Assembly (NCBI GenBank): GCA_017744735.1
Contig: JAGIAR010000002.1
Span: forward strand, 599 to 64,598
DNA from: Novosphingobium sp.
GTDB taxonomy: Bacteria; Pseudomonadota; Alphaproteobacteria; Sphingomonadales; Sphingomonadaceae
DNA: 64,000 nucleotides
Direction of reading: 5' to 3'
The translations under genes and the position numbers were made by a program. The notes under the pieces were generated by a model. It was not told the origin of the DNA and did not search any database. It saw only the letters and a program-made list of their open reading frames with translations. Of this stretch, positions 1-64,000 are shown piece after piece; the first letter of the stretch is position 1; each line of letters starts with the position of its first letter.

Positions 1-487
1 GCTCGATCTTGAACAGCAGCGTGGCGCTGGGCGGGATCGGGCCGGCGCCGCGCAGCCCGTAGCCGAGGCTGGCGGGCACCGCGATCTCGATCGTGTCGCC
101 CACCCCCATCTGCGGCACCGCGAGCTGCCACGCGGGGATCAGCTGGTAGAGCGGGAAGGTCGCCGGATCGCCGCCGTAGGAGCTGTCGAACGTGGTCCCG
201 TCGGTCAGCGTGCCGGCATAATGCAGCGTCACCGTGTCGCGCACGGTCGGGTGCGGCCCGCTGCCGTCGCCCTTGATCCGGCGCCACAGCAGCCCGCCCT
301 GCAGCCAGCTCCACCCGTCCTTCGCCTGGCGGCTGGCGAGCGCGGACTGCTGTTCGTTCAGCCACTTGGCGTCCTGCGGCAGGCCGGTGCCAGCGGGCTG
401 TTCGGCGGCCGCGGCCTGCGCCGGGGCGGCGGGTGCGAGCGCGGCGAGCAGCAGCGCGGAGACCGGGGCGATGCGGCGCGGCGTCAT
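1..487 (-). CDS. FKBP-type peptidyl-prolyl cis-trans isomerase (C-terminus runs off window start)
   Basis: Manual reverse translation from ATG at 487 gives MTPRRIAPVSALLLAALAPAAP (signal peptide). It continues ...TLHYAGTLTDGTTFDSSYGGDPATFPLYQLIPAWQLAVPQMGVGDTIEIAVPASLGYGLRGAGPIPPSATLLFKIE, which are FKBP_C motifs. It is absent from the ORF track because it is truncated. Confidence 0.85.
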   Translation of the reverse strand, partial: MTPRRIAPVSALLLAALAPAAPAQAAAAEQPAGTGLPQDAKWLNEQQSALASRQAKDGWSWLQGGLLWRRIKGDGSGPHPTVRDTVTLHYAGTLTDGTTFDSSYGGDPATFPLYQLIPAWQLAVPQMGVGDTIEIAVPASLGYGLRGAGPIPPSATLLFKIE

Positions 488-1212
488 TCGCCCGATTCTC
501 CCCTGCCGCCGCCCATACCGCCGCCCATGCCGCCGTGCCGGCCGCCGCCCGGGCCGCGCGGTTCGCCGCCCGGAGCGCCAGGCCCGCCGGCCGCGCGCCG
601 GCCCCAGGTTTCCTCGAGCAGGTTCACCTCGTCGTAGGTCAGCCAGCCGTCGTGGTTGAGATCGCCCGCGTCGAAATCCTTGTGCTCGTATTCGGTCAGC
701 TCGGCCAGCGAGCAGCCGGCGTCGTAGTCGGTGTTGCACTCGACGATGGTGGTCGCGCTGACCGGGCGGATCAGATGCTCGAGCACCTCGGCCTCGCGGT
801 CCTTGCCGAGGTGGACCGGCAGCGCCTCGGCCACCTGGGTGCCGCCCTGCTGGTCGCTCAGCGCGAGCGTGCCGAGCGAGAGCTGCCAGGCGGTGAACTC
901 GGCGAGGCTGAGCTGCTGGTTGCGGTCGGTGTCGATCCGGTCGAAGCGGTCGCGGATCGCCACCGCCTTGCGCGCGGCGATGTTGGCGTTGAACTCGTCG
1001 AGCGTCAGCAGCCCGTCATGGTTGGTGTCGGCCTCGGCGAAGACCTTGGCCACCGCCTCGTCGAGCTTCTTGCGCTCGATCGGCTTGGGCGGGCGCGGCG
1101 CGGCGGGCTGGATATGGGTGTCGGCATCGCCGCCGGGGTCGATGTCCTGCGCCTGCGCGGCGCCGCCCAGCGCCAGTGCGGCGACTCCGAAAACCCCCAT
1201 AATCCTGCGCAT
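484..1212 (-). CDS. secreted EF-hand calcium-binding protein with Gly-rich tail
   Basis: Signal peptide MRRIMGVFGVAALALGGAAQA. Three EF-hand loops: DTNHDGLLTLDEF, DTDRNQQLSLAEF, DLNHDGWLTYDEV. Start chosen at ATG 1212; the track ORF extends to 1380 and ATG 1245 is an alternative. The stop overlaps the FKBP ATG (ATGA at 484-487). Confidence 0.75.
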   Translation of the reverse strand: MRRIMGVFGVAALALGGAAQAQDIDPGGDADTHIQPAAPRPPKPIERKKLDEAVAKVFAEADTNHDGLLTLDEFNANIAARKAVAIRDRFDRIDTDRNQQLSLAEFTAWQLSLGTLALSDQQGGTQVAEALPVHLGKDREAEVLEHLIRPVSATTIVECNTDYDAGCSLAELTEYEHKDFDAGDLNHDGWLTYDEVNLLEETWGRRAAGGPGAPGGEPRGPGGGRHGGMGGGMGGGRGESGE

Positions 1213-1331
1213 CGGGCGACCTGTTCGTTGCTTGTCGATCTGCATGGGCTGCTCGCTTTCCTGGGGTGAACGGTGGATGAACTGCTCGAAGGATCCAACG
1301 CGGGCCGCGGGCGAATCCTTCCCCCGCCGGC

Positions 1332-2120
1332 TCACGCGGTGAGGAAATCGACCAGCGCCCGGACCTTCTTCTGGCGCCATTGCGGGCGCGGCGCGACCAG
1401 CCAGTAGGAGCGGTGGCCCTGCTCGGGCCCGACCACCGCGGTCAGCCGCCCGTCGGCCAGGTCGCTCTCGACCAGCAGCAGCGGCAGCATCGCCTTGCCC
1501 AGCCCCGCGCGCACGCTGGCGAGCGCCTGGGCGGCGTTGCCGACCTGCAGCACCGGCTCGGCCCCGTCGGGCATCGGCGCGCCGGGCCAGGCGATCCAGT
1601 CGTCGGGCGCCTCGTCGCGGCGCACCACCACCCGCATCGCCGGGGCGAGCTGGACGCCCTCGAAATCGCCCGGCCCCTCTGCCAGGCGCACCGCGAGATC
1701 GAGATTGGCCTCGGTGAAGTCGACCTCCTCCCCGGCCACCAGCTGGTAGCGGATCTCGGGGTTCTCGGCGCGGAAGGCGGCCAGCCGCGGGGCGAGCCAG
1801 GTCGCCCAGAATTCGTGCGGCGCGGCGATCGCGTAGCTGTAGCTCGACTGGCCGGCCTGCATCGCCTGCACCGCCTCCTCGAACCGCAGGAAGCCCTCGC
1901 GCAGCGGCTCGAGCCCGGCCACGGCCTCGTCTGTCAGTTCCAGCCCCTTGCTGGTGCGGCGGAACAGCACCACCCCGAGCACATCTTCCAGCGCGCGAAT
2001 CTGCTGGCCGACCGCCGCCGGGGTCACCGCCAGCTCGTCGGCGGCGCGGGTAAACGAGAGGTGCCGCGCGGCGGCGTCGAACACGCGGAGCGCGTTGAGG
2101 GGCAGATGCGTGCGCTTCAT
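1332..2120 (-). CDS. LysR family transcriptional regulator (GcvA-like)
   Basis: N-terminal HTH LNALRVFDAAARHLSFTRAADELAVTPAAVGQQIRALE. 262-aa ORF with ATG start. Confidence 0.9.
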   Translation of the reverse strand: MKRTHLPLNALRVFDAAARHLSFTRAADELAVTPAAVGQQIRALEDVLGVVLFRRTSKGLELTDEAVAGLEPLREGFLRFEEAVQAMQAGQSSYSYAIAAPHEFWATWLAPRLAAFRAENPEIRYQLVAGEEVDFTEANLDLAVRLAEGPGDFEGVQLAPAMRVVVRRDEAPDDWIAWPGAPMPDGAEPVLQVGNAAQALASVRAGLGKAMLPLLLVESDLADGRLTAVVGPEQGHRSYWLVAPRPQWRQKKVRALVDFLTA

Positions 2121-2172
2121 GGTCAGCGGGCTTTAGTAGGCCCCGCCCGCGCCCGCAACCTTGCCGGCACCG

Positions 2173-3534
2173 CTAGAAGCTCGCGGTCAGCGAGCCTGCG
2201 AGATAATGCGTATTGCCGGCGTCCGGCGCATTCGGCGCGTCGTGCAGGAAGCGCCCCTTGGCAAGCCACACCGCATTGGCCTCCGCCCGCAGGAATTTCG
2301 GCACCAGCCAGTAGCGGATCCGCAGGTCGAACTGGTGGCCGGCAAAACTGCCCGAGGCGCCGGTCGGGTCGCGCACGCCGGTGGTCGAGAAGGCGTCGGT
2401 CTTCTCCGCCAGCCACAGCGCGTGCCAGGTCGCGAAGGCGTCGAAGCGCGGCGACGGCGCAATCTCGGCGCGCAGGCCGAAGCTCTCGATATTGGCGCGG
2501 CCGATGTCGTTGTAGATTCCGGCCGGCCCGAAATCCGCCCGCCGCATGCCGTAGAGCGTGTCGAACCGGCCGTAGCGGCCGCCCGCCTTGTCGCCGCCGA
2601 CCCGGTCGAATTCGAGCGAAAGGCGCAGCTTCGCCCTGCCCGGAAACAGCCGCCCGGCATCGGCATGCATCGCCCAGGCGCCGACCGCCTGCACCGGCGC
2701 GTCGGGCGCAGTACCGGTGCGGATGGTGCCGGATTGGTAGAACCCCTCGAGCTCGAAATCGATCGCACCGGGCCGGGGATCGCGGATCACCCGGGCGCTG
2801 AAGGTATCGAGATCCCGGTTGCGGGTCGGATGCCCGGCCCAGTCGCGCTCGCGCAGGCCGAAATAGCCGAGTTCGGCCGTGGCCCCCGCGAGCGTTTCCG
2901 GCCGCGCGAGCAGCGCGCCCCAGGCCTGCAGCGCGAAACTCTCGCGGTCCCATTCGGGACTCTGGCCGGCCAGCCCAGCCCGGTCGTCGGGCAGCCGGAC
3001 CTGCGGCAGCACGTAGAACGCGGTCGCGGCAAGCCCGCCCGCGGTGCGCAGGTTCGCCCGCAGCCCGGTGAAGCCGGTTGTGGTGTTGCGGAAATCGTCG
3101 TCCGCGAACAGGCGCCGCGAGCCGAGATCGAGCTTGAACCGTCCGGCCTGCAGGCCGGCCTTGCTTCCCGCCCCGAACGGCGCGTCGAAATCGGCCGCGA
3201 CATAGGCCTGCACCAGTTCGAGCGTGTTGACCTGGGTGGTGTCGAGCGAATCGCCGGGCCGGTTGAGCCACGCGCGGCTGTCGTAGAGCTCGGCCCCGAA
3301 CCGAACCACGCCGGGATCGTATTCGGCGAACAGCGTCGCGCGGGAATCGAGCTGTCGGTCGCTTGGCGGCAGATCGGCGCGCGGCTGACCGTCGAGCGTC
3401 TCGTAGCGCAGGCGGACGCTGGCCGAGAGCTTGAAATCGGACGGATCGCCGATCGCGGACTGGAGCGACGGGGTTTCGGCCCCGGCGGCACAGGGCAGCG
3501 CAAGGGCAATCAGGGGCAGGAAGCGGATAGTCAT
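2173..3534 (-). CDS. outer-membrane beta-barrel protein, alginate-export (AlgE-like) family
   Basis: Start at ATG 3534 inside track ORF 2173..4014 gives signal peptide MTIRFLPLIALALPCAAGA. Sequence is rich in alternating strands and ends ...LAGSLTASF (terminal Phe, typical of OM barrels). Family call is from memory of AlgE-like porins. Confidence 0.7.
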   Translation of the reverse strand: MTIRFLPLIALALPCAAGAETPSLQSAIGDPSDFKLSASVRLRYETLDGQPRADLPPSDRQLDSRATLFAEYDPGVVRFGAELYDSRAWLNRPGDSLDTTQVNTLELVQAYVAADFDAPFGAGSKAGLQAGRFKLDLGSRRLFADDDFRNTTTGFTGLRANLRTAGGLAATAFYVLPQVRLPDDRAGLAGQSPEWDRESFALQAWGALLARPETLAGATAELGYFGLRERDWAGHPTRNRDLDTFSARVIRDPRPGAIDFELEGFYQSGTIRTGTAPDAPVQAVGAWAMHADAGRLFPGRAKLRLSLEFDRVGGDKAGGRYGRFDTLYGMRRADFGPAGIYNDIGRANIESFGLRAEIAPSPRFDAFATWHALWLAEKTDAFSTTGVRDPTGASGSFAGHQFDLRIRYWLVPKFLRAEANAVWLAKGRFLHDAPNAPDAGNTHYLAGSLTASF

Positions 3535-3827
3535 CAAGCGCAACTCCACGCCGGAAGAACCGGCGAAAGGAAGCAAACGCTTGAGCGCAGGCTGCGCTTG
3601 ACCGGGAGGCTGCACGGCCCCGGTGCGTGGAAAACTATACAAGCGGCTCGCGCGGCGCAACCGCCTGCCAAGCGCGACCAATGAATCGGATTTCATGGGG
3701 CCTCCGCGACCATTCGATGCCGCGGCTCCATCCGAATGGTCGCCGCTATGCATGGCGCAATACGGCGTGCCCTGCCCCGTGCTATCGCATGGCGGCGTTT
3801 GCGGGAAAACAGCTTTCGGTTCGCCGG

Positions 3828-4079
3828 CTATTCGAAATCCGCAGGATCGACCTTCGGCGATTGTGCGCCGCGCAGCAGGCTGCGCCCGCCGAAGAACAGT
3901 CCCAGCCCGATCGCGAAGGGGACGCCGCCGAAGACCAGCGCCAGCGGGGCGATCGAGGCGAACTCCTCGCCGCCGCCGCCGACCAGACCGCCGATCAGCA
4001 CCACCCCGGTGCACAGCCCGCTCAGCCCGGCGATCAAGATGCCGGTGGCCAGCATCATTCCCCCCAAGAAGCCTTTCAT
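3828..4079 (-). CDS. Gly-rich two-TM miniprotein, translationally coupled to the radical SAM gene
   Basis: MKGFLGGMMLATGILIAGLSGLCTGVVLIGGLVGGGG...APLALVFGGVPFAIGLGLFFGG. Its ATG 4079 overlaps the radical SAM stop (ATGA at 4076-4079). It is the tail of track ORF 3828..4691. Confidence 0.55.
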   Translation of the reverse strand: MKGFLGGMMLATGILIAGLSGLCTGVVLIGGLVGGGGEEFASIAPLALVFGGVPFAIGLGLFFGGRSLLRGAQSPKVDPADFE

Positions 4080-5539
4080 CGCGTCCCCGCTTTCGCCAGC
4101 GCGCGGTGGCGGGCGAGCACTGCGGCGCCCTCCGCCCCCGCGCGGTAGAAGGTGTTGTAGGTGTCGAAGGGGACGATCTGCCCCTCCTCCGTCACGAAAT
4201 GCACGCAGCTGCGCTTCACCGTGCCGAGATCGAAATTGTAGCGGTCGAGGAACTGCAGGATCACCACCCGGAAGCTGTCGGCATAGGTCAGCTCCTCGGG
4301 CACCAGCGCCTGCGGGAGGCAGCACAGCAGCCCGGCGAGCTTCTCGCTGGTATCGGCCTGCGCGGTCGCGAGCGAGAACAGGTCGAGCACCGCCTCGCGC
4401 AGCGCCGGATGCGCTTCGTAGCTGATCGTGTTGGGCCCCGAGAGGATCATCTCGCGCGGCAGCAGCGCGGTGATCGGGGTCACGCTGCGCCCGGAGCGCA
4501 GCCCGTAGCCGATGCAGATCTGGTCGGGATTGCACGGCAGCGGGATCAGGTCTTCCAGCCCGAACACCCCGGCTTCGGCGACCGCGCGGCGGATCTGGCT
4601 CAGCACCATGCGGTTGGCCTTGGGATCGAAGCCCTCGTTGCGCCCCGCGTCCTGCACCGGCTGGAAGGTGACCCCGCGCACGCAGCGCCACTCGAGCGCA
4701 TGGCGCACGATCGCGGCGATTTCGCCGTCATTGACCCCGCGCTTCACCACCGCCACCAGCGTGGTCGAGATATTGTGCCGTTCGAGCGCCTCGAGCGCTT
4801 CGCGCCGGATGCGGCTGAGGCGCGCGCCGCGCAGATCCATCAACGCCTCGTCGTCGAGCGCGTCGAACTGGAGATAGACCTCCAGCCGCGGCGTGTAACT
4901 TGCCAGCCGCGCGACGAACTCCGGATCCTGCGCGATCCGCACCCCGTTGGTGTTGATCATCACATGGCGGATCGGGCGCGCCTTGGCCGCATCGAGGATT
5001 GCGAAGAATTCCGGGTGGATGGTCGGCTCGCCGCCCGAGAACTGGACCAGGTCGGGCTCGCCCTCGCTGCGCACCAGCGCATCCAGCATCGCCTCGATCT
5101 CCGCCAGCGGGCGGTGCGATCCGTTCATGTCGGCGGCGTCGGCGAAGCACACCGGGCAGGCGAGATTGCACGCCCGGTTGACCTCGATCAGCGCAAGGCA
5201 GCTGTGCTGCTCGTGATCGGGGCACAGGCCGCAGTCGAACGGACAGCCGGCCTCGGTCCGGGTCTGCGCTTCCAGCGGCCGGTCGCCCGGCTTGATCCAC
5301 AGTTTCTGCTGGCGCCAGTACTCCACATCGTCGCTGATCAGCGTCTTCTGCACCCCGTGGCTGAGGCAGCGCTTGAGGTAGAAGACGCAATCGTCCTCGA
5401 TGACGATCTTCGTCGCGACCGGTTCGAGGCAGGTCTCGCACAGGCTGGTGGTCTGCCCGTGGAAGACATAGGGCGCAGCCTTGCGTCCGGGCGCTTCAGC
5501 CCGGTCCGCGGTCAGCGCGTCGCCACCAGGTGATTCCAT
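4076..5539 (-). CDS. radical SAM protein with extra N-terminal Cys clusters (COG1964 / Tes-GDGT-MAS-like layout)
   Basis: CNLACPVC (CX3CX2C), preceded by CPFDCGLCPDHEQHSC and by N-terminal CETC...C...C. GGEPT motif present (FSGGEPTIHPEF). 487 aa, ATG start. Confidence 0.85.
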   Translation of the reverse strand: MESPGGDALTADRAEAPGRKAAPYVFHGQTTSLCETCLEPVATKIVIEDDCVFYLKRCLSHGVQKTLISDDVEYWRQQKLWIKPGDRPLEAQTRTEAGCPFDCGLCPDHEQHSCLALIEVNRACNLACPVCFADAADMNGSHRPLAEIEAMLDALVRSEGEPDLVQFSGGEPTIHPEFFAILDAAKARPIRHVMINTNGVRIAQDPEFVARLASYTPRLEVYLQFDALDDEALMDLRGARLSRIRREALEALERHNISTTLVAVVKRGVNDGEIAAIVRHALEWRCVRGVTFQPVQDAGRNEGFDPKANRMVLSQIRRAVAEAGVFGLEDLIPLPCNPDQICIGYGLRSGRSVTPITALLPREMILSGPNTISYEAHPALREAVLDLFSLATAQADTSEKLAGLLCCLPQALVPEELTYADSFRVVILQFLDRYNFDLGTVKRSCVHFVTEEGQIVPFDTYNTFYRAGAEGAAVLARHRALAKAGTR

Positions 5540-6212
5540 AGACGATCAGCCCCAGCATCAGGAAATGGAACAGGTTGAACGGCCCCACCAGCGGCGGATA
5601 GGGCTTGAGGAGCTCCCACACGAACCGCTGCGCAGCATAGACGATTACCAGCGCGTGGAAAGCGTGGTGCAGCGCCCAGCCCTGCCCCGCGACCCGCGCC
5701 CGCGCACAGACCAGCGCGAACAGGCCCATCGCCAGCGCCTCGTACAGCGCCACCGGATGGCGCCCGACCCCGTCGCCGAGATCGACCGCCCAGGGCAGCG
5801 ATGTCGGCGTGCCGTAGGTATAGTCGGCCAGGCCGGAGAACAGGCAGCCCATCCGCCCGACCGCGATCCCGACGCCGAGCGGCAGCGCGAAGCCGCCCCC
5901 GGTCGAGACGCGGATGCCATGGCGCCATTTCCATAGCTCGACCGCCACGATCCCGCCCGCGAGCGCGCCGGCGATCGAATGCGATGGTGCCGCCGCGATG
6001 CTGCGCAGCGAATTGGCCGAACCGAACAGCCAGGCCCCGGCCAGCGCCCCGAGCGCGAGCGATACGAAATAGGACGGGGTCGAGATCGCCGCCAGCCGCC
6101 CGGCCTCTGCCGGCCAGCGGCGGTGCTGCCAGCGCGCGGCGAGCGCGGCCGAGCTCCACGCGGCAAGATCGCCGGCATAATGCGCCCAGGGTGCGGTGGG
6201 GAGATGGATCAT
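5496..6212 (-). CDS. prolipoprotein diacylglyceryl transferase (Lgt) family paralogue
   Basis: Start ATG 6212 (MIHLPTAPW) inside track ORF 5496..6443. Multi-TM protein with Lgt signature GRHPVALYEALAMG. Its 3' end overlaps the radical SAM start by 44 nt. Confidence 0.75.
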   Translation of the reverse strand: MIHLPTAPWAHYAGDLAAWSSAALAARWQHRRWPAEAGRLAAISTPSYFVSLALGALAGAWLFGSANSLRSIAAAPSHSIAGALAGGIVAVELWKWRHGIRVSTGGGFALPLGVGIAVGRMGCLFSGLADYTYGTPTSLPWAVDLGDGVGRHPVALYEALAMGLFALVCARARVAGQGWALHHAFHALVIVYAAQRFVWELLKPYPPLVGPFNLFHFLMLGLIVYGITWWRRADRGPG

Positions 6213-6240
6213 CCGCGCCGGTCGGCCGCCGGGCGCGCGA

Positions 6241-6651
6241 TCAATCGGCGGTCGCGGGCGCCGCCAGCGGGAAGAACGGGATCGCCACCTCGAAGCTTTC
6301 GCCTTCGCGCCCGCCGTCGAGCCGGCGGAAGGTGTAGAAGCCTTCCATGCTGCCGTGCGGCGTGGTGAGCGGGCAGCCGGACACGTAGTCGTGGCTCTGC
6401 CCGGGGGCGAGCACCGGGGTTTCGCCGACCACGCCTTCGCCATTGACGATGTTGATCGCGCCGCGTCCGTCGGTGATCCGCCAGTGGCGGCTGAGCAGCT
6501 GGACGGTTTCGCCCGAATGGTTCTCGAGCCGGATGTGATAGACCCAGAACCACTTGCCGGCCTCGACCCGCGACTGGTCGGGCATGAAGTTCACCGCCAC
6601 CCTGACGGTGATGCCCTGCGTCATCGCGGCATGCTGGAACAGTTCTTTCAC
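6241..6651 (-). CDS. apaG: ApaG (DUF525) protein
   Basis: ...GITVRVAVNFMPDQSRVEAGKWFWVYHIRLENHSGETVQLLSRHWRITDGRG...GCPLTTPHGSMEGFYTF. Start is GTG 6651 (VKELFQHAAMTQ); ATG 6624 is an alternative. Confidence 0.85.
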   Translation of the reverse strand: MKELFQHAAMTQGITVRVAVNFMPDQSRVEAGKWFWVYHIRLENHSGETVQLLSRHWRITDGRGAINIVNGEGVVGETPVLAPGQSHDYVSGCPLTTPHGSMEGFYTFRRLDGGREGESFEVAIPFFPLAAPATAD

Positions 6652-6733
6652 GAGTCGGGAAGCTAACGGGATTCCCCGCGCCTTCAAGTGCGGATGCGGC
6701 GAATTGCACCGCAAGGGTGGAAACGCCGGGCGC

Positions 6734-8095
6734 TTATTGCGCCGGAACGGCGGCTTCCTCTTCCACCAGCAGGCCGTCGCCGCGCAGCGCCCATTGCAGC
6801 CCGCGGGGTGCATAATCGAGCACCACCTCGGCGTTCAGCCTGCGGCGCGGAAGCTCCGCGATCAGCGTCGTGCCGAAGCCGCGGCTTTCGGGCTGCCGCA
6901 CGCTGGGCCCGCCGCTTTCGCGCCACCACAGATGCAGCCCGGCGGCCGGCCGGTCGATCTCCCAGCCGATCGTGACCGTGCCCGCCGGAACGGAAAGCGC
7001 GCCGTATTTGAGCGAATTTGTCGCCAGTTCGTGCACCGCCATGCCGATCGCCTCGGCGGCCGGGGCGGACAGCGCCGCCGAAGGCCCGCAGATCTCGAAC
7101 TGCCCCAGATCCTCGCCGAGGAAGCCGAGCTGGCGGCGCACCAGTTCGTCCAGGTCGACCTCGCGCCAATCGCCCCGCACCAGCAGGTCCTGGTTGGTCG
7201 CGAGGCCGTTCACCCGTACCTCGAAGCGTTCGACGAAGGCATCGTCCCCCTCGCCCCGCGCCGTCCGGCGGGCGAGCGCCTGCACCGTCGCGATCAGGTT
7301 CTTGGTCCGGTGGTTGACCTCGTGCAGCATCAGGCGGACCTTGTCGGTCTGCTCGCGCTGGTCGTGGATGTCGGTATGGGTGCCCACCCAGTGGGTGATC
7401 CCGCCGTCGGCCCCGCGCACCGGATGGGCCCGCGCCAGAAACCAGCGATACTGGCCGTCGCGGCCCTTCAGCGGGAAGATGTCCTCCCACTCGGCGCCGG
7501 TTTCCATCGACTCGTAATAGCGCGCCAGCACCTGGCTCAGGTGGTCCGGATGGTGAATGCTTTCGCGGCCGCCGTCCTCGAGCTGCGCGGCCGTGAGGCC
7601 GGTGTATTCCTCCAGCCGGCGGTTGACCCAGCCGACCTTGCCCGCCGGATCGGCAACCCAGGCGATCTGCGAAATGTTGTCGGCCAGCGCGCGGAACAGC
7701 TTCTCGCTTTCCTCGATCCGCTTCTGGGATGCGAGGTATCCGGTGGCGTCGCGCGCCATCTTGCACGCGCCGACGATATTGCCGTGGCTGTCGAGCACCG
7801 GGGAAACCGTGACGAAGACATGGATCAGGCTGCCGTCCTTGCGCCGCCGTTCGGTGACGAACTGGGGCACCCGTTCGCCGCCGGTGATCTTGGCGAGGAT
7901 ATCGTCCTCTTCGCGCTGGCGCTCGAACGGGATCAGCTTGCGGACCGATTCCCCGATCATTTCCTCGGCCGACTAGCCGAACAGCCGCTGCGCCGCCGGG
8001 TTCCAGCTGACCACGGTGGAGTTGAGATCCTTCGCGACGATCGCATCGTCCGAGGATTCGACCAGCGCGGCGTAGAAGTGATCCTGTGCTTTCAT
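6734..8095 (-). pseudogene. PAS-PAS HWE/HisKA_2 sensor histidine kinase interrupted by an in-frame TAG (7973-7975); intact downstream ORF is 6734..7960
   Basis: From ATG 8095: MKAQDHFYAALVESSDDAIVAKDLNSTVVSWNPAAQRLFG-TAG-SAEEMIGESVRKLIP... in one frame. Downstream motifs are HEVNHRTKNL (H box) and HELATNSLKYGA (N box). Confidence 0.6.
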
Positions 8096-8271
8096 CCGGT
8101 TCTGCAGGTTGGTTCGGCGGCAGGCGTCGCCGGGAAGGCGCGCAGCCTACGCCAACTTGCCGATCCGTGCGAATCCAAATCCGTTCGCCACTGCGTGAAA
8201 TGCCCGATTGCCACCGCGCCCGCGTGCGATAATCTCGTGCGCGGGTCGAACAGGCGAATGCGGGGGCATCG

Positions 8272-10302
8272 ATGGGGCGTGGCGGAACCTTTGTGCGGCG
8301 GTGCGCGTGGGGCGCGGCCGCGGGGCTGCTGGCGCTGCGCCCGGCGGCAGGCTTCGCGGGGGACGCTCCTTCCGACGCTGCCTCCCCTTCCCCGCCGGTT
8401 GCGGCACCGCAGGCTGCTCCCGCAGACGGCGGCGCCCGCAAGCAGATCCCGACCTCGCTGTTCGCCGAGCGCAGCCAGTTCGGCAGCCCGCTGATCTCGC
8501 CCGACGGCAGCAAGATCGCGCTGCGGCTGACGGTCAAGGGCGAGCAGAACGTCGCCGCGATGGATCTTGCGACCAAGAAGATCCTCTACATGGCCGAGAT
8601 GGACGCGACCCACGAGATCGACTGGTTCGCCTGGGCCGGAAACGACCGCCTGCTGGTGTCGGTCGGGACGCAGGACAAGATCTACGACGTCGATGTGCGG
8701 GTCACCCGGCTGTTCGCGCTCGACGTGGCGGATAAGGCGCTCCACTTCCTCGGGCCCAAGCGCCTCGGGATCGAGGGCGACGACGTGCTCTATACCGATC
8801 CCGCGGGCAAATACGTGCTGCTGTCCTATTCGCGCGACATCTTCACCGAGCCCGAGGTCTGGCGCTTCCCGCTCGATACCGGCGGGCCCGACAAGCCGGA
8901 GCGGATCCTGGGCAGCCAGGCCAACGTCTGGCAATGGATCGCCGACGACGACGGCACGGTGCGGATCGGGCTCGGCTGGTCGGGCACGCGGCTGGTCGTG
9001 CGCTATCGCCGCAGCGCGGACGACGGTTTCAAGATCATCGGCCGGCTCAGCCGCGACGCCGACAGCAAGGACGAATTGTGGGACGTGCTGCGGATCATCG
9101 GCGGCAGCGACGAGGGCTACATGCTCGACGACGGCGATCACGGCCATGTCGCGCTGCGCAAGTTCAACTATGCGACGCGGCAGACCGGCGAAGTGGTCTA
9201 CGAGAACCCCGACTGGGACGTGACCGATTTCGACCTCGACGACGACGGCAAGCCGGTGGCGGTCTATTACACCGACGACCGCGACCATGTGGTGTGGCTC
9301 GATCCGAAGGTGGAGAAGCTCCAGAAGGCGCTCCAGAAGGCGCTGGACAGCCCCGACGTGTGGATCGGATCGCGCTCGAAGGACGATACGCAGATGATCG
9401 TGTGGTCCGGCGGGCCGACCGATCCCGGCGCGGCGTTCCTCTACGACGCCAAGACCCACAAGCTCGACATCTTCGGCGAAGCCCGCCCCGGCCTCGCCCC
9501 CGGGCTGCTAGCCCCGGTCAAGCCGGTGTCCTACACCGCGCGCGACGGGACCGCGATCCACGCCTACCTGACCCTTCCGCCGGGCCGCCCGGCCACCGGC
9601 CTGCCGCTGATCCTGCTGCCGCACGGCGGACCTTACGGGGTCCGCGACAAGCTCGAATACAACGACGAGGTCCAGCTGCTCGCCAGCCGCGGCTATGCGG
9701 TGCTGCAGCCGAACTACCGCGGCTCGGGCGGCTATGGCGAGACATTCGAGAAGCTCGGCGACGGGCAGATCGGGCGGACGATGCAGGACGATCTCGACGA
9801 TGCGATGGACTGGGCGGTGGCGCAGGGGATCGCCGATCCGAAGCGGGTCTGCGTCGACGGCTCGAGCTATGGCGGCTACGCCGCGCTGTGGGCGGTGATG
9901 CGCAATCCCGAGCGCTATCGCTGCGCCGCGAGCTTCGCCGGGGTGACCGACTGGGACAGCCAGCTCCGCTACGACGCCGACTTCTTCACCGCCAAGGGCC
10001 GCAAGAGCTGGCGCACGCGGATCCGCGGGGAAGACCGCAAGTTCGATCTCGACACCGTCTCGCCCGCGCGCAAGGCCGCCACGCTGACCCGGCCGGTGCT
10101 GATCGCGCACGGCAAGATCGACGGCAACGTGCCCTTCAGCCAGTTCGAGAAGCTCAAGGCCGCGCTCGACAAGGCGAAGTTCGCCAAGGCGGACTATCTG
10201 GTGTTCGACAAGGAAGGCCACGGCTTCGACACCGCCGAGGACGAACAGCGCTGGTACGATGCCCTGATCGCCTTCCTCGCCAAGAACGACCCGCCCGACT
10301 GA
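8272..10302 (+). CDS. S9 family serine peptidase (prolyl oligopeptidase / dipeptidyl aminopeptidase-like)
   Basis: Signal-like N-terminus, beta-propeller-length N-domain, and a C-terminal alpha/beta hydrolase domain with nucleophile elbow GSSYGGYAALWA. Confidence 0.9.
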   Translation: MGRGGTFVRRCAWGAAAGLLALRPAAGFAGDAPSDAASPSPPVAAPQAAPADGGARKQIPTSLFAERSQFGSPLISPDGSKIALRLTVKGEQNVAAMDLATKKILYMAEMDATHEIDWFAWAGNDRLLVSVGTQDKIYDVDVRVTRLFALDVADKALHFLGPKRLGIEGDDVLYTDPAGKYVLLSYSRDIFTEPEVWRFPLDTGGPDKPERILGSQANVWQWIADDDGTVRIGLGWSGTRLVVRYRRSADDGFKIIGRLSRDADSKDELWDVLRIIGGSDEGYMLDDGDHGHVALRKFNYATRQTGEVVYENPDWDVTDFDLDDDGKPVAVYYTDDRDHVVWLDPKVEKLQKALQKALDSPDVWIGSRSKDDTQMIVWSGGPTDPGAAFLYDAKTHKLDIFGEARPGLAPGLLAPVKPVSYTARDGTAIHAYLTLPPGRPATGLPLILLPHGGPYGVRDKLEYNDEVQLLASRGYAVLQPNYRGSGGYGETFEKLGDGQIGRTMQDDLDDAMDWAVAQGIADPKRVCVDGSSYGGYAALWAVMRNPERYRCAASFAGVTDWDSQLRYDADFFTAKGRKSWRTRIRGEDRKFDLDTVSPARKAATLTRPVLIAHGKIDGNVPFSQFEKLKAALDKAKFAKADYLVFDKEGHGFDTAEDEQRWYDALIAFLAKNDPPD

Positions 10303-10379
10303 GGGATGTCGCACATCTTTCTTGCGAACGACTCGCATTAGCGATAAACGACTCGTCCAACGACGGAGTCCGTTTTGCG

Positions 10380-10805
10380 ATGAGCGACCGCCCCAGCACC
10401 GCCAACCTCCTGCCCTTCCCGCTGCCGGAAAGCCGCGCCGACCGCATGGTGCTGGTCGCGATGCGGCGGATGGCCGCGCACGGGATCCGGGATGCCCATG
10501 CCGCGATGGTCATGCTCGACCTGTTCGGCGCGCGCTTCCGCCGCCCGCTGGTGCTGCTGCGCGCCTTCATGCTCGATTTCGCACGCGCCTCGCTGCGCTC
10601 GATCAAGATCGCGCCGTGCTGCTCGCTCCGCATGACCGAGGACGAAGGCCGGCTGCTCGAGGCGCTGCGACTCGCCGCGCACGAGCCGGCGCTGGCGGAG
10701 GACCTGCTCGCCCGGCTCTCGGGCAGCCCCTGCGTGTGCGAGCCGCTCTCCGCCGCCGCGGTGTTCGGCCGCGCGCTGGAGGAATGGGAGCTGGCGCGGG
10801 CCTAG
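10380..10805 (+). CDS. hypothetical protein
   Basis: ATG 10380 is in frame with track ORF 8934..10805. Sequence MSDRPSTANLLPFPLPESRADRMVLVAMRRMAAHG... shows coding-like composition. No family recognised. Confidence 0.55.
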   Translation: MSDRPSTANLLPFPLPESRADRMVLVAMRRMAAHGIRDAHAAMVMLDLFGARFRRPLVLLRAFMLDFARASLRSIKIAPCCSLRMTEDEGRLLEALRLAAHEPALAEDLLARLSGSPCVCEPLSAAAVFGRALEEWELARA

Positions 10806-11422
10806 TTTTCGCCCGCCCCGTCCTGGGAATCGGCCGCGGCGTCGGGCTCGGTGCTGTCGCCCGCCGCGGAATCGACCGGCTCCTCGCCCGCTGCGGCGGC
10901 ATTCCCCTGGTCGATCCCCTTGTGCATGTCGCGCTGCATCTTGAGTGCGTCGCGCTGCATGTCGCCGAGATTGTGCAGCACCGCGCCGGCGCTGGCGTTG
11001 CGCACCTTGTTCTCGTCGAATGCGCGCTTGCCGAGGACCGAGGCGACATATTCGGCAAAGGCGATCCCGGTGATCTGCTGGCCGGTGGCGGCGGCCGCCC
11101 CGTCGCTCGGCGCGGCGCGCTTGCAGTCGGTGGCCACGTCGATGCCCCGGTCGCCGACCGCGGTCAGCTTCGCCCGGCAGTCGATCGCGGCGAACGTGCC
11201 GACGGCGGCATAGCGGACCTCGTTCTCGCTCGGCGAGGTGAGCTGCACCTCAAGCCGCCCGAACGGCTCGCGCCCCTTGCGCAGATCGGCCTGCGCGAGC
11301 AGCGCCTTGGCCTCCTTCACCGTCAACGGATAGTCCGGCCCGGACGCCGCGCGCATCGGCAGGAAGTACACCCCCGCTCCCGCCGCGGCGACCAGCGCCA
11401 TTCCGAAAACCACTTCCCGCAT
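10802..11422 (-). CDS. hypothetical membrane-anchored protein with acidic C-terminal tail
   Basis: 206-aa ORF with ATG start and an N-terminal TM segment VVFGMALVAAAGAGVYFL. Its stop overlaps the convergent gene's stop (CTAG at 10802-10805). Confidence 0.6.
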   Translation of the reverse strand: MREVVFGMALVAAAGAGVYFLPMRAASGPDYPLTVKEAKALLAQADLRKGREPFGRLEVQLTSPSENEVRYAAVGTFAAIDCRAKLTAVGDRGIDVATDCKRAAPSDGAAAATGQQITGIAFAEYVASVLGKRAFDENKVRNASAGAVLHNLGDMQRDALKMQRDMHKGIDQGNAAAAGEEPVDSAAGDSTEPDAAADSQDGAGEN

Positions 11423-11488
11423 AGCCAGCCCCCGCTTCAGCCGGGGCCGGTCTAGCAGCGAGGGGTTACGATTTGGTTGGCTGCAACC

Positions 11489-12697
11489 TCAGAGCCCCGC
11501 CTTCGCAAACGCCCGGTCGAGATCCTCGATCAGGTCCTGCGGGTCTTCCAGCCCGACGTTGAGCCGGATCATACCTTCCCCGATCCCCATCTCGGCACGG
11601 CCTTCGGGGCCCATGTTGTTGTGGGTGGTCGAAGCCGGGTGGCACGCGAGGCTCTTGGAATCGCCGATGTTGTTCGAGATGTCGATCAGTTCGAGCGCGT
11701 TGAGCACCGCGAAGGCCTTCTCGCGCCCGCCGTCGACCACGAAGCTGAAGATCGGGCCGAAGGCGTCCATCTGCTTCGCGGCCAGGTTGTGCTGGGCGAA
11801 GCTGGGCAGGCCGGGGTGGAGGACCTGCGCCACCCGCCCCTCGACGAAAGCGCCGACCTTGAGCGCGTTCTCGCTCTGGCGATGGGCGCGCAGGTCGAGG
11901 GTCTCGAGCCCCTTCAGCACCACCCAGGCGTTGAACGGCGAACAGATCGGCCCGGTGTTGCGCTGGAACGGCGAAAGCACGCCGTTGATCCAGGCGTCGC
12001 TGCCGCAGATCGCCCCGGCGAGCACCCTGCCCTGCCCGTCCATCAGCTTGGTGGCCGAATAGGCGACGATGTCGATCCCGAATTCCAGCGGGCGCTGCAG
12101 CACCGAGGTCGCGAAGGCATTGTCGACGATGGTGGTGATCCCGTGCGCCTGCGCGAGCTTGGCGACGTGCTCCATATCGACGATGTCCATCGTCGGGTTG
12201 GCCGGGGTCTCGAAGAAGAACACCTTGGTGTTCGGCTGGATCGCGCGTTCCCAGGCATCGTTGTCGCGCCCGTCGATCGCCGTGTGGGTGATCCCGAAGC
12301 GGTTGAGCACGTTGTTCATGATCCAGCGGCACGAGCCGAAGGCCGCGCGGCCCATCACCACATGGTCGCCGGCCGAGAGCATGCACAGCAGCGCGCTGGT
12401 CATCGCGGCCATGCCGCTCGCCTGCACCTTGCACGCCTCGGCCCCCTCCATCGCCGCGATCCGCTCTTCGAGCATCGCCACGGTCGGGTTCTGGAACCGC
12501 GAATACTGCATCCCGGTGGCTTCGCCGGCGAAGCGCGCGGCGACGGTCTCGGCGCTGTCGTAGGTGTAGCCCGAGGTGAGGAACAGCGCTTCGCTCGTCT
12601 CGCCCTGCTCGCTGCGCCAGGTGCCCGCGCGCACCGCCTGCGTCGCGGGGCGCCATTTGGCGGTGATGGTGCGGTCGGTTCCGGTGGAGTTTTTCAT
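11489..12697 (-). CDS. metZ: O-succinylhomoserine sulfhydrylase
   Basis: Start ATG 12697 (MKNSTGTDRTITAKWRPATQAVRAG). PLP-enzyme motifs are VAYSATKLMDGQGRVLAG (Lys in SATK) and ...ACHPASTTH. Cys/Met metabolism PLP family with a MetZ-like N-terminus. Confidence 0.9.
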   Translation of the reverse strand: MKNSTGTDRTITAKWRPATQAVRAGTWRSEQGETSEALFLTSGYTYDSAETVAARFAGEATGMQYSRFQNPTVAMLEERIAAMEGAEACKVQASGMAAMTSALLCMLSAGDHVVMGRAAFGSCRWIMNNVLNRFGITHTAIDGRDNDAWERAIQPNTKVFFFETPANPTMDIVDMEHVAKLAQAHGITTIVDNAFATSVLQRPLEFGIDIVAYSATKLMDGQGRVLAGAICGSDAWINGVLSPFQRNTGPICSPFNAWVVLKGLETLDLRAHRQSENALKVGAFVEGRVAQVLHPGLPSFAQHNLAAKQMDAFGPIFSFVVDGGREKAFAVLNALELIDISNNIGDSKSLACHPASTTHNNMGPEGRAEMGIGEGMIRLNVGLEDPQDLIEDLDRAFAKAGL

Positions 12698-12773
12698 GGG
12701 TCGGGGCCTTAGGACCGGGCGAAGCGAGGGGCAAGCCTTGCACCGCCGAACCGCTCTGCTATCTCCCGCCGCG

Positions 12774-14048
12774 ATGACCCAGTCGCTTTCGACCGTTCGC
12801 GATCCCCGTGGCTGGAGCGCGCTGATCGTCGCGATCTTCGCCGTGCTCGTCTGCATTCGTCTCGGCACCCCGAGCCGGTTCTATTTCGACGAGGTCCACT
12901 ACATTCCCGCCGCGCGGGTGCTGCTGCAGTTCGACCATATCACCAACCGCGAGCATCCGCTGGTGGGCAAGGAAATCCTCGCCCTGGCACTCACCTGGTT
13001 CGGCGACAAGCCGGTTGCGTGGCGGGTGTTCCCGGTGATCGCCGGGATCCTGACGCTGATCGCCTTCATCCGGCTGATGTGGTTCACCACCCTCTCGCGT
13101 TTCGCGACGATCGCCGGCGGCGTGCTGCTGGCGACCGGCTTCGTGCTGTTCGTGCAGGCGCGCATCGCGATGCTGGACATCTTCATGGCCTGCTTCACGA
13201 TGATCGGGCTGTGGATGGTGGCGGCGGCGGTGCGCCTGCCCGGGCAGGCGCGCTGGCGGCTGGCGGCCGCGGGGATCGCGATGGGCCTCGCGCTCGGCAG
13301 CAAGTGGAACGCGGCGCCGCTGGCGGTGCTGCCCGGCCTGACCTTCCTGGTGCTGCGGATCAGGGAGGCCGGTCCGCGCTTCCTCACCCGGCGCGATTGC
13401 GGCCCGATCCCCGGCATCAGCCTGATCGAAGCCGGCGTGTGGCTCGGCGTGCTGCCGGTCGTGGTCTATCTCGCGACCTTCTGGCCGGTGTTCTTCTACG
13501 CCAAGAACCCGCTGACGATCGGCGGCTACTGGGAATACCACAAGAAGATGTACGAGCTGCAGGAGCAGGTCGTGAAGCCCCACCCCTATATGAGCCGGTG
13601 GTACGAATGGGTGATCGACTGGCGCCCGATCTGGTATCTCTACGAACGGGTCGACGGCGCGCAGCGCGGCGTGCTGCTGATCGGCAACCCCTTCACGATG
13701 ATCGTCGGGCTGGCCGCGGTCGCGTGGTGCGGCTGGGCCGGCTTCATGGAGCGGAACCGCCCTGCGCTGGTGTTCTTCGGGCTCTATGCGGTGACCATCG
13801 GGATGTGGATCGTCGCGCCCAAGCCGGTGCAGTTCTACTACCACTATTTCCTGCCGAGCTGCTTCCTGCTGGGCGCGCTGGCGGTCACGCTGGACCAGCT
13901 ATGGAAGGAAGGCTGGCACAAGACCGCGCTGGGATCGGTAATCGCCAGCGTGGTGCTGTTCGCGATCTTCTATCCGATCATCAGCGCGGCCCATCTCGAG
14001 GGGCCCTATTCCTTCCAGCACTGGATGTGGCTGAACAGCTGGAAATAG
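12774..14048 (+). CDS. GT39 (PMT-type) phospholipid-carrier-dependent glycosyltransferase
   Basis: ATG 12774. Multi-pass membrane protein with loop-1 FYFDEVHYIPAA (DE motif) and a C-terminal HPYMSRWYEWVIDWRPIWY (PMT_4TMC-like). Confidence 0.8.
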   Translation: MTQSLSTVRDPRGWSALIVAIFAVLVCIRLGTPSRFYFDEVHYIPAARVLLQFDHITNREHPLVGKEILALALTWFGDKPVAWRVFPVIAGILTLIAFIRLMWFTTLSRFATIAGGVLLATGFVLFVQARIAMLDIFMACFTMIGLWMVAAAVRLPGQARWRLAAAGIAMGLALGSKWNAAPLAVLPGLTFLVLRIREAGPRFLTRRDCGPIPGISLIEAGVWLGVLPVVVYLATFWPVFFYAKNPLTIGGYWEYHKKMYELQEQVVKPHPYMSRWYEWVIDWRPIWYLYERVDGAQRGVLLIGNPFTMIVGLAAVAWCGWAGFMERNRPALVFFGLYAVTIGMWIVAPKPVQFYYHYFLPSCFLLGALAVTLDQLWKEGWHKTALGSVIASVVLFAIFYPIISAAHLEGPYSFQHWMWLNSWK

Positions 14049-14051
14049 GGC

Positions 14052-14234
14052 TCAGGCGAAGCCGATCCGCGCCTTCGGTCCGAGCAGGTACCACACCAGC
14101 AGCCCGGCAAACGGAAACAGCACGATCACCGCCGCCCAGCCGATCTTCATGCCGGTGGATGCCGCGCTCTGCGCGACGTTCACGATTGCCCAGAAGTCGA
14201 GCAGGAGGATGAGGAAGGTAAGAAGAAACGTCAT
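14052..14234 (-). CDS. PLD nuclease N-terminal (PLDc_N) domain small membrane protein
   Basis: MTFLLTFLILLLDFWAIVNVAQS...KIGWAAVIVLFPFAGLLVWYLLGPK. ATG 14234 lies inside track ORF 14052..14306. Confidence 0.7.
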   Translation of the reverse strand: MTFLLTFLILLLDFWAIVNVAQSAASTGMKIGWAAVIVLFPFAGLLVWYLLGPKARIGFA

Positions 14235-14528
14235 CTTGGCCACCTTTGCGTTGGCCCCCGCATTACTACGCAAGCGCGCGGCAAGCCGTTCCCCGGCTGG
14301 GCGCAAGGCGGCAACGGCTGGAGGAAGTCGAACGCGAAAGTGTCCGTTCTTCTCCCGTTGACGGGAGAAGGATACGCAGGCTTGGCCGCTTGCGGCCTAG
14401 CCGCAGTTGGATGAGGGCTGCCTGCTTCGACGATCAGCTGAGGCGGCGCAGGTTGCGCGCGTCCGAACTGGTTCTGCCGATGCTCGCGGGCTGCAGGAAG
14501 GGCGAAGACACCCCTCATCCAAGCTGCG

Positions 14529-15653
14529 CTACTTGTACTTGCCCCACACGAAGCGGCTCGACAGCGCGTAGTTCCACACCGAGCCGATCACGATCCCGAC
14601 GATTGCCGAGGGATAGGGGTGGAAGCCCGAGCGCACCAGGATCGCGGCGACGCCGATGTTCGACAGCATCCCGACCGAACAGGTCACCGCGAAGCGCAGC
14701 CAGCCGCGCATCAGCGGGCCGAAGCCCGCCAGGCGCTTGTCGGCATAGGTCAGCGCGTTGTTGAGCACGAAGTTGAAGGTCATCGCGACCACCGCGGCGA
14801 TCGACTGGCCGACATCGAATTCGGTGATCCAGCGGCCGAACACGAAGCCGTCGCCGCCGTTGAGCCGCAGCACGGTGGTCAGCACCGCCATGTGGACCAC
14901 GACGCCCGCTGCGCCGATCGTGCCGAACAGCGCGAAGCGCGTCGGGATGATCCGGCCGAGCCACTTGTCGTAAAGGCCGATCAGGAATTCGAACACCACG
15001 GTGCGGTCGAGCTTGCTTTCGCCTTCGGCGCGCTGGGCGAAGGTCAGGGGCAATTCTTTCACTCGGAGCGGTCCCTCCACGGTGGCGAGGATATCGAGCA
15101 GGATCTTGAAGCCGACGCCCGACAGGCGGTGCGCGTCGGCGCGCAGGATGCGGGCGGGGAGCATGAAATAGCCGCTCATCGGGTCGCTCAGCTCCATGCC
15201 GGTGACCTTGCGCGCGAGCTTGTTGGCGAGCTGCGAGCCCTTTTCGCGCCCCTTGCTCGAAAGCCCGGCGGCGCTGGCGCCCTCGGCGAAGCGCGAGCCG
15301 TAGGCGACGTCGTAATCGCCGCTTTCGAGCGCGGCGAGCATCTGCGGCAGCAAGGCCGGATCGTGCTGGTGGTCGGCGTCCATCACCGCGACCATCGGCG
15401 CGGCGGTGGCGCACATGCCTTCGATCGCGGCCGAGGCCAGCCCGCGGCGGCCGATCCGCTCGATCACCCGCACCCGCGGATCGTCGAGGCTGATCGCGCG
15501 CGCCTCGTCGGCGGTGCCGTCGGGGCTGTTGTCGTCGACGATCACCGCTTCCCACTCGATGCCCTTGAGTGCGGCGTCGAGCTTCGCGACCAGCGGGCGC
15601 AGATTCTTGCGCTCGTTATAGGTCGGCAGGATGATCGCGAGGCGCAGGCTCAT
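14529..15653 (-). CDS. polyprenol-phosphate glycosyl(mannosyl)transferase, GT2 catalytic domain fused to GtrA-like 4-TM domain
   Basis: LAIILPTYNERKNL, VIVDDNSPDGT and DADHQHDP (DXD), plus a C-terminal hydrophobic GtrA-like region. It lies 12 nt downstream of leuB. Confidence 0.85.
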   Translation of the reverse strand: MSLRLAIILPTYNERKNLRPLVAKLDAALKGIEWEAVIVDDNSPDGTADEARAISLDDPRVRVIERIGRRGLASAAIEGMCATAAPMVAVMDADHQHDPALLPQMLAALESGDYDVAYGSRFAEGASAAGLSSKGREKGSQLANKLARKVTGMELSDPMSGYFMLPARILRADAHRLSGVGFKILLDILATVEGPLRVKELPLTFAQRAEGESKLDRTVVFEFLIGLYDKWLGRIIPTRFALFGTIGAAGVVVHMAVLTTVLRLNGGDGFVFGRWITEFDVGQSIAAVVAMTFNFVLNNALTYADKRLAGFGPLMRGWLRFAVTCSVGMLSNIGVAAILVRSGFHPYPSAIVGIVIGSVWNYALSSRFVWGKYK

Positions 15654-15665
15654 GGTCGGGAAAAC

Positions 15666-16724
15666 TCAGAGCCGCTCGACGATCGCGGCGCCGATTTCCG
15701 CGGTCCCGGCGCTGCCGCCGAGATCGCCGCCCTTGATCCCGTCGGCCAGGGTTTTCGCCACTGCCGCCTCGACCCGCGCGGCCTCGGCTTCGCGGCCGAA
15801 GGAATGGCGCAGCATCATCGCGAGGCTGAGCACCATCGCCATCGGGTTGGCCTTGCCCTGCCCGGCGATATCGGGCGCGGAGCCGTGGATCGGCTCGTAG
15901 AGGCCCTTGGTGCCGTATTGCGTCTGGGTCTCGCCCAGCGAGGCGCTGGCGAGCAGGCCGATCGAGCCGACGCACATGCTGGCCTGGTCCGAAAGAATGT
16001 CGCCGAACAGATTGCCGGTCACCACCACGTCGAACTGGCCGGGCGCCTTGACCAGCTGCATCGCGGCATTGTCGACATACATGTGGGTGAGCTCGACGTC
16101 GGGGTATTCCTTCGCGGTCTCGATCACCACGTCGCGCCACAGCTGGCTGGTCTCGAGCACATTGGCCTTGTCGACGCTGCACAGGCGCTTGCCGCGGCCC
16201 TGCGCGGCCTTGAAACCCACATGGGCGATCCGGCGGACCTCGTTCTCGTCGTAGGACATGAAATCGAAGCCCTGGCGGCGCCCGTCTTCGAGCGTGCGGA
16301 TGCCCTTTTCGCCGAAATAGACGTCGCCGTTGAGCTCGCGCACGATCAGCAGGTCGATCTCGCGGGCGATCTCGGGGCGCAGGCCGCTGAGGTCCTCGAG
16401 GCCGGGGAACAGCGTCGCCGGGCGCAAATTGGCGAACAGGGTGAGCGCCTGGCGCAGGCCGAGGATCGCCTGTTCGGGGCGCAGGTGGCGTTCGAGAGCG
16501 TCGCACGAAGGATCGCCGACCGCGCCGAACAGCACCGCATCGGCGGCCTTCGCGATGGCGAGCGTTTCGGGCGGCAGCGGGTGGCCGTGCTTCCTGTACC
16601 CGGTGCCGCCGACATCGCCATGCGCCAGTTCCACCCCGGGCAGCGCCAGCGCGTCGAGCACGGCCAGTGCCTGCTCCATGATCTCGGGACCGATGCCGTC
16701 GCCGGCCAGAACTGCAATCTTCAT
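15666..16724 (-). CDS. leuB: 3-isopropylmalate dehydrogenase
   Basis: [16 protein letters not shown]..., [53 protein letters not shown] 16724. Confidence 0.95.
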
Positions 16725-17323
16725 CAATCTATCCGCCCAAGCCTGTCCCGGAGAATCGCTCGCGCGCCCATAACATCGCCGCGCCGGTCGGCAAGGAGGT
16801 AGCGCTCGAGCGGGGCCGAAAGTGCGTCGAATGCGGACAGGGCGTCGGCCAGTTCGGGGCCCTTCGGCCTTCCCCCGCCGCCATAACCCAGCTCGCGCAG
16901 CACCAGCGCCTCGTAGGTCACCATCGCGCCGGCCCAGCCGCGCGCCGACGGGGCATGGCAGACCGCATCGAGCAGCGCCTTCAGCGCCTGGTAGAGCGCC
17001 GGATAGGGATGGCGTTCGGGCAGCGCGGTGGCGGTGAGCGCGCAGGCCCACTGGATCGCCGCCGCCGGCAGCGGCTCGCCCAGCCACGGGCCGCGGCTTT
17101 CGAGCAGTTCGAGCCGGGCGAAGGGGAGCTGGCTGTCGGATTTCGAGCGCAGCTCCGCCTCGACCAGGTTGCCGGGGATCACCACCGGCCGCAATTGTCG
17201 GCCCCTGCCCCCCGCGACATAGCCGGCGACGAGCCCGTGATCCTCGGTCAGCAGCCGCGCGATCACCGCGGTCTCGCCGTGCGGCCGGGCCGAACAGAGG
17301 ATCGCGGGGGAGCGGAGCTGCAT
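16724..17323 (-). CDS. recO: DNA repair protein RecO
   Basis: 199-aa ORF starting [36 protein letters not shown], a RecO-type OB-fold start. Its stop overlaps the leuB start. Confidence 0.8.
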
Positions 17324-17329
17324 GCGTCC

Positions 17330-17842
17330 TTACATCTGCACCGGCATGCCGAGATGCGCGAGGAAGTCCGGCTTGCCGAGCGACACGCCGTTGGCGCGCA
17401 GGATCGCATAGGCCGCGGTGGCGTGGAAATAGAAGTTCGGCAGCGCGAAATTGCGCAGATAGTCGGCCCCGCTAAAGCGGTAGCCCATGCCGTTGGGGAA
17501 CTTGATCGCGACTTCGCGGTCCTCGGCGCCGGCATAGGCATCGGGGCCCACGCTCTCGACGAAGGCGACGGTCTTGTCCATCCGCGCCTGCAGCTCGGCG
17601 AAGGTGCTTTCCGTGTCCTCCATCACCGGGGCCTCGGTCCCGGTCAGCCGCGCGACGGCGAATTTCGCCGAATCGGAGGCGAACTGGAACTGGCGCGGCA
17701 GCGGATGCATGTCCTCGGCCAGCCGCGCGCCCATCAGCGCCGCCTCGTTCCGCTCCGCCGCCGCCTTGTCGAGCCAGGCGCGCATGTTGCGCAGCGTGGC
17801 GACGAACACCGGTGCCGCCGAATCGTAGATCGTGAATTGCAT
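17330..17842 (-). CDS. DUF1993 domain-containing protein
   Basis: [27 protein letters not shown]...[26 protein letters not shown] matches my recollection of the DUF1993 family. Confidence 0.75.
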
Positions 17843-17894
17843 GGAAGACCCTCCCGTGTGGTGGAGGGCATGTGCCCCGCTTTGGCGGCGCGCG

Positions 17895-18164
17895 CTAGGC
17901 GGAAACCGCCTCGCTGCAGTCGCTGCACAATTCCGCTGCGGGACGCTTGCCGGCGGCGACCAGGGGGTTCTCCTTGCGGCCCATGCTCCAGTTCCGCTGC
18001 ATCCGCACCTTGGGATTGGGCGCGCACCAGATTTCGCCGGTCGCGTCGATCGCGGTGACCCACATGAGGTTATGCTCCTGGCCGTAATCGATCATGCCGA
18101 TCGCATAACCGTCGCCCTTGCCGAGCACGTGGAGCGGGATCGGGGGATTGAGCTGGGTGAACAT
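17895..18164 (-). CDS. hypothetical protein
   Basis: 89-aa ORF with ATG start and an AAGGTGG-like SD upstream. No family recognised. Confidence 0.5.
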   Translation of the reverse strand: MFTQLNPPIPLHVLGKGDGYAIGMIDYGQEHNLMWVTAIDATGEIWCAPNPKVRMQRNWSMGRKENPLVAAGKRPAAELCSDCSEAVSA

Positions 18165-18245
18165 GGGAAACCACCTTTCGCGTGCCCAAACGGGCAGTGC
18201 GGGCGAGCGGTTCCAGCGGTTTAACCTGAGTTGGCGAGAAAGCCG

Positions 18246-18494
18246 CTACTTCTTCGGCTTGCCCTCGAGCGCGGCCAGCCGCTCGGCCAGCTTCTCGTTC
18301 TCCTCGCGCGCCTTGGCGGCCATTTCCTTGACCGCGTCGAATTCCTCGCGGGTCACGAAATCGAGCCCGCCGAACGCGCCCTTCATCCGCTCGCGCGCCG
18401 CCTCGCGCGCCTCGCGGGTCATCCCCGCGAAGGTGCCGGCGGCGCTGTTCATCAGCTTGACGAAGTCGGAGACCATCGGATTGTCGCTTTGCAT
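18246..18494 (-). CDS. accessory factor UbiK (YqiC/BMFP) family protein
   Basis: ...DFVTREEFDAVKEMAAKAREENEKLAERLAALEGK, a coiled-coil tail typical of the UbiK family. Confidence 0.8.
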   Translation of the reverse strand: MQSDNPMVSDFVKLMNSAAGTFAGMTREAREAARERMKGAFGGLDFVTREEFDAVKEMAAKAREENEKLAERLAALEGKPKK

Positions 18495-18512
18495 GGTGCC
18501 TATATGGTCCGG

Positions 18513-19073
18513 TCAGGAATGAAGTTCAATCCGCTGGACCGCGCCGGAATAGCTGCTGCCGTCCGCATCGCGGTTGAGCTGGAGCAACTGCCAGTTGAGC
18601 GCGGTGGCGAAGCAGATCCACAGGAAATAGGGCACCAGCAGCGCCCCCGCCTGCCAGCGCACCCGCCAGAACAGCGCGAGCGTCAGCAGCACCAGCACAT
18701 CGAGCGCGGCGATCACGTAGAGCGCGCCCGAAATCCGGCGCAGCGCGAAGAACACCGGCGACCAGGCCAGATTGACGAGGAACTGCACCACGAACACCGC
18801 CAGCGCCGGCCCGCGCCCCCGCGCGCCCCAGGCGGCCGCGACCAGCGCCGCGGCGAGTCCGATCATCGCATAGAGGATCGACCAGACGATCCCGAAGGTC
18901 TGCGGAGGGGGATAGAAATCCGGCTTGAGCAGGCTCGCGAACCACGGATTGTCGGGGCCGGAATTGGAAACCATGCCCGACAGGAAGCCGAACAGCACGA
19001 CCACCGGCACGATGAACAGCGCCCAGCGGATGAAACTAGCCCTGAGCTGGGCACGCGACGCGAGGACTGTCAT
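18513..19073 (-). CDS. tspO: TspO/MBR family tryptophan-rich sensory protein
   Basis: Five-TM protein with WFASLLKPDFYPPPQTFGIVWSILYAMIG...NLAWSPVFF...YFLWICFATALN. Confidence 0.9.
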   Translation of the reverse strand: MTVLASRAQLRASFIRWALFIVPVVVLFGFLSGMVSNSGPDNPWFASLLKPDFYPPPQTFGIVWSILYAMIGLAAALVAAAWGARGRGPALAVFVVQFLVNLAWSPVFFALRRISGALYVIAALDVLVLLTLALFWRVRWQAGALLVPYFLWICFATALNWQLLQLNRDADGSSYSGAVQRIELHS

Positions 19074-19164
19074 GCACTCTCCGATTCGGTCGGGCGGATA
19101 TTGGCGGCGGTTGCGGGGCCGGGCAACGGCGCGCGCGGCTTTTCCTCTCCCGAAATGGGAAAGA

Positions 19165-19917
19165 TCACCCCCGCTTTGCGGAAATCAGGAATTCCACATT
19201 GCCTTCGGGCCCGGTGATCGGGCTTTCGACGATCCCCTGAACCGCCCAGCCTCCCAAATCCTTGTCGGCGCCCGTCAGCCAGGCCTCCACCTCGTCGCAC
19301 ACGCGCCGGTGCAGCGCCGGATCGCGCACCACCCCGCCCTTGCCGACTTCGCCCTTGCCGACCTCGAACTGCGGCTTGATCAGCGCGACCACCCGGCATT
19401 GCGGCGCCGCGAGCCGGAGCGGCACTTCCAGCACCTTGCGCAGGGAAATGAAGCTCGCATCGCATACCACCCAGCCGCACGGCCGGTCGATCAGCTCGGG
19501 CGTGAGCAGCCGCGCGCTGGTCTGTTCGAGCACGGTCACGCGCGGATCCTGGCGCAGTTTCCAGGCGAGCTGGTTGGTCCCGGAATCGACCGCGAACACA
19601 TGGGCCGCGCCCTTGCTCAGCAGCACATCGGTGAAGCCCCCGGTCGAACTGCCGATGTCCATCGCGGTCGCCCCTGCGGGATCGAGCCCGAAATGCTCGA
19701 TCGCATGCGCCAGCTTGATCCCCCCGCGGCTCACCCAGGGATGATCGCGCCCGCGCACTTCTATGGCGGCATCCTCGGCGACCGTCTGGCCCGGCTTGGC
19801 GATCTTGGTCTCGCCTGCAAACACCAGCCCGGCCATCACCAGCGCCTGCGCGCGGGTGCGGCTCTCGGCGAGCCCCCGCTCCACCAGCATTTGGTCGATG
19901 CGTTGCTTTTTACCCAT
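19165..19917 (-). CDS. tlyA: TlyA family rRNA (cytidine-2'-O)-methyltransferase
   Basis: ATG 19917. S4-like start MGKKQRIDQMLVERGLAESRTRAQALVMAG, SAM motif DIGSSTGGFTDVLL, then ...DASFISL. Confidence 0.9.
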   Translation of the reverse strand: MGKKQRIDQMLVERGLAESRTRAQALVMAGLVFAGETKIAKPGQTVAEDAAIEVRGRDHPWVSRGGIKLAHAIEHFGLDPAGATAMDIGSSTGGFTDVLLSKGAAHVFAVDSGTNQLAWKLRQDPRVTVLEQTSARLLTPELIDRPCGWVVCDASFISLRKVLEVPLRLAAPQCRVVALIKPQFEVGKGEVGKGGVVRDPALHRRVCDEVEAWLTGADKDLGGWAVQGIVESPITGPEGNVEFLISAKRG

Positions 19918-19981
19918 GAGGAGTGGCGATAGCGACGCGGAGCGGGTTGAGCCAGCACCGGCTTGCCGCCATACGGGGGCG

Positions 19982-20536
19982 ATGCCGTATCGTCTGCTTC
20001 CCGCATTGCTGCTCACCGCCGCGCTCGGCGCCTGCGTGCCCAAGGCCGCTCCGCCGCCGCCCGCGCCCCGCCCGATCCCCGCGCCTGCGCCGGCTCCCTT
20101 GCCGACGCCGACTCCGGCGCCCGCCCCGCCGCCGAGCTATGCCAACTGGATGGATGCGCCGCGCACGCCCGGCGACTGGTTCTACAAGCGGATGGGGAAC
20201 GCGACCTACGCGGTCTACGGCGCCAGCGACCGCGATTTCGTGTTCGTGATGCGCTGCGACCTTGCCGCCCGCACGATCGCGCTCGGCCGGGTCAGCGCGC
20301 AGGCCGCGGCGCGCCCGCTGCGCATCCGCACCGAAACCGCCGAGCGGACCCTCACCGCCGTGCCGCGCCAGGGCTCGATCGAAACGCTGCTGGCGGTCGA
20401 TCTCGCCGCGCGCGACCCGCTGCTGGACGCGATGGCGCTGAGCAAGGGGCGTTTCGCCGTGGAAGCCGCGGGCGAGACCCCGCTATACGTCCCGAGCTGG
20501 CCCGAGGTCAGCCGCGTGATCGAGGATTGCCGTTAA
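19982..20536 (+). CDS. hypothetical lipoprotein with Pro-rich linker
   Basis: ATG 19982. Lipobox LTAALGAC, then PKAAPPPPAPRPIPAPAPAPLPTPTPAPAPPPS, then a globular domain. Confidence 0.7.
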   Translation: MPYRLLPALLLTAALGACVPKAAPPPPAPRPIPAPAPAPLPTPTPAPAPPPSYANWMDAPRTPGDWFYKRMGNATYAVYGASDRDFVFVMRCDLAARTIALGRVSAQAAARPLRIRTETAERTLTAVPRQGSIETLLAVDLAARDPLLDAMALSKGRFAVEAAGETPLYVPSWPEVSRVIEDCR

Positions 20537-20795
20537 CTAACGATAGTATTCCGGAGGGGCCGCAATCGCCCTTCGCGATTCGCGCACCAGCCGCTCGGCA
20601 CCGACGAACCGGACTTCTCCAGTTCGCCCGATTTCCACGAAACGTGCGCTATCCACGCCCATTCGCTTGGTTCTTTCCCTTTACCGCAAATACCGCGCGC
20701 ACCGCCGCAGGCGCTTTGGCGCGGACCGCCCGGACCGGCCAGAACAGAGGGGGCGTTTGTTACCTTACGATAGTATCTCACCAAAGGATTTTACC

Positions 20796-20981
20796 ATGGG
20801 ACTGACCTTGAAGCACCTCACTGCCGGCACTGCCGCTCTTGCGCTGGCCGCACCCTTCGCGCTGGGCATGGCGCAGGCGCAGGAAGCCCCCGCACCGGCG
20901 CCGACCGCAACCCCCACGCCGACCCCGACTCCGACGGAAACCCCGACCGAGACCCCGGCTCCCGCCCCATCGGGCTCCTGA
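20796..20981 (+). CDS. small secreted Thr/Pro-rich protein
   Basis: AAAGGA SD 8 nt before ATG 20796. Signal peptide MGLTLKHLTAGTAALALAAPFALGMAQA, then EAPAPAPTATPTPTPTPTETPTETPAPAPSGS. A terminator at 21044-21078 follows. Confidence 0.5.
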   Translation: MGLTLKHLTAGTAALALAAPFALGMAQAQEAPAPAPTATPTPTPTPTETPTETPAPAPSGS

Positions 20982-21043
20982 CCCGCTTTTTCGAGCGGGA
21001 TCTCATCCCTGCGTCCGGGCGGCTGCCCCCTCCCGGTCCCTGC

Positions 21044-21078
21044 AAGCCCGCGCTCCCAAGGCGCGGGCTTGTCTGTTT
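21044..21078 (+). terminator. intrinsic terminator after the small secreted-protein gene
   Basis: aagcccgcgc-tcccaag-gcgcgggctt (10-bp stem) followed by gtctgttt. Confidence 0.7.
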
Positions 21079-21111
21079 GAAGGCCCTTTCGGGGCGCCGG
21101 CGAAAGACAGG

Positions 21112-21137
21112 AAAAAGGCCCGCGCTTGGCGCAGGCC
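21112..21137 (-). terminator. orphan minus-strand intrinsic terminator
   Basis: The minus strand reads ggcctgcgc-caa-gcgcgggcc (8 of 9 pairs) followed by TTTTT. There is no T-run on the plus strand. Confidence 0.6.
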
Positions 21138-21377
21138 CGAAGCATTCGATTCTGACGGGGAAAAACATTTTTGCAAGACTTGTGTTGCGGCGCATCATGA
21201 CTCACATATTGGTCAGCCGCTCTAAACGGCGACTTGGCTTCAACAGCGCGAAAGGAGGTGACCGATGTCTCATGGTTCAGCAGGGAGGTCGGTACAGTTC
21301 CGCACGGAGCATTATCGTCAGTTCTAAATCGACGATAAAGGTTTCGTGAGCGGTCCCTTTCCGGCCGCTGACCATGC

Positions 21378-21420
21378 GAAAGGCCGTTCCCGGTTAGCCG
21401 GGGCGGCCTTTCACATTTCT
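21378..21420 (+). terminator. strong nested hairpin, possible plus-strand terminator
   Basis: gaaaggccg-tt-cccgg-ttag-ccggg-g-cggcctttc followed by acatttct. Confidence 0.45.
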
Positions 21421-21584
21421 GAAATCCTCATTGTTGCGAAGAAGGCCGCGCCGGCCGGCACGCGGGCCGCAAATCCGCAGAAATCCTAACATTTGCAACC
21501 GTCACAGACGCAACTTCACGGGCACTTGCCTAAGTTGCAATTTTCGGTTTAACCGCTCGGCTTAACGTTAGTGAGCGAAGTGTC

Positions 21585-22682
21585 ATGGCCGATTTCCCCG
21601 CCGCAGAATTCACCCGGGAGCAGCATCCGGCGCCCACCGCCAATGCGGAGCGCGAGGCCGTCCTCGCCAATCCGGGCTTCGGCAAGGTGTTTTCCGACCA
21701 CATGGTGTCGATCGACTGGCACGAGGGGATCGGCTGGCACAACGCCCAGGTCGGCCCGCGCAAGCCGCTGGTGCTCGATCCGGCCGCGGCCGTGCTGCAT
21801 TATGCGCAGGAGATCTTCGAGGGGCTCAAGGCCTATCGCCTGGCCGACGGCGGCATCTCGCTGTTCCGCCCCGATCGCAACGCGCATCGCTTCAATTCCT
21901 CGGCCGAGCGGCTGGCGATGCCGCACCTGCCCGAAGAGACCTTCATCGGCGCGGTGCGCGAGCTGGTGCTGGCAGACCGCGACTGGTTCCCGAACGTCGA
22001 GGGCGGCTCGCTCTACCTGCGCCCGTTCATGTTCGCTTCGGAAGCCTTCCTCGGCGTCCGCCCGGCCAAGGAATACAAGTTCCTGGTGATCGCCAGCCCG
22101 GCGGGCAACTACTTCAAGTCGGGCGCCCCGGCGGTCTCGATCTGGGTTTCGCAGGATTACAACCGCGCAGGCCCCGGGGGCACCGGTGCGGCCAAGTGCG
22201 GCGGCAATTACGCCGCCAGCCTGGTCCCCCAGGCAGAGGCGATCGCGCATGGGCACGACCAGGTCGTGTTCCTCGACACCGCCGAGCGCAAGTGGATCGA
22301 GGAACTGGGCGGGATGAACCTGTTCTTCGTGTTCGACGACGGCACGATGATCACGCCCCCGCTCGGCGGCACGATCCTGCCCGGGATCACCCGCGACAGC
22401 CTGATGACCCTCGCCCGCGAGGAAGGTCTGTCGGTGCACGAGCAGCTGTATTCGATCGATCAGTGGCGCGACGACGCGCGCAGCGGCAAGCTGGTCGAGA
22501 CCTTCGCCTGCGGCACCGCCGCGGTGGTCACCCCGGTCGGCCATGTCGCCGGGCACGACGGCGAGTTCACGATCGGCTCGGGCGGCCCCGGCCAGCTGAC
22601 CACCAAATTGCGCGAGAAGCTGGTCGGCATCCAGCGCGGCACCGTGCCCGACACCCACGGCTGGGTGACCCGGATCGCGTGA
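21585..22682 (+). CDS. ilvE: branched-chain amino acid aminotransferase
   Basis: 365-aa class IV aminotransferase with [23 protein letters not shown], ...[12 protein letters not shown]..., [10 protein letters not shown]. Confidence 0.95.
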
Positions 22683-23614
22683 TGGACCTGCCGGTCTGCG
22701 TTGCAGCCCTCTACCAGTTCGCGCCCTTCCCCGATCCCGCCGCGCTGCGCGGGCCGCTGCTCGATCTGTGCGAGGCGCAGGGGATCAGGGGCACGCTGCT
22801 GCTGGCGCGCGAGGGGATCAACGGCACCGTTGCCGGTATGGATGAAGCGATTGCCGCGCTCGTCGGGCATATCCGCATGCTGCCGGGCTGCGGCGAGCTG
22901 GAGGTCAAATACTCGCGCGCTCCCGCAATGCCGTTCCACCGGATGAAGGTGCGGCTCAAGCGCGAGATCGTGACCATGGGCCAGCCCGACATCGATCCGC
23001 TCGCCAGCGCCGGCACCTATGTCGCGCCGCAGGACTGGAACGCGCTGATCGCCGATCCCGCCACGATCGTGATCGACACCCGCAACGACTACGAGGTCGC
23101 GGTGGGCAGGTTCAGGGGCGCGATCGATCCCGAGACCGCCAGCTTCCGCGACTTCCCCGCGTGGTTCCGCGGCGAGCGCGAGCGGCTGCTCGGGCCAGGT
23201 GATGCCCCCAAAGTCGCCATGTACTGCACCGGCGGGATCCGCTGCGAGAAGGCGACCGCCTTTCTCAAGGCCGAGGGGATCGAGGATGTGTTCCATCTCA
23301 AGGGCGGCATCCTGAAGTATCTCGAGGAGGTACCGGCGGCCGAGAGCCTGTGGGACGGCGAATGCTTCGTGTTCGACCAGCGCGTGACGGTCGCCCACGG
23401 TCTCGCGCCCGGCAGCTACGATCTGTGCCACGCCTGCCGCCGCCCGGTGAGCGCAGCGGACAAGGCCTCAGACCTCTATGCCGAGGGCGTCAGCTGCCCC
23501 GCCTGCCACGCCGAGCGCAGCGACGGCCAGCGCGCCGGCTATGCCGAGCGTCAGCGGCAGGAAACCCTCGCCGGGGAACGCGGCGAGGCGCATGTCGGGG
23601 CGAAGTTCGGCTAG
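22682..23614 (+). CDS. trhO: rhodanese-related tRNA uridine(34) hydroxylase (YceA/TrhO family)
   Basis: ATG 22682 overlaps the ilvE stop (TGATG). [10 protein letters not shown]...REGINGT..., active-site loop [12 protein letters not shown], and a C-terminal Cys-rich tail. Confidence 0.85.
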
Positions 23615-24774
23615 AGCGCCTCGCCCGCCGCGCGGCCGCTCGCCCAGGCCCACTGGAAATTGTAGCCGCCGAGCCAGCCGGTGACGTCCACCGCCTCGCC
23701 CACCGCGTAAAGCCCCGGAACCTTCTTCGCTTCCATCGTCCTCGACGACAGCTCGCCGGTGTCGATCCCCCCCGCGGTCACCTCGGCCTTGGCCAGCCCC
23801 TCGCTGCCGTTGGGAGTGAAGCGCCAGTCGGCCAGCCGCGCTTCAGCCCCGGCCAGCGCCTTGTCGGACAGGTTGGACAATTCGCGCTCCAGCCCGAGCT
23901 GCTCGGCCAGCGTCGCGGCCAGCCGGTCGGGAAGGAACTCGCCCAGCACGCCGCGCAGGGTCGCGCGCGGGCGATTGCGCTTGGCTTCGATCAGCCAGCC
24001 GCGCGCCGCATCGGGCAGGAAGTCGATCCCGACCTGCTCGCCCCGGCGCCAGTAGGACGAGACCTGCAGGATCGCCGGGCCCGACAGGCCGCGGTGGGTG
24101 AACAGCGCCGCCTCGCGGAAGCGTGCCTTGCCGCAACGCGCGACCACCTCCGCCGCGACCCCCGAAAGCTCGCGGAACAGCACCTCGTCCCCGCCGAGCG
24201 TCAGCGGCACCAGCGCCGGGCGCGGCTCGACCAGCTTGAGGCCGAACCGGCGGGCGAGGTCGTAGGCGAAGCCGGTCGCGCCCATCTTGGGGATCGAGGG
24301 GCCGCCGGTCGCGATCACCAGCGCCGGGGCGCTGGCCCCGGCGACATGGAACAGCCCGTCGGAATGCGAGACCGCGCCGGTATCCACGCCGCAGCGCAGC
24401 TCGACGCCGCCCTTCGCGCATTCCTCCAGCAGCATATCGACGATCTGCCGCGCCGGGCCGTCGCAGAACAATTGTCCCAGCGTCTTCTCGTGCCACGCGA
24501 TCCCGTAGGCCTCGACCAGCGCGAGGAAATCCTGCGGCGAATAGCGCCCGAGCGCCGATTTCGCGAAATGCGGGTTCTGCGACAGGTAGCGGTCCGCCGC
24601 GGTGTGGAGATTGGTGAAATTGCACCGCCCGCCGCCCGAGATCAGGATCTTCTTCCCCGGCGCCGCGGCCTTTTCCAGCACCAGCACGCGCTTGCCGCGC
24701 TGACCGGCGGTGGCGGCAGCCATCAGCCCGGCGGCGCCGGCTCCCAGCACGATCGCGTCGAATGGTTCGGGCAT
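23611..24774 (-). CDS. NAD(P)/FAD-dependent oxidoreductase, BaiN/RdsA (HI0933-like) family
   Basis: [15 protein letters not shown]...[14 protein letters not shown]...[23 protein letters not shown]. Confidence 0.9.
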
Positions 24775-24802
24775 CGGGGCGCGGTAGACGTTGCGCTCTG
24801 TC

Positions 24803-24895
24803 CCGTCATCCTGAACTTGTTTCAGGATCTATTTCGCCATTCAGGCGAGCGGTCTCGGTCGCACGATGGATCCTGAAACAAGTTCAGGATGACGG
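24803..24895. repeat. REP/MITE-like palindromic element (GTCATCCTGAACTTGTTTCAGGATC type)
   Basis: Perfect 27-nt inverted arms ccgtcatcctgaacttgtttcaggatc (24803-24829) and gatcctgaaacaagttcaggatgacgg (24869-24895). Each arm is itself a small hairpin. From memory, this is a widespread alphaproteobacterial intergenic repeat type. Confidence 0.85.
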
Positions 24896-25525
24896 TGGGA
24901 AAGGATCGAGCGCAATCACACTCCGCGTCAAGCGCTCCACCTCGCCCATGTCGTGGCTGACGTAGAGCACCGGCAGTGCCAGCTCGTCCCGGATGCGTTC
25001 GACCACCTGCAGGATGTCGTCCGCGCGCGCGGCGTCGAGCGAGGTCAGCGGTTCGTCCATCAGCAGGAATTTCGGCGCCGAGAGCAACGCGCGGCCGATC
25101 GCGACCCGCCGCGCCTCGCCGCCCGAAAGCGTGCCCGGCATCCGGTCGAGCAGATGGGCGATGCCGAGGAACGCGACCGCCTCGCCCTGCCCGATCCAGC
25201 GTTCCTCGGGCGGATGCAGTTTTGCGCCATAGGCAAGGTTTGCGGCAACCTTGAGATGCGGGAACAGCCGGCCCGACTGGAACACATAGCCCGCGCGCCG
25301 GGCTTCGGGCTCGAGGTCGATCCCGGCGGCGGAATCGAACAGCACCGTGCCCCCCACCGCGATCCGCCCGCTGTCGGGCCGGATCAGCCCGGCGATGCAG
25401 TTGAGCGTGGTGGTCTTGCCCACCCCCGAGGGACCGACCAGCGCGGTCAGCGGCGCATCGCTGCGCGCGTCGAGCGCGATCGCGCGGTCTCCGATCCGGT
25501 GCCGCAGCGCAATCTCAAAGGACAT
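24884..25525 (-). CDS. modC: molybdate ABC transporter ATP-binding protein (short form, no TOBE domain)
   Basis: Walker A GPSGVGKTT, signature LSGGEARRVAIGRAL, Walker B FLLMDEP. It sits in the modABC context. The last codons PSS-stop lie inside the repeat arm. Confidence 0.85.
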   Translation of the reverse strand: MSFEIALRHRIGDRAIALDARSDAPLTALVGPSGVGKTTTLNCIAGLIRPDSGRIAVGGTVLFDSAAGIDLEPEARRAGYVFQSGRLFPHLKVAANLAYGAKLHPPEERWIGQGEAVAFLGIAHLLDRMPGTLSGGEARRVAIGRALLSAPKFLLMDEPLTSLDAARADDILQVVERIRDELALPVLYVSHDMGEVERLTRSVIALDPFPPSS

Positions 25526-26207
25526 GACCGTGCCTCGTACCCGATCGCCGCGCCAGCGCCTCGCTCGCGATCAAGGCGCCCAGCGAGAGCACCACCGAGA
25601 TCGCCGCGAGGCGCGCCACCGCCCCCTCGCTCCCCGGCACCTGCAGCCCGGTGTAGATCGCCAGCGGCAGTGTCCGCGTCTCGCCCGGAATGTTCGAGGC
25701 GAAGGTGATGGTCGCCCCGAATTCGCCGATCGAGCGGGCAAAGCCGAGCACCGCGCCGGCCAGTATGCCGGGCATCGACAGCGGCAGGGTGATCGTGCGG
25801 AAGGCATGGAACCGCCCCGCCCCCAGCGTGCGCGCGGCCTCCACCAGCCGCCGGTCGACCGTCTCGATCGACAGGCGCATCGCCCGCACCATCAACGGCA
25901 GCGCCATCACCCCGGCCGCCAGCGCCGCCCCGGTCCAGCGGAACACCAGCGAGACCCCGAACCAGCTTTCCAGCCATCCGCCGACCGGCCCGTTGCGCCC
26001 GAACAGGATCAGCAGCACCCAGCCGGTCACCACCGGCGGCAGCACCAGCGGCAGGTGCACCGCCGCGTCGAGCAGCAGCATCCCGGGGAAGCGCCGCCGG
26101 GCCAGCACCCAGGCCAGCGCATAGGCCAGCGGCAGGGTCAGCGCCATCGCCACCAGGCTGACCTTCAACGACAGGCCGACGATCGCCCATTCGCCGGCGG
26201 TCAGCAT
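25515..26207 (-). CDS. modB: molybdate ABC transporter permease
   Basis: ATG 26207. EAARTLGAGRFHAFRTITLPL (EAA loop). Overlaps modC by 11 nt. Confidence 0.9.
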   Translation of the reverse strand: MLTAGEWAIVGLSLKVSLVAMALTLPLAYALAWVLARRRFPGMLLLDAAVHLPLVLPPVVTGWVLLILFGRNGPVGGWLESWFGVSLVFRWTGAALAAGVMALPLMVRAMRLSIETVDRRLVEAARTLGAGRFHAFRTITLPLSMPGILAGAVLGFARSIGEFGATITFASNIPGETRTLPLAIYTGLQVPGSEGAVARLAAISVVLSLGALIASEALARRSGTRHGHVL

Positions 26208-26220
26208 GGCGGCTGCCGGC

Positions 26221-27003
26221 TCATAGCGGCTGCGAGAATCCGTGCCGCGCGAAAATCGCCTGCGCCGCCTCGCCATGGAGGAATTCGAGGAACGGCTGCG
26301 CGTCCGCGCTCTTGGCCGCCTTCAGCACCGCAGCCGGATAGAGGATCGGCGGATGGCTGCTGTCGGGAAAGGTCGCGACCACCCGCACCTTATCGCTCGC
26401 CTCGGCGTCGCTGCCGTAGACGATCCCGAGCGGGGCCTCCCCCCGCTCGACCAGTGCCAGGGCGGCACGGACGTTCTCGCCCGGAGCAAGCCGGTCTTCG
26501 GCGAATTCCCACAGCCGCAGGTTGAGCAACGCCGCCTTGCCGTATTTGCCCGCCGGCACCGCGGCCGGATCGGCGATCGACAGCGGGCCCTTGCCCAGCG
26601 CGGTGAAGAAGGCGCTGCGGTCTGCAAGGTCGATGTTGGCCGCAGTCTTCGCCGGGGCGATCAGCACCAGCGTGTTGCCGAGCAGGTCGTCGCGCGTGGC
26701 CGAATCGACCAGCCCCGCCTTCTCCAGCGTGTCCATCCAGTCCTCGTCGGCCGAGATGAACAGGTCGGCGGGCGCGCCGCTTTCCGCCTGCCGGGCGAGC
26801 GCCGAGGAAGCGGCATAGACCAGCACCGGCTTGGGATGGCCCTGCTTCGCCCAGGCGGCGGCCGCCTCGTCCAGCGCGCCCTGCAGGCTCGCCGCGGCCA
26901 GCACGGTCGGAGCCGGGCCGCCCGGAGCCTTCTCCGCCCCCGAGCAGGCGGCCAGCGCCATGGCGGCAAGCAGCGGCAGGAAGCGGGACAGCGCGCGGAA
27001 CAT
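26221..27003 (-). CDS. modA: molybdate ABC transporter substrate-binding protein
   Basis: Lipoprotein-like signal LLAAMALAACSG, then ...VLAAASLQGALDE..., ADLFISADEDWMD, VPAGKYGKAAL. Confidence 0.9.
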   Translation of the reverse strand: MFRALSRFLPLLAAMALAACSGAEKAPGGPAPTVLAAASLQGALDEAAAAWAKQGHPKPVLVYAASSALARQAESGAPADLFISADEDWMDTLEKAGLVDSATRDDLLGNTLVLIAPAKTAANIDLADRSAFFTALGKGPLSIADPAAVPAGKYGKAALLNLRLWEFAEDRLAPGENVRAALALVERGEAPLGIVYGSDAEASDKVRVVATFPDSSHPPILYPAAVLKAAKSADAQPFLEFLHGEAAQAIFARHGFSQPL

Positions 27004-27023
27004 CGGGAGCCTTTCGAGCAGAG

Positions 27024-27049
27024 CTATACCCCCGTGTATATATCACGGG
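27024..27049. promoter_or_regulatory. candidate Mo-box / ModE-type operator in the modA-modE divergent region
   Basis: CTATAC followed by a perfect palindrome CCCGTG-TATATAT-CACGGG (27031-27049), 28-46 nt upstream of the modA ATG. Confidence 0.4.
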
Positions 27050-27155
27050 CGGAAAGCAAGCCCCGCCGCAACCGGACGGCTTCAAATCGCCGCGCATTCG
27101 GCTACTCTCGCCCCTGGAAGAAGGGGAGGTACCCATCGCGACGCTCGATCTCAAA

Positions 27156-27482
27156 TTGCGGCTGATGTGCGGCGAGGACATCGCCATGGGCCCGGGCAAG
27201 GCCGACCTGCTCGACGCGATCGAGGCGACCGGCTCGATCTCGGGCGCCGCGCGGCAGATGGGCATGAGCTATCGTCGCGCCTGGCTGCTGGTCGATGCGA
27301 TGAACCGCTGCTTCACCGAACCGCTGGTCGAGACCCATCCGGGCGGCGGGCAGCAGGCCGGCGCCAGGCTCACCGAGAAAGGCCAGCAGGTGCGCGAGGC
27401 CTATCGCGCGCTGGTCGAAATGGCGACCCAGGGCGCGCAGGGCGTCGCGCTCGGCACGCTCACCCGCGCGCTCAAGGCTTAG
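27156..27482 (+). CDS. ModE-like winged-helix regulator, N-terminal DNA-binding domain only
   Basis: GPGKADLLDAIEATGSISGAARQMGMSYRRAWLLVDAMN...GGGQQAGARLTEKG. The track start is TTG 27156. No Mop domains follow. Confidence 0.8.
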   Translation: MRLMCGEDIAMGPGKADLLDAIEATGSISGAARQMGMSYRRAWLLVDAMNRCFTEPLVETHPGGGQQAGARLTEKGQQVREAYRALVEMATQGAQGVALGTLTRALKA

Positions 27483-27526
27483 GCCCACCCCGCTGCAACC
27501 AAGCCACTGCGTGGCCAGGCCTCGCT

Positions 27527-27548
27527 CCCCTCCCGCTTGCGGGAGGGG
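27527..27548. repeat. GC-rich stem-loop (cccctccc-gcttgc-gggagggg)
   Basis: 8-bp G/C stem directly after the modE-like stop. From memory, this resembles a repeat type common in related genomes. It may act as a terminator or REP. Confidence 0.5.
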
Positions 27549-27658
27549 GTAGGGGGTGGGCAAATCCATCTTCGTCGGCGCAAAATATTCGCTTGCTTGC
27601 CGCGCTTCGCCTCCCATGTTGAGTGCGCGCTGACGCTTACCCCCGAGGAGAGACTTGC

Positions 27659-28534
27659 ATGTCCGACGACGTCTACACCCCGCCCAAGGTCTGGACCTTC
27701 GATCCCGAGAACGGCGGCCAGTTCGCCGGGATCAACCGCCCGACCGCGGGCCCGCGCGAGGAGCACGAGCTGCCGCTGGGCGACCATCCGTTCCAGCTCT
27801 ACTCGCTCGGCACGCCCAACGGGGTTAAGGCGACGATCATGTTCGAGGAACTGCTCGAGAAGGGCTTTTCCGGGGCCGAATACGACGCCTGGATGATCAA
27901 GATCTTCGCCGGCGAGCAGTTCTGGTCGGGCTTCGTCGAGCTCAATCCCAATAGCAAGATCCCCGCGCTGCTCGACCGCAGCGGGTCCGAGCCGTTCCGC
28001 ATCTTCGAAAGCGGGGCGATGCTGGTCCACCTGGCCGAGAAGTTCGACTATCTGCTCCCGAAGGACCCCAAGGCCCGCGCCGAGACCTTCAGCTGGCTGA
28101 TGTGGCAGATGGGCAGCGCCCCCTTCATGGGCGGCGGCTTCGGGCATTTCTACGTCTACGCCCCAGAGCGCTACAAATATCCGATCGACCGCTACGCGAT
28201 GGAAACCAAGCGCCTGTTCGACGTCGCGAACCGCCAGCTCGGCCAGACCGAATATCTCGCCGGGGCGGACTACACGATCGCCGACATCGCCGCCTACACC
28301 TGGCTCGGCAATCTCTACCACGGCGCCTACAACCGCTGCGACATCTTCCTCGGCCTCGACGAATACGAGAACGTCGGCCGCTGGGTGAAGACGATCGACA
28401 AGCGCCCGGCCGCGATCCGCGGGCGGCTGGTCAACACCCAGGCGATGCCCGAACGCCACTCGGCGGCGGACTTCGACGCGGTCGAGGACCGCAGCCTGTT
28501 CGATCCGGTGCGCAAGCGGCCCGACGTGCTGTGA
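27659..28534 (+). CDS. yghU: glutathione-dependent disulfide-bond oxidoreductase (nu-class GST)
   Basis: ATG 27659 with GAGGAG SD. YTPPKVWTFDPENGGQFAGINRPTAGPREEHELPLGDHPFQLYSLGTPNGVKATIMFEELL closely parallels the E. coli YghU N-terminus. Confidence 0.9.
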   Translation: MSDDVYTPPKVWTFDPENGGQFAGINRPTAGPREEHELPLGDHPFQLYSLGTPNGVKATIMFEELLEKGFSGAEYDAWMIKIFAGEQFWSGFVELNPNSKIPALLDRSGSEPFRIFESGAMLVHLAEKFDYLLPKDPKARAETFSWLMWQMGSAPFMGGGFGHFYVYAPERYKYPIDRYAMETKRLFDVANRQLGQTEYLAGADYTIADIAAYTWLGNLYHGAYNRCDIFLGLDEYENVGRWVKTIDKRPAAIRGRLVNTQAMPERHSAADFDAVEDRSLFDPVRKRPDVL

Positions 28535-28541
28535 CCGGCTG

Positions 28542-28579
28542 CCGGTGAAGGGACGGCAACTCGCCCTTCCCTTCACCGG
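28542..28579 (+). terminator. 12-bp hairpin after yghU
   Basis: ccggtgaaggga-N14-tcccttcaccgg. The T-run is weak, so its role as terminator versus REP is uncertain. Confidence 0.45.
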
Positions 28580-28613
28580 GCGGTTCGCTATAGGGACGCC
28601 TCGCTGACGATGC

Positions 28614-28688
28614 TGGGGCGTCGCCAAGTGGTAAGGCACCGGTTTTTGGTACCGGCATTCGCAGGTTCGAATCCTGCCGCCCCAGCCA
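28614..28688 (+). tRNA. tRNA-Gln (anticodon UUG)
   Basis: Cloverleaf folded by hand: TGGGGCG/TC/GCC-AAGTGGTAA-GGC/A/CCGGT-TTTTGGT-ACCGG/CATTC/GCAGG-TTCGAAT-CCTGC/CGCCCCA/G/CCA. Nearly colinear with E. coli tRNA-Gln(UUG). Confidence 0.95.
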
Positions 28689-28700
28689 GCGTTTTTCCGC

Positions 28701-29366
28701 TCAGGCGGGACAGGAATTCACCGGCGCCGCGGGCGACGGATTGTAGATCTGGCTGAGATCGCGGTCGTCGCGGACGTACATCGCGGCGGTCTTGTGGATC
28801 GGCACGTCGGGGATGAAGCGGTCGAAGATCAGCGGCGTATAGTCGTAATAGACCTCGACGAACATCACCGCGAAGCCGGAATCGGCGGCGATCATGCGGT
28901 CTTTCGGGCCCATGCCCTTGACGCTGGTGCCGGTCGCACCGTCGCCCTGCTTGCCGTAGGTGGACTTGTACTTGACCTTGTCGCCGTAGCAGCGCTGCCA
29001 GTGAATCCACTGGCCGCCGGCGCTGTTGGTCTCGAGGCTCGAGAGGATCATCCGGCCGTTCTTGTCGATATCGAGCCCGGCCGATTGCAGTTCGGCCGCA
29101 TGGAACGCCTCGTTGACGTCGTATTCGCGCATATGCGGCACGCCCGAGACGATCTCCTGCTTCGCGCGGCTGGCGTTGTCCGCCAGCGACACCGCCAGTG
29201 CGCTCACCCGCATGTGGGTCACCGAGTAATTGGCGGTCTCGACCCCGCCCAGGCCGAGGATCATCAGGAACGGCAGCGAATAGGCGAACTCGATCAGCGC
29301 AACCGCGCTGTCGTCGCGGCGGAGGGTGCGCAGATGGCGCAGGGCGGCGGCGAACCGGGGGCTCAT
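28701..29366 (-). CDS. TadE-like pseudopilin family protein
   Basis: ATG 29366. N-terminal RRDDSAVALIEFAYSLPFLMILGLGGVETANY (TadE motif). Confidence 0.75.
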   Translation of the reverse strand: MSPRFAAALRHLRTLRRDDSAVALIEFAYSLPFLMILGLGGVETANYSVTHMRVSALAVSLADNASRAKQEIVSGVPHMREYDVNEAFHAAELQSAGLDIDKNGRMILSSLETNSAGGQWIHWQRCYGDKVKYKSTYGKQGDGATGTSVKGMGPKDRMIAADSGFAVMFVEVYYDYTPLIFDRFIPDVPIHKTAAMYVRDDRDLSQIYNPSPAAPVNSCPA

Positions 29367-29968
29367 GTGGGGCACACCTGGGTAGCGACGCGCGCCGCCT
29401 GCTTGCCGAAGGGCTGGTTGCGCAGGGTGGTGGAGGCTTCGATCGTGGTGCGCTGGCTCTGGCCGAGCATCCGCCACAGCGGGAAGATGCGGTCGTAGCT
29501 GAGGGTGATGGTGTAGAGCACCACGTCGTTCGCACCGCCGAGCCCGTTCTTGCCCAGATCGTCGTCCCAGATGCCGTTGCCGTTCTCGTCGGTGAAGCAC
29601 TCGCCTTCGTCGTATTGGTCGTTGTGGTTCTTGTCGACGAAGTCCTCCGGCTGGCCGACGTCGTTGAAGTTCGAATAGTTCTCGCGCTTGATCGTGTAGC
29701 TCGGATTGGTGATCGCGACCGGCTTCATCTGGTCCTTCACGATCTGGTCGATCGCGCTCATCTGGTCCGCGCCGCTCTCGAGGCCGGAATCGCGCGCGGC
29801 ATCCTGGATCGCGCCCTGCAGCACCGACTGGACGTAGATCTGCTGCCCGACGTCGAAGATGCCGAACAGCAGCAGCAGGAAGATCGGCAGCACGAAGCCG
29901 AACTCGGGAAGCGTCGCCCCCCGGGCATCGCCGGCCAGCGCAGCGAACGGACGCTTGCGATGGCTCAT
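29363..29968 (-). CDS. TadE-like pseudopilin family protein
   Basis: ATG 29968. GATLPEFGFVLPIFLLLLFGIFDVG. Asp-rich stretch DKNHNDQYDEGECFTDENGNGIWDDD. ATGA overlap with the next gene. Confidence 0.75.
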   Translation of the reverse strand: MSHRKRPFAALAGDARGATLPEFGFVLPIFLLLLFGIFDVGQQIYVQSVLQGAIQDAARDSGLESGADQMSAIDQIVKDQMKPVAITNPSYTIKRENYSNFNDVGQPEDFVDKNHNDQYDEGECFTDENGNGIWDDDLGKNGLGGANDVVLYTITLSYDRIFPLWRMLGQSQRTTIEASTTLRNQPFGKQAARVATQVCPT

Positions 29969-31980
29969 GCGCCGAGCCGCAGGTCGGCCACCTGCGCGGC
30001 GATGAACTTGAAGGTGTTGCGCAGCGCGGTGGTGTTGCTGGAATAATAGGCGCGGCCGTCGCTGGCGCAGTTCTGCAGCTCGGTGGTCATGCTGGTGCCG
30101 AAGGCCACCACCCAGATCGTCACGCCCTGCGCCTTCACCGCATCGCACATCGCGGCGAAGCGGGCGTTGTGCCGCGCGGTGATGGTGCCTTCATAGCCAA
30201 GGGGCGCGATCCGGTGATCGAGATTCTCGATGCCGTAGGCCGAATAGCCCGAGGCGGTCGGCTCCATGATGCCGTCGGTCATGAACACGATGTGCTTGCT
30301 GACGCTGATCTTGTCGGCGTCGAGATTGACGTTCGACGCGAAGATTCCGTTGGGGTTGGTCAGGCGGCCGCCCCAGATCATCCCGACGTCGTGATAGGTA
30401 TTGCCGGTTGCGACGAGGTTGTTGAGATAGGTGTGCAGCCAGCTGGGCACGTCGTTCGCATTGTCCGACAGCGTCACGGTGCGGAACAGCATCATTTCGG
30501 AGGGGCATGCGGTCGAGGGCGTGCCGGGCAGCGACGCCTGGGTGCTGTAGCTGCTGCTCGTGTAATATCTGCCGTTGCCGTCGGGCTTGAGATAATAGGA
30601 ATTGGAGACCTGATTGCTGCGGGTCAGCTCCATCGCGTCCCACTTCGGCTTCCATGCCGTGTCGTCGTTATCGGGTGCGAGGCTCAGGTTGAGATCGTAG
30701 GCTTCGTCGGAGACCGGGTCGAAGTCGTAGGTCGTATCGGGCTCCTCGCTGTTGCGCTCCTCGATGCAGCCGTTCCAGGTCGATGTGGTGGTGCCGACGC
30801 TGTGCGCGGTGCCGTTGGCGACCTTCTTCGCCAGCGCCACCGGATCCCATGCGCCGTCTTCCTCGGTGCGCGACGAGGTCGTCGGATCCGAGGTGCTGGT
30901 GATGCCCGACGACGAGACATAGGTGGTCGCCACGCCGGTCTTGAAGGTCGAGGTGTCGACCGGCGCTTCCTGGTAGATCCAGTTGGTGAACTGGTATTCC
31001 ACGTCGTAATTGGTGCGGGTCGTCCAGATGCGGCGCACGCAGGTGCCGTTGTTGCCGCTCTTGGCCCTGGTCCAGGAGTAGAAATCGTATTCCTTGCTCG
31101 TCACCGGGTTGGGTGCGGTGCCGGTCTTGACCGGATTGGCGCCGTTGGACGAGGGATAGGTGTTGTTGCCGTATTTGTTGCAGTTGGACGAACTGATCTG
31201 CGACGAATAGGTCTCGTAGGTGTAGCCCAGATCCTCCACATTATCGACCACGTTGACGGGCGTGTGGAAGCGCGCAAGGCGGGTCTGGTAGCGATGCTCG
31301 TCCGAGAAATAGTCGGTCGGCATGCCGCTGTCGCGGATCAGCCCCTTGGCATTCACCGTCATCGAATAGGGCACGAAACCGTAGCGGATGCGCGTGCGGT
31401 TGTCGTTCACCGCCTGGTTGATGGTCTTGTGGAAATCCTCCACCGCCGATCGCAGGCCGTCGATCTTGGCCGGATCGCCGTAAGAGATCGACTGCGCCAT
31501 CGATCCGGTGGTGTCGAGCACGAACATGATATCGGCATTGCCGATCTGCAGTTCCGCCATGCAGTTCACGGTGAGGTCGATGTCGTTCTTCTTGAAGATC
31601 TTCATCACCAGCGTGGGCATGGTCGCGGAGGCGGTGCCGAGCACCTGGCCATCGTCGTTGTCGTCGGTCGAGTAGGTCACGTCTTCGACGTCGAGGCTCT
31701 TCGCATCGAAGTTGAAGTCGAACATCTTGTCGGCCTTGGCCTTCTCGCTGTCGCCGTATTCGCCCGACTTGCTCAGCGCCTTGCGGCCTGCGAGCACCCC
31801 GGCGTCGCAGGCGGACTGGAGCTGGGTCTTGGCCATGTAGGCCCGGCTTACGTCGACCCCGCCACCGATCAGCGCCATCATCGGCAGCAGCGCGGCGGCC
31901 GCGATCGCCAGCGTGTTGCCGCGGCGATCGGCGGCCAGACGGCCGAAGAATGTGCGTGCCCCGCCGGAATGCTGGCCCAT
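29965..31980 (-). CDS. TadG-like pilus-assembly protein with von Willebrand factor A domain
   Basis: ATG 31980 (the track start GTG 32013 is also possible). Tad_N-type helix RRGNTLAIAAAALLPMMALIGGGVDVSRAY, MIDAS-like DIMFVLDTTGSM, and ...HIVFMTDG. Rich in N/S/T/Y. Confidence 0.8.
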   Translation of the reverse strand: MGQHSGGARTFFGRLAADRRGNTLAIAAAALLPMMALIGGGVDVSRAYMAKTQLQSACDAGVLAGRKALSKSGEYGDSEKAKADKMFDFNFDAKSLDVEDVTYSTDDNDDGQVLGTASATMPTLVMKIFKKNDIDLTVNCMAELQIGNADIMFVLDTTGSMAQSISYGDPAKIDGLRSAVEDFHKTINQAVNDNRTRIRYGFVPYSMTVNAKGLIRDSGMPTDYFSDEHRYQTRLARFHTPVNVVDNVEDLGYTYETYSSQISSSNCNKYGNNTYPSSNGANPVKTGTAPNPVTSKEYDFYSWTRAKSGNNGTCVRRIWTTRTNYDVEYQFTNWIYQEAPVDTSTFKTGVATTYVSSSGITSTSDPTTSSRTEEDGAWDPVALAKKVANGTAHSVGTTTSTWNGCIEERNSEEPDTTYDFDPVSDEAYDLNLSLAPDNDDTAWKPKWDAMELTRSNQVSNSYYLKPDGNGRYYTSSSYSTQASLPGTPSTACPSEMMLFRTVTLSDNANDVPSWLHTYLNNLVATGNTYHDVGMIWGGRLTNPNGIFASNVNLDADKISVSKHIVFMTDGIMEPTASGYSAYGIENLDHRIAPLGYEGTITARHNARFAAMCDAVKAQGVTIWVVAFGTSMTTELQNCASDGRAYYSSNTTALRNTFKFIAAQVADLRLGA

Positions 31981-32191
31981 CCCGTACCGTACCTCCACCA
32001 CCGACCCCTGCACCCGAACAACCGGGCGATACGGAATCTAGCGCGCACAGGGTAAGCGGCTGCGAAACAGCTGTGGTTAATTTCCAATAACCCGGCCGCC
32101 CGATGCAGGGGCGTATCGAAATGGGAAGTTTCTCGCCGAAATCCTAAGATTGCGCGCGCTATGGATCACAAACGGCAGGCCATCCGCGCGT

Positions 32192-32320
32192 TCATTGTTT
32201 AAGCCACAATCGGATTCCGTAGGCGACCACGGCCAGCGCGGCGACGCTCGCCGCCCAGATTCCCGCCATCCACGCCAGCCGCCGCCACAGCGGGGCGTCG
32301 TCGGCCGGGATGCGCGGCAT
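32192..32320 (-). CDS. DUF2474-like small membrane protein downstream of cydB
   Basis: MPRIPADDAPLWRRLAWMAGIWAASVAALAVVAYGIRLWLKQ. Its ATG overlaps the cydB stop (TGATG). Confidence 0.6.
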   Translation of the reverse strand: MPRIPADDAPLWRRLAWMAGIWAASVAALAVVAYGIRLWLKQ

Positions 32321-33321
32321 CAGTGATAGCCCTCCGCCCCGACCTTGCCGCGGAACACGTAATAGGACCAGCCGGTATAGGCGAGGATCAGCGGCAGGAT
32401 CGGCACCGCGCCGATCAGCATGAACACCTGGCTGCGGTGGGGCGCGGCCGCATCCCAGATCGTCACCGATGGCGGAACCACGTTGGGCCAGATCGTCAGC
32501 CCGAGCCCCGCCATGCCGAGCAGGAACAGCGCCAGCGCGAGCAGGAACGGCGCCATCTCCCAGCGTTTGCGCAGGCCGTAGAACAGCAGGAAGGCGATGA
32601 TCGCGGTCAGCAGCGGCACCTGGCTGGCGAAGAGGATGTTGGGCATCTCCAGCCAGCGCGCGCGGTAGTCGGCGAACAGCGCAAGGTTGTAGAAGCTTAC
32701 CGCCGCCATCAGCACCAGGGTGGCAATCCCGGCGCGCGTGGCGAGGCGATAGGCCTTGGCCTGCACCTCGCCCTCGAGCTTCCACACCAGCCAGCAGGCG
32801 CCGAGCAGCGCGTAGCCGGCGACCGTGCCGAGCCCGGTCAGCAGCGTATAGGGCGTCAGCCAGTCCCACCAGCTCCCGGCATAGGCGCGGTTCGAGACCT
32901 CGATGCCCTGCAGGATCGCGCCGAGGATCATGCCCTGGCTGAGCGCCGCGACCAGCGATCCGCCGCTGAAGGCGAGATCCCAGAAGGCGCGGTGGCGCGG
33001 GTCGCGCCAGCGGAATTCGAACGCCACACCGCGGAACACCAGCCCGAGCAGCATCGCGATGACGAGCGGATAGGTCGCGGGCAGGATGATCGCATAGGCG
33101 AGCGGGAACGCCGCGAGCAGCCCGCCCCCGCCCATCACCAGCCAGGTCTCGTTGCCGTCCCACACCGGCGCGATCGAGTTCATCGCGCGGTTGCGCCCCT
33201 CGCCCACCTTGAGCGCGGGGAACAGGATCCCGATGCCGAGGTCGAACCCGTCCATCACCACATAGGCGAAGACCGCGATGGCGATGATGAAGGCCCAGAC
33301 GATGGTCAGATCGATGCTCAT
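32320..33321 (-). CDS. cydB: cytochrome d ubiquinol oxidase subunit II
   Basis: ATG 33321. MSIDLTIVWAFIIAIAVFAYVVMDGFDLGIGIL...APVWDGNETWLV. Confidence 0.95.
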   Translation of the reverse strand: MSIDLTIVWAFIIAIAVFAYVVMDGFDLGIGILFPALKVGEGRNRAMNSIAPVWDGNETWLVMGGGGLLAAFPLAYAIILPATYPLVIAMLLGLVFRGVAFEFRWRDPRHRAFWDLAFSGGSLVAALSQGMILGAILQGIEVSNRAYAGSWWDWLTPYTLLTGLGTVAGYALLGACWLVWKLEGEVQAKAYRLATRAGIATLVLMAAVSFYNLALFADYRARWLEMPNILFASQVPLLTAIIAFLLFYGLRKRWEMAPFLLALALFLLGMAGLGLTIWPNVVPPSVTIWDAAAPHRSQVFMLIGAVPILPLILAYTGWSYYVFRGKVGAEGYH

Positions 33322-34736
33322 TGTCCGTCCTCCTCGCCAACCCGTTGCGCCGGACCGGGGACGATGCCGGCGGTGCGGATCGGCCCTTCCTCGGTTGCCG
33401 CGACGCCCTTCTCGCCCGGATGCGGCGATCCGCTCATCAGCTTGAGGATGTACCAGGTGCCGATCCCGAAAACCGCGAAATAGACCAGCACGAAGGCCAG
33501 CAGCGAGGCCGCGAGCGCCGGCGCCTGGAGCGGCGAGGCCGAAGCGGCGGTGCGCAGCAGCCCGTAGACGGTGAATGGCTGGCGGCCGACCTCGGTCGTC
33601 ACCCAGCCCGCGATCACCGCGACGAAGCCCGAGGGGCCCATCGCCAGCGCTGCGCGGTGCAGCCAGGGCCATCGGTAGAGCCGCCCGCGCCAGCGCGCCA
33701 GCAGACTCCACAGCCCGACCCCGAGCATCGCGAAGCCGAGCCCGACCATGATCCGGAACGACCAGAACACCACCGCCACCGGCGGCACGTCCTGCGCGGG
33801 CACCGTGTCGAGCCCCGCCATCGGCGCGTGCGGATCGTGCTTCAGGATCAGCGAGCCGAGATGCGGGATCGCGATGGCGTAATCGACCCGCTTCTCACGC
33901 TGGTTCGGCAGGCCGAACAGATAGAGCGGCGCGCCGTCGGGGTGGCTTTCGAAATGGCCTTCCATCGCCATGATCTTGACCGGCTGGTGCTCGAGCGTGT
34001 TGAGCCCGTGCTGGTCGCCGGCGAGAATCTGCACCGGCGCGACCAGCGCGGCCATCCACATCGCCATCGAGAACATTTTCCGCGCATGGGCATTGTCGCG
34101 GTCCTTCAGCAGGTGCCACGCCCCCACCCCGCCGACCGCGAAGGCGGTGGTCAGATAGGCGGCGATCACCGTGTGGACCAGGCGATAGGGGAAGCTGGGA
34201 TTGAAGATCACCGCCGCCCAGCTCGGCCCGGGCAGGAACTGGCCGTTGGCGCCCAGTTCGTAGCCGGCGGGCGTCTGCATCCAGCTGTTGACGCTGAGGA
34301 TCCAGAAGGCCGAGACCGCCGTCCCCGCCGCGACCATCAGCGTCGCGACGAAGTGCAGCTTGCGCCCCACCCGGTTCATCCCGAACAGCATCACCCCGAG
34401 GAAGCCGGCCTCGAGGAAGAAGGCGGTCAGCACCTCATAGGCCATCAGCGGCCCGATCACCGGGCCCGCCTTGTCGGAGAACACCGCCCAGTTGGTGCCG
34501 AACTGGTAGGACATCACGATGCCCGATACGACGCCCATCGCGAAGGCGACCGCGAAGATCTTCAGCCAGTACTTGAACAAATCGAGATAGAGCGGCTTGC
34601 CGGTCTTCAGCCACAAGCCCTCGAGCACCGCGAGATAGCTCGCGAGCCCGATCGAGAAGCTCGGGAAGATGAAATGGAAGCTGACCGTGAAGGCGAACTG
34701 CAGGCGCGCCAGCATCAGCGGGTCGGCGAAATCCAT
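33318..34736 (-). CDS. cydA: cytochrome ubiquinol oxidase subunit I (short Q-loop, CIO-type)
   Basis: MDFADPLMLARLQFAFTVSFHFIFPSFSIGLA...GWVTTEVGRQPF. At 472 aa it is consistent with the short-Q-loop bd/CIO class. Confidence 0.95.
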   Translation of the reverse strand: MDFADPLMLARLQFAFTVSFHFIFPSFSIGLASYLAVLEGLWLKTGKPLYLDLFKYWLKIFAVAFAMGVVSGIVMSYQFGTNWAVFSDKAGPVIGPLMAYEVLTAFFLEAGFLGVMLFGMNRVGRKLHFVATLMVAAGTAVSAFWILSVNSWMQTPAGYELGANGQFLPGPSWAAVIFNPSFPYRLVHTVIAAYLTTAFAVGGVGAWHLLKDRDNAHARKMFSMAMWMAALVAPVQILAGDQHGLNTLEHQPVKIMAMEGHFESHPDGAPLYLFGLPNQREKRVDYAIAIPHLGSLILKHDPHAPMAGLDTVPAQDVPPVAVVFWSFRIMVGLGFAMLGVGLWSLLARWRGRLYRWPWLHRAALAMGPSGFVAVIAGWVTTEVGRQPFTVYGLLRTAASASPLQAPALAASLLAFVLVYFAVFGIGTWYILKLMSGSPHPGEKGVAATEEGPIRTAGIVPGPAQRVGEEDGQ

Positions 34737-34770
34737 GGCTCCGGTGTGCTCCTTCCTGTGCCCTTCCGGG

Positions 34771-35088
34771 CTATTTTGCGACGCGTGCCTGACAGATGTC
34801 CCACAGGGCGCCGATGATCTGCTTCACTTCCTCGTCGACCAGGCGGTAGAATTTCGCCTGCCCGTCGCGCCGCACGCTTACCAGCCCGAGGTCGCGGAAC
34901 TTGCCGAGGTGCTGCGAGACGGCCGATTGCGAGAGGCCGGTGAGCTCGACCAACTCGCCCACGGTGACCTCTTCGTCGGCGATCCGGCACAGCATCATCA
35001 GCCGTTCCGGATGGGCGAGGATCTTGAGCCGCGCGGCCATCGTGTCCGAATTCGCGCGCAGCAGGCCGAGCGGCATGTCGGTCTTCAC
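34771..35088 (-). CDS. ArsR/SmtB family regulator, BigR/SqrR-like two-Cys persulfide sensor candidate
   Basis: GGAGG-N6-GTG start at 35088. LKILAHPERLMMLCRI...VGELVELTGLSQSAVSQHLGKFRDLGLV. Second Cys in C-terminal WDICQ. Confidence 0.8.
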   Translation of the reverse strand: MKTDMPLGLLRANSDTMAARLKILAHPERLMMLCRIADEEVTVGELVELTGLSQSAVSQHLGKFRDLGLVSVRRDGQAKFYRLVDEEVKQIIGALWDICQARVAK

Positions 35089-35167
35089 TGCCTGCCTCCT
35101 CTGCGCCGGGACTCGCTTCGCGGTTCCGATAGAGGGTCTCGGCGCAAATGCCTAGGTCGGCGCATCG

Positions 35168-35947
35168 TCAAAGCGCGAGAAAGCCGCGCGCGATCATGTA
35201 GAGCGCCACCACCAGGATCAATCCGGCGAACAGCCGGTTCAACACGCCCTTGCTCGCCGCGAGGCGGCGCGAAGCGGCGGTTCCGGCAAGGCTGCCGAGC
35301 ACCCCGCCGCCGATGAAGGCCCCGGCGACCGGCCAGTCGATCAGTCCGGAAAACGCATAATTGGCTGCGGTCGCGAGGCCGAAGGCGCTGACCGCGACGA
35401 GCGAGGTGCCGATCGCGCGATGGATGCCCATCGCGGTCGAAGCGGTCAGCGACGGCACGATCAGGAACCCCCCGCCGATCCCGAAGAAGCCCGACAGCGA
35501 GCCGGTACCGAAGCCGAAGCCCAGCACCTTGGCGATATTGTCGCGGTTGCAGGTCACCGCGTCCGATCCCTCGCCCGCGCGGTTGCGGTACATGGCGGCG
35601 GCTACGACGAGCATCAGCAAGGCGAACAACAGCAGCAGCTTCTGCCCATCGATCGCCTTGCCCAGGGTCGAGCCGGCGAGCGCGCCGATCACCCCGGCCG
35701 CGGCGAACACCCCGCCGCAGCGCCAGTTCACATTGCCGATGCGCGCGTGGCTGGCGAGCCCGGCCAGCGCATTCACCGCCACGGCCAGCGCGCTGGTGCC
35801 GATCGCCACATGCGGATTGCGAACCCCGACGACGTAGACCATCAGCGGAACCGCGAGGATCGAGCCGCCCCCGCCGACCAGTCCCAGCGTGAAGCCGACG
35901 CCGGTGCCGCTGAGGCCCGCGAGCAGCATCTGCAGCGGCCCGATCAT
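35168..35947 (-). CDS. sulfite exporter TauE/SafE family protein
   Basis: ATG 35947. Eight hydrophobic segments with duplicated GxGGG motifs (GLVGGGGSILAVPLM, FFGIGGGFLIVP). Confidence 0.85.
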   Translation of the reverse strand: MIGPLQMLLAGLSGTGVGFTLGLVGGGGSILAVPLMVYVVGVRNPHVAIGTSALAVAVNALAGLASHARIGNVNWRCGGVFAAAGVIGALAGSTLGKAIDGQKLLLLFALLMLVVAAAMYRNRAGEGSDAVTCNRDNIAKVLGFGFGTGSLSGFFGIGGGFLIVPSLTASTAMGIHRAIGTSLVAVSAFGLATAANYAFSGLIDWPVAGAFIGGGVLGSLAGTAASRRLAASKGVLNRLFAGLILVVALYMIARGFLAL

Positions 35948-36366
35948 TGGCCCGCTCCAAACCGGTCGAACAGGCGGAACAGGCCCATGCCGGCCACCAT
36001 CGCGGCGACGAAGATCGCCGCCGGGCCCGGGTTGATCGCCAGCGAGGCGATCGCGGGGCCCGGGCACAGGCCGGCGAGGCCCCAGCCGATCCCGAACAGT
36101 GCGGCGCCCGCGACCAGCCGCCAATCGATCAGCACCGTGCCGGGCAGGTGAAACCGCCCGTCCGCCAGCGGGCGCTCGATCCGCCGCTGGATCGCCCAGG
36201 CGACGCTCATCACCGCCAGCGCGCCGCCCATCACGAAGGCCAGCGTCGGGTCCCAATGCCCGAAAAAGTCGAGGAACCCGCGCACCCGCGCCGGGTCGGT
36301 CATGCCCGACAGCGCCAGGCCGACGCCGAACAGCATGCCCGAAACGAGGCCGACCAGGCTTTTCAT
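35944..36366 (-). CDS. YeeE/YedE-type (half-size) sulfur-transport membrane protein
   Basis: ATG 36366. MKSLVGLVSGMLFGVGLALSGMTDPARVRGFLDF...GWGLAGLCPGPA. Confidence 0.8.
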   Translation of the reverse strand: MKSLVGLVSGMLFGVGLALSGMTDPARVRGFLDFFGHWDPTLAFVMGGALAVMSVAWAIQRRIERPLADGRFHLPGTVLIDWRLVAGAALFGIGWGLAGLCPGPAIASLAINPGPAAIFVAAMVAGMGLFRLFDRFGAGQ

Positions 36367-36824
36367 CGCCACCCCCATCCCACTGCATTGGTTGCCGCGA
36401 CGGTTGCCGCGCCCGCAACGATGAAGGTCAGCGTGGCAACCAGCGACCGGCGCGAGAAGCGCGCCATCCCGCACACGCCGTGGCCGCTGGTGCAACCGCT
36501 GCCCAGCCGGGTACCGAAACCGACCAGCAGGCCGCCGAGGGCCAGCAGCCAAACGGTCGGGGGATACCGCGCCACGATCGGCCCGGCACCCGACTGGAAC
36601 AGCAGCGCTCCCAGCGGGAGCCCGAAAACGAATGCCGCGGCAAGCGGCAGCGGCGTGTCGCCGCGGGTCAGCGACAGCGCCCGTGCGGCCAGCCCGCTGA
36701 CGCCCGCGATCCGTCCTGCACCGAGCAGCATCAGCGCCGCCGCCAGACCGATCAGCATGCCGCCGAGCACACCCTGGAGCGGCATGGCGCCTTGCAGCAG
36801 CGAGGGGAGGAAATGCGCGGTCAT
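36363..36824 (-). CDS. YeeE/YedE family sulfur-transport membrane protein
   Basis: ATG 36824. ...GFGTRLGSGCTSGHGVCGMARFS (conserved Cys motif). ATGA overlap with the next gene. Confidence 0.8.
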   Translation of the reverse strand: MTAHFLPSLLQGAMPLQGVLGGMLIGLAAALMLLGAGRIAGVSGLAARALSLTRGDTPLPLAAAFVFGLPLGALLFQSGAGPIVARYPPTVWLLALGGLLVGFGTRLGSGCTSGHGVCGMARFSRRSLVATLTFIVAGAATVAATNAVGWGWR

Positions 36825-36826
36825 GG

Positions 36827-37771
36827 TCAGATCGCGTCGACCGGAATCTTGATGTAGCTGACCCCGTTCGCTTCCGGCTCGGGCAGGTGGCCGCCGCGCA
36901 TGTTGACCTGCACCGAGGGCAGGATCAGCCGCGGCACCGCCAGGGTCGCGTCGCGCGCGGTGCGCATCGCTACGAATTCGGCCTCGCTCACCCCGTCGTG
37001 GGCGTGGATGTTGGCATCCCGCTCCGCCCCGACGGTGGTCTCCCATTCATAATGCTCCCGTCCCCGGGGCAGGTAGTCGTGGCACATGAACAGCCGCGTG
37101 CTGCGCGGCAGCGAGAGCAGCCGCCGGATCGAGCGATAGAGGGTCGCCGCGTCGCCGCCCGGGAAATCCGCACGCGCCGTGCCGTAGTCCGGCATGAACA
37201 GCGTGTCTCCGGCGAAGCCGGCATCGCCGATCACATAGGCCATGTCGGCCGGCGTGTGGCCGGGAACGTGGAGCACGATCCCCTCGAGCTTGCCCAGGCG
37301 GAAGGTTTCGCCGTCGGCGAACAGGCGGTCGAACTGCGATCCGTCGCGGGCGAATTCCGGGCCCGCGTTGAACAGGCTGCCGAAGGTCTGCTGGACGGCG
37401 ACGATATGCTCGCCGATCGCCAGCTTTCCGCCGAGGCGCTGCTGGAGATAGGGCGCGGCGGAAAGATGGTCCGCATGGGCATGCGTCTCGATCAGCCAGG
37501 TGACCGTCAGTTCCTCGAGGCGGACGTAGGCGACGATCGCATCGGCCGAGGCGTGCGACGTGCGGCCTGACTCCGGATCGTAGTCGAGCACCGAATCGAT
37601 CACCGCCGCCTCGCGCGTCGCGGGATCGTGCACGACATAGCTGATCGTGAACGTGGCCGGATCGAAGAAGCCCTTCACCACCGGGCGAAGCGACGGATCG
37701 CTCAACGCGCGCGCGATCTGGGCGCTCGCGGAGCGGACCGCGAAATCGGCATTGGCAACGGTTTGGGGCAT
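36827..37771 (-). CDS. MBL-fold metallo-hydrolase, persulfide dioxygenase (Blh/PDO-type)
   Basis: FFDPATFTISYVVHDPATREAAVIDSVLDYD..., ETHAHADHLSAA, PGHTPADM, FAGDTLFMPDYGTARADFPGGDA, HDYLPRGRE. Confidence 0.85.
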   Translation of the reverse strand: MPQTVANADFAVRSASAQIARALSDPSLRPVVKGFFDPATFTISYVVHDPATREAAVIDSVLDYDPESGRTSHASADAIVAYVRLEELTVTWLIETHAHADHLSAAPYLQQRLGGKLAIGEHIVAVQQTFGSLFNAGPEFARDGSQFDRLFADGETFRLGKLEGIVLHVPGHTPADMAYVIGDAGFAGDTLFMPDYGTARADFPGGDAATLYRSIRRLLSLPRSTRLFMCHDYLPRGREHYEWETTVGAERDANIHAHDGVSEAEFVAMRTARDATLAVPRLILPSVQVNMRGGHLPEPEANGVSYIKIPVDAI

Positions 37772-37789
37772 GGCTCACTCCTGTCTTTG

Positions 37790-37824
37790 CATTAGATATT
37801 TATAATGTTCTAATGTGTCAAGAC
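37790..37824 (-). promoter_or_regulatory. promoter with embedded perfect palindrome (candidate BigR-type operator)
   Basis: The minus strand reads TTGACA-cattagaacattataaa-TATCTA, about 20 nt before the PDO ATG. Palindrome CATTAGA-N12-TCTAATG is at 37790-37815. This is an AT-rich island in a GC-rich genome. Confidence 0.55.
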
Positions 37825-37899
37825 CGACGGCGCGCCGCCTTCCCCCGCCCCGCCGGGGAGTCTAACGAGGGGGAAAGTCAGCCCCGGAGGAGCCGCCCA

Positions 37900-38292
37900 A
37901 TGTCTACCCCCACCGTCAGCCTCGCCTTCTTCAAGCTCAATGTGCCGGACATGCAGAAAGCGCTGGCCTTTTACGGCACGGTGTTCGGCTTCGCGGTGAC
38001 CGCCACCTTCGACGAGGACCAGTTCCTCGAGCACATCATGGGCCTGCCGGGTCAGGAAGCCGGGCCGAGCCTGATCCTGGTCGAATACAAGGACGGGCGC
38101 GAAGTGCCGGTCGGGCCGGGCCACGGGCCGGTCGGCTTCATGACCGACGACATCGACGCGCTGTTCGCCAAGGCGGTGGCCGCGGGCGCCAACCCGATCG
38201 TGCCGGTGTTCGATCTCGGCCCGGTCAAGGTCGGCATCTTCCTCGACCCCGACGGGCACGAGGTGGAACTGGTGCAGCAGAACGCCGGGTAG
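37900..38292 (+). CDS. VOC (glyoxalase/bleomycin-resistance) family protein
   Basis: ATG 37900 with GGAGG SD. LAFFKLNVPDMQKALAFYGTVFGF...GIFLDPDGHEVELVQ. Confidence 0.85.
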   Translation: MSTPTVSLAFFKLNVPDMQKALAFYGTVFGFAVTATFDEDQFLEHIMGLPGQEAGPSLILVEYKDGREVPVGPGHGPVGFMTDDIDALFAKAVAAGANPIVPVFDLGPVKVGIFLDPDGHEVELVQQNAG

Positions 38293-38295
38293 CGC

Positions 38296-38946
38296 CTAGG
38301 GCAGTTTCGCGATCCCCAGCGCGATCGTCTCCAGCTCGGGGTAGAAATCCGCGTCCTCCAGCTTCAATGGCCCCGGCGCGTTGATGATCTGGTTGTTGAT
38401 CACGGAATTGAACACCTGCCCGGCCAACGCGAGGTTGCGCGCCTCCTGCGGGGCCAGCGCCCGGCCCAGCGCCGCCTCGATCTTGCCCGCGATGATCCCG
38501 CCGATGGCGAGGCGCACCGGCGCGTAGCTCTGCCAGAAGCCCGGATCGGCGGCCGAGCGTTCGAGCGCCGCGTGCCACAGATTACGATGGGCCATCAGCC
38601 GGTCGAACCCGGCGCGCAAGGATCGCCGATAGACCGCTTCGGCCCCGCCCTCGATCGCAACCGCCTCGTGAAGCGCCAGCGAGCGGTCGAAATAGGCGGT
38701 CAGCAGCACCGCGAGAAAATCGTCCTTGCTGGCGAAGCGCTGGTAGAACACCCCGACCGAGCGCCCCGCCGCGCGCGCCAGCTCGGCCACCGACAATTCC
38801 GCCCAGGTCTTCGCGCCCAGCAGCGCGATCGCCGCCTCGACGAAGCGGTCAGCGGTCGCGCGGCTGCGTTCCTGCCTCGGCGCCGGCAGATCGCGCGCCC
38901 CGGCTGCCACCGGACGCTTGACGGACAAATGTGAATCCGTATTCAT
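38296..38946 (-). CDS. TetR/AcrR family transcriptional regulator
   Basis: HTH ...RFVEAAIALLGAKTWAELSVAELARAAGRSVGVFYQRFASKDDF. Confidence 0.9.
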   Translation of the reverse strand: MNTDSHLSVKRPVAAGARDLPAPRQERSRATADRFVEAAIALLGAKTWAELSVAELARAAGRSVGVFYQRFASKDDFLAVLLTAYFDRSLALHEAVAIEGGAEAVYRRSLRAGFDRLMAHRNLWHAALERSAADPGFWQSYAPVRLAIGGIIAGKIEAALGRALAPQEARNLALAGQVFNSVINNQIINAPGPLKLEDADFYPELETIALGIAKLP

Positions 38947-39010
38947 ATATTATCAGGATCGCCCGCCTGCGCCGCCCGCGCAAGGGCAAACCACGGGAAG
39001 AGGATCAGCC

Positions 39011-40447
39011 ATGACCGACAACACCACCGGGGCCATCACCCGCCGCACCGCCGTTGCCGGCATCGCGGGGGCCGCCGCGCTCGCCCTCCTTCCAGGACGC
39101 GCGGCGGCGGCCGGAGCGGCAACGGCCAGGTCCAACTTCCTCTACATCATGGCCGACGATCTCGGTTACGCGGACCTCTCGTGCTACGGTCGGCAGGAAT
39201 ACGAGACCGCGGTGCTCGACGGGCTCGCGCGCGAGGGCATCCGCTTCACCCATGCCTATGCCAACAGCGCGGTCTGCACCGCCAGCCGCGTCGCGCTGAA
39301 CACCGGGCGCTATCAGTACCGCCTGCCGATCGGGCTGCAGGAGCCGCTCGGCCAGGCCGATATCGGCCTGCCGCCCGAGCATCCGACGATCGCCTCGCTG
39401 CTGCGCAAGGCCGGCTACAAGACCACGCTGGTCGGCAAGTGGCACATGGGCAGCCTGCCCAAATACGGGCCGCTGCAAAGCGGCTTCGACGAATTCTGGG
39501 GTTGCCGCGGCGGCGGGGTCGACTATTTCCGCCACGGCTTCGGCAAGGCCAAGGATCTCTGGGACGGCGACACGCCGATCGAGCGCACCGGCTATATGAC
39601 CGACCTGCTCGGCGACGCCGCGATCGCGACCTTGGAACGCCGGGCGGCGGACGGGCAGCCGTTCTTCCTCTCGCTCAACTTCACCGCGCCGCACTGGCCG
39701 TGGGAAGGCAATGACGACGAAGGGCGCGCCGAATCCGAGCGCGTCGCCGCGCCGGGCGCGATCGACAACGCCTTCGGCTACGATTCGGGCTCGATGGAAA
39801 CCTACAAGAAGATGATGCTCTCGCTCGACGCCAACGTCGGCCGGGTGCTCGACCGGCTCAGGGCGCTGGGGATGGACCGCAACACGGTGGTGGTGTTCAC
39901 CAGCGACAACGGCGGCGAGCGCTTTTCCAACACCTGGCCCTTCACCGGCAAGAAGACCGAACTGCTCGAAGGCGGATTGCGCATCCCGGCGATCGTGCGC
40001 TGGCCGGGCGTCACCACGCCGGGCGCGGTGAGCGAAGCCGAAATCGTCTCGATGGACTGGCTGCCGACCTTCGTCGCGGCGGCCGGTGCCCCGCAGGATC
40101 CGGCCTTCCCCAGCGACGGGACCGACATCCGCGGCGTGATCGCCGGCGGCGCGCTGCCGGAGCGCACGCTGTTCTGGCGCTTCAACAACCGCAACCAGAA
40201 GGCCGCGCTCAGGGGCCGGTGGAAATATCTCGAGATCGGCGGCAACAGCTTCCTGTTCGACGTCTTCGCCGACCCGCTCGAGCGGGCCAATCTGAAGGAG
40301 CGCGAACCGGCCAAATTCGCCGAACTGGAAGCCGCCTTCGCCGAATGGAACAAGGGCATGCTCTACGATCCCAAGGCGGCGAGCTACGGTTTCACCGGCA
40401 AGCAGCTGGCCGACCATTTCAACACCAGCCCGGCCACGATCGACTGA
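39011..40447 (+). CDS. arylsulfatase (Cys-type), Tat signal
   Basis: ATG 39011. Twin-arginine signal ITRRTAVAGIAGAAALALLPGRAAA. NFLYIMADDLGYADL. FGly motif variant CTASR. GKWHMG. Confidence 0.9.
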   Translation: MTDNTTGAITRRTAVAGIAGAAALALLPGRAAAAGAATARSNFLYIMADDLGYADLSCYGRQEYETAVLDGLAREGIRFTHAYANSAVCTASRVALNTGRYQYRLPIGLQEPLGQADIGLPPEHPTIASLLRKAGYKTTLVGKWHMGSLPKYGPLQSGFDEFWGCRGGGVDYFRHGFGKAKDLWDGDTPIERTGYMTDLLGDAAIATLERRAADGQPFFLSLNFTAPHWPWEGNDDEGRAESERVAAPGAIDNAFGYDSGSMETYKKMMLSLDANVGRVLDRLRALGMDRNTVVVFTSDNGGERFSNTWPFTGKKTELLEGGLRIPAIVRWPGVTTPGAVSEAEIVSMDWLPTFVAAAGAPQDPAFPSDGTDIRGVIAGGALPERTLFWRFNNRNQKAALRGRWKYLEIGGNSFLFDVFADPLERANLKEREPAKFAELEAAFAEWNKGMLYDPKAASYGFTGKQLADHFNTSPATID

Positions 40448-40462
40448 GGCCGCGCCGGCGGC

Positions 40463-41839
40463 TCAGTGCGCCGCGGTGACCTCGCCCCGCTTGCGCGGCG
40501 CGAGCTCGGGCGCAACCAGGCCGAGGATCGCGATCAGGATCGCCACCCCCACCGCCAGCGAGGCGACCGCCGCCATCACCGTGCCGAGCGGGAGCTTCAT
40601 GTCGAGCGCGATCGCCCCCATCGGCGCGACCACGATCCCCGAGATGCGCCCCCAGCCCCCGGCCCAGCCGATCCCGCTCGAGCGCATCTCGGGCGGGTAG
40701 GACAGGGTCGCGAGATTGTTGATCCCGGTCTGCCCGCCGACCTGGGTGAAGTTCCACGCGATCAGCGCGCCCAGGAACACTCCGCTGGTGAACGGCACCT
40801 GCCCGAGCAGGTAGAGCGCCACCGCCTCGACCGCGAAGAACAGCGCGATCAGCCAGTAGGGATTCACCCGGTCCATCAGGAAGCCCATGATCAGCGTGCC
40901 GGTCGCGCCGCCGAGGAACGAGATCATCGCCGAGACCGCGAATTTCTCCAGCGGAATGCCGCCGAGTTCCTGGAAGAAGGTCGCCATCCAGTTGGTCAGG
41001 ATCGCGATGCTGCCGAGCGACAGGAAGCACGCGAGCCACAGCAGGATCGTCTGCAGGAGATAGCGCTTCTGCAGCAGTGCCAGAGGACCGAGCCCCTTCT
41101 GCGCCGGCTTTGCCTCGCCGAAATGGAACGCCTCCCCGCCGTGCACCGGAACCGCGGCATCGAGCGCGCGGACGGTCGCCGGGATCTTGGGATCGGCCGC
41201 GTTGCGGCGGGTGCGGAAGGCGAGCGATTCCGGCACCAGCAGCAGCAGCGGCAGCGCGATGAAGCCGAGCACGCCGCCGACCCAGAAGCCGATCTGCCAG
41301 CCATAGGTCTTGTAGATCAGCGCGATCACCCCGCTCGCCGCATTGCCGGCGGAGAACAGCACCAGCGCCGCCGCCATGAAGCCCGCGCGCCACTTGCGCG
41401 GGGTCATTTCGGACAGCAGCGACAGCCCCACCGGCAGCATCGCCGAGAAGAAGATCCCCGAAAGCCCGCGCAGAACCGCCATATGGGTCACGGTGGTCGA
41501 CCACACCGCGGCGACCGACAAGATGCCGAACCCGCCCGCGCACAGCGCCAGCACCGGCTTGCGGCCGATTTTGTCGGCCAGCGGCGGCATCAGGAACGCG
41601 CCCACCGCCATGCCGATATAGGTCCACTGGACCACCTGCCGCATATCCGCCGGCTCGGCATTCAGCCCGTGCGCGATCGCCGGGAGAATCTTGCCGAAGA
41701 AATACATGTCGAAACCGTCGATGAAGAGCACCAGCGAGCAGACGATCAGCATCACGATCTCGCGCCAGCCGATCCGGCGGTTGTCGATGAATGCCTCGAC
41801 GTCGAAGCGCGTCGCGGGCGCGGCGGCGGTATCGGCCAT
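40463..41839 (-). CDS. MFS transporter (aromatic acid:H+ symporter-like)
   Basis: ATG 41839 with GGGAGGA SD. 12 TM segments. Loop motif LADKIGRKPVL. Confidence 0.85.
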   Translation of the reverse strand: MADTAAAPATRFDVEAFIDNRRIGWREIVMLIVCSLVLFIDGFDMYFFGKILPAIAHGLNAEPADMRQVVQWTYIGMAVGAFLMPPLADKIGRKPVLALCAGGFGILSVAAVWSTTVTHMAVLRGLSGIFFSAMLPVGLSLLSEMTPRKWRAGFMAAALVLFSAGNAASGVIALIYKTYGWQIGFWVGGVLGFIALPLLLLVPESLAFRTRRNAADPKIPATVRALDAAVPVHGGEAFHFGEAKPAQKGLGPLALLQKRYLLQTILLWLACFLSLGSIAILTNWMATFFQELGGIPLEKFAVSAMISFLGGATGTLIMGFLMDRVNPYWLIALFFAVEAVALYLLGQVPFTSGVFLGALIAWNFTQVGGQTGINNLATLSYPPEMRSSGIGWAGGWGRISGIVVAPMGAIALDMKLPLGTVMAAVASLAVGVAILIAILGLVAPELAPRKRGEVTAAH

Positions 41840-41904
41840 GAATATCCTCCCACCGGGGCCTTGCGCCCCGTTTTGCGGGAGAGTGGCGGTGCGGCGCGCC
41901 GGCG

Positions 41905-42621
41905 TCAATCGGCTGGCGCCGCGCTTTCTTTCGATTGGGGGTGATGCGGCTCGAGGATCATCACATTGTTCTCGACCCGCCAGCCGCGCAGCCGCGACAG
42001 CAGGTTCATGCCGAGCACGTTGGCCGGGCCGATATTGGGCGCGATCGCCGCGTCGAGCCCGCGCGCGGTCACGCTGCCGAAGCTGAGTTCCCCGATCGTG
42101 CCGATCTGGGCGGAGACCGGGCCGTTGGCGGTCTGCATCATCACCGGCAGCCCGCCCTCGCGCGGCTCCAGCCCGGCCTTGCGCGCGGTCTCGGCATTGA
42201 GCGTGGTCAGCGTCGCGCCGGTATCGACGAGGAAACTCGCGGGAACGCCGTTGACCCGCGCGCGGACCCAGAAATGGCCGTCGTCGGACAAGGGAATGTG
42301 GGTCTCACCGCCCGCGACCCTTTGCTCGGGCAGGCCGATGCCGGGCAAGGCCATGTCGAAGTGGGGATCGAAGCGCGCAAGCTGCAGCACCACCAGCACG
42401 AAGATCCCGCCGAGCACCAGGGTCGAGCCGAGCCGCACCAGCCGCCCGAGCGGCGGCGAAATCCGCCCGACCAGACCCCCGGCCATGCCCAGCACCACGG
42501 CAGCCAGCGTCGCCAGCAACAGGCCGTGGCGCGGCGTCCCGGCGACGAAGGCGGCAAGATCGTGCCAGAGCTGCGCGAAATCCATGCACCCGATATAGGG
42601 GCTCGGGCATCGCGGTTCCAT
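41905..42621 (-). CDS. retropepsin-like (clan AA, TIGR02281-type) aspartic protease, membrane anchored
   Basis: N-terminal TM segments, then FWVRARVNGVPASFLVDTGATLTTL (DTGA active site). ATG 42585 is an alternative start. Confidence 0.8.
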   Translation of the reverse strand: MEPRCPSPYIGCMDFAQLWHDLAAFVAGTPRHGLLLATLAAVVLGMAGGLVGRISPPLGRLVRLGSTLVLGGIFVLVVLQLARFDPHFDMALPGIGLPEQRVAGGETHIPLSDDGHFWVRARVNGVPASFLVDTGATLTTLNAETARKAGLEPREGGLPVMMQTANGPVSAQIGTIGELSFGSVTARGLDAAIAPNIGPANVLGMNLLSRLRGWRVENNVMILEPHHPQSKESAAPAD

Positions 42622-42636
42622 GAATGGATGAAGGGC

Positions 42637-44469
42637 TCAGGCGGCCTTCTGCACCGTGTTGCGCCCGGCCTGTTTCGCTTCGTACAGCGCCTTGTCGACC
42701 CGCGCGAGCAGCGCGCTCGCCTCGTCGCCCTCGCGCCACAGAGCATAGCCGATGCTGGCGGTAACCTGCGGCAGGCCCCCGTCGGCGCTTTCCTGCTCGA
42801 TCGCTTGGCGCAGACGCTCGGCCGCCATCCTGGCCTCTTCCGGGCCGGCGCCGGGCAGCAGCCAGACGAATTCCTCGCCGCCCATCCGCCCGATCAGATC
42901 GCTCGCACGCGCCTGCGCGCGAGCGATGTCGGCGATGCGCATCAGCACATCGTCGCCGGTCTGATGGCCGCGGGTGTCGTTGACCTGCTTGAAATGGTCG
43001 ATGTCGAACGAGATCAGCGCCATCGGGCGTCCGTCCTGCACCGACTTGCGCACGCATTTCTCGATCTGGGTGATCGTGCGGCGGCGATTGGCCAGCCCGG
43101 TCAGCGGATCGGTATGGGCGAGATACTGCGCCTCGGCCGCAAGCCGCATCGCCCGGGTGCGTTCCTTGTCCAGCGCTTCCTGCCGCTGGTGATGCTCGGT
43201 CACGTCCACCACCACACCGAACATCTGGGCGAGGCCGCCGTCGGGGGCGAAATGGTTGGTCGCATACATCTTGAGAATGCGCTCGTCGCCATGCGGGGGG
43301 CGGACGCGGTATTCGAAGCTGTAGCGGCCCTTGTCGCTCGAATGATGCGCAAGCTGGCCGAACAATTCGTCGCCGCCGTCGGGCAGCATCGCCTTGATGT
43401 CGCCCGGATCCGGCCCCAGCGCCGGATCGAGCCCGTTGATCAGGAACATCTGGCGCGACCAGTCCTGCTCGCCGTTGCGGGGATCGTAGCGCCACCGGCC
43501 GATCCGCGCGACTTCTTCCGCCATGTTGAGCAGCAGCAGGTTCTCGCGCATCCGCGCGTTGCGCGCCTTCAGCCGCAGCGCAAGCCGATCGTTGCGCATC
43601 AGCAGCGCGGCCAGGGGAAGCGAGGTGGCCATCATCACCAGCATGAACACCTGGAGCACGATCCCGGCCTGAAACGGCGGCAGATGGGACAGGTAGGCGG
43701 CCGGCGAACCGTGGCCGATCGAATGGAGCGTACCCCCCAGCCCGAAGACGAACACGCCGCAGGACGCGCCGATCTGCCCATAGCGGGTGACCAGGAACAC
43801 CAGCGCCATCAGCACCAGCGAGACGACCGGCACCTGCGCCGTATCGAGCGTGATCCACGAGAGCGCGAACAGGCCGGCAAGCGCGAGGAAGAACGATTTG
43901 CGCACCGCGACCGCGCCCGGCTCCCGGCGGCGGAATTTTTGCAGACGGTCGTTCAGATACAGCAGGATCGGAGCGCCGACGGTGGTGCCGAGCATGGTCG
44001 CCAGCACCCACCACACGAACTGCACCATGTCCTGGTGCGGGCGGAACGGGTGCGATATCATCGCTCCGACCAGCGACCCGGCAACCACCCCGAGAAACAT
44101 CGCGATCATGTCGCCCAGGCGCAGCATGTTGATCCCGCGCCGCCCGACCACGCCCTTGGCGACCGCGACCACGACCAGCGCCTCGCTGAGATTCGCCAGC
44201 GCGTAGCCAGCCGAACGCAGCGGACTGAGATGGAACCATGCGTTGATCGCGATATTGGCCAAAGCCAGCGCCACCAGCACGGGCGCCCGTTCGCCCTTGC
44301 GCGCAAGGAACAGGGCGGTCACCGCGATCGCGCTGGGGAACCACATCAGGAGAACGGCACCCATGCCCTCGCGCAGCGCGAAGGAAGCCATCGCGCTTGC
44401 CACCCACATCAGCGCGACCGCGGCCGCGAACCCTTTCCCCTTCGGAAGTGCCACGCCTTCCCCTCGCAT
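42637..44469 (-). CDS. diguanylate cyclase with MASE1-like membrane domain and PAS domain
   Basis: About 300-aa multi-TM N-terminus, a PAS region, then a GGDEF domain: DPLTGLANRR...DIDHFKQVND...RMGGEEFVWLL. Confidence 0.9.
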   Translation of the reverse strand: MRGEGVALPKGKGFAAAVALMWVASAMASFALREGMGAVLLMWFPSAIAVTALFLARKGERAPVLVALALANIAINAWFHLSPLRSAGYALANLSEALVVVAVAKGVVGRRGINMLRLGDMIAMFLGVVAGSLVGAMISHPFRPHQDMVQFVWWVLATMLGTTVGAPILLYLNDRLQKFRRREPGAVAVRKSFFLALAGLFALSWITLDTAQVPVVSLVLMALVFLVTRYGQIGASCGVFVFGLGGTLHSIGHGSPAAYLSHLPPFQAGIVLQVFMLVMMATSLPLAALLMRNDRLALRLKARNARMRENLLLLNMAEEVARIGRWRYDPRNGEQDWSRQMFLINGLDPALGPDPGDIKAMLPDGGDELFGQLAHHSSDKGRYSFEYRVRPPHGDERILKMYATNHFAPDGGLAQMFGVVVDVTEHHQRQEALDKERTRAMRLAAEAQYLAHTDPLTGLANRRRTITQIEKCVRKSVQDGRPMALISFDIDHFKQVNDTRGHQTGDDVLMRIADIARAQARASDLIGRMGGEEFVWLLPGAGPEEARMAAERLRQAIEQESADGGLPQVTASIGYALWREGDEASALLARVDKALYEAKQAGRNTVQKAA

Positions 44470-44621
44470 TACGATCCGCGAGCGGTAACAGGCAGGGGTG
44501 AAGCTATGGTAAACCGGCTGCGCCGAACGGTTTACTCCGTCCGGTTACCGCCCCCGGGCGAGGTGGGGTCCAGATACCGCGTTTGCTCCCCCCCCGCGCC
44601 GGAGAGGAGCAAACGGCGGCG

Positions 44622-45995
44622 TCAGGCGGCGTCGGCCTGGCGCTGCTGGGCCTCGAGATTGAGCATCTCGGCCAGCAGGAAGGCCAGTTCGAGCGACTGC
44701 GCCGCGTTGAGCCGCGGATCGCAATGGGTGTGATAGCGATCGGCCAGCCGTTCATTGGTGATCGCTACCGCACCGCCGGTGCATTCGGTGACATCCTGCC
44801 CGGTCATTTCGATGTGAATCCCGCCGGCATGCGTGCCTTCGGCGCGGTGGACCGCGAAGAAGCCCTTCACCTCGTTCAGAATCCGGTCGAACGGCCGGGT
44901 CTTGAAGCCGGTATTGGTCTTGATCACGTTGCCGTGCATCGGATCGCAGCTCCACACCACCGGATGGCCTTCGCGCTGCACCGCGCGCACCAGCCGGGGC
45001 AACCCGGCCTCGACCTTGTCGTCGCCGAAGCGGGCGATCAGCGTCATCCGCCCGGCCTCGCGGCCCGGATTGAGCGTGTCGAGCATCCGCAGCAGCGCGT
45101 CGGGCTCGAGGCTCGGGCCGCACTTCATCCCGATCGGATTGCCGACGCCGCGGAGGAATTCGACATGCGCCGAGCCGTCGAAGCGGGTGCGGTCGCCGAT
45201 CCACAGCATGTGCGCGCTGGTGTCGTACCAGTCGCCGGTCAGCGAATCCTGCCGGGTCAGCGCCTCCTCATAGGGGAGCAGCAGCGCCTCGTGGCTGGTG
45301 TAGAAGCTCGCGCTCTTGAGCTGCGGCGCGTGCTCGGGATCGATCCCGCAGGCCTCCATGAAGTCCAGCGCCTCGCCGATCCGGTCGGCGATGTCGCGGA
45401 ACTTGTCGGCCCAGGGGCTGCGGCCCATGAAATCGAGCGTCCAGCGGTGGACCTGGCGCAAATTCGCATAGCCGCCGCCGGCGAAGGCGCGCAGCAGGTT
45501 CAGCGTCGCGGCCGACTGGCTGTAGGCGCGGATCATCCGCTCCGGATCGTTGCGACGGGTCGCCTCTTCGAATTCGATCCCGTTGATGATGTCGCCGAGA
45601 TAGCTCGGCAGCTCGACGCCGCCGACGGTCTCGGTCGGGGCGCTGCGCGGCTTGGCGAACTGCCCGGCCATGCGGCCGACCTTCACCACCGGCTGCTTCG
45701 AGGCGAAGATCATCACCGCGGCCATCTGCAACAGCACCCGGAAGGTGTCGCGGATATTGTTGGGGTGGAATTCGGCGAAGCTTTCGGCACAGTCCCCGCC
45801 CTGCAGCAGGAAACCGCGGCCGTGGCTGACTTCGGCCAGTTCCGCCTTGAGGGCGCGCGCCTCGCCCGCAAAGACCAGCGGCGGATAGCTGGAAAGGGTC
45901 TTGACCGCCCCATCCAGTGCCGTTGCGTCTTCGTATACCGGCAGATGCTTCGCTTCGAAGCCCTGCCAGCTCTCGGGTATCCAGTTCGTCGCCAC
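44622..45995 (-). CDS. class II 3-deoxy-7-phosphoheptulonate (DAHP) synthase
   Basis: GTG start. [19 protein letters not shown]...[13 protein letters not shown]...KPRS...CDPMHGN, a plant-like class II pattern. Confidence 0.9.
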
Positions 45996-46091
45996 TTCGC
46001 GTCTCTACAATTGCGGAAGGCGGCGCAAATAGGCGCACTGCCCCGCAATTGCAAAGGTTACTCTCTCAACTAGTCTGATCGCGAAAAGCGC

Positions 46092-49000
46092 TCAGCGGCC
46101 CTCCGTAACCGCCGCGGGAGTCGCGGCCGGGCGCGGCGCCGCCGCGGCCACCCCGGCCGGGAGCGACGGCGGGAGCGCGGTCGCCAGCTGCTGGCCCTGC
46201 GGGATCACCGCGATCCGCAGCGCCTGCCCGGCGGGCAGGTAGGTCCGCGCGAGATCGCGCATCCGTTCGGGCGTGGTCTCGGTGTAGTCCGCCATCAGGC
46301 TCGGGATCTGGTCGAGCCGCCGCTGATCGACGCTCGCGCCCTCGACCACGTTCATCCAGAACTGGTGGCCGTTTACCACGCGGTTCAGCAACTGCTTGAA
46401 CGGCTCGGTCACGCGTTCCAGTTCGTCGGCGCTCGGCCCGGTCGCGGCAAGGTCGGTCGCGATCTTGTCGGCGACGGCGAAGAAGGTCGGGACCATCTCC
46501 GGCTTGAGCTGGGCGACCGCGATCATGCGCCCGCCGCTGTCGATATCGGCCGGCCAGCTCGAGGTGACGAAGGGCGTGTAGCTCGCCCCGGCCGCCTCGC
46601 GCAGCGCGTCGAGCAGGCGGTTGGAGAAGACCTCGCCCAGCACTTCCAGCTCGCGCGATACCGGCAGGCCTGCGACCCCGCCGCCGAGCTTCCATGCCAC
46701 CACCGCCGCGGCCTGATCGGACTCGCCGTGGTGATAGAGCACGATCGGCTGGGCCGGGATCGGCGCGAAGGCGACCCCGCGCGCCAGCGCGTCGGCCGGG
46801 ATCGGATCGCGCCTGGGCAGCGCGCCGAAGGTCTTCGCCAGCGCCGCGTCGGTGGCCGCCGGGTCGATGTCGCCGAACACCATCACCTCGACCGGCCCCT
46901 GCTTCAGCAGCGGCTCCCACACCTTGCGGAAGCCTTCGGGCGTGGTCTTGGCGATCTCGGCCGGGGTCGGCGTGTGGAACCGCTGGTCGCCGTTGCTGAC
47001 CACATATTCGAGATCGCGGTTGATCACCCCCGTCGGATCGGCGCTGAGGCTGTCGTAGCCGAGCTGCGCCAGCGCCTTGGCCCGCTCCACCGGCGCGGCA
47101 TCCCAGCGCGGCTTCGCGAGCTTGGCCGCGAACAGGTAGAGCTGATCGGCGAGATCCTCCTTGCGGGTATCGGCCGAGAGGGTGAACACGCCGTCGTCGA
47201 TCTTGAAATCGAAGCCGAGCTTGCGGCCCGTGGCGACCACGTCGAGATCGTTGGCGTCGAGCGACCCGAGCCCGGAGGCGACCAGCGCCGACTGGCCGAG
47301 CGAGATATAGGGCGCGTCGGCCTGGCTGAAGCCGCGATAGCCGCTGCCGAAGCGGACCTGCACCGTCACCCGGCCAGGCTCGTTCTCCGTCCGCCAGAGC
47401 AGTGCGTGGACCCCGTTGGCGAAATCCTCCTGCTTGATATCGAGCACGCCGAGCGAGTGGCGCTCGACCGGCTCCTGCGGCTTGCCGATCGGCGGCAGCT
47501 TGTCGAACGAGATCGCCTGCGCCGCGATCCGCGTGTTGCCGGCCGCGGCGGGCGGCGCAAGCAGCGCCTGCCGCAGCTTGTCCGCATCGCCGGCCTCGGC
47601 CGGGTCGGGAGTCAGCAGGAAGGCGCGGGTGACGATCCCGGTAAACAGCGACTTGGTGTGATCGAACACCGCCGCAGGGGTAAAGCGATCGCGCATCCCG
47701 CGGAAGATCGACAGGAAGGTTTCGGGCGAGGCGACCGATTCCCTTATGTCGACCGCGCCGACCAGATCGTCGGCCAGCGCGCTGCCCGGCTGGTTGATCC
47801 GCTGCTGGTAGTAATTCTCGTAATTGACGTCGATCTCCGCGACCTCGCGGTCGATCTCGGCCTGGGTCGGCGGGCTCGCCAGCGCATCGGCGATCACTGC
47901 GCGCACGTCTTTCACCGCGGCCAGCCAGTCCTTGCCCAGCGGCGTGATGTTGACGAATGTGCCTTCGGCCGAACGGCTGATTTCCTGCTGGCCGACATTG
48001 GCAAGGACATAGGATCCGCCGGCCCTTGCGCGCTGCTCCAGCCGCCGGTTGACGATCGCCAGCGCGACCTGGTCGATGCTGCGCAGGCGGTTCAGCTCGA
48101 GATTGTCGGGCGGCTTGGTCCATTTTCGCAGCGTGCCGATCATCACCTGGCGCGGCAGGTCCGGCTCGACCAGCACGGTAGTGTCGCCGACCGGATTGGC
48201 CGGGTCGGCGCCGGCGGGCGCCTGCGGCTGGCCGAAGTCGGGCGGCGCGACATGCGGGCCCTTGCCCCGCCAGTCGCCGAACCAGCGTTCGATCTCGGCC
48301 GCGAAATCCTGCGGATTGCCGTCGCCGGCGATCACGATCACCGCATTCTCGGGCCGGTACCAGGCATCGTGGAACGCCTTGACCGTTTCGCTGGTCGCCG
48401 CGTCGAGCGTCGCGTCGGTGCCGATCGGAGTGCGGTCCGCCAGCAGTTGCCCCTTGTAGAACAGCGCGTTGGTCGCATCGGTCACCCGGCGGCCCGGGCC
48501 GCCGTTGTCGCGCTTCTCTGCCAGCACGATCGGCAGTTCGGTGGCGATGTTGGCGCTGCTCAGGGTCGGTTCGCGGATCATGCCCGAGAGCAGCTTCATG
48601 CTCTCGTCGAGCTTGGCCGGATCGGTGTTGGGCAAGTCGAGCTTGAACACTGTCTCGGTCGCCGAGGTGATCGCGTTGGTGTCGGCCCCGAGCCGCGCGC
48701 CGAGGCGCTGCCAGGTCGGGATCGCCTGGGCATTGGCGAGATACTTGGATTCGCGGAAGGTCAGGTGCTCGATCAGATGGGCGTAGCCGCGCTCGCTGTC
48801 CTTCTCGTTGAGCGAGCCCGCGTCGATCCGCACCCGGATCGAGACCTGCCCCGGCGGGACCTGGTTGTTGCGCACCGCATAGCGCAGCCCGTTCGGGAGT
48901 TCGCCGAACAGCCAGCCCTGATCGTGCGGAATGTCGGTTCCGCGATAGATCCACGGATCGTCGGGCTTGAGGGTGGTCGGCGGCGGCAGGGTCGCGGCCG

Positions 49001-49142
49001 GAACCGGCGGCTGCTCCGGCACTGCCGGCACCAGCACCGGTGCAGGAGGCCGGGCCTCCTGCGCCTCGACCGGAGGAACCGCGAGCAGGGACAAGGCAAG
49101 GACGGGCGAGAGCAACCGCGCGGCGCGGAAAGGGATCGTCAT
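46092..49142 (-). CDS. M16 family (pitrilysin/insulinase-like) zinc metallopeptidase, fused double unit
   Basis: ATG 49142. Signal peptide MTIPFRAARLLSPVLALSLLAVPPVEA. Inverted zinc motif YAHLIEHLTFRES (HxxEH). About 1016 aa. Confidence 0.9.
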   Translation of the reverse strand: MTIPFRAARLLSPVLALSLLAVPPVEAQEARPPAPVLVPAVPEQPPVPAATLPPPTTLKPDDPWIYRGTDIPHDQGWLFGELPNGLRYAVRNNQVPPGQVSIRVRIDAGSLNEKDSERGYAHLIEHLTFRESKYLANAQAIPTWQRLGARLGADTNAITSATETVFKLDLPNTDPAKLDESMKLLSGMIREPTLSSANIATELPIVLAEKRDNGGPGRRVTDATNALFYKGQLLADRTPIGTDATLDAATSETVKAFHDAWYRPENAVIVIAGDGNPQDFAAEIERWFGDWRGKGPHVAPPDFGQPQAPAGADPANPVGDTTVLVEPDLPRQVMIGTLRKWTKPPDNLELNRLRSIDQVALAIVNRRLEQRARAGGSYVLANVGQQEISRSAEGTFVNITPLGKDWLAAVKDVRAVIADALASPPTQAEIDREVAEIDVNYENYYQQRINQPGSALADDLVGAVDIRESVASPETFLSIFRGMRDRFTPAAVFDHTKSLFTGIVTRAFLLTPDPAEAGDADKLRQALLAPPAAAGNTRIAAQAISFDKLPPIGKPQEPVERHSLGVLDIKQEDFANGVHALLWRTENEPGRVTVQVRFGSGYRGFSQADAPYISLGQSALVASGLGSLDANDLDVVATGRKLGFDFKIDDGVFTLSADTRKEDLADQLYLFAAKLAKPRWDAAPVERAKALAQLGYDSLSADPTGVINRDLEYVVSNGDQRFHTPTPAEIAKTTPEGFRKVWEPLLKQGPVEVMVFGDIDPAATDAALAKTFGALPRRDPIPADALARGVAFAPIPAQPIVLYHHGESDQAAAVVAWKLGGGVAGLPVSRELEVLGEVFSNRLLDALREAAGASYTPFVTSSWPADIDSGGRMIAVAQLKPEMVPTFFAVADKIATDLAATGPSADELERVTEPFKQLLNRVVNGHQFWMNVVEGASVDQRRLDQIPSLMADYTETTPERMRDLARTYLPAGQALRIAVIPQGQQLATALPPSLPAGVAAAAPRPAATPAAVTEGR

Positions 49143-49239
49143 ATGCGTGGTATTAGTCGCCCGAGGGATGAAGGGATAGTGAATGGCAAACAACAACCGC
49201 TTGCTTGCCCGTAAACCCCCGGCGCCCTACATTCGTTCC

Positions 49240-49812
49240 ATGTTCATCGAAACCGAAGCCACGCCCAACCCGCTCACCCTCAAGTTCCTGCCCGGCCAGG
49301 CCGTGATGGACGCGGGCACCCGCGAATTCGCCTCGCCCGAAGCGGCCGAGGCCTCCGCGCTCGCCGAAGCGATCTTCGACACGGGCGAGGTCACCAATGT
49401 GTTCTACGGGCGCGACTTCGTTTCGGTCACCGCCGCGCCCGGTGCCGACTGGTCGGCGCTCAAGCCGCAGGTGGTCGCGATCCTGCTCGACCATTTCGTC
49501 AGCCAGGCGCCGCTGTTCGCCCCCGGGACCGCCGCGGGTATTGCGGTACCGGCCGAAGACGAGGTGGACGACGATCCGGCCGACGCCGACATCGTCGCGC
49601 AGATCCGCGAACTGCTCGAGACCCGCATCCGCCCGGCGGTGGCTGGCGACGGCGGCGACATCCAGTACCGCGGTTTTCGCGAAGGCGTGGTCTATCTGAC
49701 CATGCAGGGCGCCTGTTCGGGCTGCCCGTCCTCCACCGCCACCCTCAAGCACGGGATCGAGGGCCTGCTCAAGCACTACGTCCCCGAAGTCACCGAAGTG
49801 CGGGCCGCCTGA
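49240..49812 (+). CDS. NifU/Nfu family Fe-S cluster assembly protein
   Basis: ATG 49240. MFIETEATPNPLTLKFLPG...DGGDIQYRGFREGVVYLTMQGACSGCPSS. Confidence 0.9.
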   Translation: MFIETEATPNPLTLKFLPGQAVMDAGTREFASPEAAEASALAEAIFDTGEVTNVFYGRDFVSVTAAPGADWSALKPQVVAILLDHFVSQAPLFAPGTAAGIAVPAEDEVDDDPADADIVAQIRELLETRIRPAVAGDGGDIQYRGFREGVVYLTMQGACSGCPSSTATLKHGIEGLLKHYVPEVTEVRAA

Positions 49813-49813
49813 A

Positions 49814-50413
49814 GTGGCGGGCGAACCGCTGCCGTACGCGGCGCTCGACCAGCTGTTCCGGACCGCCCGCACCTACAACGGCTATCTCGACCGCCCGGTC
49901 AGCGCGGAGCAGCTCCACGCGATCTGGGACCTGATGAAGTTCGGCCCGACCTCGGCCAACCAGATGCCGGCACGCATCCTGTGGCTGACCACGCCCGAGG
50001 CGAAGGGACGGCTGGCGCAGCACGCGGGCGGCAACGGCGACAAGATCCGCAAGGCGCCGGTCAGCGTGGTGATCGCGATGGACGAGGATTTCCACGAGCA
50101 CCTGCCGTGGCTGTTCCCGCATACCGATGCGCGCGCCTGGTTCCTCGGCGAGGAGAAGGAGGCCTTGCGCAAGGCTTCCGCGTTCCGCAACTCGACCCTG
50201 CAGGGCGCCTATTTCATCATGGCGGCGCGCGCGCTGGGGCTCGACACCGGGCCGATGTCGGGGTTCGACAATGCGGCGGTCGATGCCGAGTTCTTCGCCG
50301 CCGAGCCGAACTGGAAGAGCAATTTCATCTCGACCCTCGGCTATGGCGACCCGGCGACGATCTTCGGGCGCAGCCCGCGCCCCGAGTTCGAGGTCTTCAA
50401 CCGGGTTCTGTAA
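49814..50413 (+). CDS. malonic semialdehyde reductase RutE-like nitroreductase family protein
   Basis: GTG start. LDQLFRTARTYNGYLDRPVSAEQLHAIWDLMKFGPTSANQMPARI... Confidence 0.8.
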   Translation: MAGEPLPYAALDQLFRTARTYNGYLDRPVSAEQLHAIWDLMKFGPTSANQMPARILWLTTPEAKGRLAQHAGGNGDKIRKAPVSVVIAMDEDFHEHLPWLFPHTDARAWFLGEEKEALRKASAFRNSTLQGAYFIMAARALGLDTGPMSGFDNAAVDAEFFAAEPNWKSNFISTLGYGDPATIFGRSPRPEFEVFNRVL

Positions 50414-50432
50414 CCCGCTAGCGGTCGTCGGG

Positions 50433-51050
50433 ATGAAAACGCTGGTCATCGATAGCGCGACCGAGGCCTGCTCGGTCGCCCTGTTCGACGGGAATGCCCT
50501 CGTCGCCGGCGAATTGCGCCTGCTCGGGCGCGGCCATGCCGAACAGCTGGTGCCGATGATCGCCGCGCTGCCCGACCGTGGCCGCGCGGACCGGATCTGT
50601 GTTTCGCTCGGCCCCGGCAGCTTCACCGGGGTCCGCATCGGGCTCGCGGCGGCGCGCGCGCTGGGGCTCGCCTGGCGGGTCGAAGTGCTCGGCTATCCCA
50701 CGCTCGCGCTCGTGGCCGCGATGGCCCGCAGCGAATTGCCCGGGCCGGTGAGCGTGTGCATGTCCGGTGGGCACGGCGAATGGTTCGTGCAGGATTTCGC
50801 CCCCGACGGATCGCCCGAGGATGCGCTGCGGTCGCTTCCCCCGGCGCAGGTCGTCGCGGCGCACGCGACGGTTGCCGGCACGCAGGCCGAGGCGCTGGTC
50901 GCCGCAAGCGGGCGCGGCACCGCCCTGCCCCTTTCCCCGGACGCACGGCGCTTCGGCCTGCTGCCCGAAACCCTGCTGACCCGCGATCTCGCTCCGCTCT
51001 ATGGCCGTGCGCCCGACGCCCGCCTGCCACTGGGGACCGCGCAGGCATGA
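50433..51050 (+). CDS. tsaB: tRNA threonylcarbamoyladenosine biosynthesis protein TsaB
   Basis: ATG 50433. MKTLVIDSATEACSVALFDG...GPGSFTGVRIGLAAARALG. Confidence 0.9.
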   Translation: MKTLVIDSATEACSVALFDGNALVAGELRLLGRGHAEQLVPMIAALPDRGRADRICVSLGPGSFTGVRIGLAAARALGLAWRVEVLGYPTLALVAAMARSELPGPVSVCMSGGHGEWFVQDFAPDGSPEDALRSLPPAQVVAAHATVAGTQAEALVAASGRGTALPLSPDARRFGLLPETLLTRDLAPLYGRAPDARLPLGTAQA

Positions 51051-51508
51051 CGATGCGCGACGAGATCGATCACATCATGGAAGTGATGGGCGAAGCCTTC
51101 GACCCCGCCTGGGGCGAGGCCTGGACCCGGCGCCAGGTATCCGACGCGCTGGTCGTCGGCAATTGCCGCGCACTGCTGCAGGATGCGGGAGGCAGGCCGC
51201 GGGCGGGCACGGCGGACGCGGCCGGTTTCGTCCTGTCCCGCGCCGCCGCCGACGAGGAGGAACTGTTGCTGATCGGCGTGCGGCCGGGATGCCGCGGCCG
51301 CGGTGTGGGCGCCGCGCTGATGGCACGCTTCATCGCCGAGGCGCAGGCCCGCGGCATCGCCCGCCTGTTCCTGGAAATGCGCGAAGGCAATCCGGCCGAA
51401 GCTCTGTACCGCAAGTTCGAATTCGAACCGGTCGGCCGGCGCAAGAACTACTACAACCGCGGCACGATTTCGGGGATCGACGCGATCAGTTTTGCGCTGG
51501 AACTGTAG
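51047..51508 (+). CDS. rimI: ribosomal-protein-alanine N-acetyltransferase (GNAT)
   Basis: ATGA overlap with tsaB. GVRPGCRGRGVGAALM (acetyl-CoA motif) ...NPAEALYRKFEFEPVGRRKNYY. Confidence 0.85.
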   Translation: MTMRDEIDHIMEVMGEAFDPAWGEAWTRRQVSDALVVGNCRALLQDAGGRPRAGTADAAGFVLSRAAADEEELLLIGVRPGCRGRGVGAALMARFIAEAQARGIARLFLEMREGNPAEALYRKFEFEPVGRRKNYYNRGTISGIDAISFALEL

Positions 51509-51667
51509 AAACGGTAAAAGCAATCGTTCCGGATCGGACGAGATTCTTCACAAAGCTAACCGTTGCACTTGAAACGGCCGGGTGATTGAGGCAATGGCGA
51601 ACCACCCGGTTTTGATCCGGATAAACCCCTATCCGCGACCCCCCATCGCCAGACAATTGAGGATATT

Positions 51668-52111
51668 ATGGACACAACGGAATCGGACATGGCCGAGACG
51701 CTGATCACGCTCACCTCGGACATAGTCGCGGCGCATGTCAGCAACAACAACGTCGCGGTGGAAGAAGTGCCCACGTTGATTCAGAATATTTACGGCGCGC
51801 TTGCCGGCCTGGGCAAGAAAACGGAAATCGTTACCGCTCCGCCCGAACCCGCTGTCTCGATCCGCTCGTCGGTCAAGCCCGACAGCGTCACCTGCCTCGA
51901 GTGCGGCAAGAAGATGAAGATGCTCAAGCGCCATCTTTCCACCGATCACGGCATGTCTACCGACGATTACCGCCTGCGCTGGAATCTCCCCGCCGACTAT
52001 CCGCTGGTCGCCCCGAACTACGCGGAAAAGCGCCGCGAACTCGCCAAATCGATCGGCCTCGGGCGCAAGCCCGGCCAGAAGCGCGGCCGCCGGAAGAAGG
52101 TCGCCGCCTGA
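51668..52111 (+). CDS. mucR: MucR/Ros family zinc-finger transcriptional regulator
   Basis: TSDIVAAHVSNN...SIRSSVKPDSVTCLECGKKMKMLKRHLSTDHGMSTDDYRLRWNLPADYPLVAPNYAEKR. Confidence 0.95.
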   Translation: MDTTESDMAETLITLTSDIVAAHVSNNNVAVEEVPTLIQNIYGALAGLGKKTEIVTAPPEPAVSIRSSVKPDSVTCLECGKKMKMLKRHLSTDHGMSTDDYRLRWNLPADYPLVAPNYAEKRRELAKSIGLGRKPGQKRGRRKKVAA

Positions 52112-52139
52112 TCCTGACGACCCGTCACGGTTGAAAAAA

Positions 52140-52177
52140 CGCCCGGCAGGTTTCATACCCGCCGGGCGTTTCAATTT
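52140..52177 (+). terminator. intrinsic terminator after mucR
   Basis: cgcccggc-N13-gccgggcg followed by tttcaattt, with an A-run upstream. Confidence 0.7.
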
Positions 52178-52630
52178 GTGCCTGTTGGGAACCGCGTAGT
52201 GCATCAACCGATCGACATTGAGCAGCTTTGCGCCGAGCGCGGGCTGCGCATCACCGAGCAGCGGCGGATCATCGCCCGCGTGCTGTCGGAGAGCGAAGAC
52301 CATCCCGACGTCGAGCTGCTGCACGAGCGCGCCAGCGCGATCGATCCGAAGATCTCGATCGCCACCGTCTATCGTACCGTGCGCCTGTTCGAGGAGGCCG
52401 GGATTCTCGACCGCCACGATTTCGGCGACGGGCGCGCGCGCTACGAAGCCGCACCCGAGGCGCATCACGACCATCTGATCGACGTCGAGAGCGGCAAGGT
52501 CGTCGAATTCGTCGATCCCGAGCTCGAGGCGCTGCAGAAGGTCATCGCGGAGCGGCTCGGCTACCGGCTGGTCGATCACCGCATGGAACTCTATGGCGTC
52601 CGGCTCGACCGGGAACCGCGGGACGGCTGA
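52178..52630 (+). CDS. Fur family transcriptional regulator (Irr-like)
   Basis: LCAERGLRITEQRRIIARVLSESEDHPDVELLHERA...SIATVYRTVRLFEEAGIL...HHDHLID. The track start GTG 52178 abuts the terminator, so GTG 52199 (VHQPIDIEQL) is a plausible true start. Confidence 0.85.
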   Translation: MPVGNRVVHQPIDIEQLCAERGLRITEQRRIIARVLSESEDHPDVELLHERASAIDPKISIATVYRTVRLFEEAGILDRHDFGDGRARYEAAPEAHHDHLIDVESGKVVEFVDPELEALQKVIAERLGYRLVDHRMELYGVRLDREPRDG

Positions 52631-52635
52631 CCCGG

Positions 52636-53394
52636 ATGGGTGGCACGCTCGCCCTCGAACAGACCCGGATCGCTCCGCTCGGCTGGGCGCTGATCGCGCT
52701 GCGGCTGTTGCTGATGTTCGCGCTGCTGCTGATCTGTGCGCCGCTCTATTACCTCTGGAAGCTGCTTGGCCTCGGGCGCTTCTGGCCGCGCGTGTTCCTC
52801 GGCGGGGTCGGCGTCATCGCCGGGCTCGACATCACCATCCGGGGCCGCCCCGCCAAACATGCGCTGCTGCTGTCGAACCACGTCAGCTGGCTCGACATTC
52901 CGGCGATCGCCTGGGCCACCGGCAGCGCCTTTGTCGGCCATTCGGGGCTCGCCTCGATCAAGCTGCTCAAGACGCTGTGCGCGATGAACGACACGGTGTT
53001 CATCGCCAGGCACGATCGCGGCAGCGTGGCCGGCCAGGTGGAACAGGTGCGCAAGGCGATCGCCGAAACCGGTGCGCTGACCTTCTTTCCCGAAGGCACC
53101 ACCAGCGACGGCACCGGCCTGCTGCCGTTCAAGAGCTCGCTGCTCTCCGCAGTGGAAGACCTGCCCGAAGGCGTGCCGATCCAGCCCGTGCTGCTCGACT
53201 ATGCCGAGGCGCCGGGCATGGCCTGGGTCGGCGAGGAACACGGGCTCGACAATTTCAAGCGTATCCTCGCCCGCGGGCGCCCGCTGCACCTGACGATCCA
53301 CTTCCTGCCGGTGCTTCAGGGTGCCGAATTGGCGAACCGCAAGACCATGGCCGCCGCGGCGCGCGAGGCGATCTTGCGGGCGATGTCCGCCTAG
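52636..53394 (+). CDS. lysophospholipid (1-acyl-sn-glycerol-3-phosphate) acyltransferase family protein
   Basis: ATG 52636. N-terminal TM segment, HX4D motif NHVSWLD, and FPEGTTSDG. Confidence 0.85.
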   Translation: MGGTLALEQTRIAPLGWALIALRLLLMFALLLICAPLYYLWKLLGLGRFWPRVFLGGVGVIAGLDITIRGRPAKHALLLSNHVSWLDIPAIAWATGSAFVGHSGLASIKLLKTLCAMNDTVFIARHDRGSVAGQVEQVRKAIAETGALTFFPEGTTSDGTGLLPFKSSLLSAVEDLPEGVPIQPVLLDYAEAPGMAWVGEEHGLDNFKRILARGRPLHLTIHFLPVLQGAELANRKTMAAAAREAILRAMSA

Positions 53395-53434
53395 GCTTCA
53401 ATTCCGCGCCGGTTTCGCGTATCGGCCGCTTCCC

Positions 53435-54781
53435 ATGCGACAGGTTGCGCCCCCGAGGACCTACAGGGTCAAGAGCTTCGGCTGCCAGATGAACGTCTAC
53501 GACGGCGAGCGCATGGGCGAGCTGCTCGCCGAGCGGGGCCTTAGCGTCGCCCCCGAGGGCGAGGACGCCGACCTGGTCGTGCTCAACACCTGCCACATTC
53601 GCGAGAAGGCGGCCGAGAAGGTCTATTCGGACATCGGCCGGCTGCGGCGCGAGGACGGTTCGAGCCCGCTGATCGCCGTCGCCGGCTGCGTCGCCCAGGC
53701 CGAGGGCGACGAGATCATGGCGCGCGCGCCGTCGGTCTCGATGGTGGTCGGCCCGCAGGCCTACCATCGCCTGCCCGAAATGCTCGACCGCGCGACGAAA
53801 GGCGAACGCGCGACCGATACCGACATGCCGGCCGACGCGAAGTTCGCCGCCCTCCCGCCAAGAGGAAAAGGCGGGCGCCGCTCGGGCCCGACCGCTTTCC
53901 TCACGGTGCAGGAAGGCTGCGACAAGTTCTGCACCTATTGCGTGGTGCCCTATACCCGCGGCGCAGAAATCTCGCGGCCCTACGCCGACCTGATCGACGA
54001 GGCGGCGCGGCTTGTCGATGCCGGCGCGCGCGAGATCACCCTGCTCGGCCAGAACGTCAACGCCTGGACCGGCGAGGATTCGAAAGGCCGCGCGCTGGGT
54101 CTCGATGGGCTGATAAGGGAGCTGGCCAAGCTGCCGGATTTGCAGCGAATTCGCTACACCACCAGCCATCCCAACGACATGACCGAGGGGCTGATCGCCG
54201 CGCATGGCGAGGTCGGGAAGCTGATGCCCTATCTCCACCTGCCGGTGCAGGCGGGGTCGGACCGGGTGCTCAAGGCGATGAACCGGAGCCACACGGTCGA
54301 AAGCTACCTCAAGGTACTTGAGCGGGTCCGGACGGCGCGGCCCGACATCGCGCTGTCGGGCGATTTCATCGTCGGCTTCCCCGGCGAGACCGAGGCGGAA
54401 TTCGCGGAAACGCTCTCGCTGATCGACGCGGTCGGCTATGCGGCCGCATTCAGCTTCAAATATTCGCCCCGCCCCGGCACGCCGGCGGCGACGATGGAGG
54501 GGCAAGTTGCGATGGAGGTGATGGACGATCGCCTGCAGCGCCTGCAGGCAGCACTCTCACGGGATTCCCTGGCGTTCAACCGGGCGAGCGTCGGCAAGAC
54601 CTGCGACATTCTGGTCGAACGGAAAGGCCGTCATCCCGGCCAGTGGATCGGCAAGTCGCCCTGGCTGCAATCGGTCCATTTCGAAGGAGAAAGCCGGTTC
54701 GGCGAGATCGTTACGGTCGATCTCGCCGAAGCCGGGCCGAATTCGCTGGCCGGGCGGCTGGTCGAGCGCGCCCCGGCGTAA
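53435..54781 (+). CDS. miaB: tRNA (N6-isopentenyl adenosine(37)-C2)-methylthiotransferase
   Basis: ATG 53435. YRVKSFGCQMNVYDGERM, radical SAM motif CDKFCTYCVVP, and a TRAM-like C-terminus. Confidence 0.95.
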   Translation: MRQVAPPRTYRVKSFGCQMNVYDGERMGELLAERGLSVAPEGEDADLVVLNTCHIREKAAEKVYSDIGRLRREDGSSPLIAVAGCVAQAEGDEIMARAPSVSMVVGPQAYHRLPEMLDRATKGERATDTDMPADAKFAALPPRGKGGRRSGPTAFLTVQEGCDKFCTYCVVPYTRGAEISRPYADLIDEAARLVDAGAREITLLGQNVNAWTGEDSKGRALGLDGLIRELAKLPDLQRIRYTTSHPNDMTEGLIAAHGEVGKLMPYLHLPVQAGSDRVLKAMNRSHTVESYLKVLERVRTARPDIALSGDFIVGFPGETEAEFAETLSLIDAVGYAAAFSFKYSPRPGTPAATMEGQVAMEVMDDRLQRLQAALSRDSLAFNRASVGKTCDILVERKGRHPGQWIGKSPWLQSVHFEGESRFGEIVTVDLAEAGPNSLAGRLVERAPA

Positions 54782-54785
54782 GTCT

Positions 54786-55262
54786 TTACCAGAAGAACCG
54801 GTCGTAGACGCGGATCACGCGGCCGGTGCGAGTGTTCACCAGCAGCACATCGTTGCCGTAGCGGACATAGGTCCGGCCCGCGCCCGGACGCGGCAGGCGA
54901 TAGGCCGAATAGTTGGTAACCCAGTAAGGCCGGCCGAAGAAGGCGCGGTTCAGATTCGCGCCGACGGCGACTGGGCGATAGTGCATTCCGCGCGGAGCGA
55001 CATAGGCCGAGCGGTGGAAGGTGTTGCGATGGCTGTTGCGATAGTCGCGCCAGTCCTCGCGCATTTCCTTGCGGTCTTCGCGGGTTTCGCGGGCATCCTC
55101 GCGCGCTTCCTTGTAATTGCCGCGCGCCAGGTCGCGCTTCACTTCGCGCTGGTCCTTGCGGACCTCGCGCTGATCGTGGCGCACTTCGCCGGCGCTCTGG
55201 GCATAGGCTGCCGCCGGAACGAGCAGCGTGGCTGCGATGGCTGCTGTCAAAATCTTTCGCAT
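54786..55262 (-). CDS. RcnB-like periplasmic protein
   Basis: ATG 55262. Signal peptide MRKILTAAIAATLLVPAAAYA, a charged repeat region, and C-terminal YVRYGNDVLLVNTRTGRVIRVY. Confidence 0.65.
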   Translation of the reverse strand: MRKILTAAIAATLLVPAAAYAQSAGEVRHDQREVRKDQREVKRDLARGNYKEAREDARETREDRKEMREDWRDYRNSHRNTFHRSAYVAPRGMHYRPVAVGANLNRAFFGRPYWVTNYSAYRLPRPGAGRTYVRYGNDVLLVNTRTGRVIRVYDRFFW

Positions 55263-55405
55263 CTCTAATCTCCTTGCAGATGCCCGATCCGGCACCTCGC
55301 GGGAAAAACGGGGTCTGGGTGATCCGGTTTCCCCGACTAGCGATGAGCCGTGCATGAATGCCGGACGGAAAGAGGGCGTTCATCGGGGCGAAAGCCCCTT
55401 GCGGA

Positions 55406-55891
55406 TCAGTCCCGAAGCAGGGGCCGTGTGGAGGCGTCGCCTTCGACGATCCGCCGGATCGAGATGTAGGTCTTGAAGGTGAGGATGCCGTTCTCGTCGC
55501 TCAGCGCGGTCCGGGTGAAGGCGTCGTATTCCTCCATCGAGGCGACCTGGACCTTGAGCACGAAATCGTCCTCGCCGGTGACTTCCCAGGCGCCGGTGAC
55601 CTCGCGGCGGCGGGCGATGTAGCGCGAGAACTCGTCGAGCGGCCGCCGCCCCGCCTCCCGCATTCGCACCAGCACATGCATGGTGAGCGCCGATCCGGTC
55701 AGCGCCGGATCGACCACTGCGATGTCGGCCACGATCACCTTCTCGTCGCGCAGCCGCCGCAGCCGTCGCAATACGGCCGAGATCGACAGGCCGACCTTGC
55801 CCGCAAGCGTCCGGGCGGGTTGGAGATTGTCGACCCGTACCAGCTCGATCAGCCGGCGGTCGAATTCGTCGAGATCGGTGATTTTCGTCAT
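55406..55891 (-). CDS. Lrp/AsnC family transcriptional regulator
   Basis: ATG 55891. LDEFDRRLIELVRVDNLQPARTLAGKVGLSISAVLRRLRRLRDEKVI, plus a C-terminal RAM-like domain. Confidence 0.9.
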   Translation of the reverse strand: MTKITDLDEFDRRLIELVRVDNLQPARTLAGKVGLSISAVLRRLRRLRDEKVIVADIAVVDPALTGSALTMHVLVRMREAGRRPLDEFSRYIARRREVTGAWEVTGEDDFVLKVQVASMEEYDAFTRTALSDENGILTFKTYISIRRIVEGDASTRPLLRD

Positions 55892-56237
55892 ATCTACCGA
55901 TATTTTGCGAACTCTGCGCGTGCCGACAACCAAAATCGGCGCCAATGGCTGATGCGCGGTCGCTATATCGCGGCGGCGTCCAAGCCGGCGCGAACATGGA
56001 GGACCTGCGATGACCCAAGTGACCAAGGAACCCGGTCTGCTGCGCCAGTTCTGGCGGACCCTTCTCGCGCCGTCCGAAGTCGCCGTGGCGATCGGCTACG
56101 CCGCGCCCTGGCGAATCTGCCGCCGCTGAAGGCGTCGGCCGCGCCGGTCGGACCCTTTTTCCACCGCCATCGCGAACCGCCCCGCTTGCCCTCCTTCGCT
56201 GTCGCATTATCTTCGTAATCCTCAGCGAAAGGAGCGC

Positions 56238-57275
56238 ATGGCCCGCAAAGCTACCCGTGCCGATTATGCGGCACTCGCCCACCCCGAAGACCGCCGCGAC
56301 CATTCGCGCCGCGCAAGGGCCGAAGTGGAGTTCGACGAGCAGACGGTGCTCGGCGCGCTTTTCGGGGAATTCGACGCCAATCTGGTGCAGCTCGAGAACC
56401 GCCTCGGGGTCTATATCGGGGCCCGCGGCAACCGCGTGCAGATCGAAGGCCCGGAAGATTCGGTCGCGCGGGCCCGCGAAGTGTTGAAGGGCATGCATCA
56501 GCGGCTGTTGCAAGGCCAGGCGCTCGATGCCGGGATGATCGAATCGCTGATCGCCATGTCCAGCGAGCCGACCCTCGAAGGGATCATCTCGGGCGACGCC
56601 GAGCGCCCGCCGATCATGATCCGCACCCGCAAGAAGACGATCGTGCCGCGCTCGGCTGCGCAGATCGAATACATGCGCGCGCTGGCACGGGACGACATCA
56701 TCTTCGCGCTCGGCCCCGCAGGCACCGGCAAGACCTATCTCGCGGTCGCCCAGGCGGTCAGCCAGCTGATGACCGGCAGCGTCCAGCGCCTGATCCTGTC
56801 GCGCCCGGCGGTCGAAGCCGGCGAACGGCTCGGTTTCCTGCCCGGCGACATGAAGGAGAAGGTCGATCCCTATCTCCGCCCGCTCTACGACGCGCTCTAC
56901 GACTGCATGCCGCCGGAGCAGGTCGAACGCCGGCTGGCCTCGGGCGAAATCGAGATCGCCCCGATCGCCTTCATGCGCGGGCGCACGCTGGCCGACGCCT
57001 TCGTGATCCTCGACGAGGCGCAGAACACCACGCGCGAGCAGATGAAGATGTTCCTCACCCGTTTCGGCCAGAACAGCCGGATGGTGGTGTGCGGCGACCC
57101 GAAGCAGGTCGATATCCCCGGCGGCCCGAAGATGAGCGGGCTCAACGACGCGGTCGAGCGGCTCGAAGGGGTCGAGGGAATCGCGGTCTCGCGCTTCACC
57201 GCCGGCGACGTGGTCCGCCACCCGATCGTCGGGCGGATCGTCGAGGCCTATGAAGGCAAGGATGCAAGCGGGTGA
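56238..57275 (+). CDS. phoH: PhoH family ATPase (YbeZ-like)
   Basis: Walker A GPAGTGKTYLAV, LILSRPAVEAGERLGFLPGD, FVILDEAQNTT. Confidence 0.95.
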   Translation: MARKATRADYAALAHPEDRRDHSRRARAEVEFDEQTVLGALFGEFDANLVQLENRLGVYIGARGNRVQIEGPEDSVARAREVLKGMHQRLLQGQALDAGMIESLIAMSSEPTLEGIISGDAERPPIMIRTRKKTIVPRSAAQIEYMRALARDDIIFALGPAGTGKTYLAVAQAVSQLMTGSVQRLILSRPAVEAGERLGFLPGDMKEKVDPYLRPLYDALYDCMPPEQVERRLASGEIEIAPIAFMRGRTLADAFVILDEAQNTTREQMKMFLTRFGQNSRMVVCGDPKQVDIPGGPKMSGLNDAVERLEGVEGIAVSRFTAGDVVRHPIVGRIVEAYEGKDASG

Positions 57276-57790
57276 CCTTGCGTGTTCCCGACCGCGAACC
57301 CGAAGTGGAGTGCGAGGTCGACCCGGAGTGGGACAGCCGGACGGACTGGGAAGCCTTGTCGAGGCGGGCGTTGCGCGCCGCGCATAACGTCGATCCCGCG
57401 CTGGCCAACCCGCGCCTGAGCGTCAGCATCCTGTTCACCTCGGATGCCGAGATCCGCGCGCTCAACCGCGACTGGCGCGATAAGGACAAGCCGACCAACG
57501 TCCTGTCCTTCCCGATGCTCGAGCGCGAGGAACTGCTCGCGCTGGCAGCCGAGGGACCGCCCGAACTGCTGGGCGACATCGCGCTGGCGCACGAAACCTG
57601 CGCGCGCGAGGCCACCGAAAAGGGCGCCTCGCTGGAAGATCACGCCACCCACCTGGTAGTCCACGGCCTGCTCCACCTGGCGGGCTACGACCACGAGATT
57701 TCCCCCGCGGATGCCGATGCGATGGAAGCGCTCGAAACAAAGGCGCTTGCGTTGATCGGGATCGCGGACCCATATGGGGCCGGGGTTTAA
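57272..57790 (+). CDS. ybeY: rRNA maturation RNase YbeY
   Basis: GTGA overlap with phoH. Zinc motif HLVVHGLLHLAGYDH. Confidence 0.9.
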   Translation: MTLRVPDREPEVECEVDPEWDSRTDWEALSRRALRAAHNVDPALANPRLSVSILFTSDAEIRALNRDWRDKDKPTNVLSFPMLEREELLALAAEGPPELLGDIALAHETCAREATEKGASLEDHATHLVVHGLLHLAGYDHEISPADADAMEALETKALALIGIADPYGAGV

Positions 57791-57807
57791 GAGAAGGAAC
57801 TGGCACA

Positions 57808-58743
57808 GTGTCCGACACGGACAAGTTCGGCGAATCCGACAAGGGAGACGCGGACAGTAGCGGCAGCCTGTGGGGCACCATCCGCCGCTTCTTCGATGGC
57901 GACAACGGAGAGACCTCGCTGCGCGAGCAGATCGAGGAAGCGATCGCCGAGCACGAGGACGATCAGCACGAAGGCGATTCCGTCCCGGCGAAGGGCGATC
58001 TTTCGCCGGTCGAAGTCACCATGCTGCGCAACCTGCTCCATTTCAGCGAGCACGACGCGGACGACGTCGCGATCCCGCGGGGGGAGATCGTCGCGGTTTC
58101 GGCCGAGGCGAGCTGGGAAGACATGGTTGGCGTGTTCATCGAGCACGGCCATTCGCGCATGCCGGTTTACCGCGAGACGCTCGACGAAGTGATCGGGATG
58201 ATCCACATCAAGGACGTCTTCACCATCGTCGCGAAGGGCGAAACGCCGCCGGCCGACTGGACCGTGCTGATGCGCCAGCCGCTCTACGTGCCGCAGTCGC
58301 GCAACGCGCTCGATCTGCTGGCCGACATGCGCGCCAGACGGGTTCACCTGGCGGTGGTGGTCGACGAATATTCCGGCGTCGACGGGATCGTGACGATCGA
58401 GGACCTGGTCGAGGAGATCATCGGCGAGATCGAGGACGAGCACGACGAGGAGCCCGAGCAGCTGATCGTGCCGCTGTCCGAGGGGATGTGGGACGTCGAT
58501 GCCCGGGCCGAGCTGGAGGACGTCGCCGAAGCGGTCGGCGACGAGCGGATCGCCGAGGTCGAGGAAGCGGTGGATACGCTCGGCGGCCTCGCCTTCGTGC
58601 TCGCGGGGCAGGTTCCCGAGGTCGGCGCCGTGCTCAGGCACCCGAGCGGCTGGTGCATGGAAGTGACCGCCGCCGACGACACCCATGTCACGCGCCTGCG
58701 GCTCCACCGCCCCCCGCCGAAGCGCGAGGAAGACGAAGAATAA
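57808..58743 (+). CDS. CBS-domain hemolysin/CorC family protein (TlyC/YbeX-like)
   Basis: GTG start. ...VEVTMLRNLLHFSEHDADDVAIPRGEIV...HSRMPVY...VVDEYSGVDGIVTIEDLVEEIIGEIEDEHD. Confidence 0.9.
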   Translation: MSDTDKFGESDKGDADSSGSLWGTIRRFFDGDNGETSLREQIEEAIAEHEDDQHEGDSVPAKGDLSPVEVTMLRNLLHFSEHDADDVAIPRGEIVAVSAEASWEDMVGVFIEHGHSRMPVYRETLDEVIGMIHIKDVFTIVAKGETPPADWTVLMRQPLYVPQSRNALDLLADMRARRVHLAVVVDEYSGVDGIVTIEDLVEEIIGEIEDEHDEEPEQLIVPLSEGMWDVDARAELEDVAEAVGDERIAEVEEAVDTLGGLAFVLAGQVPEVGAVLRHPSGWCMEVTAADDTHVTRLRLHRPPPKREEDEE

Positions 58744-58762
58744 GCGCCGGACTGGTTGAAAC

Positions 58763-58797
58763 GTGCAAAATATGCAATATTTCGCACTTGCGAAATA
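58763..58797. promoter_or_regulatory. AT-rich triple half-site palindrome upstream of the LysR gene
   Basis: gtgcaaaatat-gca-atatttcgcac (11-3-11, one mismatch), overlapping a second perfect inverted repeat tatttcgc-actt-gcgaaata. It ends 41 nt before ATG 58838. Confidence 0.45.
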
Positions 58798-58837
58798 ACC
58801 GCTCGACACGAATCCCTTTATCTGGACTACTGAACGC

Positions 58838-59722
58838 ATGGCGACCCGTCGCTTACCTCCCCTCCGCGCACTCGAAGCCTTTGTGCGCATCGTCCGCATG
58901 GGATCGGCCCGTGCGGCAGCGAACGAGCTCGGCCTGAGCCCCTCTGCCCTGTCGCGCCGCGTCACCAGCCTTGAGGATTTCGTCGGCAAGAAGCTGTTCA
59001 CCCGGGCGCACCAGGCGATGAAGCTGACCGACGATGGGCGCGCCTTCTACGACGCGGTGAACCCGCACCTGGAAGCGCTCGCCATGGCGATCGAGGGGCA
59101 GTCGGAGAACCTCCAGCTGCTGCGCCTGCATCTGGGCGTCTCGCCGCTGTTCGGCAGCCAGCGGCTGTTCCCCCACCTGCCGGCGCTGCGCAAGCTGCAC
59201 CCGCGGCTGCATATCGACATCGACACCGGACCCAACCTGATCCCGCGCATCGGCGACACGCTGGATGCGGCGATCATCGTCACCGCCGAGCCGGACGAGG
59301 GGTTCTATTCGGTGCGGCTCGACCACAACCGGGTCCACGCGATCTGCAGCCAGCAACTCGCCGACGAGATCGGCCATGCGCCGGATATCGACACTCTCTC
59401 CAAGCAGACCTTCCTGATCCATAGCGACCTGCCCGACAGCTTCGCCGCGTGGAAGAACGCACTGGGACTCGAGAAATTGCAGCCGGCGGCGATCGACCAT
59501 TACGATTCGGGCCAGCTGATGCTGGAGGCCGCGTCGCAGGGCCTCGGCATCGCGATCATGCACGACGACCATTTCCGGCGCGCCTCGGACAAGAAGCTGG
59601 CGCGGCTTTACGACGTTGACGTCGAGAGCCCCTATTCCTACTGGTTCGTCTGCCGGCCGAAATCGCTCGACCAACGGCCGGTCAAACTGTTCCATGACTG
59701 GATGATCGAGATCGGTCTCTAG
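58838..59722 (+). CDS. LysR family transcriptional regulator (GcvA-like)
   Basis: LPPLRALEAFVRIVRMGSARAAANELGLSPSALSRRVTSLE. Confidence 0.9.
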   Translation: MATRRLPPLRALEAFVRIVRMGSARAAANELGLSPSALSRRVTSLEDFVGKKLFTRAHQAMKLTDDGRAFYDAVNPHLEALAMAIEGQSENLQLLRLHLGVSPLFGSQRLFPHLPALRKLHPRLHIDIDTGPNLIPRIGDTLDAAIIVTAEPDEGFYSVRLDHNRVHAICSQQLADEIGHAPDIDTLSKQTFLIHSDLPDSFAAWKNALGLEKLQPAAIDHYDSGQLMLEAASQGLGIAIMHDDHFRRASDKKLARLYDVDVESPYSYWFVCRPKSLDQRPVKLFHDWMIEIGL

Positions 59723-59759
59723 TCGCTGCGGGCCGCCCGGCCCTTAGAAAGCGTTTCCA

Positions 59760-60326
59760 GTGCTCGAAGCCATCGCGACAAGTTTCGCGGTCGTCGCCCT
59801 CGCGGAGATCGGCGACAAGACCATGCTGCTCGCCATCGTGCTGGCGGCACGGTTCCGCAAGCCGGTTCCGATCGTCGGCGGCATCCTGTTCGCAACCCTC
59901 GCCAACCACGCGGTAGCCAGCTTCGCGGGGGCGGAAGCCGCCGCCTGGTTCGACGGCTACTGGTTCCGCCTGGCGGTCGCGCTCGGCTTCGTCGCGATGG
60001 GCCTGTGGACGCTGGTGCCCGACAAGTTCGAGGAGGAGGACAAGCCGCAGGAACGCTTCGGCCCCTTCCTGACCACGCTGATCGCGTTCTTCCTGGTCGA
60101 GATCGGCGACAAGACCCAGGTGGCCACCATCGCTCTCGGCGCGCGCTATCACGATGTGCTGGCGGTCACCACCGGCACCACGCTCGGCATGCTGGCGGCG
60201 AACGTGCCGGCGGTGTTCCTCGGCGACCGGCTGGTCCAGAAGATCTCGCTCAAATATATCCGCATGGTGGCCGCGGCGCTGTTCGTCGCGCTCGGCTTGT
60301 GGATGCTCGTCACGCTCCACCGCTGA
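59760..60326 (+). CDS. TMEM165/GDT1 (UPF0016) family cation (Mn2+/Ca2+) transporter
   Basis: GTG start. Two E-x-G-D-K-T motifs (LAEIGDKTML, LVEIGDKTQV). Six TM segments. Confidence 0.9.
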   Translation: MLEAIATSFAVVALAEIGDKTMLLAIVLAARFRKPVPIVGGILFATLANHAVASFAGAEAAAWFDGYWFRLAVALGFVAMGLWTLVPDKFEEEDKPQERFGPFLTTLIAFFLVEIGDKTQVATIALGARYHDVLAVTTGTTLGMLAANVPAVFLGDRLVQKISLKYIRMVAAALFVALGLWMLVTLHR

Positions 60327-60451
60327 GCCGGACAAAGTCAACCTTTTGATCCGCATCAATGCGGCGGCACGCCGCTGTCGTGATTGCCTGTCCGACTAAC
60401 GGACCGTTTCGCAGCACGCGCTGCGCGGCGGTCAACAGGGAGGCAGTCTGA

Positions 60452-60997
60452 ATGGATTCGGTTTTGAATTTCCTGTTCCATCTTACGGAACTGATCAGGA
60501 CGACGCGGCTCGTCGAAATCTCGCTCTGGGTCACCGACTGGCCGTTCGCGATCTGGCTGCAGAGCCATTTCTACGCGATTCCGGGGTTCCAGACCCTGCA
60601 CATTCTCTCGATCGCAGTGCTGTTCGGGTCGACCCTGATGCTCAATCTGCGGGTGCTCGGCCTGTCCGGGCGCGACCAGACGCTCGCCGCCACCTTCGCG
60701 CGGTACCAGCCGTGGATCTGGGGCGCCCTCGCGTGCCTGGTCGCCAGCGGGATCGTGCTGCTGATCAGCGAACCGGTGCGCAACATGGTCAATTCGGTGT
60801 TCTGGCTGAAGATGTGCGCGCTGCTGGCGACCGTTATCGTCAGCCTGTGGTTCCAGCATGCGGTCCGCTCGCGGATGGAGCTGTGGGAAGTGTCGCCGGC
60901 CGGCCATGCGTCGATCCGAGCCGGCGCGGTGCTGCTGATCGTGCTGTGGCTGGTGGTCATGGTCGGCGGCCGCTGGATCGCCTACGCGCCGAACTGA
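60452..60997 (+). CDS. hypothetical multi-pass membrane protein (paralogue of next gene)
   Basis: AGGGAGG SD. 181 aa with 4-5 TM segments. LHILSIAVLFGSTLMLNLRVLGLSG aligns with the neighbour. Confidence 0.7.
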   Translation: MDSVLNFLFHLTELIRTTRLVEISLWVTDWPFAIWLQSHFYAIPGFQTLHILSIAVLFGSTLMLNLRVLGLSGRDQTLAATFARYQPWIWGALACLVASGIVLLISEPVRNMVNSVFWLKMCALLATVIVSLWFQHAVRSRMELWEVSPAGHASIRAGAVLLIVLWLVVMVGGRWIAYAPN

Positions 60998-61009
60998 GGG
61001 GATGGGACA

Positions 61010-61513
61010 ATGCACAGCGTAATCTTCAGCAATATCGAGAATTCCGCCTTCGGCTCGGCGATCGCCGGCTCGGAATGGATGTTTCCCGCGATCGAGACGA
61101 TTCACGTCTTCGCGATCGTCACGGTGATCGGCACGATCGCGATCATGGACCTGCGGCTGCTCGGCCTCGCGTCGCGCGGGCGGACGGTGCAGGCGGTCGA
61201 GCGCGACACGGTTCCGCTCACCTGGATCGGCTTCGCCCTCGCGGTGATCACCGGGATCCTGCTGTTCGTCAGCAAGGCGACCAGCTACATGGCCAACCCC
61301 TATTTCCTGTGGAAGATGGGGCTGATGCTGCTCGCCGGGGTAAACATGGCGCTCTTCCACCGGGTGTTGTCGAAGGACATCGCGCAATGGGATGCGCCTG
61401 GTGCAACGGCACCGGCAGCCGCGAAGATCGCGGGGCTGCTCTCGCTCGCGCTCTGGATCGTGATCCCCTTCTGCGGTCGCGCGATCGGCTTTACCCTGGG
61501 GGTCTATTACTGA
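61010..61513 (+). CDS. hypothetical multi-pass membrane protein (paralogue of previous gene)
   Basis: 167 aa. IHVFAIVTVIGTIAIMDLRLLGLAS, FLWKMGLMLLAGVN. 12-nt gap from the previous gene. Confidence 0.7.
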   Translation: MHSVIFSNIENSAFGSAIAGSEWMFPAIETIHVFAIVTVIGTIAIMDLRLLGLASRGRTVQAVERDTVPLTWIGFALAVITGILLFVSKATSYMANPYFLWKMGLMLLAGVNMALFHRVLSKDIAQWDAPGATAPAAAKIAGLLSLALWIVIPFCGRAIGFTLGVYY

Positions 61514-61522
61514 CGCATACGA

Positions 61523-61556
61523 AAAGGGCGCCCGATCGGGCGCCCTTTCCATTTTT
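61523..61556. terminator. bidirectional intrinsic terminator
   Basis: aaagggcgcccg-at-cgggcgcccttt with T-runs on both strands. It lies between the convergent membrane-protein and PPIase genes. Confidence 0.8.
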
Positions 61557-61571
61557 CGCTCCGGCGGCGGT

Positions 61572-62018
61572 TTAGCTGACGGTCGCCTTGACGATCTTGC
61601 CCGGCTCGCGCGGCGGCTCGCCCTTGGGCAACGCATCGACATGCTCCATGCCGCTCTCGACCTCGCCCCACACGGTGTATTGCTTGTCGAGGAAGCGCGC
61701 GTCGTCGAAGCAGATGAAGAACTGGCTGTTGGCGCTGTTCGGGTTCTGCGACCGGGCCATCGAGCACACGCCGCGCACGTGCGGCACATCGTTGAATTCG
61801 GCCGCCAGATCGGGCTTGGGCGAACCGCCCATGCCGGTGCCGGTCGGGTCGCCGCCCTGCGCCATGAAGCCGTCGATCACGCGGTGGAACACCACGCCGT
61901 CGTAGAAGCCTTCGCTGGCGAGCTCGGTGATGCGGGCGACGTGGCCGGGGGCGACATCGGGGCGCAGCTTGATCACGACATCGCCGGTCGGCAGCGTGAG
62001 GGTCAGTTTTTCGGCCAT
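61572..62018 (-). CDS. cyclophilin-type peptidyl-prolyl cis-trans isomerase
   Basis: FYDGVVFHRVIDGFMAQGGDPTGTGMGGS...SMARSQNPNSANSQFFICF...YTVWGEV. Confidence 0.95.
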   Translation of the reverse strand: MAEKLTLTLPTGDVVIKLRPDVAPGHVARITELASEGFYDGVVFHRVIDGFMAQGGDPTGTGMGGSPKPDLAAEFNDVPHVRGVCSMARSQNPNSANSQFFICFDDARFLDKQYTVWGEVESGMEHVDALPKGEPPREPGKIVKATVS

Positions 62019-62143
62019 GTAGGATCTCTCTCCTGAAATTTGCGCGATCGGCCCGCGAACGCGGCGAAGTCGCCGCCGATATAGGCACGGCGGCAGATAA
62101 GTCGACCCATTGCCATTGCTTTTGTGCGCTGCGGGAATATGGG

Positions 62144-63574
62144 GTGGGCATGTCGCCCGAGGAACTCGAAGACCTGGAACGCGCGGACCAGCAGGGGGCC
62201 GAGGACAAGCGCGAACAGTTCGACGAGGAAAACCGGCTCAAGGCCGATTTCATCCGCGAGGTTTCCGACGCGCTCGACGACGGCGACGAAGGGCGGGTCT
62301 ACGAGCTGGTGGAGCCGCTCCACCCGGCCGACATCGCCGATCTGTTCGAACTGATCGAGCGCGGCGAGCGCGGCAAGCTGGCCGCCGCGATCACCGATCT
62401 GATGAGCAGCGAAGTCTTCGCCGAGCTCAACGACCACGTGCGCGAAAGCATGGTCGAGGAGCTCGCGCCGGAAGCCGTCGCCGAAATTGCCGAGCAGCTC
62501 GAAACCGACGATGCGGTCCAGCTGATCGAGGATCTCGACAAGGAGGACCAGGAAGCCGTCCTCGCCGAGATGGACCCGGAAGACCGCGCCGCGATCGAAA
62601 GCGCGCTGTCCTATCCCGAGGAAACCGCCGGGCGCCTGATGCAGCGCGAGCTGATCGCGGTGCCCGAGCACATGAATGTCGGCCAGCTGATCGACTATCT
62701 GCGCGAGAACGAGGAACTGACCACCGAGTTCTGGGAAGTGTTCATCGTCGATCCGACCCACCGCCCGGTGGGCACCTGTGCGCTCTCGTGGATCCTGCGC
62801 GCGCCGCGCCATGTCGCGCTGACCGACGTGATGAAGCGCGACCAGACGCTGATTCCCGTGTCGATGGACCAGGAAGAAGTCGCGCTGCTGTTCCAGAAAT
62901 ATGCGCTGATCTCGGCCGCGGTGGTGGATGAGGTAGGGCGGCTGGTCGGGCAGCTGACCGTCGACGACATCGTCCACATCATCCAGGAAGAAGCCGGCGA
63001 GGACGTGCTGCTGCTCTCGGGCGCGGGCGACGGCGACATCAACGAACCGATCCGGCTGACCATCCGCACCCGCCTGGTGTGGCTGGTGGTCAATCTCGGC
63101 ACGGCAATGGTCGCCTCGAGCGTGGTCGGCCTGTTCCAGGGGGTGATCGCCAAGTTCGCCCTGCTCGCGGTGCTGATGCCGATCGTCTCGGGCATGGGCG
63201 GCAACGCCGGCACGCAGACCCTGGCGGTGGTGGTCCGCGCGCTGGCCACCAACCAGCTCACCGCCAGCAACACCTGGCGCATGATCGGGCGCGAATTCGC
63301 GATCGCAACCGCCAACGGTCTTGCGCTCGGGGCCCTGATCGGCACCGGCGTGGCGTTGGTGTTCGGAAACGTGCTGCTCGGGGTGGTGATCGCCTCGGCA
63401 ATGCTGATCAACAATCTGGTGGCCGGCTCCGCCGGAATCCTTGTCCCGCTGACGCTCGAACGCTTCCGGGTCGATCCGGCGGTATCCTCCGCCGTGTTCG
63501 TCACCATGGCGACCGATGTGATGGGCTTCTTCAGCTTCCTCGGCCTCGCGACCCTGAGCGGCCTCGCCAACTGA
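62144..63574 (+). CDS. mgtE: magnesium transporter MgtE
   Basis: N-domain, CBS pair, then a TM domain ...LMPIVSGMGGNAGTQTLAVVVRAL...PAVSSAVFVTMATDVMGFFSFLGLA. Start is GTG 62144 or ATG 62150. Confidence 0.95.
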   Translation: MGMSPEELEDLERADQQGAEDKREQFDEENRLKADFIREVSDALDDGDEGRVYELVEPLHPADIADLFELIERGERGKLAAAITDLMSSEVFAELNDHVRESMVEELAPEAVAEIAEQLETDDAVQLIEDLDKEDQEAVLAEMDPEDRAAIESALSYPEETAGRLMQRELIAVPEHMNVGQLIDYLRENEELTTEFWEVFIVDPTHRPVGTCALSWILRAPRHVALTDVMKRDQTLIPVSMDQEEVALLFQKYALISAAVVDEVGRLVGQLTVDDIVHIIQEEAGEDVLLLSGAGDGDINEPIRLTIRTRLVWLVVNLGTAMVASSVVGLFQGVIAKFALLAVLMPIVSGMGGNAGTQTLAVVVRALATNQLTASNTWRMIGREFAIATANGLALGALIGTGVALVFGNVLLGVVIASAMLINNLVAGSAGILVPLTLERFRVDPAVSSAVFVTMATDVMGFFSFLGLATLSGLAN

Positions 63575-63659
63575 GCGCCGCCGCCTGACGGCGGAACCGC
63601 CTTGCCTTCGCCCCGTTGGCAAGGCACTGGTTGAGCACAAGGGAAGAGGGTCGCTACTC

Positions 63660-64000
63660 ATGCCAATTCGTACGCTCCGGCTCGTGCCGGCCTTGCTGCT
63701 TGCGTTCGCCGCCGGCCTCGCCGCACTGTTCGCCGTTGCGCAGCAGCCGCTCGAGGCCGCTCCTCCGCCCGCACGGGTGTTCGATCCGGTGGCTTTCTTC
63801 AGCGGCCAGACCGAAGGCCGCGGCGTGCTCAAGAAGGCCCTGTCGGCCAAACAGAACACCTATGTCACCGGCACCGGCACGCTGCGCGTCGACGGGCACC
63901 TGATCATCGACCAGGTGGTGAAGATCGACGGCGAGAAGACCCAGGCGCGCCGCTGGCAATTGCACGAGGTCAAGCCGGGCAATTATTCGGGCACGATCAG
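63660..64000 (+). CDS. DUF3833-like secreted protein (3' end beyond window)
   Basis: Manual translation from ATG 63660: MPIRTLRLVPALLLAFAAGLAALFAVAQ...FDPVAFFSGQTEGRGVLKKAL...RRWQLHEVKPGNYSGTI. It is open to the window end. Family call is from memory. Confidence 0.6.
   Translation, partial: MPIRTLRLVPALLLAFAAGLAALFAVAQQPLEAAPPPARVFDPVAFFSGQTEGRGVLKKALSAKQNTYVTGTGTLRVDGHLIIDQVVKIDGEKTQARRWQLHEVKPGNYSGTI

Follow-up and report, generated by a model that had tools for sequence, protein, structure and literature searches.

In the 64,000-nucleotide stretch of Novosphingobium sp. DNA analysed here (referred to as the window; GCA_017744735.1, contig JAGIAR010000002.1, positions 599 to 64,598), three coupled genes lie on the minus strand: an Lgt-like gene (5496-6212), a radical SAM gene (4076-5539) and a miniprotein gene (3828-4079). 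The Lgt-like ORF runs from an ATG at 6212 to a stop ending at 5496, encodes 238 amino acids and contains GRHPVALYEA. The radical SAM ORF starts with an ATG at 5539, ends with a stop at 4076 and encodes 487 amino acids, and it overlaps the Lgt-like ORF by 44 nt (5496-5539). No other in-frame start codon lies between 5539 and the conserved RKAAPY segment, which indicated that the overlap is real. The ATG of the miniprotein gene (4079-4077) overlaps the radical SAM TGA (4078-4076) in the sequence ATGA (4076-4079), an arrangement that was found in many other loci. The ApaG stop lies 28 nt upstream, and the ATG of an AlgE-like porin (3534) lies 293 nt downstream. Every detail of the observation made in the original prediction was therefore confirmed. 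A scan of positions 3300-7000 detected no promoter-like site and no terminator for the operon, although such a scan is uninformative in this GC-rich genome.

Components of the module

The 238-aa protein is a member of the Lgt family with seven predicted TM helices. It matched Pfam LGT (PF01790) with 53.3 bits against a cut-off of 24.9, whereas the NCBIfam equivalogs of housekeeping Lgt (NF000775 and NF000778) gave only 22.7 and 20.8 bits against cut-offs of 334-428. A phmmer search of PDB with the single sequence returned only spurious ZP2 hits, but a family profile matched E. coli Lgt 5AZB at E=6e-15. Moreover, the AF2 model (pLDDT 86.7) had 5AZB as its only significant PDB match (Foldseek prob 1.00, TM 0.58/0.50; the only hit with E below 0.001), which supported a predicted Lgt fold. 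No second Lgt-like ORF was present in the 64-kb window, the only part of the genome examined, so that the protein is called a paralogue here only in a putative sense.

Compared with E. coli Lgt (PDB 5AZB/5AZC), the protein shares the predicted topology but only 19% identity, is shorter (238 against 291 amino acids) and has a head domain about 20 residues shorter. The segment G119-R120-M-G122-C123 (5844-5858, minus strand) is equivalent to the Lgt signature G142-R143-L-G145-N146, in which the Arg is kept and the Asn is replaced by an invariant Cys. The segment R151-H-P-V-A-L-Y-E158 (5739-5762, minus strand) is equivalent to E. coli R195-HPSQLY-E202 at the start of TM5, with R151, H152, P153 and Y157 invariant across phyla and E158 nearly invariant. 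In addition, Y192, R196, E200 and K203 (5604-5639, minus strand) correspond to E. coli Y235, R239, E243 and R246, the second catalytic arginine network. R120, Y192 and R196 are invariant across phyla, and E200 is Glu or Asp throughout. G150 is also retained, while E151 is lacking. However, three residues essential in E. coli Lgt (PMC4728403, PMC13251419) differ: Y26 reads D15 (D/E in the family), H103 reads A81 (A/V/I) and N146 reads C123. Loss of H103 and N146C do occur in distant Lgt proteins, and the latter is seen in L. interrogans Lgt and in M. smegmatis MSMEG_5408 (PMC13251419).

The 487-aa protein belongs to the radical SAM superfamily, with the cluster motif C124-x3-C128-x2-C131 in CNLACPVC (5147-5170, minus strand) and a PF04055 score of 83.5 bits against a cut-off of 29.5. 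It also belongs to the GDGT-MAS/Tes superfamily (IPR034474, MJ0619-like), since Pfam Zn_ribbon_HMPTM (PF23545) scored 52.1 bits against a cut-off of 27. GDGT-MAS, the archaeal tetraether lipid synthase (MJ0619; PDB 7TOL/7TOM), was the only close solved relative, with a sequence match to 7TOL at E=1e-57 and a Foldseek match at E=1e-24 over 502 columns. The AlphaFold model was poor (pLDDT 57.5), having been built from a shallow alignment of 78-92% identical sequences, and was used only for the Foldseek ranking and not for geometry. The domain order is that of GDGT-MAS, namely a rubredoxin-like site, an N-terminal auxiliary [4Fe-4S] site, a radical SAM core and a C-terminal domain. The rubredoxin-like site C34-x2-C37-x20-C58-x2-H61 (5357-5440, minus strand), which includes CETC, has a spacing identical to that of GDGT-MAS C9x2C12x20C33x2H36 (PMC9433317) and is conserved in nearly all of the 154 sequences compared; its third and fourth ligands are C58 and H61, and the non-conserved C51 is not one of them. 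The auxiliary motif C99-x3-C103-x2-C106-x2-H109-x2-H112-x-C114 (5198-5245, minus strand), which reads CPFDCGLCPDHEQHSC, matches GDGT-MAS C73/C77/C80 plus His (PMC9433317) and is invariant in the clade.

Nevertheless, the protein is not a Tes orthologue. Its identity to GDGT-MAS is only 26-27%, and the Tes equivalog model (NF045702) gave 252.2 bits against a curated cut-off of 450, with only residues 29-322 matching well. The C-terminal cluster region (4163-4534, minus strand; C336, C406-C407, S444-C445 and D459) is remodelled. GDGT-MAS C455, C456 and C470, which surround the [4Fe-4S] cluster that carries the C-S intermediate, read S444-C445-D459 here and S/T-C-D/E in all complete members of the Lgt-linked clade, but C-C-C in most other subfamilies. 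Met439 corresponds to L428, and the CC pair at 406-407 is specific to the clade and invariant in it. These data revealed that the protein belongs to a clade of its own. The best NCBIfam model was that of the radical SAM (seleno)protein TrsS (NF045646), which matched over the full length with 296.2 bits but lay below its cut-off of 490. A selenoprotein reading was rejected because the ORF has no in-frame TGA. Methyltransferase-linked relatives at about 37% identity (P0254 and P0263) keep the C-C-C motif and sit next to a class I methyltransferase and 'GCC' membrane proteins, with no Lgt gene.

The miniprotein has 83 amino acids, 24% Gly and two hydrophobic segments, predicted as two TM helices (N-in, C-in). 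It had no Pfam or NCBIfam match, and nothing scored above any cut-off when ten miniproteins were searched. Its Cys23 (4011-4013, minus strand) lies in the motif S-G-L-C-T, 21 residues after Lys2. Over 66 miniproteins, the conserved Cys lies a median of 17 residues after the last K/R, with Gly at -2 in 41 of 66 and a small residue at +1 in 47 of 66. This arrangement, a cytoplasmic K/R segment followed by about 17 hydrophobic residues, then small residues and a Cys at the outer-leaflet end of an in-to-out helix, resembles that of a lipoprotein signal peptide. However, the motif does not fit the canonical lipobox: position -1 is Leu or Ile in 35 of 66, the chain stays hydrophobic after the Cys, and a second TM helix follows or precedes it. 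L-S-G-L-C in the window fails the [LVI][ASTVI][GAS]C rule, which only a minority of the 66 miniproteins fit.

Conservation of the gene association

In a scan of one genome per species, the Lgt-like gene was on the same strand in 76 of the 78 loci that have upstream sequence, from at least 10 phyla. These loci came from Alpha-, Beta- and Gammaproteobacteria, Bacteroidota, Bacillota, Cyanobacteria, Planctomycetota, Acidobacteriota, Gemmatimonadota and Myxococcota. The gene usually overlaps the radical SAM gene. In 56 loci it was adjacent or overlapping, and in 54 loci other than the present one the Lgt stop lies no more than 57 nt before, or lies past, the first Zn-ribbon Cys codon. Moreover, natural LGT-Zn ribbon-radical SAM fusions include the proteins P0244 and P0359 and at least 57 protein clusters sharing 48-88% identity. 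The clade is at least 44% identical across at least 10 phyla and about 80% identical within Sphingomonadales.

Analogous small ORFs with the Cys in an in-to-out helix were found in about 70 of 85 loci, in variable positions and often in tandem copies. Their density near the operon was 0.69 per kb against 0.115 per kb in the flanks, an enrichment of about 6-fold. Automatic TM-segment heuristics under-counted Gly-rich or short-loop miniproteins, and the tally of about 70 loci therefore rests on reading the listed ORFs. No miniprotein was found in about 9 loci that have full flanks, including two Bacillota loci. Flanking genes differed between loci, and all-against-all clustering of the neighbours found only the two core families. 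Thus, links to ApaG, MetZ, the porin or the LysR gene were rejected, and the proposal in the original prediction that ApaG and the porin may belong to the system was not supported.

The remaining interpretation of the original prediction was partly supported. Its family assignments, made from motifs alone, were right, and its statement that bacterial homologues have no assigned role agrees with the literature. The two outcomes named beforehand as refuting it were not observed: no characterised non-lipid family matched above threshold, since MoaA, PqqE, anSME-type and HemN-type models scored far below their cut-offs, and co-occurrence with the Lgt-like gene was nearly universal. The view that the trio acts on a membrane glycerolipid remains unproven, whereas the description of the miniprotein as Gly-rich can be refined, as its defining feature is a single conserved Cys in a lipobox-like position.

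A possible lipid-modifying complex

The most likely reading, held with no more than even confidence, is that the three genes encode one inner-membrane complex that acts on a phosphatidylglycerol-type lipid together with a dedicated small acceptor protein. The analysis itself demonstrates the family identities and the Lgt fold of the model, the retention of the residues that bind and activate the diacylglyceryl-phosphate part of phosphatidylglycerol in E. coli Lgt (R143, E202, Y235, R239 and E243, with R246 becoming Lys), the retention of all four metal sites and the overall build of GDGT-MAS with changed C-terminal cluster ligands, the translational coupling or Lgt-first fusion across phyla, and the position of the miniprotein Cys. 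The topology, complex formation, substrate, product, catalysis and any coupling of lipid tails are all inferred, without experimental support. By the positive-inside rule, the Lgt-like protein would have the E. coli topology, with its active site at the periplasmic leaflet and its C-terminus in the cytoplasm, and the miniprotein Cys would therefore sit at the same membrane depth as that active site. In this view, the Lgt-like protein transfers a diacylglyceryl (or related) group from phosphatidylglycerol to that Cys, or holds lipid and Cys together. The cytoplasmic radical SAM enzyme, docked on the C-terminus of the Lgt-like protein, would use 5'-deoxyadenosyl radicals to functionalise an unactivated carbon of a lipid tail, by C-C coupling or by a C-S bond through the remodelled cluster. 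A shared substrate class is consistent with this, as Lgt uses phosphatidylglycerol, and GDGT-MAS binds phosphatidic acid and phosphatidylglycerol-type lipids and uses archaetidylglycerol. However, the three altered residues mean that the Lgt-like protein may only bind lipid, and the model leaves unexplained how one lipid could reach both a periplasmic site and a cytoplasmic enzyme. Furthermore, organisms carrying the module, with ester-linked fatty-acid lipids in the present host, are not known to make membrane-spanning lipids.

Bacterial homologues of the archaeal tetraether synthase have been noted since 2022 and are used to infer producers of brGDGT palaeoclimate biomarkers, yet none has a demonstrated function. 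No paper was found that describes the present module or links Tes homologues to Lgt, and none of the Tes papers examined mentions such partners. The analysis shows a large, well-delimited bacterial clade that is bound to an Lgt-like protein and a Cys-bearing miniprotein and has altered ligands at the cluster that carries the catalytic intermediate in GDGT-MAS. Counting these genes as tetraether or brGDGT synthases in metagenomes is thus probably unsafe. The question of what bacterial Tes homologues do also becomes directly testable, as there are three defined components, obvious point mutants and culturable hosts such as Sphingomonas, Bradyrhizobium, Chryseobacterium and Paenibacillus. If the Lgt-like protein really lipidates its private partner, this would be the first dedicated Lgt-substrate pair, and it would link lipoprotein-type chemistry to radical lipid chemistry. 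An unlikely possibility that should not be excluded is that the module installs a new kind of protein-linked lipid, in which the Lgt-like protein S-lipidates the miniprotein Cys with a phosphatidylglycerol-derived diacylglyceryl group and the Tes-like enzyme then uses radical chemistry to cross-link a tail of that lipid to a lipid of the opposite leaflet, or to sulfur. This would give a membrane-spanning, protein-anchored lipid in ordinary aerobic bacteria of many phyla.

Alternative readings

Among the alternatives, a bulk membrane-spanning-lipid synthase survives best, although it is considered unlikely. In this reading, the radical SAM enzyme couples the tails of ordinary phospholipids as Tes does, giving diabolic-acid-type or brGDGT-precursor lipids, while the Lgt-like protein serves only as a membrane dock or lipid feeder and the miniprotein is a structural subunit. 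This is the published hypothesis for bacterial Tes homologues, and it is supported by full-length homology to GDGT-MAS and by the binding of bacterial phospholipids to that enzyme. However, host genera such as Sphingomonas, Bradyrhizobium, Chryseobacterium and Bacillus are not known to make such lipids. In one survey, Tes homologues were absent from the non-acidobacterial producers of diabolic or iso-diabolic acid and present in only 3 of 14 acidobacterial producers, and bacterial membrane-spanning lipid synthesis was traced to Mss of Thermotoga and Thermoanaerobacter, a radical SAM enzyme proposed to couple lipid tails, described as only remotely related to Tes and found in anaerobes. Moreover, this reading does not explain the conserved Cys of the miniprotein, the retained Lgt catalytic arginines or the altered cluster ligands.

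Sulfur-centred chemistry is still less likely. The radical SAM enzyme might make a thioether between a lipid carbon and a Cys (miniprotein Cys23 or Lgt-like Cys123), or insert cluster-derived sulfur into a lipid, with the Lgt-like protein positioning the lipid. GDGT-MAS forms a bond between a substrate carbon and a cluster sulfur as an intermediate, the clade changes the ligands of exactly that cluster, and the two conserved Cys residues are predicted to lie at the same membrane depth. In fused PVC loci, a membrane protein with a rhodanese-like segment is translationally coupled upstream, but the rhodanese match was below threshold and was seen in only one of the two proteins tested. Furthermore, both Cys residues are predicted to lie in the periplasmic leaflet, away from the cytoplasmic enzyme, and there is no precedent for such a lipidation.

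A non-lipid role, either pterin methylation or RiPP-type maturation of the miniprotein as a peptide substrate, is very unlikely, for although JGI names many homologues '7,8-dihydro-6-hydroxymethylpterin dimethyltransferase' and a small protein next to a radical SAM gene recalls a RiPP precursor, the pterin activity could not be reproduced, the GDGT-MAS pocket is hydrophobic, these bacteria are not known to make methanopterin, the miniprotein is a predicted integral membrane hairpin with low sequence conservation apart from one Cys, no peptidase, transporter or RiPP recognition element gene is conserved nearby, and SPASM and RiPP maturase models scored far below their cut-offs. A role in sphingolipid, hopanoid or carotenoid pathways was also rejected, because the host range (for example Bradyrhizobium, Massilia, Bacillus and Cyanobacteria together with Bacteroidota) matches none of these traits.

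Coordinates and identities of the three genes

The minus strand of positions 3400-6700 was read and its ORFs were listed, and the observation made in the original prediction, that three minus-strand genes are physically coupled, held at every coordinate. The Lgt-like ORF of 238 aa runs from the ATG at 6212 to a stop ending at 5496. The radical SAM ORF of 487 aa starts at the ATG at 5539, 44 nt inside the Lgt-like ORF, and ends with a TGA at 4078-4076; no alternative in-frame start lies before the conserved N-terminal segment. Moreover, this TGA overlaps the ATG (4079-4077) of an 83-aa miniprotein ORF ending at 3828. The motifs CETC, CPFDCGLCPDHEQHSC, CNLACPVC and GRHPVALYEA were all found as predicted. 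The stop of ApaG lies 28 nt upstream of the trio, and the ATG of the porin (3534) lies 293 nt downstream. The window comes from a Novosphingobium MAG, and the identical proteins P0001 and P0121 are on record.

Sequence analyses with Pfam found two domains in the radical SAM protein, Zn_ribbon_HMPTM (the MJ0619 family) and Radical_SAM. The best NCBIfam models were TrsS (296 bits against a cut-off of 490) and Tes (252 bits against a cut-off of 450), both below their curated cut-offs, whereas MoaA, PqqE, NirJ, SPASM maturases and similar models scored 25-50 bits against cut-offs in the hundreds. The only close solved structure was GDGT-MAS, 7TOL/7TOM (phmmer E=1e-57). A Foldseek search with a predicted model, which was of low confidence, gave E=1e-24 over about 500 columns for this structure against 9e-9 for the next hit. 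The Lgt-like protein passed the Pfam LGT model with 53 bits but scored only 21-23 bits on the housekeeping Lgt equivalogs, and its AlphaFold model (pLDDT 86.7) matched only E. coli Lgt 5AZB significantly. The miniprotein matched no family in Pfam or NCBIfam.

Conservation of the gene pair and its neighbors

A scan of one genome per GTDB species with a profile of diverse homologues returned 80 loci, all at least 46% identical over the best matching segment and at least 44% identical over a full-length alignment. The loci come from Alpha-, Beta- and Gammaproteobacteria, Bacteroidota, Bacillota, Cyanobacteria, Planctomycetota, Acidobacteriota, Gemmatimonadota and Myxococcota. When these were taken together with five other loci, an HMM of the Lgt-like family found a same-strand copy in 76 loci. 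Of the nine loci without a hit, seven have contigs that end 1-225 nt upstream of the radical SAM gene, and one of these, L029, still shows the Lgt 3' end; one of the nine, L074, is from a lineage that uses an alternative genetic code, and only L072 clearly lacks the Lgt-like gene. In 56 loci the Lgt stop lies within 176 nt of, or past, the first Zn-ribbon Cys codon, so the genes abut or overlap as they do in the window. In 15 loci the Lgt-like gene lies further upstream, in 3 it is downstream, and in 1 it is fused.

The fusions are not artefacts. At least 57 clusters of LGT-Zn ribbon-Radical_SAM proteins of 656-825 aa share 48-88% identity, and the few that carry a source name come from Tepidisphaerales and Verrucomicrobiota MAGs. 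In two loci with the fused gene, L089 (2703-4001) and L091 (2580-4004), a membrane protein of 432-474 aa ends exactly where the fusion gene starts. It has an N-terminal rhodanese-like segment (Pfam Rhodanese E=0.0019, which is below the cut-off and was seen in one of the two proteins) and a Cys-rich TM region (GEGCCF, LCCVC), and it is a possible sulfur-transfer partner specific to PVC bacteria.

All-against-all clustering of every ORF in the 85 neighborhoods found no other shared family, and the flanks differ even between Sphingomonas pituitosa and a second MAG. The original prediction had considered that ApaG and the AlgE-like porin might be linked to the trio, but these genes are neighbors by accident. 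In the window, ApaG (6241-6630, minus strand; NCBIfam 141.8 bits) lies upstream of the trio and a MetZ-like Cys/Met PLP enzyme (11489-12868, minus strand) lies further upstream, whereas in S. pituitosa ApaG sits next to the PLP enzyme about 6-7 kb upstream of the trio on the opposite strand, with five other genes in between, and the adjacency in the window is therefore incidental. Downstream of the trio lie an Alginate_exp (AlgE-like) porin (2173-3534, minus strand), a LysR-type regulator identified by translation (1332-2120, minus strand) and a secreted protein with EF-hand-like DxDxDG repeats and a Gly-rich tail (484-1380, minus strand), none of which is conserved next to the trio elsewhere.

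Sequence features of the three proteins

A profile of 15 Lgt-like members from different phyla aligned to 5AZB at E=6e-15, and the residue roles were taken from Mao et al. 2016 and from a 2026 mBio study. With E. coli numbering, G142-R143-x-G145 and G150, the RHPxxLYE motif (E202), and Y235, R239 and E243 are kept in this family, and R246 is replaced by Lys. In contrast, H103 reads Ala, Val or Ile, N146 is an invariant Cys (C123 in the window protein), Y26 reads Asp or Glu, and E151 is absent. The periplasmic head is about 20 residues shorter and has its own motif, DxTYGxPTxLPWGxDFGDGxxRHP. The mBio study reported N146C in distant Lgts (L. interrogans, and MSMEG_5408 of M. smegmatis) and described H103 as poorly conserved; therefore, these changes weaken the case for transferase activity but do not exclude it. 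The distribution of K/R in the loops predicts the E. coli topology, with the N-terminus out, the C-terminus in and the active site at the periplasmic leaflet. This topology is an inference from the positive-inside rule, and it is consistent with fusion of the C-terminus to the cytoplasmic radical SAM domain. In addition, an invariant Glu (E92, 5937-5939) and an invariant Lys (K95, 5928-5930) of the Lgt-like gene sit near the cytoplasmic end of TM3 in the motif G-V-E-x-x-K, where E. coli Lgt has Ile and Ala at the aligned positions, and these residues could be a contact site for the radical SAM partner.

The radical SAM protein was compared with the published ligands of GDGT-MAS. The rubredoxin site C9x2C12x20C33x2H36 corresponds to C34/C37/C58/H61, the [4Fe-4S]N ligands C73/C77/C80 plus His correspond to C99/C103/C106 plus H109/H112, and the radical SAM motif is C124/C128/C131. 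These sites are conserved in nearly all of the 154 sequences compared. The C-terminal region, however, differs, as Met439 of GDGT-MAS corresponds to L428 and the conserved triad C455/C456/C470 reads S444-C445-D459. Every complete Lgt-linked sequence shows S/T-C-D/E at the triad, together with an invariant C336 and a C406-C407 pair, whereas most more distant subfamilies show C-C-C. In GDGT-MAS this cluster carries the carbon-sulfur intermediate, and it is inferred that the changed ligand set argues for altered chemistry rather than simple orthology.

Small hydrophobic ORFs accompany the pair in about 70 of 85 loci, although no miniprotein was found in about nine loci with full flanks. Their position varies: they lie downstream of the radical SAM gene in Alphaproteobacteria, Flavobacteriia and the fused PVC loci, between the two genes in Chryseobacterium, Sphingobacterium and some Acidobacteriota, and upstream of the Lgt-like gene in Betaproteobacteria. 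Such ORFs are about six times denser next to the operon than in the flanks. They often occur as two or three tandem copies (loci L003, L005, L011, L016, L031, L036, L038, L044, L057, L067 and L068), and in L031 one copy has Phe where the other has the conserved Cys. Sequence similarity is low, but one feature was constant in the 66 sequences compiled, namely a Cys that lies a median of 17 residues after the last K/R, with Gly at -2 in 41 sequences, Leu, Ile or Ala at -1, and a small residue at +1 in 47, followed by a median of 9 further uncharged residues. The Cys-bearing helix is the first helix in Alpha- and Betaproteobacteria and Gemmatimonadota and the last helix in Bacteroidota, Cyanobacteria, Bacillota, Acidobacteriota and PVC bacteria. 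In both arrangements it follows a positively charged segment, so it should run from inside to outside. This is the geometry of a lipoprotein signal peptide with its lipobox Cys, but the canonical lipobox rule is not met. Furthermore, in L035, a locus from a Planctomycetales MAG, three tandem genes of about 150-170 aa (8202-9743) lie between the radical SAM gene and a downstream Lgt-like gene; each has an N-terminal CxxC...CxxC zinc-ribbon, TM helices and a C-terminal TM Cys, and they look like an elaborated form of the miniprotein.

Inferred function and boundaries of the clade

The present analysis shows a conserved, often fused pair of an Lgt-fold membrane protein with intact phosphatidylglycerol-binding arginines and a GDGT-MAS-type enzyme, which in most genomes is joined by a small protein that offers a Cys in lipobox-like position. 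Prior work has established that Lgt transfers diacylglyceryl from phosphatidylglycerol to such a Cys, and that GDGT-MAS binds phosphatidylglycerol-type lipids and activates terminal lipid carbons. What remains inference is that the Lgt-like protein lipidates, or at least aligns, the miniprotein Cys with a phosphatidylglycerol-derived lipid, and that the radical SAM enzyme modifies a tail of that or a neighboring lipid. The main point that this model leaves unexplained is spatial, as the Lgt site is predicted to be periplasmic and the radical SAM enzyme cytoplasmic. That the genes form one functional membrane module acting on a glycerolipid or Cys-protein substrate is considered likely, the specific order of events is only tentative, and the explanation as a whole is held with no more than even confidence. 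The possibilities of a bulk membrane-spanning-lipid synthase, of thioether or sulfur chemistry, and of a non-lipid role were considered as alternatives. The interpretation in the original prediction, in which the trio acts on a membrane glycerolipid with ApaG and the porin as possible associates, was supported only in part.

Papers on Tes, GDGT-MAS, Mss, Gms, brGDGT producers and Lgt, including 2026 reviews, were found to mention bacterial Tes homologues only as uncharacterised sequences or as hypothetical brGDGT synthases, and none mentions an Lgt partner or a miniprotein. Database names are generic or inherited ("radical SAM protein", "prolipoprotein diacylglyceryl transferase family protein", "7,8-dihydro-6-hydroxymethylpterin dimethyltransferase"). 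The parts belong to known families, but the three-component arrangement and the clade signature appear to be undescribed.

Relatives of the radical SAM protein at about 37% identity (P0254 and P0263) have no Lgt gene. At their loci (L085:2671-3438, L087:6428-7210 and L088:1703-2485) they are followed by a class I SAM methyltransferase and flanked by small "GCC"-motif or DsbD_TM membrane proteins, and they represent a separate, also uncharacterised subfamily near NCBIfam TrsS. Therefore, the Lgt link is mainly a property of the clade that is at least 44% identical to the window protein, and the one exception seen is a fusion (P0359) whose radical SAM part is of the C-C-C type. Finally, the MAG contigs of loci L021 (recorded as Candidatus Kuenenia) and L002 (recorded as Dokdonella) carry radical SAM genes that are 62% and 80% identical to the Novosphingobium protein, respectively, which is much closer than their named taxa would suggest, so they are probably mis-binned alphaproteobacterial contigs.
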